Shown: positions 1-64,000 of the stretch, piece by piece | Layout: every line of letters begins with the position of its first letter | How positions within the stretch are numbered: position 1 is the first letter of the stretch | Source of the DNA: Zootoca vivipara | Lineage: Eukaryota | DNA length: 64,000 nt | Reading direction: 5' to 3' | Assembly: GCF_963506605.1 (NCBI RefSeq) | Contig: NC_083280.1 | Coordinates: forward strand, 8,060,001 to 8,124,000 | Made by a program: the position numbers and the translations under genes | Notes under the pieces: model-generated | Told to the model about the DNA's origin: nothing | The model's database searches: none | Seen by the model: the letters and a program-made list of their open reading frames with translations, nothing else

Positions 1-13895: not shown

Positions 13896-14256
13896 GAATC
13901 ATAGGACTCTAGAGTTCGAAGGGACACAAAAGGTCATCTAGCCCAGCCCCCTTCAATGCAGGAATCACAGCTAAAGCATCCCTGACAGGTGGCCATACAA
14001 CCTGTTTTAATAACTCCAATGAGGGCGAGCCCACCACCTTCCAAGGGAGTCCGTTCTACTGTTGAAAAGCTCTTACCATCAGAAAGTTCTTCCTAACGTT
14101 TCATGGGAATCCCCTTCCTTGTCATTTGAATCCATTGGTTTGGGTCCTACCCTCTGAATTAGCAGAAAACAAGCTTGGTCCCTCTTCCATCTGACAGCCC
14201 TTCAGATATTTGAAGGTGGCTATCGTATCAACACTCGGTTTTCTCTTCTCCAGGCT
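13896..14256 (-). mobile_element. CR1 LINE 3' fragment; others at about 32150-33000 (nested) and 63008-63378
   Basis: RT C-terminus (FLTVRAVRQWN.LP..VVESPSLEVFKQRLD) and (ATTCTATG)n tail. Confidence 0.85.
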
Positions 14257-14303
14257 ACCAAAGCCAAACAGTACTATCTAGGGCGGACCGTAGAGCAAAG
14301 CTA

Positions 14304-15774
14304 CCGTGTTTCCCCCTTTTTAAGCCGTAGTCATAATATAAGCCAGGGCAGGATTTTTAAACTTTGTAAAATTTAAGACATACCCCGAAAATAAGCCATA
14401 GGTCTACCTGCAGGGTCGGCGCCCAGCAGCGCCGCGCAGAATGCTGGATCGAGGAGCCGGTCTGCAGGGTCAGCGTCCAGCAGCGCCGTGCTGGATTGAG
14501 GAGGTGGTGTTCCGTGTGGCGCTGCTGGGCGCCGACCCTGCAGGCCACTTCCTCGATCCGGTGCTCAGCGCAGCGCTGATCGGCGCCGACCCGGCAAGCC
14601 GCCGGATCCACTCTGCTGTAAAAAGCACAATAGCAGTGGCGGCGGCAACAGCAGCAATTAAAGCAAAGCTGAAGAACCTGAGTGAAAACGAGGAAGAAAG
14701 TATTTAGACGAACTGGATGAAAAGAGAGCAAAAGCGGCCGCCGCCCACGCCATTTCCCCGCTTTGATTTTTTTCAAGGCGATCGAACGAAGCAATGCGGG
14801 AGCCTGATTGGCCTCGGATCGAGGCAGACCGCAGGGAAACCGCGGGGTGGGGGAGCCGGGAAGCGGCACTCAGCGTCCGGCTGCAACTGCACCTACAGAA
14901 GCGAGGTTTCTGCAAGGCATCCAACATGGAAGGGCGAGTAGGGAGGCTGGAGGAGATGGGGGCGAGGATCATGGCCCTGGTGCAGAGGTTCTGCCTAGCG
15001 CCGGGGCTCCTGAGAAGCCTTGCGAGGGAGGAAAGGAGGTGAAGCCGAAGCCACTTCCACGGCCTCCTCCTCCTCCCCCCGCCTCCTCCCCCCCCCTCCT
15101 CCTCCTCCTCCTCCCCCTTTGCCATCGCTGCCTCTTCTCCTCGCTGCAGCGTCTCCCGCTCCCGGGTCCCGCACACTGAAGCGCAGGCGGATGGAGGTTC
15201 ACTCTGCACAGGATTGGGCTGCCCTATTGCCTTTAACCCTCTTGCGGGGCTGGAGGGAGGAAGCAATGCACAAAAGGAGGCGCAGGCATTTGATCCGACT
15301 GTGCGCTTTGGTTTGGGGATCTGCCGTTTGGGTCAGTTAACTTTCGTCTCCTCGCTCGCGCACAGTGCCATCCTGCGCATTCAGTGGCGTGCTTTACCCC
15401 CAGGGGAAATGTGTGCGGCGGCGGCGGCAGCAGCAGCAGGATCGCAGCCGAAACTGGTCCCTGGCTGTCAGAGCTCCGCTGAACTCCACGGGGCTTTCTT
15501 CTGAGTTAGGAGCCATAGGATCGCGCTGCAAGTGGCTGGGACTCTGCAGCCTCCTCTGTTGTGCATTTAGAAGGAAACGCAGCAGCAGAAGCGGCACGTC
15601 TTTATTTTTGGGGGCCATCTGATCCGGGTGTTTTTTTAAAAAATAAATCGAATAAATGTAGATTGCTGTACCATACTTAATAAAAAAATAAGACATCCCC
15701 TGAAAATAAGCCATAGTGTGTTTTTTTAAGGAAAAATAAATATAAGACGGTGTCTTAAAAAGGGGGAAACACGG
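14304..15774. mobile_element. 1.47-kb non-autonomous pogo/Tigger-like DNA transposon with GC-rich interior
   Basis: TIR CCGTGTTTCCCCCTTTTTAAG at both ends, flanked by TA; no transposase ORF. Confidence 0.85.
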
Positions 15775-16512
15775 TAATCCGTCTGCTTGCCTCTCCAACT
15801 GCACCAGAGATGAATCCTGTGCCCCAGCACTGCCCTCTCCCTGCAGCCGGGACAAACAGCGACGGCAGATTTACTTCAGGAAATTGTCTTGGAGCATATC
15901 GTGCAGCAAAGGACGTGCCAGAGCATTTTGAGCTATTGCGGAAAGGAAATAATGTGACTGCGTCCAAAAGTACAGGCACTTCCCCAGTAAAGGGCGCCTG
16001 CAAGTGGGGTGTTTATGAGATCTGCTTTCCCAGCCTCCCTGTTATTTATGAATTTGTTTGCACCCCCCACTTTAAAAAAAGGTGGGGGGGACAGTACATG
16101 AGGCAACTTATGCAAAATATCATCAAAGAACAACACAATAATTTAATACAATCTGAAAAGAAAATAATCAACAAATAGACCAATAGATAAACAAGCTGAA
16201 GTGTGTGTGTGACTATCTACATTTTGCAGGACACTATAATTTCCTGTTTTGCAGCTGATGGGGGATTAGGTGAGGGCCTTGTCCAAAAAAGACATGCAAA
16301 TGACAGAACAGAATTGCAAGCCAGAGCCCCACTCTGAAATCCCAGCTCTCTGATCACTGCAGTTAGCCTTAGCATCATTCTTGTTATTAATAACCTGTCC
16401 TTCGCCAGAAGGTGTGACTATGGCACGTCACAGCAGTGCAAAACACAACATTAAAAACTGTTTAAAATCAATAGAAGAGGCCTGAGGCAAGGCACATACC
16501 TTGAAGTGATTA

Positions 16513-16564
<52 letters not shown>

Positions 16565-17282
16565 CAGAAAGAAAAAGAAAGCAGTTTTCTACATTACATT
16601 AAAAATGAGTGACTAAATGCACTTTTGAGCCTCTCTCAGGGAGTAATGAAGGTGGGAGGTCTGGGATGAGCAATTCCTGGTCTTCCCTCCCCCTGCCCCA
16701 AACAGGGTAAACGCAGCTGTGTGTATGCAAGGAGGGGAGATGGTTTGTTTCAAATGTATCTACCTTTAATTTCTTTTTTTTCTTTTGGAAAAAACCCACA
16801 GGAGATAATCTGGTCATGGCTCTCCTGTGGACTCACCTAGTTTGGAACTCACTCAGTATTTGTGTGCCTGCGTAACTGTTGTCCTACAGAAGAGAACAGA
16901 GTTTCCTGAACTTCCAGTTCCCAAAGCAGACCTTAGATTTTATTTACGGTATTTATTTTTTAAGGTGTTTTAAAGTGAGAACTGGAAGCACAGATTGTCA
17001 CCCTACGAAAAAAAAGGAGGGGCGGGGAGGCTAACTCGGACAAAAGCATGAAAAAGCTAGTTGTTCTCAAAGGAGACCACCTTCTGCTTTTCTGTGTTCC
17101 TGACTGGAAAGAGGCAAGCTCAACACAGGGTATCATGCAATGGCTTTGGCTGCTTCCGGGACATGACTCTGCTTCGAGGGTAAATAGTGGCGGAAGTGGC
17201 TGGTTCTTGCTGGGAGGATGGCAAGGAGGCCAACAGCAGGTGGCGCCAGAGCCAGTGAGAGGCAGAACCAACTACCGTAATA

Positions 17283-18296
17283 TAGTTGTACCTCAGGTTA
17301 CAAACACTTCGGGTTACAGACTCCGCTAACCCAGAAATAGTACCTCGGGTTAAGAACTTTACCTCACTTCTGTATGCCACAACAGCAGCAAGATTATTAA
17401 TTGCCAAGAATTGGAAGACAGAAGAAATACCAACTATAGATGAATGGCAAATGAAGATGATGGACTTTATGGAACTCGCCGAACTGACTGGGAGAATCCC
17501 CGACCAGAAAGAAGAGAAGGTGGAAGAAGATTGGAAGAAGTTTAAAGCATATTTGAAAAAAATATTGTAATATTTAATATTTTGAAACTCTTAAGGAAGT
17601 TGATATAGGCTATCGGAGTAGAAAAAGGAGTTATATGTTGTATTTTAATCTAAGTTTAAGATTTATGATGAGAATTTTTTAATATAGTTAATAAGTTGAT
17701 GTAGATATATTTTGGATTTTAGAAACTGCTAAAGAGGATTAGAAGTGGAATTCAGATGGGGGCACTTGGGGAAGTCACCTAACAAAGTTAAGAAAAAGTA
17801 GAAAATAATAAGAATTATTGTGTGTTGTTTGTTGTTTTCTTTGTTTTTTGTTTGTTTGTTCTTATAAAATGAATAAAAATTATTTATATATATCAGGCAT
17901 GTCCAACAGGTAGATCATGATCTACCAGTAGATCGCTGGATGTCTGTGGTAGATCACTGGTAGATCATTGGGTCCCCCCAAAGAAGCTGTGGCTCTGCTA
18001 AAAAAAGCTCAACATTTTACCTCCTCCCTGAAAAGACTCAACAACTTTGACCTGAACTCCAAAAAAAGGGGGTAGATCACTAACTCTGTGAGTAGATCGC
18101 AGTCTCTTGGGAGTTGGCCACCCCTGATATATATATAAAAAGAACTTTGCCCCAGGATGAGAACAGAAATCACGTCGTGGCGTCGTGGCAGCAGCGGGAG
18201 GCCCCATTAGCTAAAGTGGTACCTCAGGTTAAGAACGGTTTCAGGTTAAGAACAGACCTCTGGAACGAATTAAGTTCATAACCAGAGGTACCACTG
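17283..18296. mobile_element. Nested insertion: pogo MITE containing an L1 3' end (17367-18139) containing a hAT MITE (17894-18126)
   Basis: L1 ORF2 C-terminus; TSD AAGAACTTT(A/G)CC(T/C)CA at 17352 and 18140; 8-bp ATATATAT TSD around the hAT MITE. Confidence 0.8.
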
Positions 18297-18813
18297 TACC
18301 AAGTTTCCTCCCTGCTAAAAGGGCAAAAGTGAGACTTAAGGAGGAGGAATCAGAGAGACAGTGCTATGCCTTGGATGCATTGCAAGCAGTGATGTTGTGG
18401 TCCAGGGAGTAGGGGAAACCCTTATTGGGATGTTTTTAATGTTTGATGTTTCAATATTTTTTATATGTACTGTAAGCTGCCCAGAGTGGCTGGGGAAACC
18501 CAGCCAGATGGGCAGGGTATAAATAATAAAATTATTATTATCATCATCATAGGTGGAGGATTTGGGGGGGAGGTGAGTTTGTGCTGAAACCAGCCTATAG
18601 CACAAAGGGAAAAGTCCCCATTATAGCTCCGCCCATCTCTGGCCCCTGGCCCCGCCCACTGGTACTCTGCAACCCTCCGAAAGGTTGCTCAAAAGGGAAT
18701 GTGGCCCCCGTGCTGGAAAAGGTTCCCCAATCCTGCTCTTGGGTTCTGCAGCAACCCCCTCCCACATCTGGAATAAAACTAGGGAGGGAAAAGAATCAGA
18801 AATAACCACTTAC

Positions 18814-18917
18814 GGGCTCGCAGGAGCAGACCACGCAGTGCATGATGCCAAAAGGCTCGCCCAAGTCAGGATGCCAAGTGTCCTCCAGGGCATAGGATCT
18901 GCCACCGAAAGAGCAGC
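18814..18917 (-). CDS. CHRD: Chordin coding exon 2 (start of VWC/CR1 domain)
   Basis: tttcttttag|(G)[34 protein letters not shown]|gtaagt; 104 nt; phase matches exon 1. Confidence 0.97.
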
Positions 18918-21900
18918 CTAAAAGAAATGGGGGGGGGGGGAGAGGAAGAGTTTTGAATGTTCCTGAAAGCCTCATATGAAGTTGCCTCTATTTAAAAAAA
19001 AAACCTATTTATTGATTTTGCACCAAAAAAACACAAAAAAAACACTTTACAGATTTTGGCATAGACCATAAATAATTTTATCCATTGACTTACCGTACCC
19101 CATTTCCATGGTTACCATATTTACCCTTAAATGATGCATATTTCACTTATAATATTCAATACATCCATTCTAACCTATTTATCTTAATAAATAACGCTGA
19201 TGCTCCTATTTCAAGTTCTGTTGTCTCTAATCTTTGCTGTTAATCTTGCCAGTTCCACATAACTCCGCCATTTTCAAAAGCCTTATCCCAGAGGCAGGCC
19301 ACTGGGCCACTTAGCTGAGCACTGACTGGCAGCAGCTATCTGAATCCAGCCCCAAATCTGCTGCTTCTGATCCTTTTAACTGGAGGTCCTTGCAGTGGGC
19401 CCTTGCAAGCCTCCTGCCTTCACCCCTTTAAGCCACCCAGCATCATAAATGGCCTAGGACCACAATACCTCAAGGAACACCTCTCTCTATATGAACCAAC
19501 CTGGACCCTGACATCAACCTCTGAGGCCCTTCTTCACCTCAGGTCTGCAGGAAATGTACGGTCTTCCAGCTGCCTGCACCCCCTCCTCCAAATATATTCA
19601 GTTCCCTAAAAGCACAGGGTGTCTGCTGACACACCCAGGTCCACCCAGCAACCTGCAGTGCTTGCCCTGCCCTCAAGGCTTCCTTTCTTAGAATCAAAGA
19701 ACTGTCAAATTGGAAGGGACCCCATGGATCATCTAGTCCAACCCCCTGCAATGCAGGAGTACGCAGCTGTCCCATAAGGGGATCGAACCTGCAATCTTGG
19801 CGAGCACCATGCTCTAACCAACTGAGCTGTCCAGTTCAATTAGGACTCAACAGACTTTATAACCTTCAAACTTCTTCTCAGCGCCAAAAAAAGCAGCGAT
19901 GAAGGAAAGAGCAACTGCGGGAATTCCAATTCATCAGTTGGGAAAATAAAAATGCGGCTGCCTTCTACGATTGGTTTGAAGACTTATACAAACTCGCAAC
20001 ATATGAACAACTTGCATATAAACGCAGATTTGCCATGGTCAAATTCAATGATACAGTATTTGGAATCCATTCTTGCAAATACTGTAATATTTTAAGATCT
20101 GGTGAAGTACAATAACAACCTTGTCAAATATACAGTTTTGTGGGTTTTCCCTCTCCCCCCTTTATTTCCCCTTCTACACGGGTTCTGTTCCTCCTATTTC
20201 TTTTCCTCTCTTTTAATTAAATCTCAAAATGTTTAGTGCACATACAATTATGTACTTTTTGAACTTATAATAAAGATGTTTAAAATTGAACAAATAAAAG
20301 AGCAACAGCAGGCAGGGACAGGGGTACACTTACCCCATTACTGATCAGACACCCCCAATTTGGAATCAGGATGGAACCAGAGCTTCCAGTTGTAAAGCGT
20401 GTGTTTAATAATGAGCGGACTTAACAATGGATTCCTATGCGTGTTTAACTCAGAAATAAGTTCACCAATTCTCAATGGGGTTCACCATTTCCAGGTACTG
20501 TACAGGATTTCAGCCCTAGGCCCAAGCATCACCTCTTTCCCAAACATTCTCTATCTCGCATCTCAAGGACATAGTTCCCAATCCACTCTCTTAATTCCTC
20601 CCTCCATGTGCCCTAACCCAGCCTATGTAGACCTGCTGCATGGGCGTGTAGACAGTGGGTTTTTTTTGGGGGGGGTGTGCAGGAGCAAGCATATCCCTAA
20701 ACATTTTGTGAATCTAAGTTTGGCCTCATTGAGGGGCAGTATTTCAATATGAGTAGGAAAATGAGAGTACCCCTAAACATTTTTTTAGGAAAAAAAAGCA
20801 CTGGGCGTATATGATGGGGGCAGGGGGGCAGCTCCCCCATCAAATAGAACAATAAGAATAACTAGCTGACGAATCACATCAGTTCTGTCCCCCCAAAAGT
20901 CCTGCCCCCCCCAACAAAAATCCTGGCAACGCCTAATAATTTTTATACCTACTATGTAAATGTTGACTGGATGCTCTCTAATAGGACCATTAAAGACAGT
21001 GTGGTGTAGTGATTAAAGTGCTGTGACTCACACCTGGGGGGCTAGGGTTCAAATCCCCGCTTGGCCATGGAGCTCACTGGGTGACTTTGGACCAATTACT
21101 GCCTCTCAGCCTCTCCTGCCTCACAGGGTTGTTGTGAGGATGAACAATTATAATACTAAGAAACAACAAGGCAGGTCCCTGCCTCAAGAAACATACAAAT
21201 CTAAATAAACAAGATAAATAAATAAATTTCCAAGGCGGGAGAGGAATGGAACAAGAAGAGGTACATGAATAAATAAAGTGATTAATTTGGATGTTGATAT
21301 ATTTCATGTCGACGTGGGTTTTTTTTTAATTGGTATTTTTAATGAATAATTTTAATGGACAGGCTTTTGTTGATTAAGTGATATATAAATCTTGCTCAAT
21401 AAAATAAATATGCATTTCAGTTAGAATCCTAGAATTGTAGAGTTGGAAGGGACCCCCGAGCGTCATCTAGTCCATCCGCCTGCAATGCAGGAATCTTTCT
21501 GCCAAATGTGAGGCTCAAACCGGACCCTGAGATTAAGAGTTTCACACTCCACCGACTGTTACAACCGCTTAGGGCTGCTTTGCAATAGTTGAGCTGGTGA
21601 TCCCTCCCCAATTCCTTTCCTCCACATTCCTTCCCACCCTGATTAAAGATAAAATAAAGTCTTTGGTCAGGGAACCCATTTTCCCAACCACTGATCCATC
21701 AGGACTGCTGCATAATCTTAGGGACACCTAATGTGCATCGCCAGTTCTTCACCTGTTGCAGGACCTTAAAGGTGAAAGTCCTGTGACTTGTGCGTGTTGA
21801 GCCGTGATACCTGTTGAGCCGCGCCTCGACCCGCTCGACATTCCTGCAACCTCACAGCAGCACCCAGGACTGCACATCTAGACACTGAACGTGTGTGGGT

Positions 21901-21979
21901 GTCTTGCGTGGAATAGCTCTGGGCAAAGCCTTGGGGGTGGGGGTCGCCTTGCAAGAAACTTTTCTTCCTACCGAGATTC

Positions 21980-23330
21980 GTGCCATCTGCTGCGTTTGGT
22001 GCCTCCCGTTGCACGCTGGCCCCTTACACACACACACACACACACACACGACGAGTCACCCTCTCAACAGGCATCCCTGTACCCACAACCAGTCCATTTC
22101 CCGCCTGTCCCTCTTGGAAGCGCGCTCCTCGCCCGTCGGTAACCCGCCCGCGTTCGTCCCAGCGGCCCGGGAGGCTTCCTAAACGCCCGCGTCCCCGCCG
22201 GCCTCGACGTGGTTGCCGCCCGGCCAAGAGGTGCGGGCACAGGATCTTCGAAATCGGTCCATGGAAGCAAATGGGAGCGAGGCTCGCCTTCCGCTGCCCG
22301 GGCAGCTGTGCCAACCAAGCAAGGGAGACGGGGCTGGGTGCACCCTTCCGAGGGGTGGCCCATCTCCTGCAAAGAAGCCTCCGCCACCCGCGCGTCCCAG
22401 GAAGGAGGAGGAGGGTCCTACCTACCTGCCGCCCCCTTGGAGGGCAGAGGGTCCGCCGATTCGGGCTGGATGGGCAAGAGGGGCTTGGGCGGGCGCGGGG
22501 CTGAGCCGTGGCCCGGCCACACGAGGGCGAGCGGCGGCAGGAGCAGCAGCGCCGCGCCCAGGAGGGTCATTGCGGCGAGGCAAGCGCGGGATCCCGGAGC
22601 GAGTCACCGTCCCGTCTGGCCCCGACGGACTTTATAGGCGCCGGCGTGGACCAAGCGGCGCGGAGGGGGCATCTCCTCGAGCAAACAAAGGCGGCGGCAC
22701 ATCGCGGCCCCGGCGGGGGGCCCGCTCAGCACCGCCGCGGGGGGGTGGGGGTGGGGAGAGGGGGGGAAGGATCGGGGAGGCGGAGGCGACGGATTGGGCC
22801 CCCTCCCACCGCCTCCGCCTCTCGTCCTAGCCCTCCGCGCAGTCCTGGACGGGACGTCCTCTCGTCGGCACGGGAGGGAGGCTGCCTGGCCCGCCGCCGC
22901 TGTCGCCGCTCCGGTCCCTCCCGGGCTCCGCTGCTGCGGGAGGACGAGGGCGCCGCCGCGGGGCAGGCCGGACCCGGGCAGGGATAGGCAGGGCGCCCGA
23001 CGGCGCGGGAGGAGAAACGCGGCGGCGAGGAAAGGAAACGGGCGGGACGCGGAGAGGAAAAGCTCCGCCCGCGCTGCTGGGCGGAGGCGGGGGAGCCACC
23101 GCGCGGCGCCCACGGTGCTGGATCCACCGCGCCCGCACCTGGGCTTGCCCGCCTTCCCTGCACCCATCCACGGTGAACGGATCTCCCCTGTAAAAGTTCC
23201 TGGTGAGGGGGCTGGCCAACTACAAGCTCCCTCACAAATCCTGAAAATCTTTTCCCGTGGGTCCCCCGAGTCACCCACCGGCCGCCGACGATTTCCTTGT
23301 CACAGGGGCCCCCATGCGCCCCCAGCACGT
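21980..23330. promoter_or_regulatory. CHRD CpG island promoter with TATAAA (22631-22636, minus) and CCAAT (22793-22797, minus)
   Basis: Very GC/CpG-rich; TATAAA about 60 nt upstream of the CHRD ATG in the correct orientation. Confidence 0.8.
22426..22570 (-). CDS. CHRD: Chordin coding exon 1 (signal peptide)
   Basis: MTLLGAALLLLPPLALVWPGHGSAPRPPKPLLPIQPESADPLPSKGAA + G|GTAGG donor (145 nt, phase 1); hydrophobic leader and chordin-type PxLPIQ motif; inside a CpG island. Confidence 0.9.
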
Positions 23331-26300
23331 CCCATTCAGATGTGTCCTCTACCCGCGCCTATTCACACCCGAAAATTGTGCCTGCTTCCATAGGACGGCA
23401 TACAGTATTACCGGTATTATAAACGCTCAGGATGCTAAAAGACACCCAGGAGGGCTTCCCCACCAACAATTCCCAACCAAGCCACACTAGAAAGCCCTTA
23501 CTCCCACCGTCTAGTCCTCTTCTGAAATCTGTATTTTGAACTCTGAATATCGCTCCACTCCATAGCAGGCTACCCTTCATTACCACAATCTGCCCAGAAA
23601 GGCTTTGAAACATGAAGGACAGCCCTGCAGGATCAGGCCCATCTCATCCAGTATCCTTTTCTCACCTTGATCAGCTCCCCTCCTGCCCTTTCCACTTTGC
23701 TGCCCCCAAACAGTGGCCTCATGCCACCAACCTGCCTTCTGCTGCATAGGCATGAGGTTATGCTGCGATTCCCAAAATGCTCACACTCAGACATGAAATG
23801 TCCCTCATGTCTTGCGCCCGAAGACTCACACTCCCTTCCTCTCCCAGAAAATCATCACTCAGCAGTCCTTCCCAAAGGGGTCCCCTGCTTCAGCTCCCTG
23901 AAACCTAGGATGGGGCCCTTGAGATGTCAGACTTGAGGTGTCCCTGCAGCTGGCTGCATAGATCTACTCCTGCATCTCATTGGAAGAAACTGGATAAATC
24001 GTCCAGCAGGGGGCGAGTGGAGCTCTCCGTGACTGATCACCTGTGAGGAGAAGGTTTTGGATGAGGAAAGAGGCCAGAATTAAATGATGGAAGTTTGCCA
24101 TAAGAGTGTCTCTGAACTGAAAATGACACGAGGCACACATGTTAAAGTTAATATGATTTGAAGCTTTGGGATTTTGGGGCGCAGGGGAGAAAAGGACTCT
24201 GGCTCTGGTAGAAGCCCGTGTTTTGCATACAAAAGATCCCAGGTTGAATTCCTGACATCTGGGAACAACTTCTGCTCCTGCCCTTGAAGAATTGTGGCGA
24301 GTCAAGTCAAAGGCTAGGCAGACAAACTGCCCAAAATCTCAGAGCTACCCCCCCCCACCCAGGTGGCATATGATGCAACTCTGAGCTAGATGCCCAAACA
24401 TTGAGCAGGCCCATGTGACACACATACAGTATTTGCATTCAAATTGCATACATTCATTCACTGATATCACAGCCATCGGTGATTGGTGGTGCTGTGCTTG
24501 CCTCTGCCTACTGCAGCTTCCACCGGCAGGCCGGAAGCATAGGAAATTGATCAGCATTCTGGCACAAATTCTTCCTAACACACATGTTTGTATGCAGCTT
24601 TATTATTAATTAATTAAATACATTTGTAATTATCCGAAGATCCCAGGGCGGTTTACAACAGAAAAAATATTCACTTTTTTTTTTTGCAAAGCAATTTCCC
24701 CTGATGTAATGCATTTGTGTGTGTTATGTTCACGAATATGTGCATTTTTCTATTTACCAGGGAATATGCACTTTTGCACACGTTGCTTGGCTGGAGGCAT
24801 TGCCTTGCAAAATTTGGGGAAAGTGCAAATTGCGTAGCGTAGCTGTGTTTCAGTTTCTGCGTTGCTTCGGGATGTGTGAGGCAGGTTAGGTTCGCCTTTC
24901 TGTGTGAGCTATTTTGCCTTCCTCTCCCATCCCAACGCAACAACCCCACTGTATCATATGCAGGTTGTACCGAGGCTTAGAAAAAAATCATTTTAAGGGT
25001 AGGGAGATAGAGAGGAGATAGAGAGAGAGAGAGAGAGAGGCCCACAAGGAGTGTCCCACTCCCACCATCCTCTCTGTAGGAAAAAACAGGCAGCCTACCG
25101 AAGCCTCAAAACCAGCAGATGCTTTGGAAGCTGCAGCCTTGGTGAGTCACGGGGGGGGGGGGGGACACAACAGAGCCATCCTCCTCTGCTGCAAATCCAT
25201 GTGGCAAGGAATCAAACCTCTTTTTTTCAACATTTCTCCCTCCCCTAGAACCAAGTAACTAGGCTGAACGCACTGAGGCCTGCTCCCTTGAGAGACAATT
25301 TCAGTAAAACAGGGAGAGAGAGAGAAAGATCTAATAATTCACATTAGACATGGGAATTTTGGATTCTATGGCAATATTTGCACATCTGAAGCCCAGTCGC
25401 AAGGTAACCGAAGGGAGGTGCGGGAGTGGAAGTGGGGAAGAGAGGCACAAGGCTGAGCCGAGGATGATGGTGCAGGAGGGAACCAGCTGTGTTTTGTCTG
25501 AAACACATGGACTTAATATTATTTCCCTCATATTCAGCATGATTGAGCTATGCCCCGGGATCGCCTGTAGGAACTTCCTGTGAAGTAACATGGTGGGCTG
25601 AGGAGGGAGGGAGGGAGGCATTTGCCAGGTGTTCAGGAGCAAAAGACTTTGGGGAGAGGATGACAGGCTATTTGTTTTATTTCTTTTTTTGGGGGGGGGT
25701 CCTTCTTAATTATAGAAAACACACCCTCACTCAAACCTCGAAAGTAATAAAAAATACCTACGGGTTTTAAAAAACACCCAATAAAAATATCCAGCTTGTT
25801 TTCTGCCAACAAATGCAAATATCATCACTTCTGGGATGTATGGGGTGTTAGGGGAGGGCTAGTACCTCGGGGGGGGCGCTCCACGTTCCTTCTGGGGTAG
25901 TTTCTCCACCTTTGGTCCCCACCCTGCTCTCAGCTCTCACCTGCGACCCCTAGAAGCTGACAGCATGCGACAGTGACTACACTTCAATTATGTGGGGTGG
26001 GGCTTAGCTGCGCCCCCCTAATATTTTATTCAAGTTGGCATCCCTGAAGGGGAGGTAAAATAGTACTGATAGGTAAAAAACTAGCACCGTGGCCCATCTC
26101 AGGCCAACTTCCAGGACAATATTATTCGTATTTATTGCATGTCCCAATTTGCTCAGCAGAATTTGCTCCCATGCAATTGCACAGAGGTCTGCAGCTTTAA
26201 AGGGTCGTTTTTCCATGCTGAACTGACGTTTGGCTAGGTCCTGAGAATTCTCTGCTACGTTAGAGAGCCTTTCCTACCAAAAGAAAACAGCTGTTTTAGC

Positions 26301-27492
26301 AACCTGTTTTAGCCCTCTGATGCAACAGGGTAGGAATTTTAAGCAAGCCTGCTGGCTTCGCTGACTTCACTCTTGTTTCCCTTTGTGAAGAATATATGTA
26401 TCATCGTCGAAAGTGAGATTGCTCGGAGTTTATTTGTTGAGTCAGATGTTTTGATTCTGTCTACTTAATTTAACATGGCAACCTCCTCTGGGCAGGGACA
26501 GAATGAATGGTTTATGTTTTATGGCACTTCGAGAGCAACTAACCATCACTTGCAGTGCTGTTAAAATTCCTGCAGAAACACATCTGCATGGAAACCGTCT
26601 ACAGATAGATCTCCATGCAAGGTTAACAAGTACAGATGGATGGTCAGTCCATGCGCTCGAGCTAGGAAGCAACAATGGCCCACTGCTTCCTAGTGTTGGA
26701 TCATCACATGCACAAGTCATGAAATATATGCACTAATTACTGCATAGTGAATTCTGATTTTACATTTTCACCCGACTTTCATTTTCATTACATTGAGTTA
26801 CTCATACACCACTTAGAGGCGGTTGTAATTAAGTAGTAGATAAACTTTTGAAATAAATTTACTGATTATTTATCTTATTTCACAAACTTTATATACTGCC
26901 TGATTGTAAAAGAACAAACAAACAAACCTGGGAGTGGCCGCTGAGATCACATAACTCCGGTCCTTAAAGACCTACATTGGCTCCCAGTACGTTTCCGAGC
27001 ACAATTCAAAGTGTTGGTGCTGACCTTTAAAGCCCTAAACGTCCTTGGCCCAGTATACCTGAAGGAGCGTCTCCACCTCCATTGTTCAGCCCGGACACTT
27101 CCCTCCCTGTGAGAAGTGAGGTTACAGGGAACCAGGCAGAGGGCCTTCTCGGTGGTGGCTGTGGAACGCCCTCCCATTGGATGTCAAGGAAATAAACAAC
27201 TATCTGACTTTTAGAAGATATATGAAGGCAGCCCTGTTTAGGGAAGTTTTTAATGTTTGACGTTTTATCGTGTTTTTAATTTTCTGTTGGGAGCCGCCCA
27301 GAGTGGCTGAGAAAACCCATCCAGATGGATGGATGGGGTATAAATAATAAATTATTTTTATTGTTATTATGCAAAAAAACAAAGCAGTGACATTATCAGT
27401 AAAAACCATTAAAAGCAACTGTTTAGAACTCTTGAAAATATTGCTTGCATGCATATCCCAGGTTTCCTGAAGTAAACAGTACATAAACAGTT

Positions 27493-27734
27493 ACAGGTAG
27501 GTAGCCGTGTTGGTCTGAGTCGAAGCAAAATAAAAAAATTCCTTCAGTAGCACCTTAAAGACCAACTAAGTTTATATTTTGGTATGAGCTTTCGTGTGCA
27601 TGCACACTTCTTCAGATACACGTGTATCTGAAGAAGTGTGCATGTATCTGTGCGTGTGCGTGTGCATGTATCTGTGTGTGTATCTGAAGAAGTGTGCATG
27701 CACACGAAAGCTCATACCAAAATATAAACTTAGT
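27493..27734. mobile_element. Penelope-like element ends in inverted arrangement with minimal hammerhead motifs; other copies near 31112, 34190, 42880, 2850
   Basis: 57-bp perfect inverted arms (27565-27621 and 27678-27734) containing CTGAAGA-stem-GAAAGCTC. Confidence 0.8.
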
Positions 27735-27904
27735 ACATAAACAGATACATAAGAGTAGACAATGCATATATTTGTATACAAATGTGTATGTATTGCTATA
27801 AAATTATGCTGCATAAATATAGTACAGCATGGGATTATATGCATATAGCGGCTTTCGTGTGTATAAAATTTTGTGTATGATTTTGCATATAATTAATTGT
27901 ACAT

Positions 27905-28632
27905 GAGATGATTGCAAATCACCAGTGGAGAAAGGTAGGATGAACATAATTAATCAAGTCTTAAGCACCTTTCCACCTGCTTTGGTAAAAATAAATCCAA
28001 AAATTTATACAGCAGCCTGTGGGCCGGACTCTACATCTGGCTTTGATGAACTTCTTCTCGAACCAAGATTTGGAAAAGAAAAACAAAGCTTTAGCAGGCC
28101 ACATTCTGATGGCAGCCAGAATGACTTTGTCCAAGCGCTGGAGGAATGGTATAACGAAGTGTGGTATTTAGCATCAGCAAAGAAATTAACACAAAAGCGT
28201 GGAATGCTGAAAGATCTCTCAAAATCAGACAAGTTTAATTCGCATTATGATTTTAAGTTTTTATTCTTCGTCATGCTATGCAAGGATCTGGAATGTGTAA
28301 CGATCCCAGTGGTCCCAATTCCTTTGCTTTTATAACATATGATTTCATCTTGAACTTTCCTTTTGGAAGATTTATGTAGTACCATCTACACCTGTTTCCA
28401 AAACGGGTTTTCTCCTCCATGCTCATTTGTAGAGGGATCTGTTTATTTCCTCTGCTGTTGGTTATCTTTTCCTGCCTTTATCATATCTGCATGGGACACC
28501 CAAAACTAAAATCCATAAAGATTGTTAACAGTTTTTCTTGAAAAGAATCTCTCCACTCCCATTGAATATACACTTTCTATAGGGCCATATAATACATTCT
28601 CCCAAAATCTTTTCCTGGATGTGTAAAAGGCA
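27905..28632 (-). mobile_element. L1/Tx1-type ORF2 fragment; other L1 pieces at about 18990-19280, 19855-20290, 35006-35120
   Basis: Degenerate AT-rich ORF2-like coding sequence on the minus strand. Confidence 0.55.
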
Positions 28633-28681
<49 letters not shown>

Positions 28682-31600
28682 TGCCTCTTTTTATGGAGAG
28701 TTTTCTAATTTGCCTGTTTGATAAAGGCAGCAGGCCACACTCCTGAGCCATTCATTAAAAGTTCTCTTCCCCTATCTCCCGCTCTCTGGGTCTTGATTTG
28801 GCACCCCTGGGAGATCAAAGTGGGGCAGCTGTTCCCCTTTTCCTGTGTGCCTTTTGCAGCTGCCGGTGGGGGTTCCCCTCTCTCCGTAACCAGGAAGGGG
28901 GCTTGTTTGGCCATGGGATTAATGGATGCATTAGAAAGGGATGGTTTAATGACACTGGCTATGCCCAGGGAATTGTGTTTGCCAGCCAATTGGGTTCCCA
29001 GCCTCACCTCCCTGGGAGGGAGCCCTGCCACACAAGCAGCCCAGGAGACGGAGGCAAATATTTGGGCCTGGGTGGGTTTCGCAGAAGTGTGAGAAGGAAT
29101 TCCGTTCTTGCTCTCCACTCCTTTAAAACACATTCACACACTCGATTAACCAGATGCTCCAACTGCCCTTGTTTAAATAGGATGGTTCGGTTCCTATTCT
29201 TTAGCTTCCTGGTAGATCTCCATTTTAACCCCCTTCTGGGTGATACTGGCTAAAAAGTGTTATTAGCATGAGTCGCAAGAGGTGGCATTCTTCAGGGGTT
29301 AGCTCCTTCCCCCAGGCTCTCTTGAAGCTAACAGTGCAATATTGTGCATGCCGTCACTCAGGAACAGATCCCATTGAACTCAATGGAGCTTAGCTCCCCA
29401 GTACATAGGACTTGCAGTGCAATGCAGCCTGTCTCTAGTGCAACAGGCTCCATAAATGCACACATGTGAACATTTACTAATGTTATAAGGGTATATCTCA
29501 TGTTAGCCGCCCTTGGCAGGGGAGGGCGGGATATAAATGTTTGTTATTATTATTACACAGCCACACAGCAAAACAACCCTCTATCATCTCACAGGCTGCT
29601 GAGTTTTGTAAACCATTGAGAGCAAAGGACTGTAGGGCTGGGTTGCATGCACACACCTTAAGTTTAAAGCACATTCAATGCACATTGAAAGCGCACGGCT
29701 GCCCCAAAGAATCCTGGGAACAATAATGTGCCCCACAGATCCATAATTCCCAGCATTCTTGGCAAACTAGTGTTCCCAGGAGTCTTTGTTGGGTCCTTTC
29801 AATGAGCATTGATTGTGCCTTAAATATATGGTATGGATGCTATCTCCCCCCCCCCCCAAGTGCATCCTTTAGCTTAAAGAAGGTGTGGGACCTGCAACAA
29901 AGTTTTGCAGTGTAGAGCACTCTTCTTCAGCGGGCAAGCCAGCCCTGCCCTCTTACCAGATACTCTATTTCGTTCCCCCTTTCGCCCTTTTGTGCAGAAG
30001 GCGCTCTTTTGGCCACCTGTGACAGGCGCTCAGGGAAGGAGACTCCCAAATGCCCCGGCCAATCAGAGGACGGAATGCTGAGAGAGATGAGCCCAACAGC
30101 CCGACCTGGGGAAAGGCGCCCTCATAGGTTCCTTCCTACCTCTGCAATCTGCTAGTTTGTGGAAAGCTGCATTCCTTTCCTCCTCTCCAACAATAACAAA
30201 GCACTGTGATATTATCCAGATTTTCTGCTCAAAGATAATTAAACAATATGCATTTCCTGCTTACTGAGATCATAATAAGCAGTCGGTTTCCCCAGAGCTG
30301 TTGCTAGGCAGGGTGGGGTGGAGGGGCTTGCAGAGGGGCAGAGCCTGCAACATACCTAACCTCTGAGCTGTTCAGAGACCCTCCAATCCTACCTCTCTCT
30401 CTCTCTTTTCCAGATGCAACCTAGCAAATATCATCCCCTGGCTTTCTGCTCGTCTCTGTCACTCACCTGCCTCTCACACCTTTGCCAGCGTGACATGTGG
30501 AATTCGGCATACTTGAGCTTGCAACCCTATGCACACTTACACGGGAGTAAGTCCTGGTGCATTCAGTTGAATTATTATTCAACAGACACAATTTTTGAAA
30601 CAATACAATGCAGTAAAGAACGAACAGGAAAGCAGTTTTCCAAAAGCTTATAGGGGCAACCTGTTTGTAGTGCATTCACTCTGATTTGCTTGCATAACCC
30701 TATGCAGAGGTTAAACGATGTTCAGTCTTCATTGCACATTTGTTCTGATTTGTTTCTAGGTGGGTTATATGGCAATGAGCACCCTTCCTGATTTTCTTCC
30801 AGGGTCTTTCCATTAAACATTCATTCATCTCACACTTTCCATTGCATCTCCCCATCACTTTCCTAACTGCAAAAAGCTCCAATTGTTTTTAAGGAGGATT
30901 TGCTGTGCTAGGGTAACGGAGTGCTTTGGTCCACTTCAATGACACAAGCCTAAATTCCCTGGCATGTCCTTGAACACTAACCACAAAAGAAATGACAGTC
31001 TGGAGGTCCACTGAGATGCATTTGGGAAGGACATGCCATCCCCCACCAGGTGAACACTGGAATGACATGCTATCCAGTCCTGTAGACATTTAGTCAGAAA
31101 CAAGCTCCTTTGCATCTGAAGAAGTGTGCACGCACACAAAAGCTTATACCCAGAACAAACTTAGTTGGTCTCAAAGGTGCTACCGGACAATTTTTTTTAT
31201 TCATTTATTTATTTCGACTACGTCAGACCATCACGGCTACCTACCTGAACCAAGCTCCACTATGTTCAATGGCACTTCCTCCCTAGTGACTCTGCTATCA
31301 TTACAGCCTGCTGTCACCTGCCGGGCTTTAGGCTTTAACAATGTCCTTGTTAAATACTGTATTCCCAAGCTAGAAAGAGCCTGTTTCAGACCTTATGGGA
31401 AAGCACAGGCTTCTGTGTGGATTCACCTAATGACTGCTAATGTGCCATTTTGCAAATGCAAAATCTGAGTGTGTGTTTTTAGGCTGGAGGAGGCAAGACT
31501 GATTTTTTTAAAAAGAAAAAAGATCTGCAACAAAATTTTGCAGTGGATCCTCACTTTGCAACAGGAAAGCTCCTGCTCACAGCCATACTCTCCTGCAAGG

Positions 31601-34278
31601 TGGCTTGTTCCATCTCCCTGCTTTCTGTTTTCCTTTTCCAACAAACACACACCATTCTGTGACCAATGAGCATGTGTGCTACTACTCATTGGGCTGTTTA
31701 GGAGTGGCTGTTTTTTAATTTATCAAAGATGTTTGCAAACGTTGCCATGCTAGTAAGCTCCTCTTGCTTTTTTGTTGACCTGTATTGTTGACACTCACTG
31801 TCTCGGTTTGCTATTAGAAGGAAGCGATGGCAAGCTGGGAAAGCTCATATCCTGAGCCTGTAAGGTGACAGGGATGGGCGGGAAAAGAAGTCCATCCATT
31901 TTCCTGACACAGGTTCCCTATCCCTGAGAAAACGGGTGTGTGTGCCCATACCTTCTTGCAGCACTACAGGTGAGCAAGCATCTTTGTTCACCTTTTCATG
32001 AAAGGCGGAGGACATCTTGCAGATCTACTGGAACAAAAAACTGACCTATGTTTGTGTGTATACATGCAACATACAATGAATTAATGTCTGTTTGCTAAGT
32101 GGAATACATCAGCATTACTTAGAAGCATGCAATACAATGCCAGCGTAATGTATTTACCTCGGTCAAACCACAGCTGGAATACTGTGTCCAATTCTGGGCA
32201 CCACAATTTGTTGACAAGATGGACACCACAAATTCTGGGCACCACAATTTGTTGACAAGATGGAACGTGTGCAGAGGAGGGCAACCAAGGTGATCAAGGG
32301 TCTGGAACCCAAGCCTTATGAGGAACGGTTGCATCCATGACAGATGGCCATCCAGTCTCTGCTTAAAAACCTCCAAGGAAGGAGACTCCATCACCTTCTC
32401 AGGGACTCCATTCCACTGTCGAACAGCTCTTAGCACCAGGAAGTTCTTCTTGATGTTGAATCGGAATCTCCTTTCTTGTAACTTAGAATCATAGAATCAT
32501 AGAATCATAGAGTTGGAAGAGACCACAAGGGCCATCCAGTCCAACCCCCTGCCAAGCAGGAAACACCATCAAAGCATTCCTGACAGATGGCTGTCAAGCC
32601 TCTGCTTAAAGACCTCCAAAGAAGGAGACTCCACCACACTCCTTGGCAGCAAATTCCACTGCCGAACAGCTCTTACTGTCAGGAACTTCTTCCTAATGTT
32701 TAGGTGGAATTTTCTTTCTTGTAGTTTGAATCCGTTGCTCCGTGTCCGCTTCTCTGGAGCAGCAGAAAACAACCTTTCTCCCTCCTCTATATGACATCCT
32801 TTTATATATTTGAACATGGTTATCTAAAAACCATTGATTCATGTCCTACCCTCTGGAGCAGGAGAAAACAAGCTTGTTCCCTTGAGAATTTGAAGACGGC
32901 TATCATATCTCCTCTCAGTCTCCTCTTTTCCAGGCTAAACATACCCAATTCCTTCAACTGTTCCTCATAAGGCTTGGTTTCCAGACCCTTGACCATCTTA
33001 ATGAATGCCTCTTAAAACTTTTATTTTGCTGGCCTATTATAATACGGAGTTGACACTTGTAACCAAACATTGCCAAGACTCACATCTTAGCTTGTAACAC
33101 TTGGGATCCACTCTGGCTCATGGGAGACCCTGTGCTGCTTGGCCACAAGGTCCTTGCTTGGATTGTCTCAAGTCATGGTTATGAAAACATTGCCTTGCAC
33201 AAAACCAATGGCTGCCAAAGACCCCAGGTAGAAATTTAGCATGACAGTAAGTCAATAGATCAGCATACGAAGGGAATTTGGTTTTGTGGGTCACCATATG
33301 AAAAAGCTAGGAACTGCTGAGAAAGCATATGCAGGAACAAAGGAAGCTGAATTATATAATTGTCTATCCAGCTCAGTACTGTCTACACTGACAGGCAGCC
33401 ACTCTTCAGGGTTTCAGGCACCTACCAGTACCACTAGCTACAACACAATAGAATCAGACACACAGCATTGGAGAAAACCAAGAGACAATTGCATCTCTTC
33501 TGGGAAGCCACTGGATGATGTTTATGGACCCTCAATCTCTCAATGTCCCCCCCCCTCCCTGTGGCCTCTCTGCAAGCCCATCTGTTTGCTTGGCGGAAAG
33601 ATTAGTCTCCCAGGCTCTCTCTTTTGTTTGCCCCAGTTTGTCCAGCTGTAATTGTGGGCTTTTATAGGGGCTTCAAAAGGCCTCCCCTCCCCAACCCTCT
33701 CCTCCGCACAACCCCCCTGTAGCCCGCTAACAGGATGGCTTTAATGCCAGGATGAGAACCCAGCGGCATCCTTGCAGGGAAGGAGGAAACTTCTGGGGTA
33801 ATTCTGAGCCGGGCCTGAGTGTGGATCCAGGGCCCGAGGACAGCTTTGCACATTGTTAAACACACACACACAATTTTAAAAAATCCTTCCAGTAGCACAT
33901 TAAAAAAGGTAAAAGTATCCCTGACCGCTAGGTCCAGTCGCGGACGACTCTGGGGTTGCACGCTCATCTCGCTCTACATATAGGCCAAGGGAGCCCCGGC
34001 GTTTGTCCACAGACAGCTTCCAGGTCATGTGGCCAGCATGACAAAGCTGCTTCTGGCGAAACCAGAGCCTTCCCGGCGGAGCGGTACCTATTTATCTACT
34101 TGCTCTGGCGTGCTTTCGAACTGCTAGGTTGGCAGGAGCTGGGACAGAGCAATGGGAGCTCACTCCGTCACAGGGATTCCGATCGGCAAGCCCTTAGAGA
34201 CCAACTAAGTTTGTTATTGGTATGAGCTTTCGTGTGCATACACACTTCTTCAGATACACAGACACAGACACAGACACA

Positions 34279-34326
<48 letters not shown>

Positions 34327-34381
34327 TGAAACACAAGTAATCTTTTCCAGCAGAACTGCACATTGAGGAAGTCTTTGGGAC

Positions 34382-34512
34382 GAGTAGAGCATGAGATTCT
34401 TAATCTCAAGGTTGTAGGTTTGAGCCCCACGTCGGGCAAAAATATTCCTACATTGATGGGGGTTGGACTGGATGACCCTCGTGGTCCCTTCCGACTCTAC
34501 AATTCTGTGATC
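34382..34512 (+). mobile_element. tRNA-head/CR1-tail SINE; copies at about 21422-21555 (-), 41359-41482, 41813-41941
   Basis: tRNA-Lys-like head fused to ggggttggact(a/g)gatgacc...attctatga tail. Confidence 0.75.
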
Positions 34513-36323
34513 TATATATCTCTATACCAATTCAGGTGCTGATATTTCTGATCTCACAAATGTTTACTTAGATTTGCTTCCCTCAGCGGTTTTGCTGGCT
34601 GGAGCTAGTAGCACTGGATGCCCCAAACATCCAGAGGGGAGATTTTGGGGTGATTTTGATGTGAGCTCCATCAATTTCCCTGAGGATGACAATCAAGTGA
34701 GTGGATGCACACAGGAAAACAGGCTGGAGGCGGGTTTTTTTGGGTGGTTAGGGGGTAAGCTTTGTGCTGAAGGTCGCAGTTCTCCAACAGAAAATTGTTA
34801 GGAGGTCCTGATCCGGGTAGGGCATCCATTCTGAATGGGAGCCCCATGGCAACTGGTCCATCCAGGAGCTGTGCTGCTTTATTAGGGTGGGTGCTATAAT
34901 CTCGAAGCTACGAACATGAGTTTGACCAAACTGTGGGAGGCAGTGGAAGACAGGAGTGCCTGGCGTGCTCTGGTCCATGGGTCATGAAGTTGGACATGAC
35001 TAAGCAAGAATGTTTTCATCTGCTTACAGTGGTCTCCTAAATAAATTATAAACTTTTCCCATTCATTCTTGAATTTCTTGTCTACTTGGTCTCTGAGTTT
35101 CCTGGTCAATTTTGCCCAGTGCTTTTTTTCTGGGGTACGCATACCCCAAACATTTTGTGAATCTTTGTACTTTTGTCCATTTACTGTACAGTATTTATTT
35201 CCCCCGAAAAAAGCGCCAGTTTTGCCATTTCAGCATAGTCTAACAGCTTAATTTGCCATTCCTCTCTAGTAGGGGCTCTTTCTTATTTCCATCTCTGGGC
35301 TAGTAGCTTACAAAATAACTTTTGTAAAACAAAGAAAAAGAAAAGCAGAAGCCTTTTTATTAGGTATCGACATTCCAAAGGAACTGAAAAAAACTTTTTA
35401 TGTATGTGACAGCAGCAGCACAGATGTTACTAGCCCAGCAAAAGGATTATTGATAGGCAAGACTGCCTGCCAAACAGACAGGGTGGTTGGAAGCGGAAGG
35501 GTTGATCCTCAACCATCCCCTCCAGGCATAGGCAACCTTTGGCTCCCAGATGTTTTGGAACTACGACTCCCATGATCCCTAGCTAACAGGGCCAGTGGTC
35601 AGGGATCATGGGAGTTGTAGTTCCAAAACATCTGGGAGCCAAAGGTTGCCTATGCCTGCGGCCTATCCCTTTACCCTGCTTACCATGGAAGTTGCCATTA
35701 GCCCCTAGAGAAAGTGCTATGTCCCAAGCACAGAGAAATGTGCAGGCTGCAGGTGTTGGGGGGAGGGAGGGAGAGGAGGAAGGTAGGGCCTGTGATGAAG
35801 GGGGAGGAGAGGGGACCACTGACCCCAGCCAGGCGAATCCTCTCTTCAGCGCCTAGCACATGCTTTTCACTAAACAAATGTTAGGTAGTTGGCGCAAATC
35901 TTTTCAATGTGTATTCGCTTTGTCCCTTTTCATGGAGAGAGAGTTGGACACCTGCCCCGGCCTGATTTTGGCAGCTCCAATTAAATTGAACATCTAGCAA
36001 ATCACAGCTCAGATCATTAACACATGTCTTTGTCTCGCTCTCCAGGAACAAAGAGCTCAGATTAGTACCCAATAGAGTTGCCAACTTTTTTTTGATTGAC
36101 CCCTGTAGCTGTGCCTTAATAGCGGTGTGGAAGTGCCAACATTAGCAGGTGATAAGGACTTTCACCAGGAGGGGAAATGGTGCTTGTTTGTTTTTTAGTT
36201 TTTTGAGGTTGAGGTGTCAACAACTGGAAATCTTGGGGGGAATGGAAATACATTCAACTATCTAACCCAAACTTTTTGTTTTTGTTTTTGTTTTTGTTTT
36301 AAACAACGTAAAATGCACCATTT

Positions 36324-37125
36324 ATGTTGTTGTTGTTTAGTCGTTTAGTCCTGTCCGACTCTTCATGACCCCATGGACCAGAGCACGCCAGGCACTCCTG
36401 TCTTCCACTGCCTCCCGCTTTGGTCAAACTCATGATTGTAGCTTCGAGAACACTGTCCAACCATCTCGTCCTCTGTTGTCCCCTTCTCCTTGTGCCCTCA
36501 ATCTTTCCCATCATCAGGGTCTTTTTCAGGGAGTCTTCTCTTCTCATGAGGTGGCCAAAGTATTGGAGCCTCAGCTTCAGGATCTGTCCTTCCAGTGAGC
36601 ACTCAGGGCTGATTTCCTTCAAAATGGATAGGTTTGATCTTCTTGCAGTCCATGGGACTCTCAAGAGTCTCCTCCAGCACCATAATTCAAAAGCATCATT
36701 TCTTTGGCGATCAGCCTTCTTTATGGTCCAGCTCTCACTTCCATACATCACTACTGGGAAAACCATAGCTTTAACTATATGGACCTTTGTCGGCAAGGTG
36801 ATGTCTCTGCTTTTTAAGATGCTGTCTAGGTTTGTCATTGCTTTTTTCCCAAGAAGCAGGCGTCTTTTAATTTCGTGACTGCTGTCACCATCTGCAGTGA
36901 TCAAGGAGCCCAAGAAAGTAAAATCTCTCACTGCCTCCATTTCTTCCCCTTCTATTTGCCAGGAGGTGATGGGACCAGTGGCCATGATTTTGGTTTTTTT
37001 TTATGTTGAGCTTCAGACCATATTTTGCGCTCTCCTCTTTCACCCTCGTTAAAAGGTTCTTTAATTTCTCCTCACTTTCTGCCATCAAGGTTGTGTCATC
37101 TGCATATCTGAGGTTGTTGATATTT
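36324..37125 (-). mobile_element. Bov-B LINE 3' portion; short 3' ends at about 34899-35005 and 40660-40785
   Basis: NNLRYADDTTLMAESEE...KRRLLLG..AMTNLDSILKSRDITLPTKV RT motif, a frameshift, and (CAA)n tail. Confidence 0.92.
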
Positions 37126-39829
37126 ATAACTGAGCACCATTTATAACTGAGCATATAAAATTGCATGATTTGGCAAGCTGGCAAAACGACTCTAGAGCGA
37201 TCCGATTCATGTCTTCTCAGAAGTAAGACCCACTTTGTTGTAGTAGAGCTTTCTCCTAGGTAAGCGCACAAAGGATTGCAGACCCCAAAGGACAGGTGCC
37301 TTAGTTTTGTGCAAGGAAAAGTGCAAATATACCCAATAGGAAAACGAGAGGGAGCGAGCCAACTGCACCATATGATACCTAGGCACCTCCATTTTCCTCC
37401 ACATCAGAGAATCATAGAATTGTAGAGTTCGAAGGGACCCCGAGGGTCTTCCAGTCCAACCCCCAGCAATGCATCCAACCTCTTCTTTGATTTTATGATC
37501 CTACGTTACGATTTTCCTGAGAGTCATTCCCACAGTAGGTAAACACACATCAGACTGCCCTATAACTCACCCTGACACCCCATTACCGAAAGCAACGAAC
37601 GGCCCTTTTCCTATATCATTTAGGGTCCGGTCTCTTCCACGGTTTTGGAGATTATTTATTGCTGCCATCTGGTGGTGATTTTCCAGAACTGCTGTGCGGA
37701 GAAACCTCTCTTGCCGCCAGCAAGCCGCAATGGAAGATCACACTTGGGGGGGGGGGGGAAGAGAAGAAGAAGGGGAAAGGTTATGGTGGCAGACCCAGAG
37801 AGAGCTTTCTTTGGCCTGCCCGGTTATGGTGGCAGACCCAGAGAGAGCCATAGCGCTACGAATTCTGTGGAATCCAAACTGTCATATAAGAAAATGCAAT
37901 ATATAAGAAATAAAAGAAGGAAAAAGGAAAAAAGATTGAAAATTGTACAGCACCGAGCGCAGAGCACCGCTGTTGCTACAACAGGCAAAGAAATAATTAG
38001 GCAGCCCACCAATATCTTCAGCAGTTTTCAAGTGGTTCATGGGGAGGAAAATCTATGGGAACCGCTGCACGAATTCCTGAAAATTTACACCCAAATGCAG
38101 GGCCGGACCAAGACATTTCGGCATCTGATGTGGACCCCAAAATGATGTCCCCCTTTCTGCCAGGGAAGAAGGGATGGGGGAGGATGTACATCAGGAACAA
38201 GAGGGGGAGCGGGGAAAAATGACATCCACATCTGCTGCCCCTTGGATTTTGCCGCCTAAGGCAGTAGCCTCACCTTGCCTCTTGGTTGGGCCAGCGCCAC
38301 CCCAATACATCTGTTGTCTTTTAAGCTGCCACAAGGCTCTTTTTAGCAACAGACTTAACGCTGTTGAATCTCCGTCAGGAGGCTGTTTTCAAGCCTAATT
38401 GCTTCATGGGTGGAGAAGCGAGGCAGGCAGGTGAGGGCCAGATGAGGAGTTCCTGTGGGCTGCATCCGGCCTCCAGGCTGACAGTTGCCCTCCCCTGTTT
38501 TCCAGCAACATCCTTCTAGCATTCTCCTGCCAGGCAGTCCTTTCCTAGCCGACACCTTTTTCAAGGGACCCCAGGGTGGAAGGGGTGCATTTCAGAGAAA
38601 TCCGGAGGCAAGCTCTTATGTCCAGACTCTTTTTCCAGGTGACAGCAGTTTCAACCAAGGTATAGCGAATTGTGTCTAAGGCCCCTTCAGACCCATCTCA
38701 GTATCCCTATTTTCCAGGGACACCCCTGTTGTAGGAGAAGCTGCCCCAGTTTCTGATTTGATCCCGGAATGTCCCAATTTTCCTTAGGATGTCCCACTTT
38801 TCATTGGAGAAATGTTGGAGAGTTTTAGAGTTATCTGTCCCCCAAGCCATCTGAAGGCAATCCTTTATAGGGATGTTTAATGTTTTATTATGTTTTTATT
38901 AGTATGTATTATTATGTATTAAAGTCGTACCTTGGCAGTTGAACGCCCTGTGACCCAAATGTTTTGGCTCCCGAACGCCGCAAACCCAGAAGTGAGTGTT
39001 CCGGTTTGCAAACGTTCTTGGGAACCTGAATGTCTGACCTGGGTTCCGCGGCTTTTGATTGGCTGCTGGAGCTTTCTGCAGCCAATAGGAAGCTGTACCT
39101 TGGTTTCCAAACGTTTTGGAAGTCGAACGGACTTCCGGAATGGATTCTGTTCAACTTCCAAGGCACAACTGTATTATGTTTAACAGTCATACCTCGGTTA
39201 ACAGATGCTTCGGATTGTGCATTTTTTGGTTGCGCACCGCGCCGAACCCAGAAGTGCCGGAATGGGTTACTTCCAGGTTTCGATGCTCACGCAAGCGCAA
39301 AAGCACTAAATCACACTTTGCGCATGCGCAGAAGGGCCGAATCGCAATCTGCGCGTGCACAGACGCGGTGCTGCGGGTTGAGAATGCTGCGGGTTGCGAA
39401 TGTGCCTCCTGCATGGATCACGTTCGCAACCCAAGCGTCCACTGTATTTATTATGTTTGATATTATGTTTTCATATATGTCAGCCCTGGAGTGGCCGAGG
39501 CAACCCAGTAAGATGTGTGGGGTATAAATAGTAAAATTATTGTTATGTAATGGGACGTCCCTATTTTCATTGGAGAAATGTGTGTGTGTGGGGGGGGGTA
39601 ATGTCCCCTATGTCCTGCATTTTTAAAGCAACACCATGCTGCTTCAATCCTGGGAACTGTAGTTTTTCCGGGGCGCAGGACCCACAGTTTGTTACAACTG
39701 AGGGAATTGCACCCTGTGGGGGGGGGAACTACAGTTCCTGGAATTCAGGGGGGAGGTTGCCATGTGCTTCAGTTGTGCTTTAAATGTTTGGGGTGGGTGT
39801 GGCCTTGTACGGTGCCTTCCTTCCCGCAA

Positions 39830-40099
39830 GCACCCCACTGCAAGATGTGACTCCCGTCACGTCCCTACCCGGACAGGAGTCCGTCTGCCGTGCTGCGTGT
39901 GCCACGAGGAGGTGGTTGACCTCCCTTATCTCTCACCGCCCACTCCTGAGCGGGTGCCGGATGCAGCTAGGGCAGCTCCACAGCCCTCTCCCGGTCCCCA
40001 GGCAAAAAAATGGGAGAGACGGGGGGGTCAGGTCCCTTCCGGCTCTCAAGGTGGCCGATCTCACAGACCTGGGGCACACGAGAGCCGAGACGTCCCAAG
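39830..40099 (+). other. Candidate non-coding first exon of THPO
   Basis: Locally CpG-rich unique sequence ending in a strong donor CAAG|GTAAGC about 2 kb upstream of the ATG exon; 5' boundary is a guess. Confidence 0.4.
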
Positions 40100-42295
40100 G
40101 TAAGCATGGAGGTAGCTCTCTAGCAGGGTGGCTCCTGAGAGGCAGCAGGAGGAGAGAGGGGTTTGTTTGCTTGGCTTGTCAAACAGGCACTTGCTATGGA
40201 ACAGGGCAGGCCTCTGACGGGAAGCACAGTTTGCGCTGCGGACTGTGTGCCACAGGCAGGCCGAGCTAGAGGACAAGAAATTCCGCAGGGAAATCCGAAT
40301 ACGCAGGCCATGCCAGAGGCCGGATGGAAAGCCTCTAGGGGTGGTAGCTCAGTGGCAGAGCATCTGCTTGGCATGCAGAAGGTTGCAGGTGCCTGGCATC
40401 TACAGATAGGGCTGAGAATGTCCCCTGCCTGGGGTGACCAACTGCAAATATTGCATTGCACTGCACTGCACTGCACTTATATCCCACCTTTTCCCCCAAG
40501 GAGCACAAGGTAGTGCACATGGTCCTCCCCCTCCTCATTTAAGGACAGAGGAATGAAATAACTCCTTCACCCAGCACAGTTAACATAAGGACCTCACTTC
40601 CCCTGTGGCAGGATGGCCACCATCCTACATGGCTTCCAAAATAGGATTAGACTAATTTATCGAAGCTACCAACATGAGTCTGACCAAACTGCGGGAGGCA
40701 GTGCAAGACAGGAGTGCCTGGAGTGCTCTGGTCCATGGGGTCACAAAGAGTCGGACACGACTAAACGACTAAACAACAACAGCAACAATTTATGAAGGAG
40801 GAGGCTGTTGACGACTACAGTCGTACCTTGGTTTTTCAACTTCCGAAAATGTTGGAAAACCAAGGCACGGCTTCTGATTGGCTGCAGGAGCTTTCTGCAG
40901 TCCATCGGAAGCCACGGAAGCAGCGTCAGACGTTCGGGTTCCAAAGAACGTTTGCAAACCAGAACAATCCCTTCTGGGTTTGCGGCATTCGGGAGACAAA
41001 ACATTCGAGTCGCAAGGCGTTCAACAACCAAGGTACGATTGTACTAGCCAAGATGACTGTGCTGTGCTTTGCCTCCACTGTCGAAGGCAGCGATGCTTCT
41101 GAATACCAGTTGCTGGAGAAACCGCAGGAACAGAGAGTTGGGTTTCACACTGGCCTCTGGCTGGCCACTGTGAGAACAGGATGCTGGATCAGATAAGCCA
41201 TTGGCCGGATCCAGCAGGATCTTCTTATGTTCTTAAAAATGTGGTCAAAAGGTCTAGCGCGTCAACGCAGCCTATGGCTGTTGGGTATCCAAAGCTGTTC
41301 AGAGCTCCAGGAGAATTGTACTTCTCCCTGTGAAAGTCATCCTATCTGTGTCCATTTGATAGCTCAGTCGGGAGAGAGCATGAGATGGGAACCGTAACCT
41401 CAGGGTCGTGCGTTTGAGCCCCACATTAGGCAAAAGATTCCTGCATGGCAGAGGGTTGGACTAGATGACAGTTGGGATCCCTTCCAAATTTATGATTCTA
41501 TGATTGGTGACCCACCCTGAGACCTCATGGTGCAAGGAGATGATGCTGCTGATGATACAAGACTGGGCCGACTCAGTGTAAGGCAGCTTTCTGGGTTGCT
41601 ACGATGCTCCTTTCTCTCTCTTTTTGCTAGGTTTTTTGGAACAGATGCATCCAGACCAGAGGAAACTTGACGGACGCCAGGCTCTTCATCACGAGGCCGT
41701 GGGAGCCCAGCTCCAGGTTTCGTGGTGCTCGCTAGAACCCCCCAATTTCACCAACTGAGGCGAACAGGCGCACCAGGACTGTGCATCTGGCCCCAAACCG
41801 CGAGGAATGGCCATGGTAGAGAATGAGCCTCTTAAACTCAGAGCCGTGGGTTCGAGCCCCACACTGGGCACAAGATCCCTGCACTGCAGGGGGTTGGACT
41901 GGATGACCCTCGGGGGTTCCTTCTGACTCTACAATTCTGTGAAACTCTCGCCCCAGGGAGCGAGCTAGCCAGCCAGCCTTAGCGGCCTTGTCATTCCTTG
42001 CCTCCTCCGTCAGCCAAGGAGGAAATGTCTGGAAGTGGGAAGTCTTCCTGAAGGCTCGGGCTTGCTGCTCGGAAGCCGTTGACCAGAGGTCACCAGCAGC
42101 TGCACAACAGGAAGCCGCGCGGTGCTGGCTCAGAGGTGCCGGCAGCTACGCAGAAAGCCCGTCGGAGCCCCCTTGGCTTGCCCTCGTGGCTGTGGCATCG
42201 TTCAAGACACCGTCCATGGAAGCCAGGCAGGAGCTGGGAGGCAGCCGCTGTTCCCTGGCAGGAAGATGCTGTGACAAGGCGGATGCCAGCTGGGC

Positions 42296-42308
42296 ATGGA
42301 GCTGAACC
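42296..42308 (+). CDS. THPO: Thrombopoietin first coding exon (MELN + 1 nt); exon probably starts at 42014
   Basis: ggcATGGAGCTGAACC|GTGAGT: 13-nt coding stub as in other THPO genes; pyrimidine tract and AG at 42012-42013. Confidence 0.88.
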
Positions 42309-43869
42309 GTGAGTGCTGGGCTCGCCCCAAGGGATCTCAGAAGACACAGGCAGGTCTCCTGGGGAGACCGGCCTGTGGGTCAGCCACACACCCTTCTCTG
42401 CTGGGAGCCCTCCTTCTCCCCAGTCCTAGATGGCTGGAGGGAAAGGCACTCTGTGCATGGGCTGGAGCGAGGAGTCTGACTCCGGCAGACCTGGCTGAGT
42501 CTCAGGGGCTGTGGATGGTGTTGCCTCCAGTCCAGAGCATCCTGAGAAGGAGCAGGGGTTGATCTAGGTGGCCCTCAGGGCCCCTTCCAACTCTACCATT
42601 CTCTCCAGGACTTCCTATCCACTATGGATTTCCCCAAGGACAAGTCTTGCTGTTACACACAGCAGCGCCTCTCTAAAAAGCAGGGTGGTGCTCCCCCCCC
42701 CAGAAATGTTGCTTACGGGTAATTGTATGCAGATGCATGCTCATTGGACTAGTTCCTTCATTGACAAATGGTCATGTGGGTCATTGAATAACAGTACAAT
42801 CCCCTGCATGCCAAAATCAGTCCTGCTGAATTTGGTGGGGCTTACTCATGAGTGGGTACAAGATTGCAAAATAAATAATAAAAATTCCTTCCAGTAGCAC
42901 CTTAGAGACCAACTACTAAGTTTGTCATTGGTATGAGCTTTCGTGTGCATGCACACTTCTGCAGATGCAAGACAAGATTGCAGCGTGAGATTTAGTTCAT
43001 TGGGTGACGTCTTTTAATTAGCAGAGGAAAGAACTTGGATCCTGTTTTGTTTTCATGAAGCCCAGTTCAGGCCAGCGGTGAAAATTCTGGAGAAGTAACG
43101 AAACTGAAATTGCTATTTCCAGCATTCGGGTGGGTGGAGAGTGCTGTGCCTAAAACCTTCACCCTCTCCCTCTAGGTGATCCTTCCCTCCACCTCAATTA
43201 TCAGGTCTGGTTAAGGTTTCTCTGTGTTGAAGGCCAGGCTCTCTGCACATGCTCAGAGGCCCCTTTGCAGCCTCACATGTTCAGCTGCTAAGCCTTGGCA
43301 TGTGCACAACACACCATTCCAGAATACAGCAAATATTAATACAATACTGGAAGGTGTTTGAACAGGAAGGAGAAGGCACCCACCCCTTTGTAACTGAAAT
43401 GCACATTGAACCAATAATGTCTGAAATCCAGTTTCACCATCATCCTGGTCCTCTATTCATACGCAGAACATTTTCTTTCTGGGTCAAAGGAGGTGTGTGT
43501 GCACATACAATCTCTGTGTGTAGGAAGGAGAGGTACTTGTTATGTCCTTGTCATCTGCCTGATAGCTCCGCTTTGGAGGGGCAAATTTAACCGGGGAATT
43601 GGATTGGGAAGGGAATTGTGGAGTCTGTGGACAGATCCTTTGCCTGCAAACTCACCCAAATTCAGCCTCTCATTACCCGGGGCTGAGGGTTTCCTTGTCC
43701 CACCTAATTTTATCATCATCATTCATCACACTTATTTCTCAGCTTTTCCTCCATGGCTCTCAATACGTGGTTTCCTGTCCTCCTGATTTAATCCCAACAA
43801 CCCTGTGAAATAGATTGACCTGAGAGGAAAGCCCAATGTTAAATGAGGAGGGGGAGAACCTCTTTGAGG

Positions 43870-43946
43870 AGGAAGGAAGGAAGGAAGGAAGGAAGGAAGG
43901 AAGGAAGGAAGGAAGGAAGGAAGGAAGGAAGGAAGGAAGGAAGGAA
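43870..43946. repeat. (GGAA)n microsatellite
   Basis: Pure repeat about 75 nt upstream of the TBCB retrocopy. Confidence 0.98.
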
Positions 43947-44061
43947 GTCTAGGGAGCCCACCTGCCAAGCTGATTCAGAGCATACCAAACATTTGGCCAT
44001 CTTGTCCACAAATTATGCAGTCGAGTGCTTCTGTCCGAGGGGGACGGGCAGCCGGTTCGGG

Positions 44062-44802
44062 ATGAGCGTCGTGACGGGGACCCCCGCGGTGGTGTCCGTA
44101 TCCATCAGCAGCACCCTCAACTCCTTCCGGGCCCTCAAGAGATACGCCCGGGGGCTCACCCTCGCCGAGTTCAAGTGTAAGCTGGAACTGGTTGTGGGAA
44201 GTCCGGCATCATGCATGGACCTTGAGCTCTATACTCCAGATGACAAGTTTGTGATGAAACTCGACAGCGACGAGGCCTTGCTGGGGTCTTACCCCATCGA
44301 CGACGGGTGCAGGATTCATGTTATTGACACGAGTGGTGCAACCATCGGGGAATATGAAAATGTGTCAAACGTGGAGAAATTCGAGATAACCGATGATGAA
44401 TATGACAAGCGAAGAGATACAGCACGCTCCTTCATGAAAACAAGTAAGCTGGGGCACTACAATGCGGAAGAAATGATGAAGAAGGAAGCAGAGAGGGAGC
44501 AGAAGCTGGTGGAGGAGAAGGCCCTGGCGGAAGCCATTTCCGTGGGGTCAAGGTGTGAGGTGCGGGCAGCAGGGCAGCCCAACAAACGAGGGACAGTGAT
44601 GTACGTTGGCTTAACGGAGTTCAAGCCTGGTTACTGGGTCGGCATCAAGTATGATGAGCCTGTGGGGAAGCACGACGGAAGCGTCAACGGAAAGCAGTAC
44701 TTTGAGTGCCAGCTCAAGTACGGCGCCTTCGTGAAGCCTCGCTTCGTCACCGTGGGGGATTTCCCGGAAGTGGTGGACTATGGCCTGGATGACGAAATGT
44801 GA
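44062..44802 (+). CDS. TBCB: Intronless tubulin-folding cofactor B retrocopy (246 aa, intact ORF) inside a THPO intron
   Basis: Ubiquitin-like domain ([22 protein letters not shown]), coiled coil and CAP-Gly ([27 protein letters not shown]) in one uninterrupted ORF; short GC-rich 5'UTR from about 44020; 3'UTR ends in ATTAAA (45385-45390) at an assembly gap. Confidence 0.95.
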
Positions 44803-45390
44803 CGGGGAGAGGAAGAGGTGCAGGGGTGGCTGAAGGAAGCGGAGCGGGTCGCCATGCGGCCTCTGTTAATGGCTGGCTGTGGCGCTCTGATCCCATGTGC
44901 GAGGTCACTTGAGCAAGCCAAAGGGAGAAGGCGCGAAAAGCCGCTGTGTGTTCTTCGACTTGTGTTGGTGGTTTCCTTCCCCCCTTCCCTTTCTCCTGGT
45001 TGTGTCTCGTCTGTTCCGTGAAGATGCTACATCCCCATGATTTTTCTCACATTCACACCCTTCTTTGCCGGCTCAGTTAACCCAGAGAAAACTGGAGTGC
45101 CCTTGCCTTGTTGTAGCAATCCTTGAAGGGGTGGGGCCTGGGGGTGGCAGCAAAGTCGCTCCTGATTCCCCCACCCCACGCCACCCCGGTAGTAAGGCCT
45201 GCTGGTTGCAGAAGCAGTTAGTTGAGCAGGATGAAAAGAGAACCTCTGAGCAGATTTGTACAAGACCCTTCCTGCTTTTTTAAAAGTAAATGCAGACATT
45301 TCTATGACCATGCATTTTTTCCCCGTTGTGAAAAGTTGTGTTTTTTTTTTTGTGCTGCTGGCCGATGCTATGTGAATACGATAAATTAAA

Positions 45391-45526
45391 NNNNNNNNNN
45401 NNNNNNNNNNNNNNNNNNNNNNNNNNNNNNNNNNNNNNNNNNNNNNNNNNNNNNNNNNNNNNNNNNNNNNNNNNNNNNNNNNNNNNNNNNNNNNNNNNNN
45501 NNNNNNNNNNNNNNNNNNNNNNNNNN
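45391..45526. other. Assembly gap (136 N)
   Basis: Run of N where the retrocopy poly(A) tail and 3' target-site duplication would be expected. Confidence 1.
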
Positions 45527-45552
45527 TCTCTCCTCCCTCAAACCTCCCTTAG

Positions 45553-45680
45553 GGCTCCTTCTCCTCACTGTATTCGTGCTCCATATGGACCTGTTCGAGA
45601 TGAGTCCCACCAGACTGGTTTGTGACAGGCGGCTAATCCAGAAGTACATCACCGAAGCCATGGACTTGGAGGAGAAAGTG
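45553..45680 (+). CDS. THPO: Thrombopoietin coding exon 2
   Basis: cttag|(R)LLLLTVFVLHMDLFEMSPTRLVCDRRLIQKYITEAMDLEEKV|gtaagc; 128 nt; EPO/TPO helix A with first Cys. Confidence 0.95.
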
Positions 45681-46831
45681 GTAAGCAATGCTGTTACACT
45701 TCACCTGGGCAGATCGGGGCCCTTGGAGTCTTGGCATATTTTGCTGGCTTCCACAGTCTTTCCTTAAGGTTGCACCACTCACTGAGTGGGGGGCATGTGG
45801 TACGTGGCCCAGAATAATATTCAGAGCTGTCCAAGACATTTGGCACCTGAGGCAGACCCCAAAATGGGGCCTTCCTTCCCGCCGCCAGAAAAGAAGGGGT
45901 GAGGGCAGATCTACATCAGAAATGAGGGAGAAAGATTGATACTGTACTGTGACCTGTTGCCTGGTGAATTCTGCCGCCTGAGGTACTTGCCTCACTTTGC
46001 CTCATGGGTGGGCCGGCCCATGATAATACTGCCCAGCTGCAATGAAGGACACCTTCCTCAGTCTAGTGCAGGGTTTCCCAAACTTGGGTCTCCAGCTGTT
46101 TTTGGACTACAACTCCTATTATCCCTAGCTAGCAGAACCAGTGGTCAGGGATTATGGGAATTGTAGTCCAAAAACAGCCAAGTTTGGGAAACACTGGTTA
46201 AAATGTTTTGGACCGCAACTCCCATCAGCCCCAACCAGCTCAGTAGAATTTTTAACCACACAGCACACAGCGTTGGGGCAGCCACTATTTCCTGCAGTTG
46301 TGTGGATAAAATGCAGGGTGAGAACCATGTGTCTACACTAGTGGCTGAAACTGTGGAAACCTTTTGGAGAAAGTGTATTTTTGAGGTTTGATGGCTCATA
46401 ACACCTTTTTTTTTAAGTAATACCATCAATTTATATATCATTGGAAAGATAATTTAATGAAGAATGTAATGCAACAAAGTATGTTCAATTATCTGTATTC
46501 TATCAAAAGCTATAGCCAAATAACAAGAAACAGGAGTGTTTAGAGAGCTAATCAGGTGTCATCTTGTTTTGGCAACAATGGCTCATAACACATTTTTTTT
46601 GGAGTACTAATACCATAAAATTATATATCAATGGAAAGATGAGCTGCAGCCCCAAACCATGTTATTTCGGGTACCCATGAAGTTCGGCCGTATTTGCTTT
46701 GCACCTCATTTGCGGGGTGCAACTTGTTGGGGGCCAGGTGCCAGGTGGTTGCATTTGCCCTGCACATTTGGCCATTCCTGCCTGCTGGCCTGGTTGCTTC
46801 TCCTCTCAGGGGTTTTCTGTCCTTTCCGCAG

Positions 46832-46918
46832 AGCCAGTGCGGGGAACTCCCCTTTCTCCAGCAGCCTGTGCAGCTGCCCCTGGTTGGGTTCAGCCTCCGA
46901 GAGTGGATGGCAAAGACA
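46832..46918 (+). CDS. THPO: Thrombopoietin coding exon 3
   Basis: ccgcag|SQCGELPFLQQPVQLPLVGFSLREWMAKT|gtgagt; 87 nt; SQC and LP.V.FSL.EW motif. Confidence 0.96.
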
Positions 46919-48190
46919 GTGAGTATGTAAAAAATCAACAACTCACCCACTATGGGTCAAGGGCTGGGGCCTGGGCTTGTTGAGCTGTGATGGCTTTTAC
47001 CCAAATGCTACAAGCATTTGACCTAAAAGAAGATGCCATGGCAGGCTGGAGGGCTCACACTCAGGTTCCCAGCCAGCCATGGCATCTGCTATGAAACTAA
47101 TGAAGCTTCCGCTTCGAGGCTGCTAATTTCAGAAGGGCCTTGGAACATGGGCATAGCCAGGTGGGATGGGTAGGGCAGCTTCCTCCCCACAAATCAAGAA
47201 AATAAATAAAATAAATACTTAACTAAAACTAGAAATAATCAGAATATTTGGAATTGAAATACTCACTGAGGTCACCAGGATGATGCTGTGGTGCATTCTA
47301 GTGACACAACTGAACGATAGGCATGGCTTCTGTGAACTGACCAATCACGTCGCAGGTAGCTTGGTTCTGGAACAGGACATGGGGCTATCATGCCTGCCCA
47401 CCCCCCAACATAAATCCTGGCTGGGCCCATGCCCCAGAAATGACTTCAGTCCACATTCCTTTTTAAAAAAAAATGGGTCTAGTAGATTCGGTTTCACCAT
47501 TCTGTGATGCACTATGCATATAACGTTTCCTTAATTTTCACCCCGCTCACAACTCGAAAACCGTAAGGCATAGGAAATATTTATTCACTGTGTTGACTTG
47601 GACGTGTGAGACAACCCAGTACAGCAACTTTAATCAAAATCTGGGGTGTAGTAGCGGAAGTTGTTGTTGTCGTCATCATTATCATTTTAAAAAGTGATCT
47701 GTTGTGGAACAACCCCATTGAAGAAGGTAACAGGGCTTACCCAGGCCTCGTTGCTAGTTGCTCAAGCTTCAGGACCCCCAAAATGTAGATCTGCCACTGC
47801 CTAGGATACTCCATTCCGCACAGGCCCTGCAACAGACCCTGCTATTCCGCAGCCACGGATGCTTGGTCCTCACTGGGTTGTTCTGCGTCCTCCTATTTCC
47901 ATTTAATCTAATCTGACTCCTGCAAGGCAACACCACCCTCTTGTGGTGCTGCTTTGATTACGCCAGAAGAAGCACAAGGAGAAGGAGTTTGCTTCCACTC
48001 ATCCTTGTCCCGCCACCAATCCCTGGGCTCTGAGCCTTGAGAGTTCCTCAGCTGGTTTCTTCCGCCATTCCTCAGCGTCCAGCCGCTCCATGACATACTA
48101 GGACCTGGAAGAGCAGAGTTTGAATCTCCCATCTATACCTATCTCACAGGTTTGCTGTGAGGATTAATAATAACAATAATAATAATATGG

Positions 48191-48239
<49 letters not shown>

Positions 48240-48709
48240 TTATTTATACCCCACCCATCTGGCTGGGTTTCCCCAGCCACTCTGGGCAGCTCCCAACAGA
48301 ATATTAAAAACAAGATAAAACATCAAACATTAAAAACTTCCCTAAACAGGGCTGCCTTCAGAAGTCTTCCAAAAGTCAGAAAGTTGTTTATTTCTTTGAC
48401 ATCTGACGGGAGGGTGTTCCACATGGCGTGGGCCACTACCGAGAAGGCCCTCTGCCTGGTTCCCTGCAACCTCACTTCTTGCAGTGAGGGAGCCGCCAGA
48501 AGCGCTGGACCTCAGTGTCTGTGCTGAATGATGGGGGGGGCGATGCTCCTTGAGGTATATTGGGCCACGGGCAGGGAGAAGTCTGGACACCACCTTCAGA
48601 TCTATGGAGCAAAGCTGAGATACGACCACAACAACCAACCAACCGATAAATAAATAAATAAGAAATGTCAGAATCACCCAACGACTGCCCCTCTCTCTTA
48701 CTCTTTCAG

Positions 48710-48874
48710 AACCAAGACAAAGGGCAAGAAACCCTCCGTGATCTGGCTAACTTGGTGGATGGCACAGCAGCTGCCCAAAACCAGCTGAGCCAGGGCTGCG
48801 CCTTGCCACTACTCCAGCAGCTTTATGAGAAAGCCAGCTCCTTCCTCCTGCAGCTCCGAAACTTTGGGTGGCAG
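48710..48874 (+). CDS. THPO: Thrombopoietin coding exon 4
   Basis: tttcag|NQDKGQETLRDLANLVDGTAAAQNQLSQGCALPLLQQLYEKASSFLLQLRNFGWQ|gtgaga; 165 nt. Confidence 0.93.
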
Positions 48875-48998
48875 GTGAGAGGCCAAAGGGGGCTTCCCCA
48901 GGATGATGATGACGGTGGTGTATTAAATTTGTGTACTGCCTTTCATCCGTAGACCTCACAGCGGTTCACAACATAAAATACAAAATAAAAACACAAAA

Positions 48999-49870
48999 TC
49001 TCTCTATATAAAAATGTAAAAGGTCCATGTTTGTGTTTCATGACCTATCTCCAAAACCGCTTGACTGATTGAGTTGCCATTTGGACACAATGTTCCTGTC
49101 CAATATGCGAGTGTTTCCATAAACTTAGATTACGCAGATGTGACACCTGTCACAGGTAAAAACATGAATTTGTGTGTGGGGGGGGGAAATAGCTCCCTCC
49201 AGTGGACGGCAAAGGAACAGATGCCATTTCTGTACTGCTGCCACACCCCACCCACCCTCTGGCTCCCCTCCGACCTCACCACCCCTGCCCCCTACTCCTC
49301 CTCCTCCTACCTCACCAGGCCGCTCCAGAGCCAGACCGGGCCCACAAGTCCCCTCCCTCGACTCTGGGCACGGCGGGAGAGGTAGGCCCGCTCCCATCGC
49401 CACTCTCTCTGGAATCAGGCCTGGCCCCGATCTCGCGTCTGTCGCCCCGACACCTCCTGCAGAGCCAGGCCAGGCCCCAACCTCACGTCCACCTTCCCAG
49501 ATGCCACCTCCACGTTCAGGCCGGACCCACAAGTCACCTCCGCCGACTCCGCCGACGGCAGGAGGGACAGGCCCGGTCCCGCCAGCAGACCAGACCATGC
49601 CCCAAAACCACCTCCACCATGAGGAAAACGGGAGACTCTCCCCCACATTACCTACAGGTACCCCCTTACCCACCGGGGGACCCACACAGAGCCTCCCCAA
49701 ACTACGAATACTTCATATGGGGGGGGGAAACCAGACAGGGCTTGGGGGGGGGTCACGTCCTCCCTGTGTCCTGGGAAACGGGACCCCTGACCTGCCAAGG
49801 TGGTCCATTCCACTGTGGAAGAACACTTATCGGCAGAAATTTCTTGCTAATGTGTAACACGGCTACCTAC
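48999..49870 (+). mobile_element. Possible non-autonomous Helitron in the last THPO intron
   Basis: A^TCTCTCTATATAAAAATG 5' end and GC-rich interior; 3' CTAG end degenerate. Confidence 0.45.
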
Positions 49871-50532
49871 CTGTAGCCAACACTTGTGCTCGGAAATATA
49901 CTTGGAGCCAGTGAAGATCCTTCAGGACCAGTGTTATAAGGTCCCGCCTTTCATTCCCAGTCACCAGTCTAGCTGCCACATTCTGGCTTAGTTGTAGTTT
50001 CAGAATCACCTTCAAAGGTGGCCCCACGTAGAGCGCATTGCAGTAGTCCAAGCAGGATACAGTGGTACCTCTACTTACGAACTTAATGCATTCCTAACGC
50101 ACATTTGTAAGTCGAAAAAATTTGTAAGTCGAATCCCATAGGAATGCATTGAGAGAGAAAAATTGTAAGTAGAAGCAACCCTATCTAAAAATTCGTAAGT
50201 AGAAAAAATCCTATCTAAACAGCATCCAAGATGGCGGACGGAGCTCCATTTGTAAGTAGAAACATTTGTAAGTAGAGTTATTCGTAAGTAGAGGTACCAC
50301 TGTATATCCAGAGCATGTACCACTCTGGCGAGAAAGTTTGCAACTGTTCCTCATAAGGCATGATTTCCAAGACCTTTTATCATCCTGCATTCAAGATTTA
50401 TTCATTTCAGAAATTTTATGCTTGTTTTTTTAAAAAAACATTCAAAGCAGTTTACCAAAAATAATGTTTTTTCACTGTGGCCCCTTAGCCCTGACAGGCA
50501 CCCACACACTTGTTTTCCTTTTCTCATTCTAG

Positions 50533-50751
50533 GAACAGAACCCAACTGCACAGCCCGAGAGCAGCTCCCAGTTAATTCCTGAAAGAAACCTTAGGACAAT
50601 CTTTGAGACCTACAAACAGCTTGTGCGGGGAAAGCTGCGCTTCCTCTTCCATGACTTGTGGAAAGACTCCTGCAGTGCGGAAGATCAACAGAGGGCTGCC
50701 AACCCTGCAGTCCTGCAACCTCCCAGTCGGAACACCTCGAGGGGCAACTGA
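50533..50751 (+). CDS. THPO: Thrombopoietin last coding exon
   Basis: ttctag|EQNPTAQ...RTIFETYKQLVRGKLRFLFHDLWKDSC...NTSRGN*; L.RGK.RFL helix D motif; total CDS 612 nt = 203 aa + stop. Confidence 0.93.
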   Translation, partial: EQNPTAQPESSSQLIPERNLRTIFETYKQLVRGKLRFLFHDLWKDSCSAEDQQRAANPAVLQPPSRNTSRGN

Positions 50752-52325
50752 AAGACCCCCCCATGGGCCTGATCCTTCAAGGGAGAGAAGCACAGCACAA
50801 GTAGTAGGCCCTCTGGTGGCCAGGTGTGGAAGAGCAAGCCTAGCCAAGCCCTCAAACCACAGGGGTCAGGAAAAAAAACCACACACCCAAGGAAGGAGGA
50901 GACCCTCATCGTGAAGGCTTGCTCTAGCTGCCTGCAGAAAAGTGTTTCCAGAGCTGAGCGAGCCCAGCTAGGTTACTGGAAAGAACCGGCTGCCAGCCAC
51001 GATGGCGACATCCTACTGTTGGAGGCAGCACACCCGTCTTTCAGCTGCAGGGCATCACCGGGGGAGAGTGTGTGGCTGCACTCAGGTCCTGCTTGCAAGC
51101 TTCCCAGAGGCACTGGACTGGACTGGGAAGTGTCCCGATTTTCCAGGGACAGTCCTGAAAAGACAGAAGCTGTCCCAGTTTCTGATTTGATCCCGGAATG
51201 TCCCACTTTCTCTTTGGACACCCCTGGTTTCATCAGAGAAATGTTGGAGGAGATGGAATAGGATTCCCTATTTTCACTGGGAAAATGTCAGAGGACACCC
51301 CTCTTTTCACTGAAGAAATGTTGGGAGGGATAGAATAGGATGTCCCTGTTTTCATTGGAGAAATGTTGGGAGGATATGCTGTAATGAATGGATACTGGAC
51401 TTACAGTCTCAAGGCAGCAGCCAAGCTCCTCACATGATCTTATACTCTTGGAGCCATTCATCGCCTTGCTTGGGAAAGGGACTGAGATTTTAGGAGCTCC
51501 GCCCCGCCCCGCCCCGTACTCTGTGCAAAGCCATTGGGGCAAGTGGGCATTACTCAACATCTTGAGAGAAAGGACAGCAGCTCTTTCCTCTCTAAGAGAC
51601 CATGATGGGCGCTTGGACTTCCTCAGTATCAGGGCTTCCAGCTGCAGGAGGCACAGTGAATAGAAAACACTTAGAATTCCTCTCCAGGCCTTCCCCCATC
51701 TGGGGTGGAGTGTGCCAGGGACATTGGAGGCAGGTCTGACCACAAGCCTCCACATTATTCCTATACGGCTTTGAACACGGTCCACCGGAGAAATTGAACC
51801 AAGATGGGTGCCCCCACCTCCTGCAATTCCACACACAGAAGCTGACACAGGTCTCTTACTTTGATCCTGGAGATGGGATCCTATCCTGTCCTGTGCCGGT
51901 TAATGGCCTAGTTAAATGGATGTGAGGCCAGCTGTGAATATGTCACTGCTGTTGCTTCCAGTGACCTCAGTCTGCCCAACGGTAGGGCCAGGTCCAGTTA
52001 GAAGTAACCCCTGAATACAACCAGAGTATTTGGTTAAAGTGGGGGCAGCCTCTGGCACATTTAAAAGTTGTCACCCAACTTCTGTTCTCCTCCTGACACC
52101 AATAGCCAGGGTGCACGGCGTGGGCAGCTGTGGAACAAGAACAGCTGGCTTCGGTCAGCAGGAGACACCTGAGCAAAAGGGGAACACCTCTTGCATCTGC
52201 CTATGGTTGTGGGATCCTCCCTTCCACCTATGAGTGGCAGCAGGAGACTGATTAGTTTGAATACTAATAAGACCTGGTTTATACCACCAGTGAATGCACT
52301 AAACATAACTGAAAGCAGGAGAAAC

Positions 52326-52382
52326 TACTGAAGAAGCCCGTCATATGGGCGAAACAGGCGAAAAACGCCGGCAGCCTGTCTA
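52326..52382 (+). ncRNA. Type I hammerhead ribozyme core, probably from a Penelope-like element or retrozyme
   Basis: CTGAAGA 52328-34; stem II GCCCG/TGGGC; GAAA 52351-54; stem III CAGGC/GCCTG; GTC triplet 52378-80; proximal stem I only 2 bp. Confidence 0.75.
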
Positions 52383-52786
52383 CCATTGACACTTCGTTCG
52401 ACCTGCTGCCACTTTGCTGACCGCTAGCTATATAGCCTCAAAGATCATAAAGACTGGTTTGCCTTTCGGTATTTATTTGTACATGCTATCAGCTTGACGT
52501 TAGGTTTTGGCTTCTGTGTCAGCACTTGTATATGGTTCTCTTATTGTTTTCTTTTTGGATTAATAATACTTGATTGAAACCTGATTGAATCTTGTGCCCT
52601 TGCGTGCTGCTTGTTTTGTATTGGACTTTTGAAGAAATTGGCAGCATTAGCCCATTATCTTTGTTTTTGTTGTACCCACTCAGAAGGAGGCAGGGTATGG
52701 TGCCTTAAGAGACTGGATCAGAACCGGCCTTTCCTGAGACTCTGTGCTGGAAGAGCACAAAGGCTTTCTACACAAAACCTTAGAAC

Positions 52787-52792
52787 AATAAA
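52787..52792 (+). terminator. First canonical poly(A) signal after the THPO stop
   Basis: AATAAA followed by U-rich and GU-rich sequence; I saw no AATAAA or ATTAAA between 50751 and here. Confidence 0.5.
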
Positions 52793-53937
52793 GACACATG
52801 CTTTTTTTTAAAGAAAAAAACCATAACACCCCAGAATGTGCTCTGTTGTATCTTACCAGCCACATGGGGATAGGTGAGCAAAATACAGGGTACGAAGAGG
52901 TGACTGTTCCTTGCACGCAGTGGGTGCATCATAGAAAAATCCCAGAAAGCTACAAAACACATGTTGATTGAAGTAGTAGTAGTAGTTTGGATTTGATATC
53001 CTGCTTTATCACTATCCTAAGGAGTCTCAAAGCGGCCAACAATCTCCTTTTCCCTTCCTCCCCCACAAAAAACACTCTGTGATGTGAGTGAGGCTGAGAG
53101 ACTTCAGAGAGAAGTGTGACTAGCTCAAGGTCACCCAGCAGCTGCATGTGGAGGAGCGGGGAAGCGAACCCGGTTCACCAGATTATGAGTCCACCGCTCT
53201 TAACCACTACACCACGCTGCCACTCGCAGCCCATGGTTTGGTTGTTTTGGCACAGTAGGCCGGGCTTCTGCAGATGTTTTGGACTACAACTCCCATCCGA
53301 TGGGAACTGTAGCCCAAAGCAGCCGGAGAGGCACAAGGCTGCGGAAAGCTCTTCCAAAGTGAGGTTTTTTGAATGAATGCTTTTGTTAGGCTCATTATCA
53401 GGGAGGGCAGCATCATGTGTGCAAGCATATGGCCTGGGCACAAAACTGGTTAAGAACCACTTAAAAATTCAGCCGTAAGGATCCCTTGAAGTGAAAAACA
53501 ACCCCAGGGTAAAGTGCAAGGAGGGCTCTGCACGTACAATAATAAAAAAAAAAGGATTGAGTCAGTGTTTCCAAGGACTGTGGCTGAACGAGAGATACTG
53601 GGCAATCGGTTAACAGAGGCTGGTTGGCTAGAGGGTGAAACGGCCAATATGACATACAGTATATTTTGCCTACATACTGTGTCCCCTGATGGAAAGCTCT
53701 CATGCATTCTTGCATTGCTGAATAAAGTATGAATTTTGTGTACTCGAACCCCCAAGGGAAATCTATTATATCAGAAAAGCCAGAGTCCTGGTCCTAGTCC
53801 AGAATCTTGTCATTCCCCTTTTCCTTTCTGACATTATCAGGCCGGCTTTCTCTTCATCTGTCTTGCTCTCTGTCCTTCTGCCCAGGAAGGCCATGTCTCC
53901 TTTGCTATTTGAGATGAAACTTGGCCAGGATTGCAGT

Positions 53938-53975
<38 letters not shown>

Positions 53976-54684
53976 AGAGTCCAGATCCTGAACATTAGGA
54001 ATATATGACAAATCAGAAAGTCTCCAAAAGCAAGCAGATAAGTGAATTCAATCTGCAGAATATGGATTTCTGACTGCAGTCTTGCAAGCTTGTTGTTCTC
54101 AAATGCTTGGGCAGCGAACTTTCTAGCGTATATACAACAGCCAAATATATCTATATATATATATAAAAGCTACGTTTAATTAAGGTAAGAAACTGAGGTC
54201 AAACAGAGGCTCCCTCCTTTTCCCCAGGCCCCCAGCTAAGACAGCCGTCCCCAACCCAGCTTAGGATGGCAATGCTGATTCTCACAGAACTGTGGTCCTT
54301 ACCACAATCACCTGTGTAATAAAAATGGCAGTTTATCACAGGCACAGAGAAAATCCGGAGCACAAAATGTAGCCCTTTCAACCTCCCAGTTGTAGAGGAT
54401 GTTCTCAGTCGGCCTGGTACTCTGCCTGCTGCCACCAAGGGGACATTTGGGATACATTTTCACACTGCAGTCCTGGCGGAATCCGAAGAAAGATGATCTT
54501 CCTTGAGGCTGTTGATGCAGAGGCTTGGCTGGGGGGATGTGAGGAGGAAGAGGAGAAGAGGAGCTGGGGAGAGATGCTTCTTTTAACAGGCCAGCAAGAT
54601 TCCCTCCATGTACTCGGAGGGCAGCAAATGCCCACGCTGCCCCACACTGAGTCCACGCTGCTGCCATGACAGCTCCCAAGGTGG

Positions 54685-54870
<186 letters not shown>

Positions 54871-55362
54871 TTAAAACAACCCCAGCAGGGTCACGCAACT
54901 GCAGGTGCACCATACTATGGAACTCACTCCCACATCCTGCCCCAAGTTCTGCTGGACGCCCTTCTCAGCCCTCACTTTCTATGGCTGGTGCTCAATGGGT
55001 CTGGTGGGGTGGAAGGCAGGGAGCTCAACAGCAGGTGGCGCCAGAGGCAATGACAGGACAAGCCATTGCCTGCCTGGCTGTAAGTTAGATGCCAGGAAGG
55101 TGGGGCTGGCTGAGGGCATATTACTGGTGGGGCTGTGCTCTATTTGCTCTAAAGGACAGACCTCCAACAGCCTCGGAAAGACTTCTTACCGTCTTCCTAT
55201 TCACTCCCCACTGCTCCCAATCCAGTCGCTTAGGTCCTTTCCTATTGAGCATCACAAAGAGCTACACTCCGCGCTCAGAGAGCTTGTGAGAAGGTTATTA
55301 CTGGTATGTACCTATTCGTTTCCGGCCAGCCCTTTTCGCAAATAGGGGGGGGGGGACACTTA

Positions 55363-55503
<141 letters not shown>

Positions 55504-56954
55504 TCACATCACTTCAAGAGGTAACAACATGCTAATAAAGATCTGCGTATCTGTTTCAGCTGCATCACAAGTTTTAAATAGTGCAGATTACAGAGCCTGC
55601 AGATTTCCTCTTTCTAAATCCACTTGCAGCCTGGGGAACAGTAAGTTCAGGTGCCTTCACCAGGTGTCCTGCATGTCATACCAGAAATGGGCAAACTCCG
55701 ACCCTCCCAAGTTTTGTTGGACCTCAACTCCCATCAGCCTCAGCCAGCATAGTCAATGGCCAGAGATGATGGGCATTGTAGGCCAAACACAAGTGAAGGA
55801 CCACAGGTACTCCATCCTTGGGCTGTATGGCATAGCGGCCAGAGTGCTGGACTAAATCTAAGGAAACTTGGCTTCACATCCGCCTTCCAACAGGGGTGGC
55901 CTTGGCAGAATGTCTCTTTCTCTGCCTCGGCCACCTCACAGGGTTGTTGTGGGGATCCGTGTGTGTGCAGAGAACAGAGAACCATACACGCCACTTTGAA
56001 TTCCTTGGAGGAAAGGCAGGATATAAATGTAAAATACATAGAGGGTAACAAAATATTGTGCAGCAAGTTGGCAGGAAACAAAAGCACCCCTTTTATTGCT
56101 CTTTCCTCTCTGGCCCAGGAGGACTCAAGAGGAGCAAGAAGAACTTAAGAGGGATCTCATGAGAGGCATGGCTTAAGGAGTGCAAGGCAGACAGACACCC
56201 TGTGCATGAGGAGCAAACTGCAGAGGATGAAAATAGGGGTGGAAAACCTAACTCAGCTCAAGGGCTTGCACTTCATACTGTGCAACCTATCAGGGGCCAG
56301 AGACAAAAGTGGGCGGAGCAAAATCTCTCTCAATCCTCCATCCAGACAGGCAAAGGGGAGACATTCCATCAAGGCAAAAGTAGTGGTGCAAAGCAGAGCC
56401 AGAGAGGGGTGCAGCCAGGAGAGAGCTCCAAGAATCAGACAGAGAGACCTGGGTGGTCACATTTAGCCCCTGGGCTTCAGGTCCCCGACCCTTGGAGGCA
56501 GTAGAACCATTGTGTTTACATTTCAAATGTGAACACACTGTGGGTCTCTAAGACAGTTGGATGGGGCTGTGTATGCCTTCTTCCAACAACTCCTGCAGCC
56601 AAGCTGTTGCCAAACATATTGCACTGCTTTCCTTTGGACCACATCAGCGAGGCCAAGATAGGGGTCATGTCGCCTGGGCAGCCCAGGACCTCCAGACACA
56701 CTGCTCATGCTTGCGCCCTGGAGAGGTCACTTTGGTGCTGCTAACACAGCGGTTTGACTTCACCCCAGGAGGCAAACTTCATTGTCTCTCGAGCCAGACA
56801 GATACCATCTAGTGTAGGTTTTGAAGGTACTACAAAAAGAAGCTAGTTTTCAACCTTGCAGAAAGCTGAAAGGAAGGGCACACAACCACGGGACTGATTT
56901 GTGAAGTCCTCTCCTTGGCTAGTCCTCCGTTTGCCATCCTCTGGCCCCCCATTA

Positions 56955-57116
<162 letters not shown>

Positions 57117-57465
57117 TCATGTCGCAATGCCTTTGTCTAGCTTCATACATCACAGATTCGGCAGCTGAATTTCCAGGAAAAAACCAGCATGTGTTTCAAG
57201 AGATATGGGGACATTCAAACAACAAGCGAGGGGAAATCTTTGCATGGGGCAAGTGTGCAATAGGAATGCGTAAGTGTGATGAGTGTTTGGTCTGTGTTTA
57301 TGAGTATGGGATGGCTGTGCCTGCTTTTGCTATGGACACATCCACTGCTGGCATGTAATGTTGGGGTGGGTGGGAGTACAGGGGAAATGATCCATGGGCT
57401 AAAAAAGTTTTTAACTAGCTCTGGGTCAGAGAAACACGGCCAGGCAAGGCCCCTGATGGCACTCA

Positions 57466-57657
<192 letters not shown>

Positions 57658-58792
57658 TCAGTTTTGTGGAGCCAGGGAGAAGGATGAAGAGTTGCACATT
57701 TAAATACAAAATATCTGTTGAAACCCTGGCTCAGAGATCAAAGAGAAAGGGACCTAAAACTGTAAAGTTTTTGAGCCAAGATCTGAAGGGATTTTGAAAT
57801 GGAGGGTCACCAAAGTGAGCAGTGATTTGAACCTGGGTCTCTCAATTTGTAATCAGAAGCTCTCACCACAACACCAGGGCCGCATTCTCTCTTGTTGCCA
57901 TGGTTATTAGCATCTGAATTGTTAAGAGATCCTTCCCCATCACTCTTGCTTCATAAATTCAAGCCCTACTAAGCCAAGTAGACTTAGTAAACTTAGGCAT
58001 TGCAGTAGTAATAGTAGAAATAGCACTATTACTACTGCTAATAACAGTAATCATCACCACTATAGACATACTCTTGCACTGCAGCACACTGGCAACCTTT
58101 GTTTATTTATTTAATGAAGGCAGATATAAAATTAGTGGCTCGACTCAAACTGTTAAAGTGTTGGACTAGTATGTAGGTGCACTGGATTTCAAATGCCTTA
58201 TATACATATACGAAATGGTTTTTATTTCCAAACTGCTTTGAGATTGTATTTAATGTATGATGTATCTACAAAGCACCTTTTCTAGGTGTCTCAGGGAGTT
58301 TTGCAAACCGTTAAAACAGTTTTTAAAAACCAATTCCAAAATCCCCTGAAGAGAAGTTTGACCCTAAGGCGGAGAGGGACTTCTGCGCCCATTCAACTGA
58401 AATAAATAAATAAATAAATAAATAGGATGCTGTTGGGGGAGGAGATTCAGATTTGAATTCCCTGTCAACCATAAAGCTCAGAGGCGCTATCACAACCCGC
58501 CTCACACGGTAGTTTGCAAGGGTAAAATGGGAGGGGGGGAACTGGGGGTGAGGGGAAGGGAGAGAAAGAAACCAAGTACTGTACACTCCACCTCAAGAGC
58601 CTTGGAGGGGAAAACGAAAGGGTACACTGCACATGCACATGCAAACGCAGGAAGTCCGCAACTTAGGCACATTTAACTTGTGTCTGTTCAGCTGTACCCA
58701 AGGCAATTTTTTTTTAAGGGGGCAATCCTATCCGCCATTGCACCCATTGGGTTTCGGCTATAAATGCCCTTGGCTTTGGGTGCGATCCATCA

Positions 58793-59370
<578 letters not shown>

Positions 59371-59621
59371 GGAATAAATATATATTTGTGTGTATAGACT
59401 TAGAGTATACGTATATTTATATTTATCTGTACATGTATAGCACCCTGTTTAAAATGCATTTTATCTCATTTATATATTTTATTTTTCATCCTGCGTGTAC
59501 TTTTTTTTTAAAAAAACCCCTTTAACTTACATAAATTTAAGTATTACCGGTGCACCGTGTGGTTATTTTATTTATTAAATTTCCACGCCGCCCTTCGTCT
59601 GAGGATCACAGGGCGGTTTAC

Positions 59622-59624
<3 letters not shown>

Positions 59625-59683
<59 letters not shown>
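59625..59683. repeat. (TA)n microsatellite; other microsatellites near 2512, 10700, 13470, 16515, 28634, 34256, 48195, 53940, 62515
   Basis: Directly visible. Confidence 0.95.
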
Positions 59684-59689
<6 letters not shown>

Positions 59690-60690
59690 GTGTTTTAAAT
59701 GCTGCCATTGAATATTCAACGATGCATACGAGTGTTTGAGAATTATTAACTGCATATTAATTAAAGCATTTCCTTTACATTGCCTGGATCAGTAGTACAT
59801 TGGCAGCTGCTCTTTTAAATAATTTCAGTTATCGAGCCAATGGTATTGTGGGAGTTGAGCGGTTTCTTCCTCTCTTGCGTTGCTGCAACTTTCCCCATTC
59901 CATCTGCACAGGATTGGACCAGTTCTGGCTTCCAAGATTTTAGCCTGCCTCTAAAACCGCCACCTATTTTATTAGCATCATAATAGACAGAAATGCCACT
60001 ACTCAGCGTGGCAACTTCTTTGTAGTTGGTCAATTTAGCATAGCACTTAAGCCCCCCCCCCATGGATTCTTTGCACCACTTGTGACCCAGCCCCATGCTG
60101 AATGCAACTGACTGACCATATACTGAGGGATGGGGAGGGAACAGAGCAGTGAGAGCCACATGGCCTGCTTTGTACCCCCTGTGCCAACCTGCTGCCCTTC
60201 AGTGCAGTGCAAGAAATTGTCCTTTCACCCGAACTGGAGTATGATTCACCTGTCAGTCCAGGTGGTTTCTGTATGCACCTTGGTAGAGGGTGCCATCTTG
60301 CCTCAGACAGCAAAAGTTACTGAGCTGGACCTGGTCTTTCTTCATCGGAGGAACATCCTTGGGGAGACATGTTCTTCCAAACGCATTCAAGTATCGCTTG
60401 TATATTTGCACAGCCAAGCCAGCAAATCAAGCTGCTGACTTATTTCACGTAGGACTGCTGGGCTGTTGGCTTGTGTAGTGCCTACCACAAACCCAACTGG
60501 TGAAGCTCTACCCATCACTGAATCTGCATGCGGGCAGAAGCATCACGTTTAATTTCTTCCACCTCCATGCTGCAGCTTAAGTGTCATAAAGGGAAGAAAA
60601 ACAACAACTGCCAAGTACAACCTTGTACTCCTTCACGTCATGGATGGCCATCTGTCATGGGTGCTTTAGCTGAGATTCCTGCACTGCAGG

Positions 60691-60780
60691 CATAGCTGCC
60701 AAGTTATCCCTTTTTAAAAGGGATTTTCCCTTATGCTGAATAGGCTTCCTCGCGAGAAAAGGGAAAACTTGGCAGCTATG
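60691..60780. mobile_element. 90-bp hAT MITE inserted in a CR1-derived tail
   Basis: Perfect TIR CATAGCTGCCAAGTT and 8-bp TSD ACTGCAGG. Confidence 0.92.
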
Positions 60781-61199
60781 ACTGCAGGGGGTTGGACTAG
60801 ATGACCCTCGGGCTCCCTAACAACTCTATGATGCTATGTGCTGTTCAGAGGAGCTACCAGACTGCTGTTCTGGGTGCGTTTTAGAGCTGCAGCAAAAAGC
60901 AGAAATTCAGCCGGTGAAGTCCTTCCCAGCATTGCATGCCCAGCAGAAAAAAGAAAGCCTGTTCGGTTTCCGCATCCATTGACAGCCCTGCTTTTTACTC
61001 CTTGCTTGGAAGCAAAATCCCACTTCCGAAGGGCCGTAGCTGAGCGGCAGAGCGCAGGCACCAGGTTCCAATCCTGAGGGCGGCGGCATCTAAAGGTAAG
61101 GATGGGACTCGCTCCCTGCCTTGCAATCCTGGCCTCTGGCCAGTAGACAACCCTGTGCCAGGTGCGCAACTCAGTGAAAGGCAGCTCCTTACATTTCAA

Positions 61200-61810
61200 A
61201 GACGCGTGTGCGTAAAATCTGGCGGACGGGGCTAAGGAAATACAGCGGGGCGCCCGACCTGCCTCCTGCACGAACGGGGAGTGCTCTCGGCCAGGTGACT
61301 TAGGGATGCTTGCTTGCTTTGCATGTGTCTATGAGGAGGCGCGCTCCCATTGGCTGCCCGGCGCTTTTCCTTCCCGATACTAGGTTAGCAGCAGGAGGGC
61401 GATAAAGCCGGGTAGGCTGGGGGACGAGGATGCGCTCTCCATTGGCTGCTGCGCGCGCTCGTCCCGCCCGCTCGCCGATCATTCAATAAACTTTCTCCCG
61501 GCTGCAGCTGCCTTGGTCGGGCAGAACAGCCGCAGCAACGCGCAGGTTGCGGGCTGCGAGAGGGAGAGCGCCAAAGGGGCGACTGGATGGGCGTGTGCGT
61601 AAAAAGGGCTGGAGAGGAGCGCTGCTGCTGCCACTGCTGCTGCTGAGGCAGGGAGAATGGTGAGGGATAGGAGGAGGAAGATGGCACCGCCGCCACCTCC
61701 AGCTGCCCTTTGAGCTCTCCGGAGGGAGCGAGGAGACGACGACCTCGGCCCCACGCTCCTTCGAGGGGCCGCCTCTGTCCCCGGGGAGAACCCAACGCCA
61801 GGTGTCTATG
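61200..61810 (+). promoter_or_regulatory. CpG island promoter and 5'UTR with two similar inverted CCAAT boxes
   Basis: gcgctc(t)cCATTGGctgc occurs twice (about 61341-61357 and 61432-61449). Confidence 0.65.
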
Positions 61811-61883
61811 GATGTGCAGCGGAAGAAGAAATGGACCAACCTCACCATTGGCCTCCTTTTCCTGTCGGGAGGGATTGAGTACG
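61808..61883 (+). CDS. First coding exon of a probable MFSD8-like major facilitator transporter; rest lies beyond the window
   Basis: MDVQRKKKWTNLTIGLLFLSGGIEY + G|GTGAGC; basic patch, TM1 and GIEY(A) resemble N-termini of non-mammalian MFSD8-like proteins as I recall them; follows a CpG island. Confidence 0.7.
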
Positions 61884-62512
61884 GTGAGCTTCCCTGGGCA
61901 TGGCTGGGATGGGCATCGGCAAAGTGGGGTGGGGGTGGGGAGAGAGAGTACCAGGGGAGTGTTTGGACCCTGGATACAGAGTTGACAATTTTATATATAG
62001 CTTCATCACACACACACACCTACACATGTACATATATACGCGGGTTTTGTTGAGGCTGGTCTCAACATGCTGGTGTTATTTGTGTGTGTATTATTAGATT
62101 TTGTACCCCACAATTTTATATGTAGCTTGATCTCTCCCTCCCTCCCTTCACACACCAGGGGTGCCAACTTGAATAAAATATGGGGGGCAGGTAAGCCCCG
62201 CCCCATGTAATCTGTCTCAGGATGCGGCACACACACATACCATTTGAATGGCAACATCCATCCCATCAACATGGGGTACACCCCCTAAAATATTTTACTG
62301 AGGGGTTTCAAAGGGTCCTCAGCTCTTATGAGTTGGCTCCTATGACACACACATACCCTTTTGGTTGAAGCTGGTCTTATCATGCTGGTGTTTATTATTA
62401 TTTTTATTACGCCTTTACAGCTCTGGTACCCAGGTCTCCAGTCAAAAAGGTCTCCAGGAGTGACTTGCATTTGAGCAAAACAAAACTGTCCCTGCTCTGG
62501 TGCTTATAAGCT

Positions 62513-62557
<45 letters not shown>

Positions 62558-64000
62558 ACAAAGGGGAAAAGGAGGCTGTTCTGCGCTATCTGGCCAAGAG
62601 GTCCTCCAGAAAGGGCTCCCTTGCTGCTGAAGTACTGGTAGCATACTCTGCCCCTAGGAAGCCCAGGTTTTAAGGGGAGGAGCTTGGTGATGGAGGAAAT
62701 CCAGTTTGGGAGGCTCCCTGGCTTGATCCTCTGATCCAATGCAGATTTTGTAGATAGATTTTCATCTTTATTGCATGCTCCAGGAATGCACATTGGATGT
62801 TTTGAGGTTTTTGTGCCTCTGCCAGTTGTTCAGCATGCCTGCTTTGAAGAGATCCTGGCCTGTAGATAATCACATGAACTGCGTGGTTAAGTCTGAGAAG
62901 GTGCAGTTCTTTAGCCCTGAACTTTCCCCACACACCTGCTTTGCTTCCTGCCATTCCCAGATAGGTGGGAGGAAGTGACTGGAAGTATTTTGCTGTGCTC
63001 ATCACTTAGAATCATAGAATCTTAGAGTTGGAAGGGACCCACGGGTCCAACCCCCTGCAATGCAGGGATCTCAACTAAAGCATCCATGACAGATGGCCAT
63101 CAAACCCCTGCTTATAAACCTCCAAGGAAGGAGAGCCTATCACCTCCCGAGGGAGACCGTTCCGCTGTCAAACAGCTCTTACTGTCAGAAAGTTCTTCCT
63201 GGTGTTTAGTCGGAATACTTTTTCGTGTAACTTGAATCCTTTGAATCAAGTCCTGCGCTCTAGAACAGCAGAAAGCAAGCTTGCACCCCCTTCCATTTGC
63301 AAGCGCTCCAGATATTTGAAGATGGCTATTGCATTTCTTCTCAGTCTCCTCTTTTCCAAGCTGAACATAGCCAACTCTCACTTCTCACCACTTTCAACCT
63401 GTGCAGTTGGTTTGCTCCGGCAGAGTCTAGAATGCTGTGCCTTGCAAATTTGTTTTCCGGATGCAAATGGTTTTCTCCCAGGAAACTAGCATCTGCTTCC
63501 TAACCTTTGACTTCTAGAAGCTTGCCAATTGTCGTTGGATAGGTTGGCTGTTTCGGTTGCTGTTCCTCTGCCCTGTGATCGGATGAGGTTAGCAGGCCAT
63601 ACTCCAGAGTAAGGACATAATAGGCTTGGGCTGCAATATGGAAATGTTCTTGGGGTAAGATGCTGGAGTAAGCATGATTGGAGTCAGAGGGGGTAGGCAA
63701 TAGCGACCACAGGTGGCATCAGCCCCAGACAGCATTGCCAAGGTCAGGGATGATGCCAGTGTTGTTGGACTACAGCTCCCAAGTCCCCACATTGGCTCAC
63801 CCTTGAATGTGAGATTCCTCTCACTATTCTCAAGGTGCCGGAAGCAGCAGCCTTGCAGAAACTGAACAGGCCTGGGTCTTTGTCAGTGCTAGGATAGAAG
63901 AAATTCTGAAAGGCCTCATGGAAGAGGGCCAAGAGACAAATGTACGAAATCAATAATAGTTGCAGGACACTTGGAGGGATAAAGCTTAGAAAAACGTGAC

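What the first reader, a model, noticed from the sequence alone, without database searches (positions are those of the whole stretch)
44020..45390. Intact TBCB retrogene nested, sense-oriented, in a THPO intron
Seen: a complete 246-aa TBCB ORF with no introns, stops or frameshifts, both UTRs, many retained CpGs, and ATTAAA at the gap edge. Known: vertebrate TBCB is multi-exon and is not part of the mammalian CHRD-THPO-POLR2H block. Inference: either a young retrocopy or a functional retrogene. From recall, it differs from human TBCB at several conserved-looking positions (GKHDG for [14 protein letters not shown] for [17 protein letters not shown] for PEEDYGL).
Basis: partly seen in the sequence, partly recalled or inferred. 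Interest (0 to 1): 0.78.

Follow-up and report, generated by a model that had tools for sequence, protein, structure and literature searches.

The report
Young TBCB retrocopy inside THPO intron
A lacertid lizard genome carries a very recent intron-less copy of the tubulin-folding gene TBCB pasted into an intron of the thrombopoietin gene; it is intact because it is young, and nothing yet shows that it works.

Summary
At 44062-44802 (+) there is an uninterrupted 246-aa TBCB ORF with both Pfam domains. It has a 35-nt 5'UTR and a 588-nt 3'UTR that ends in ATTAAA at the edge of a 136-N run.

It lies in sense orientation between two exons of an EPO/TPO-family gene, most likely THPO.

Reads show it is a real processed copy. 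A DNA run (X8) holds the parental exons flanked by unlike letters, which I read as introns. Another DNA run (X1) holds window-type letters, extra depth on the exons, and a contig that crosses an exon-exon junction.

The copy is very young:
- It differs from the parent at four UTR places plus one T-run length, with no coding difference seen.
- It carries all 6 residues private to this species' TBCB.
- CpG content is undecayed: 0.71 against about 0.2 in the flanks.

So the intact ORF needs no selection to explain it.

No RNA read carried the copy's letters: 0 of 25, 0 of 28 and 0 of 19. It may still be segregating, since X1 looks heterozygous and X8 shows no trace.

This is an ordinary kind of feature. 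The scan had noted the parental TBCB on another piece, but not this copy.

The parts
44027..45390 (+). Visible part of the processed TBCB retrocopy (5'UTR, CDS and 3'UTR, with no introns)
   Evidence: Parental-type contigs of X1 and X8 start to fit at about 44027. RNA contigs of X14 fit 44110-44609 and 44608-45351. CpG o/e is 0.71 against about 0.2 in the flanks.
44027..44061 (+). 5'UTR carried by the copy. It holds two places that tell copy from parent: 44044 (A in the window, T elsewhere) and 44056 (T in the window, G elsewhere).
   Evidence: table 3. In X1 the other letters have depth 14.2 of 21.6, so both forms are present. In X8 they are 3.3 of 3.3. In X21 RNA they are 25 of 25 and 28 of 28 reads.
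44062..44802 (+). Intact TBCB ORF, 246 aa plus stop (Ubl domain and CAP-Gly domain)
   Evidence: The protein is an exact match to collection protein P0121. Residues 52-246 are identical to the 195-aa isoform P0128, which is held on another contig.
44803..45390 (+). 3'UTR, with ATTAAA at 45385-45390. Places that differ from the parent: 44881 (G in the window, T elsewhere), 45282 (A in the window, T elsewhere), and the T-run near 45338 (four T shorter in the window).
   Evidence: X8 contig 24 carries the other letters together with 34 unlike letters upstream of 44680, read as intron, so those letters belong to the parent.
44173..44680 (+). Span that holds the five former exon-exon junctions: about 44173/44174, 44319/44320, 44414/44415, 44609/44610 and 44679/44680
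   Evidence: table 8. X8 contig 23 has 766 letters, of which only 195 fit (44415-44609). X8 contig 24 fits from 44680. X1 contigs end at 44174, 44321/44320, 44415, 44609 and 44680. The Podarcis isoform P0124 departs from the main form just before C39, which agrees with the first junction.
45391..45526 (.). Run of 136 N that hides the 3' end of the copy (expected cleavage site, poly(A) tail and 3' target-site duplication). Not filled and not looked up.
42296..42308 (+). Coding part of the host gene's ATG exon (13 nt, phase 1), followed by GTGAGT at 42309
Evidence: Read.
45553..45680 (+). Next host exon (AG at 45551-45552, GT at 45681-45682), holding the start of the EPO/TPO domain. The host intron 42309-45552 contains the copy.
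   Evidence: Pfam EPO_TPO profile positions 1-25, E 0.014, 16 bits, below the 25-bit cut-off.
43863..43953 (.). (GGAA)n microsatellite about 75 nt upstream of the copy's 5' edge. It is part of the old intron and cuts contigs there.
   Evidence: One search reports 'skipped repeats 43863-43953'.

Best explanation
This is a very young processed retrocopy of the species' own spliced TBCB gene.

Inferred mechanism: a mature TBCB mRNA with the long 3'UTR form, reaching the distal ATTAAA, was reverse-transcribed by a LINE-type machinery and inserted in sense orientation. The insertion site is the 3.2-kb intron between the ATG exon and the next exon of a thrombopoietin-type gene.

The copy brought no promoter. 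Its ORF is intact simply because too little time has passed for it to decay. At present it is best read as a passenger in the THPO intron, not as a working gene. It probably still segregates in the species, because one independent individual looks heterozygous and another shows no sign of it.

Shown: intron-less structure against an intron-bearing parent, near-identity to the parent, presence in an independent DNA run, and no copy-type RNA in the data read.

Inferred: the LINE mechanism, the lack of function, and the segregating state.
For: 1. The parent has introns and the copy has none. X8 contig 23 has 766 letters, of which only 257-451 fit (44415-44609). X8 contig 24 fits from 44680 and has 34 unlike letters upstream (table 8). 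The window runs through these points without a break.

2. The copy is real in an independent study. In X1 the window-type letters at 44044 and 44056 coexist with parental ones (other depth 14.2 of 21.6). X1 contigs end exactly at the exon borders. Record 6 (44320-44444) runs across the 44414/44415 junction. Exon contigs have depth 20.1-25.4 against 13.8-17.8 in unique flank bins.

3. Youth. Only 44044, 44056, 44881, 45282 and a T-run length separate window from parent among the rows shown, and none is in the CDS. Residues 52-246 are 195 of 195 identical to isoform P0128, held on a different contig. The protein carries all 6 residues private to this species among lacertids and has 0 changes at otherwise invariant columns. 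CpG o/e is 0.71 against about 0.2 in the flanks.

4. No own expression seen. In X21 raw RNA, 25 of 25, 28 of 28 and 19 of 19 reads carry parental letters at 44044, 44056 and 44881. X14 RNA contigs are parental at 44881 and 45282. X21 depth is 0 over 43070-44005, just upstream of the copy.

5. No promoter came along: the upstream flank has CpG o/e 0.185.

Against: - The poly(A) tail and target-site duplications, the classical hallmarks, cannot be seen. The 3' end lies in the N run and no repeat links the edges.
It is also odd that it does not break at the end of exon 3.
- All four substitutions lie in UTRs and none in the 741-nt CDS. Chance gives this with p = 0.044 for 4 changes and 0.095 for 3, so mild constraint on the CDS is not excluded.
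- At 44881 X1 shows only the non-window letter (20.1 of 20.1), so that place may be private to the reference.
- Expression was tested in only one raw RNA run, of which about 6 in 100 was read. The tissue is unknown. That animal differs from the window at 10 further places in the table, so it may not carry the copy at all.
- Absence in X8 rests on contigs of depth about 4, and contigs show presence, not absence.
- One search left rows out of view: 9 of table 3, 278 of table 7 and 13,922 of table 8.
Confidence: 0.8

Rival explanations
1. It is a functional newborn retrogene: the copy is transcribed, either on its own or from the THPO promoter, and makes TBCB protein that selection already protects.
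For: The ORF is intact, with 0 changes at otherwise invariant columns. There are four UTR changes against none in the CDS, p = 0.044. The exact protein is on record on 2 contigs, which suggests that an annotation pipeline called a gene at this locus too. The reading frame is open from 43843 to the ATG, and by my count of coordinates it has the phase that would join in frame to the host's ATG exon.
Against: 0 of 25, 0 of 28 and 0 of 19 RNA reads, and no RNA contig, carry copy-type letters. There is no RNA depth in the 5' flank and no joint from the host's first exon into the copy. No CpG island or promoter was carried. An identical protein gives no new function, and near-zero divergence gives no power to detect selection.
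Confidence: 0.12
2. It is an assembly artefact: TBCB cDNA or parental reads were wrongly placed beside the N run.
For: The copy ends exactly at an N run. No record across the run was examined. At 44881 no other run shows the window's letter.
Against: The 5' side is continuous with the intron. Independent run X1 holds window-type letters at 44044, 44056, 45282 and the T-run beside parental ones. It also shows contig ends at the exon borders, a contig over an exon junction, and about 1.5-fold depth on the exons.
Confidence: 0.03
3. It is an old retrocopy, possibly shared with other lacertids, that was recently overwritten by gene conversion from the parental mRNA or gene.
For: Lacerta agilis has an old, decayed TBCB-like retrocopy (P0122), so old copies exist in the family.
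Against: Conversion from an intron-bearing parent would not cleanly renew a 1.36-kb intron-less tract including both UTRs. CpG content is undecayed throughout. P0122 lies on a 118,060,892-nt contig, against 98,226,198 and 97,165,297 for the two contigs of this species. The link between P0122 and this site is untested.
Confidence: 0.03

Closest known systems
Polymorphic gene retrocopies (retroCNVs) and young processed pseudogenes, as reviewed in PMC5470649 (passages read)
   Same: It is an intron-less copy of a spliced, broadly expressed gene. It is detected by exon-exon junction sequence and extra depth in the DNA of some individuals, is near-identical to the parent, and lies far from the parent.
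   Different: The host is a lizard. The passages read list mammals, Drosophila, mosquito, zebrafish and chicken. The empty-site allele, poly(A) tail and target-site duplication were not seen here, so the polymorphic state is inferred from contig depth in one individual and a lack of signal in another.
Lacerta agilis 'LOW QUALITY PROTEIN: tubulin-folding cofactor B-like' (XP_033000096.1 = P0122)
   Same: It is also a TBCB copy whose reading frame runs on into what is 3'UTR in the window. Its tail aligns with the translated 3'UTR of the window's copy, so it too is an intron-less copy of TBCB mRNA in a lacertid.
   Different: It is old and decayed. It differs from its own parent P0129 at 25 of 240 residues, has 9 changes at otherwise invariant columns, has lost its stop, and is flagged low quality. 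It keeps ancestral residues (S18, R90, T118, Q132, E237) that the window's copy has replaced. It is a separate, earlier event.
Parental TBCB of lacertids (Podarcis muralis XP_028597636, Lacerta agilis XP_033014519)
   Same: Same 246-aa architecture of Ubl, coiled coil and CAP-Gly, with 96% identity. The window's protein is identical over residues 52-246 to this species' own 195-aa isoform.
   Different: The parent is spliced, with at least six exons by the junctions, and makes alternative isoforms. The copy has no introns and no promoter of its own.

Membership tests
Processed retrocopy (retroposed gene copy) | Lacks the introns that the parental gene has | tested here: met
   X8 DNA contigs hold 44415-44609 and 44680 onward flanked by unlike letters. 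The window is continuous, and RNA contigs fit across the same points.
Processed retrocopy (retroposed gene copy) | A spliced parent exists elsewhere in the same genome | tested here: met
Intron-flanked exons are seen in X8, and both forms in X1. The 195-aa isoform P0128 is on a 97,165,297-nt contig, while the full protein is on 2 contigs, the longest 98,226,198.
Processed retrocopy (retroposed gene copy) | Extends from the 5'UTR to the polyadenylation signal of the mRNA | tested here: met
   It fits parental-type sequence from about 44027 to at least 45390, with ATTAAA at 45385-45390.
Processed retrocopy (retroposed gene copy) | Poly(A) tail at the 3' end | not testable with these tools
   It would lie in the N run 45391-45526, which is not to be filled.
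Processed retrocopy (retroposed gene copy) | Target-site duplications at both edges | tested here: inconclusive
   No direct repeat links 43990-44030 with 45527-45560. The 3' copy would be inside the N run.
Functional retrogene | Intact ORF | tested here: met
Functional retrogene | Transcripts that carry the copy's own letters | tested here: not met
   0 of 25, 0 of 28 and 0 of 19 reads in X21. X14 RNA contigs are parental-type. The test is weak: one raw run, about 6 in 100 read, tissue unknown, and the animal's carrier status unknown.
Functional retrogene | Purifying selection on the copy's own branch (dN/dS below 1) | tested here: inconclusive
   No coding difference from the parent was seen, so there is nothing to count. 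All 4 changes falling in UTRs has p = 0.044.
Functional retrogene | Kept across related species | not testable with these tools
   No lizard genomes can be read here. The only other lacertid copy seen (P0122) is a different, decayed one.
RetroCNV (segregating retrocopy) | Exon-junction sequence in the DNA of some but not all individuals | tested here: inconclusive
   X1 has it: record 6 with 95 + 30 letters, plus contig ends at the exon borders. X8 has none, but at depth about 4.
RetroCNV (segregating retrocopy) | An empty-site allele in the population | not tested
   The laid stretch ended at 45390, before the N run, so a flank-to-flank contig could not be recognised.
TBCB (tubulin-folding cofactor B) | N-terminal ubiquitin-like domain plus C-terminal CAP-Gly domain | tested here: met
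   PF14560 at 90.1 bits (cut-off 23.1) and PF01302 at 88.6 bits (cut-off 26.5). PDB TBCB domains match at 7e-45 and 3.6e-38.
THPO as the host gene | EPO/TPO domain encoded by the flanking exons on the same strand | tested here: inconclusive
   Four stop-free + strand pieces hit PF00758 in colinear order (profile 1-25, 24-53, 52-105, 116-153) at 16, 13, 13.7 and 18.7 bits, each under the 25-bit cut-off. One piece hits only thrombopoietin chains (5 of 5, E about 0.08). One hits thrombopoietin at E about 0.5 among noise. One hits erythropoietin at E 0.078. One hits nothing relevant. The exons were searched apart and not joined.

The most novel reading that the evidence does not exclude
This is a retrogene caught at birth that already matters to its host gene. 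The copy still segregates in the species and sits in sense orientation 1.7 kb behind the thrombopoietin start exon, carrying its own ATTAAA. THPO transcription would then either end early in it, lowering thrombopoietin output in carriers, or splice from the THPO start exon into it. The frame upstream of the TBCB start is open and in the right phase for an in-frame fusion. That would give liver-type expression of a second TBCB from a borrowed promoter.
Probability: 0.07. Interest if true: 0.6.

Novelty: new member of a known kind. Interest (0 to 1): 0.3.

Why it matters
In itself this is ordinary: abundant housekeeping mRNAs are copied back into genomes all the time, and a fresh copy is intact by default.

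Its value is practical in three ways:
- It warns annotators that one of the two records of this 246-aa protein probably stands for a promoter-less copy.
- It shows that mRNA retroposition has been active very recently in this lizard lineage, and at least twice for TBCB in lacertids.
- It offers a dated, possibly segregating marker inside THPO.

If carriers and non-carriers exist, the locus would be a natural test of what a sense-oriented, polyadenylation-signal-bearing insertion does to its host gene.

Tried and rejected
The parent was therefore reconstructed only as far as contigs and reads laid on the copy allow.
- A target-site duplication search found nothing usable.
- dN/dS was not computed because no coding difference between copy and parent was seen.
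- The five coding variants (44241, 44271, 44307, 44373, 44403) are all silent. They are differences among individuals in the parental mRNA, not copy-against-parent differences.
- The dip of X21 depth over 44474-44824 was not interpreted. The tool drops reads that resemble human DNA in conserved genes.
- Joints 42954>45165 and 42959>45163 in X1 have sides of 21-25 letters next to a very high-copy repeat. I took them as chance.
- THPO against EPO could not be settled per exon. Neighbours were checked only weakly: an Rpb8 start at 58793-59113(-), E 0.0097, and a VWC-like piece at 12012-12365(-), E 0.0059, both under their cut-offs. So 'CHRD-THPO-POLR2H block' is plausible but not proven here.
- That human TBCB lies beside POLR2I is my recall.
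- Three literature searches found no paper on a TBCB retrocopy. One search gave 0 papers. In one search none of the 9 listed concerned it. In one search none of the 12 papers listed, of 958 found, held 'TBCB'.
- Supplements were not opened.
- A rough age is not given as a result. Four changes in 1364 nt would mean at most a few million years at a rate of about 1e-9 per site per year. That rate is recalled, not computed.

Full report
WHAT IS THERE.
Reading 43500-46000 and translating 44062-44802 gives an unbroken 246-codon frame ending in TGA. Pfam finds the two domains that define tubulin-folding cofactor B: Ubiquitin_2 (90.1 bits) and CAP_GLY (88.6 bits). The best solved-structure matches are the two domains of TBCB itself.

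The protein search returned 809 proteins with E <= 1e-20 among 1481 candidates. The best was Podarcis muralis TBCB at 96% identity over the full 246 residues. ATTAAA lies at 45385-45390, and the next letter starts a run of 136 N, the only N run in the window. The only adjustment is that the copy's 5' edge is at about 44027 rather than 44020.

WHERE IT SITS.
Upstream, an ATG at 42296 opens 13 coding letters followed by GTGAGT. After the N run, an AG at 45551-45552 opens an exon that ends before GT at 45681.

Four stop-free + strand pieces between 45.5 and 50.7 kb hit Pfam EPO_TPO in colinear order (profile 1-25, 24-53, 52-105, 116-153). Each falls below the family cut-off on its own. Against solved structures:
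- one piece hits only thrombopoietin chains (5 of 5);
- one hits thrombopoietin weakly among noise;
- one hits erythropoietin;
- one hits nothing relevant.

I searched these exons one by one and left the joined model out. A start of an Rpb8 (POLR2H) profile lies at 58793-59113 on the minus strand, also under its cut-off. Earlier notes of this scan also call the host THPO. The host is thus an EPO/TPO-family gene, most likely THPO. The TBCB copy lies in the same orientation inside its 42309-45552 intron.

THE PARENT AND ITS INTRONS.
The exact look-up shows that the window's protein is on record on 2 contigs, the longest 98,226,198 nt. A 195-aa isoform, identical to residues 52-246 (195 of 195), is on one contig of 97,165,297 nt.

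Laying two DNA-type runs, one RNA-type contig set and one raw RNA run on 41900-45390 gave the direct evidence:
- In X8, a 766-letter contig fits the window only with its letters 257-451 (44415-44609). This is an exon with unlike sequence on both sides.
- Another X8 contig fits from 44680 onward and has 34 unlike letters upstream.
- In X1, contigs end at 44174, 44321/44320, 44415, 44609 and 44680.
- RNA contigs of X14 fit straight through 44110-44609 and 44608-45351.
- The first border agrees with the point where a Podarcis alternative isoform departs from the main form.

So the parent is spliced, with junctions at about 44173/4, 44319/20, 44414/5, 44609/10 and 44679/80, and the window's copy has lost all five introns.

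IS THE INSERTION REAL?
X1 comes from a different study than the runs that look like the assembly's own sample. It gives four lines of support:
- At 44044 and 44056 it holds both the window's letters and the other letters (other depth 14.2 of 21.6). The same holds at 45282 (20.1 of 37.1) and at the T-run (20.1 of 39).
- Its exon contigs have depth 20.1-25.4, against 13.8-17.8 in unique flank bins.
- Its contigs break exactly at the exon borders, as expected when an intron path and an exon-exon path share the exon.
- Its record 6 (44320-44444) runs across the 44414/44415 junction.

Caveats apply. No record across the N run was examined. At 44881 X1 shows only the non-window letter. Taken together, a misassembly is unlikely.

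HOW YOUNG.
The letters that X8 carries on the contig linked to intron sequence (T at 44881, T at 45282, four more T near 45338) are the parent's. The letters T and G at 44044 and 44056 are the only ones in X8 and in all X21 RNA reads. Among the rows shown, the copy therefore differs from the parent at four UTR places and one homopolymer length, and nowhere in the CDS. Nine rows of table 3 were not shown.

Three further points agree:
- The protein carries all 6 residues that are private to this species among the 6 lacertid sequences aligned (T90, N103, D112, R118, H132, V150), and has no change at any otherwise invariant column.
- CpG observed/expected is 0.71 in the copy (0.835 in the CDS), against 0.18-0.22 in the intron around it. 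Methylation decay has hardly begun.
H in GKHDG is in 13 of the 14 aligned sequences. T in KTSKLG and the extra residue before DYGL are in all 6 lacertid sequences. VV is also in the Lacerta agilis parent.

That all four changes fall in the 623 UTR letters and none in the 741 coding letters has p = 0.044 by chance. This is suggestive at most.

IS IT EXPRESSED?
In the raw RNA run X21, all reads at the telling places carry the parent's letters: 25 of 25 at 44044, 28 of 28 at 44056 and 19 of 19 at 44881. The X14 RNA contigs are parental at 44881 and 45282. X21 has no depth over 43070-44005 and shows no joint from the host's first exon.

This is weak negative evidence. Only about 6 in 100 of one run was read and the tissue is unknown. 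The animal differs from the window at 10 further places, so it may belong to another lineage without the copy. Contigs also drop rare variants. The copy brought no CpG island.

IS IT FIXED?
X1 is heterozygous in the flank (for example, other depth 7 of 14.4 at 43722-43785). The window-type contig at 44044 has depth 7.4, about half of the flank depth. The exon depth fits two parental copies plus one retrocopy better than plus two.

X8 differs from the window at 10 or more flank places and by a 20-nt and a 27-nt indel. It shows only parental letters, unbranched intron-exon contigs, and exon depth (4.9-6.5) like its flank depth (about 4). It also lacks cover over 43582-44026.

I read this as a probable segregating insertion tied to the reference-like haplotype. 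Depth is low, no empty-site record was seen, and the tool warns that contigs show presence only.

COMPARISON.
This is what the literature calls a young retrocopy or retroCNV. The review PMC5470649 (passages read) names exon-exon junction reads in some individuals plus read depth as the standard evidence. It lists mammals, Drosophila, mosquito, zebrafish and chicken as studied.

Lacerta agilis has its own TBCB-like copy (P0122), which is a different and much older event:
- it differs from its parent at 25 of 240 residues;
- it has 9 changes at otherwise invariant columns;
- its frame runs on into the 3'UTR;
- it keeps ancestral residues.

Three paper searches found nothing on TBCB retrocopies.

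VERDICT.
The copy is real, intact and nested in sense orientation in a THPO-type intron, but it is ordinary. It is a newborn processed copy whose intactness reflects age, with no sign of expression. The bold reading that remains open is that it segregates and interferes with, or borrows, THPO transcription.

Noticed in passing
window 42836-43069 and 42485-42601: A very high-copy repeat lies inside the same THPO intron. Summed contig depth reaches 1.47 million in X1, there is heavy RNA cover in X21 (212-493), and several 'opposite strands' joints at 42901-42967 suggest a hairpin-forming element.
   Followed up: no
Lacerta agilis protein P0122 (XP_033000096.1), contig of 118,060,892 nt: A second, older and decayed TBCB retrocopy exists in another lacertid. 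It is annotated as a low-quality TBCB-like protein whose frame runs into the 3'UTR.
   Followed up: partly
window 42392 and 43323: Run X8 carries a 20-nt deletion and a 27-nt insertion in the THPO intron, plus about ten substitutions, relative to the window. Part of this haplotype (43127, 43141, 43171, 43180) is shared with one haplotype of X1.
   Followed up: no
window 45176-45390: X21 RNA depth falls from 38.3 (45176-45292) to 1.94 (45293-45390). This suggests most parental TBCB mRNAs end at a proximal site near 45290-45300, while the retrocopy derives from the rarer long 3'UTR form that reaches the ATTAAA at 45385.
   Followed up: no
window 58793-59113 (-) and 12012-12365 (-): There is a likely first coding exon of POLR2H (Rpb8 profile 1-21, E 0.0097) and a VWC-type cysteine-rich piece that could be the last chordin repeat (E 0.0059). 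Both are below the Pfam cut-offs.
   Followed up: partly
window 36302-37000 (-): A 233-aa stop-free piece looks by eye like the tail of a LINE reverse-transcriptase ORF, but it gave no Pfam family at E <= 0.1.
   Followed up: partly

Follow-up and report, generated by a model that had tools for sequence, protein, structure and literature searches.

The hammerhead ribozymes of Penelope-like elements (PLEs) are described as structures in which a bulged nucleotide lies 5' of a long helix II and helix I is short; they contain no helix III, act as dimers and show low activity (PMC4209133). A helix I of only 2 bp has a precedent in the Penelope hammerheads of Drosophila virilis (Cervera & de la Pena 2014, PMC4209133), and the PLE hammerhead of Anolis cleaves only together with its protein (PMC11167929). 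In canonical metazoan type I hammerheads (RF00163), such as those of Schistosoma Sm-alpha, newt satellite 2 and the amniote intronic HH9 and HH10, helix I measures about 6 bp and helix II about 4 bp, conserved loop-loop contacts are present and helix III has 1-2 bp. Metazoan type I hammerheads occur commonly in small tandem retrozymes (PMC7229834). The Clec2 genes of rodents and platypus carry a type III hammerhead in their 3'UTR for which cleavage has been demonstrated, and in which the core-adjacent helix I is fully paired and contains an insertion of 150-1500 nt (Martick et al. 2008; PMC6155905). Pseudoknot-type tertiary contacts are also known in hammerheads in which a distant segment is base-paired to a loop in the helix II region; the 6-bp pseudoknot replaces helix II while helix I is kept (PMC11300833).

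A hammerhead-like motif was found about 1.6 kb 3' of the stop codon of the thrombopoietin gene THPO in the window (the whole stretch of 64,000 nucleotides that was analysed). The reading that we prefer, to which we assign a probability of roughly 55%, is that the motif is a retroelement-type hammerhead relic carried on a small low-copy repeat, that it is inactive or nearly so, and that it lies by accident in the probable 3'UTR of THPO.

Sequence anatomy and gene context

All 53 bases from 52328 to 52380 on the plus strand belong to the motif, which contains every conserved hammerhead letter and two of the three helices (Table 1). The order of the elements on this strand is CUGAAGA, A, GCCCGU-CAU-AUGGGC, GAAA, CAGGC-(14 nt)-GCCUG and UC. 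In the standard numbering, the invariant positions C3-A9, G12-A14, A15.1-U16.1 and C17 are all kept, and the motif agrees throughout with the invariant core pattern (C3 U4 G5 A6 N7 G8 A9, G12 A13 A14, A15.1-U16.1, H17). Helix II is closed by the G10.1-C11.1 pair (G52336-C52350) and the bulged A52335 that precedes it is a documented natural variant (PMC4209133). Helix III, in which 52354-59 pair with 52374-79, opens with A15.1-U16.1 (A52354-U52379) and also has the common C15.2-G16.2 pair; its loop contains the palindrome GCCGGC and a hairpin that competes with it, GGCG-AAAAA-CGCC. Helix I consists of U1.1-A2.1 and A1.2-U2.2 only, which are followed by an internal loop of 6 x 19 nt. As this helix lacks a run of several contiguous pairs next to the core, the candidate was filed as hammerhead-derived and not as a bona fide hammerhead ribozyme.

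Most of this anatomy had been described in the first-pass annotation, and the letters were confirmed. The core CTGAAGA, the extra A, helix II (read there as GCCCG/tcata/TGGGC), GAAA, the CAGGC/GCCTG helix with its GUC triplet and the 2-bp proximal helix I (TA/TA) are all in place, with helix III reaching 6 bp once A15.1-U16.1 is counted and C17 falling on 52380. The complementarity between GTCA (52340-43) and TGAC (52387-90), the perfect 12-mer inverted repeat and the AGCAGG segment are likewise present as described.

Table 1. Coordinates of the motif and of the features around it.
Feature	Position	Strand	Basis or remark
Last THPO coding exon, stop codon 50749-51	50531..50751	+	tblastn with squamate thrombopoietins
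Left arm of perfect 12-nt inverted repeat (13 bp with a G.U)	52233..52244	+	closes 181-nt domain
UAGUUU, exact Watson-Crick complement of AAACUA (52322-27) adjoining C3	52253..52258	+	
Helix I 5' strand, UA	52326..52327	+	pairs with UA 52381-82
Core C3-A9, CUGAAGA, N7 = A	52328..52334	+	sequence and descriptor
Unpaired A between A9 and G10.1, in the style of Penelope-type minimal hammerheads	52335	+	sequence; PMC4209133
Helix II hairpin GCCCGU/CAU/AUGGGC, 6 bp including one G.U, 3-nt loop	52336..52350	+	descriptor, folding
GAAA = G12, A13, A14, A15.1	52351..52354	+	sequence
Helix III hairpin ACAGGC/14-nt loop/GCCUGU, 6 bp	52354..52379	+	sequence, folding
C17; predicted scissile bond on its 3' side	52380	+	inferred from motif
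Helix I 3' strand, UA	52381..52382	+	2-bp helix I
Right arm of 12-nt inverted repeat; contains CCUGCU, alternative partner of AGCAGG 52314-19	52402..52413	+	
Sole canonical poly(A) signal after the THPO stop	52787..52792	+	AATAAA/ATTAAA scan of 49800-53000
POLR2H (RPB8) gene, tail to tail with THPO	~54690..59050	-	

The remaining THPO exons were located at 45567-45680, 46832-46918 and 48710-c.48877 by tblastn carried out exon by exon. The lacertid THPO proteins identified were those of Podarcis muralis and Lacerta agilis; identity per exon was 87-97%, and the C-terminus equals that of the Podarcis muralis protein (204 aa), which marks the host as a lacertid-type lizard. The THPO stop at 50751 given in the first-pass annotation was verified, and 52787 proved to be the only AATAAA or ATTAAA on the plus strand in 49800-53000, the poly(A) signals upstream of the motif being weak variants. 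Since the stop codon and the sole canonical signal bracket the motif, a position inside a THPO 3'UTR of about 2 kb is plausible if the signal at 52787 is used. The candidate sits in the spacer of about 3.9 kb between the stop codons of THPO and POLR2H.

Chance expectation and likeness to Penelope-type hammerheads

The candidate site was the only match of the descriptor in the window, and no match was found in 200 dinucleotide shuffles of the window. Chance expectations were estimated in factorised form on 40 Mb of Markov sequence. Under loose criteria (helix II and helix III of at least 4 bp, helix I of at least 2 bp, any pairs), about 0.006 matches are expected per window and more than 100 per genome. 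As many windows had been screened with loose rules, such numbers would suit a likeness that arose by chance in intergenic or 3'UTR DNA free of constraint, and this explanation is also consistent with the missing helix I, the missing Rfam match and a z-score of only -1.3 for the local fold. However, the candidate has consensus features for which the loose rules did not ask, namely G10.1-C11.1, C15.2-G16.2, C17 and helices of 6 bp. When the strict consensus (G10.1-C11.1, CGAAAC and GUC, with no helix I required) was applied with helices of at least 4 bp, 1.7 matches were expected per 1.5 Gb and 0.02 per 277 windows. When both helices are required to reach the observed 6 bp, the expectation is 0.03 per genome (1.5 Gb) and 4e-4 per 277 windows, and on this count the motif probably descends from a real hammerhead. 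The N7 = A and the bulged A that the candidate has in common with the Penelope hammerheads residing in the same window argue further against coincidence, which we regard as very improbable. Neither the 4-bp GTCA/TGAC 'pseudoknot' nor the 12-mer inverted repeat is significant alone; by an arithmetic estimate, about 0.8 inverted 12-mers within 200 nt are expected per window.

Three Penelope-type minimal hammerheads were encountered in the window while the descriptor was being checked, at 27615 (minus strand), 27684 (plus) and 34253 (minus). These copies read CUGAAGA-A-GUGUG-CAUG-CACAC-GAAA-GC-UC/AUACCA, where the cut precedes AUACCA and helix I is formed by GUAU/AUAC, and they agree in their features with what has been published on PLE hammerheads (PMC4209133). 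Two of them lie head to head in a palindromic insertion at 27578-27721 (cores at 27615 on the minus and 27684 on the plus strand), for which Rfam gives no hammerhead match; the long inverted repeat instead causes spurious miRNA-family matches (mir-5014, 73.6 bits, below its gathering score). The third copy (34215-34260, minus strand) adjoins the 3' end of a long (TG)n / (TCTGTG)n run and is followed by AACTTAGTTGGTCTCTAAGG, a tail that is common to the copies at 27.6 kb.

The candidate resembles PLE minimal hammerheads in its type I order of elements and in its CUGAAGA core with an unpaired nucleotide (A52335) before a long helix II of 6 bp. It also has a short helix I, for which 2 bp are reported in the D. 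virilis variant, and UACCA follows its cut site where the resident copies have AUACCA. On the other hand, its helix III has 6 bp and a 14-nt loop, whereas in PLE hammerheads, which act as dimers, helix III is either absent or a tiny palindrome (AGCU in the resident copies); its helix I has 2 bp as compared to 4 bp in the resident copies, and no PLE terminal repeat or ORF was found nearby. With the canonical metazoan type I hammerheads it shares the element order, the invariant core and CGAAAC...GUC but not the proportions of the helices.

An Rfam search, which the first-pass annotation had proposed as a check, returned no match to the hammerhead models (RF00163, RF00008, RF02275-77) when cmscan was run on three nested stretches of 4 kb, 251 nt and 99 nt with a cut-off of E<=10, and no hammerhead match was found at the gathering threshold in the whole window. 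The resident PLE minimal hammerheads, which served as a control, were missed by the same models, and a negative covariance-model search therefore carries little weight for Penelope-type hammerheads of this genome. A scan of viral contigs with the pattern of the core and helix II gave no matches. The same pattern matched once in metagenome contigs, in a contig labelled human gut metagenome; 161 of its bases were inspected, which are GC-rich and coding-like and contain neither helix III nor GUC, and it was taken as a bacterial chance match.

The retroelement origin suggested in the first-pass annotation is plausible, as the style of the core is that of the resident Penelope-type hammerheads and the depth of reads and contigs (see below) suggests a multi-copy family. 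We infer that 52328-52380 on the plus strand would be a derivative in the style of Penelope-like elements, in which the core is complete, the bulged A is present and helices II and III are intact at 6 bp each, whereas a usable helix I is missing. Its carrier is probably a low-copy repeat of about 180-200 nt that is closed by the 12-nt inverted repeat and was inserted in the THPO-POLR2H spacer. Several observations count against a relic. Outside the core, the candidate has no homology to the resident PLE hammerhead elements. A Pfam search of ten ORFs around the candidate found no remnants of a reverse transcriptase, an endonuclease or a GIY-YIG domain; short or old non-autonomous copies would be expected to show neither such homology nor such remnants. 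In addition, neutral decay should not spare 15 core letters and 12 helix pairs and yet lose helix I; a perfect core without helix I therefore points to a source family with an unusual helix I or to a young copy that was truncated or permuted.

Transcripts, folding and activity

RNA evidence was drawn from three stranded runs of the species (X12-X14) and one contig set over 48600-54599, with strandedness calibrated on the POLR2H 3'UTR (36.4 vs 0.08). The THPO exons have zero depth in all three runs. The few reads on 52200-52399 have the same orientation as POLR2H, i.e., antisense to the motif, and they therefore come from minus-strand RNA; no sense-strand reads cover the motif. At 52380 the depth is at most 5 reads, and at this low depth none was seen to begin or end there. 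All reads over the motif differ from the window: C is replaced by A at 52350 (C11.1), C by T at 52359, where a G.U pair is retained, and AGA is inserted inside AGCAGG. Even in the POLR2H 3'UTR, the individuals of the RNA runs show about 2% divergence from the reference, and part of the variation in the motif may therefore be allelic. Allelic or not, with C11.1 changed to A the closest related reads do not keep the closing pair of helix II, and this speaks against constraint.

The reads stay within the 52200-52400 bin, without spreading to the bins on either side. In the contig set, the word depths of the short contigs that cover 52283-52422 add up to 23-95 at the positions tabulated, as compared to 2-6 in the neighbouring single-copy DNA. 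These read and contig depths, from which the copy family is deduced, suggest that the motif sits on a small multi-copy unit. Within the window, a blastn search with 52000-52700 found no second copy.

The 196-nt stretch has a strong fold (z = -4.4) because of the outer 13-bp stem, whereas the 91-nt core region alone is unremarkable. In the minimum-energy structure, GUCA/UGAC, AUGG/CCAU and GAAGAAG/CUUC.UUC pairings replace helix II. The ensemble pairing probability is about 1 for the outer 12-nt inverted-repeat stem, 0.78 for helix III, 0.21 for helix II and 0 for the 2-bp helix I. A structure with helices II and III together lies 2.3 kcal/mol above the minimum, and forcing all three helices including the 2-bp helix I raises this to 9.4 kcal/mol. 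The two competing closures of the domain proposed in the first-pass annotation are both possible as pairings in the sequence, but the AGCAGG/CCUGCU closure has a probability of 0, being beaten by the outer 12-mer stem.

The motif had been put forward as an active cis-cleaving hammerhead that removes the poly(A) tail of the THPO mRNA and lowers THPO output in the manner of Clec2. Such a ribozyme would have a discontinuous helix I, made up of the 2 bp and a distal closure by AGCAGG/CCUGCU or by the 12-mer, together with a GUCA/UGAC loop II pseudoknot. What stands of this proposal is the complete core with helices II and III, which is unlikely to have arisen by chance, and a helix III that is stable enough for a monomer. 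The motif is sense to THPO and, with 52787 as the only canonical poly(A) signal, would be contained in the 3'UTR. The fold of helices II and III is also near to the minimum and could form first during transcription, and precedents exist both for pseudoknot contacts (PMC11300833) and for a 3'UTR hammerhead (PMC6155905). What is not supported is the activity. All known forms, including the pseudoknot and Clec2 hammerheads, keep a real core-adjacent helix I, whereas here it has 2 bp and a pairing probability of 0, the hammerhead fold is less stable than the minimum by 2.3-9.4 kcal/mol and no covariance model matches. Furthermore, GUCA overlaps the top of helix II and joins the competing hairpin, the distal closure through AGCAGG loses to the outer 12-mer, C11.1 is changed to A in related reads, the reads over the motif are from the minus strand only and THPO has zero depth in the runs. 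An active ribozyme in the THPO 3'UTR is thus distinctly improbable, and the claims that the THPO mRNA spans the motif and that cleavage there limits THPO output are unsupported.

Like the Clec2 hammerhead, the candidate lies on the sense strand of a (probable) 3'UTR upstream of a poly(A) signal, and one helix has distal parts that are far apart. Unlike in Clec2, the pairs that are missing here are the core-adjacent ones. The pairing proposed for GUCA/UGAC is similar to that of the pseudoknot hammerheads in linking a loop of the helix II region to a distant segment, but it comprises 4 bp that compete with helix II, and there is no helix I. A hammerhead that was co-opted from a retroelement and that tunes THPO mRNA stability in lacertids by means of a discontinuous helix I, a distal stem and a loop II pseudoknot is in our judgement extremely improbable. 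Were the motif active, it would be the second natural hammerhead acting in the 3'UTR of a vertebrate mRNA, independent of Clec2 and in the gene of a dose-sensitive cytokine, and it would mean that an interrupted helix I, a new architecture of this helix, is tolerated by the core. As found, it is one more retroelement-type hammerhead motif in a genome that abounds in them, and motifs with an intact core but without helix I do not warrant the label of ribozyme ahead of a cleavage test.

A different source of helix I was considered, namely a retrozyme-like RNA, circular or in tandem, with the junction GUC/UAGUUU; the motif would be one half of its split hammerhead, and the solo genomic copy would be permuted or rearranged and hence unable to cleave. 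Speculatively, UAGUUU would pair with AAACUA to form a helix I of 6 bp and a canonical three-helix type I hammerhead. TAGTTT occurs 14 times in the 64 kb and about 0.03 occurrences are expected within 130 nt, although the search for a partner was post hoc. The three-helix fold with the GUC/UAGUUU junction lies 3 kcal/mol above the minimum. The unit size of about 130-180 nt and the possible helix I at a circular junction recall the metazoan retrozymes, small repeats in tandem whose circular RNAs carry type I hammerheads (PMC7229834); the candidate differs from them in having no tandem arrangement and another type of helix III. Neither a tandem second unit nor a target-site duplication was found at 52253/52380. 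The related contigs continue across 52380 to about 52422, and the repeat unit therefore does not end at the cleavage site. An internal tandem duplication of 18 nt (52230-47 / 52305-22) was rejected as not significant, since 127 of 500 shuffles scored equally well. Taken together, we consider a split hammerhead rather unlikely.

Under the preferred reading of an accidental relic, the RNA would fold mainly as the outer 13-bp stem with the alternative inner hairpin. With this outer-stem fold favoured in the genomic context, the monomer would be expected to be catalytically dead or very weak; by analogy with the 2-bp helix I of D. virilis, weak activity may be retained. The motif would then be an accident of insertion and not a regulator of THPO.

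Neighbouring sequences

Several other sequences in and around THPO were recorded. A GC- and Pro-rich stretch at 49174-49876 (plus strand), in which two frames stay open over about 225 codons, lies in the last THPO intron. Its ORFs were rejected as THPO coding sequence, as squamate THPO is only about 170-205 aa and has no long C-terminal domain of the mammalian type. Another THPO intron contains an intronless TBCB-like ORF of 319 aa at 43843-44802 (plus strand), with an N-terminal extension of KEGR repeats; its TBCB part shares 96% identity with the TBCB of Podarcis muralis, and among Pfam families the ORF has Ubiquitin_2-like and CAP-Gly relatives. This retrogene was discarded as a marker of the orthologous locus, the matches being parent TBCB genes at other loci.

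Within the probable THPO 3'UTR, 51000-51400 is either a low-copy repeat or an indel-polymorphic stretch, where reads and one contig join 51203/51209 to 51336 with 4-10 letters replaced; the reads here are mostly plus-strand RNA. Two interspersed repeats of very high copy number occupy 49800-50400 and 52800-53400; their contig word depth is about 10,000, and the RNA reads that fit them in part number in the hundreds. In the second of them, a tRNA-like head on the minus strand (53149-53221, 17 bits) is accompanied by a palindromic hairpin (53272-53324) with a weak likeness to mir-5408 (31 bits, below gathering), and the T-rich end of this repeat adjoins the AATAAA at 52787.

The 3'UTR of POLR2H (54228-54599, minus-strand RNA) is well covered in X13 and almost absent in X12 and X14. 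The X13 reads differ from the window at 54418 and 54433 and by a G insertion after 54565, and the likely poly(A) signal of the gene is an ATTAAA on the minus strand at 54175. Finally, the only Rfam match in the window at gathering score was a tRNA-like sequence at 40338-40404 (plus strand; 29.9 bits against a cut-off of 29 bits), which is possibly the head of a SINE.
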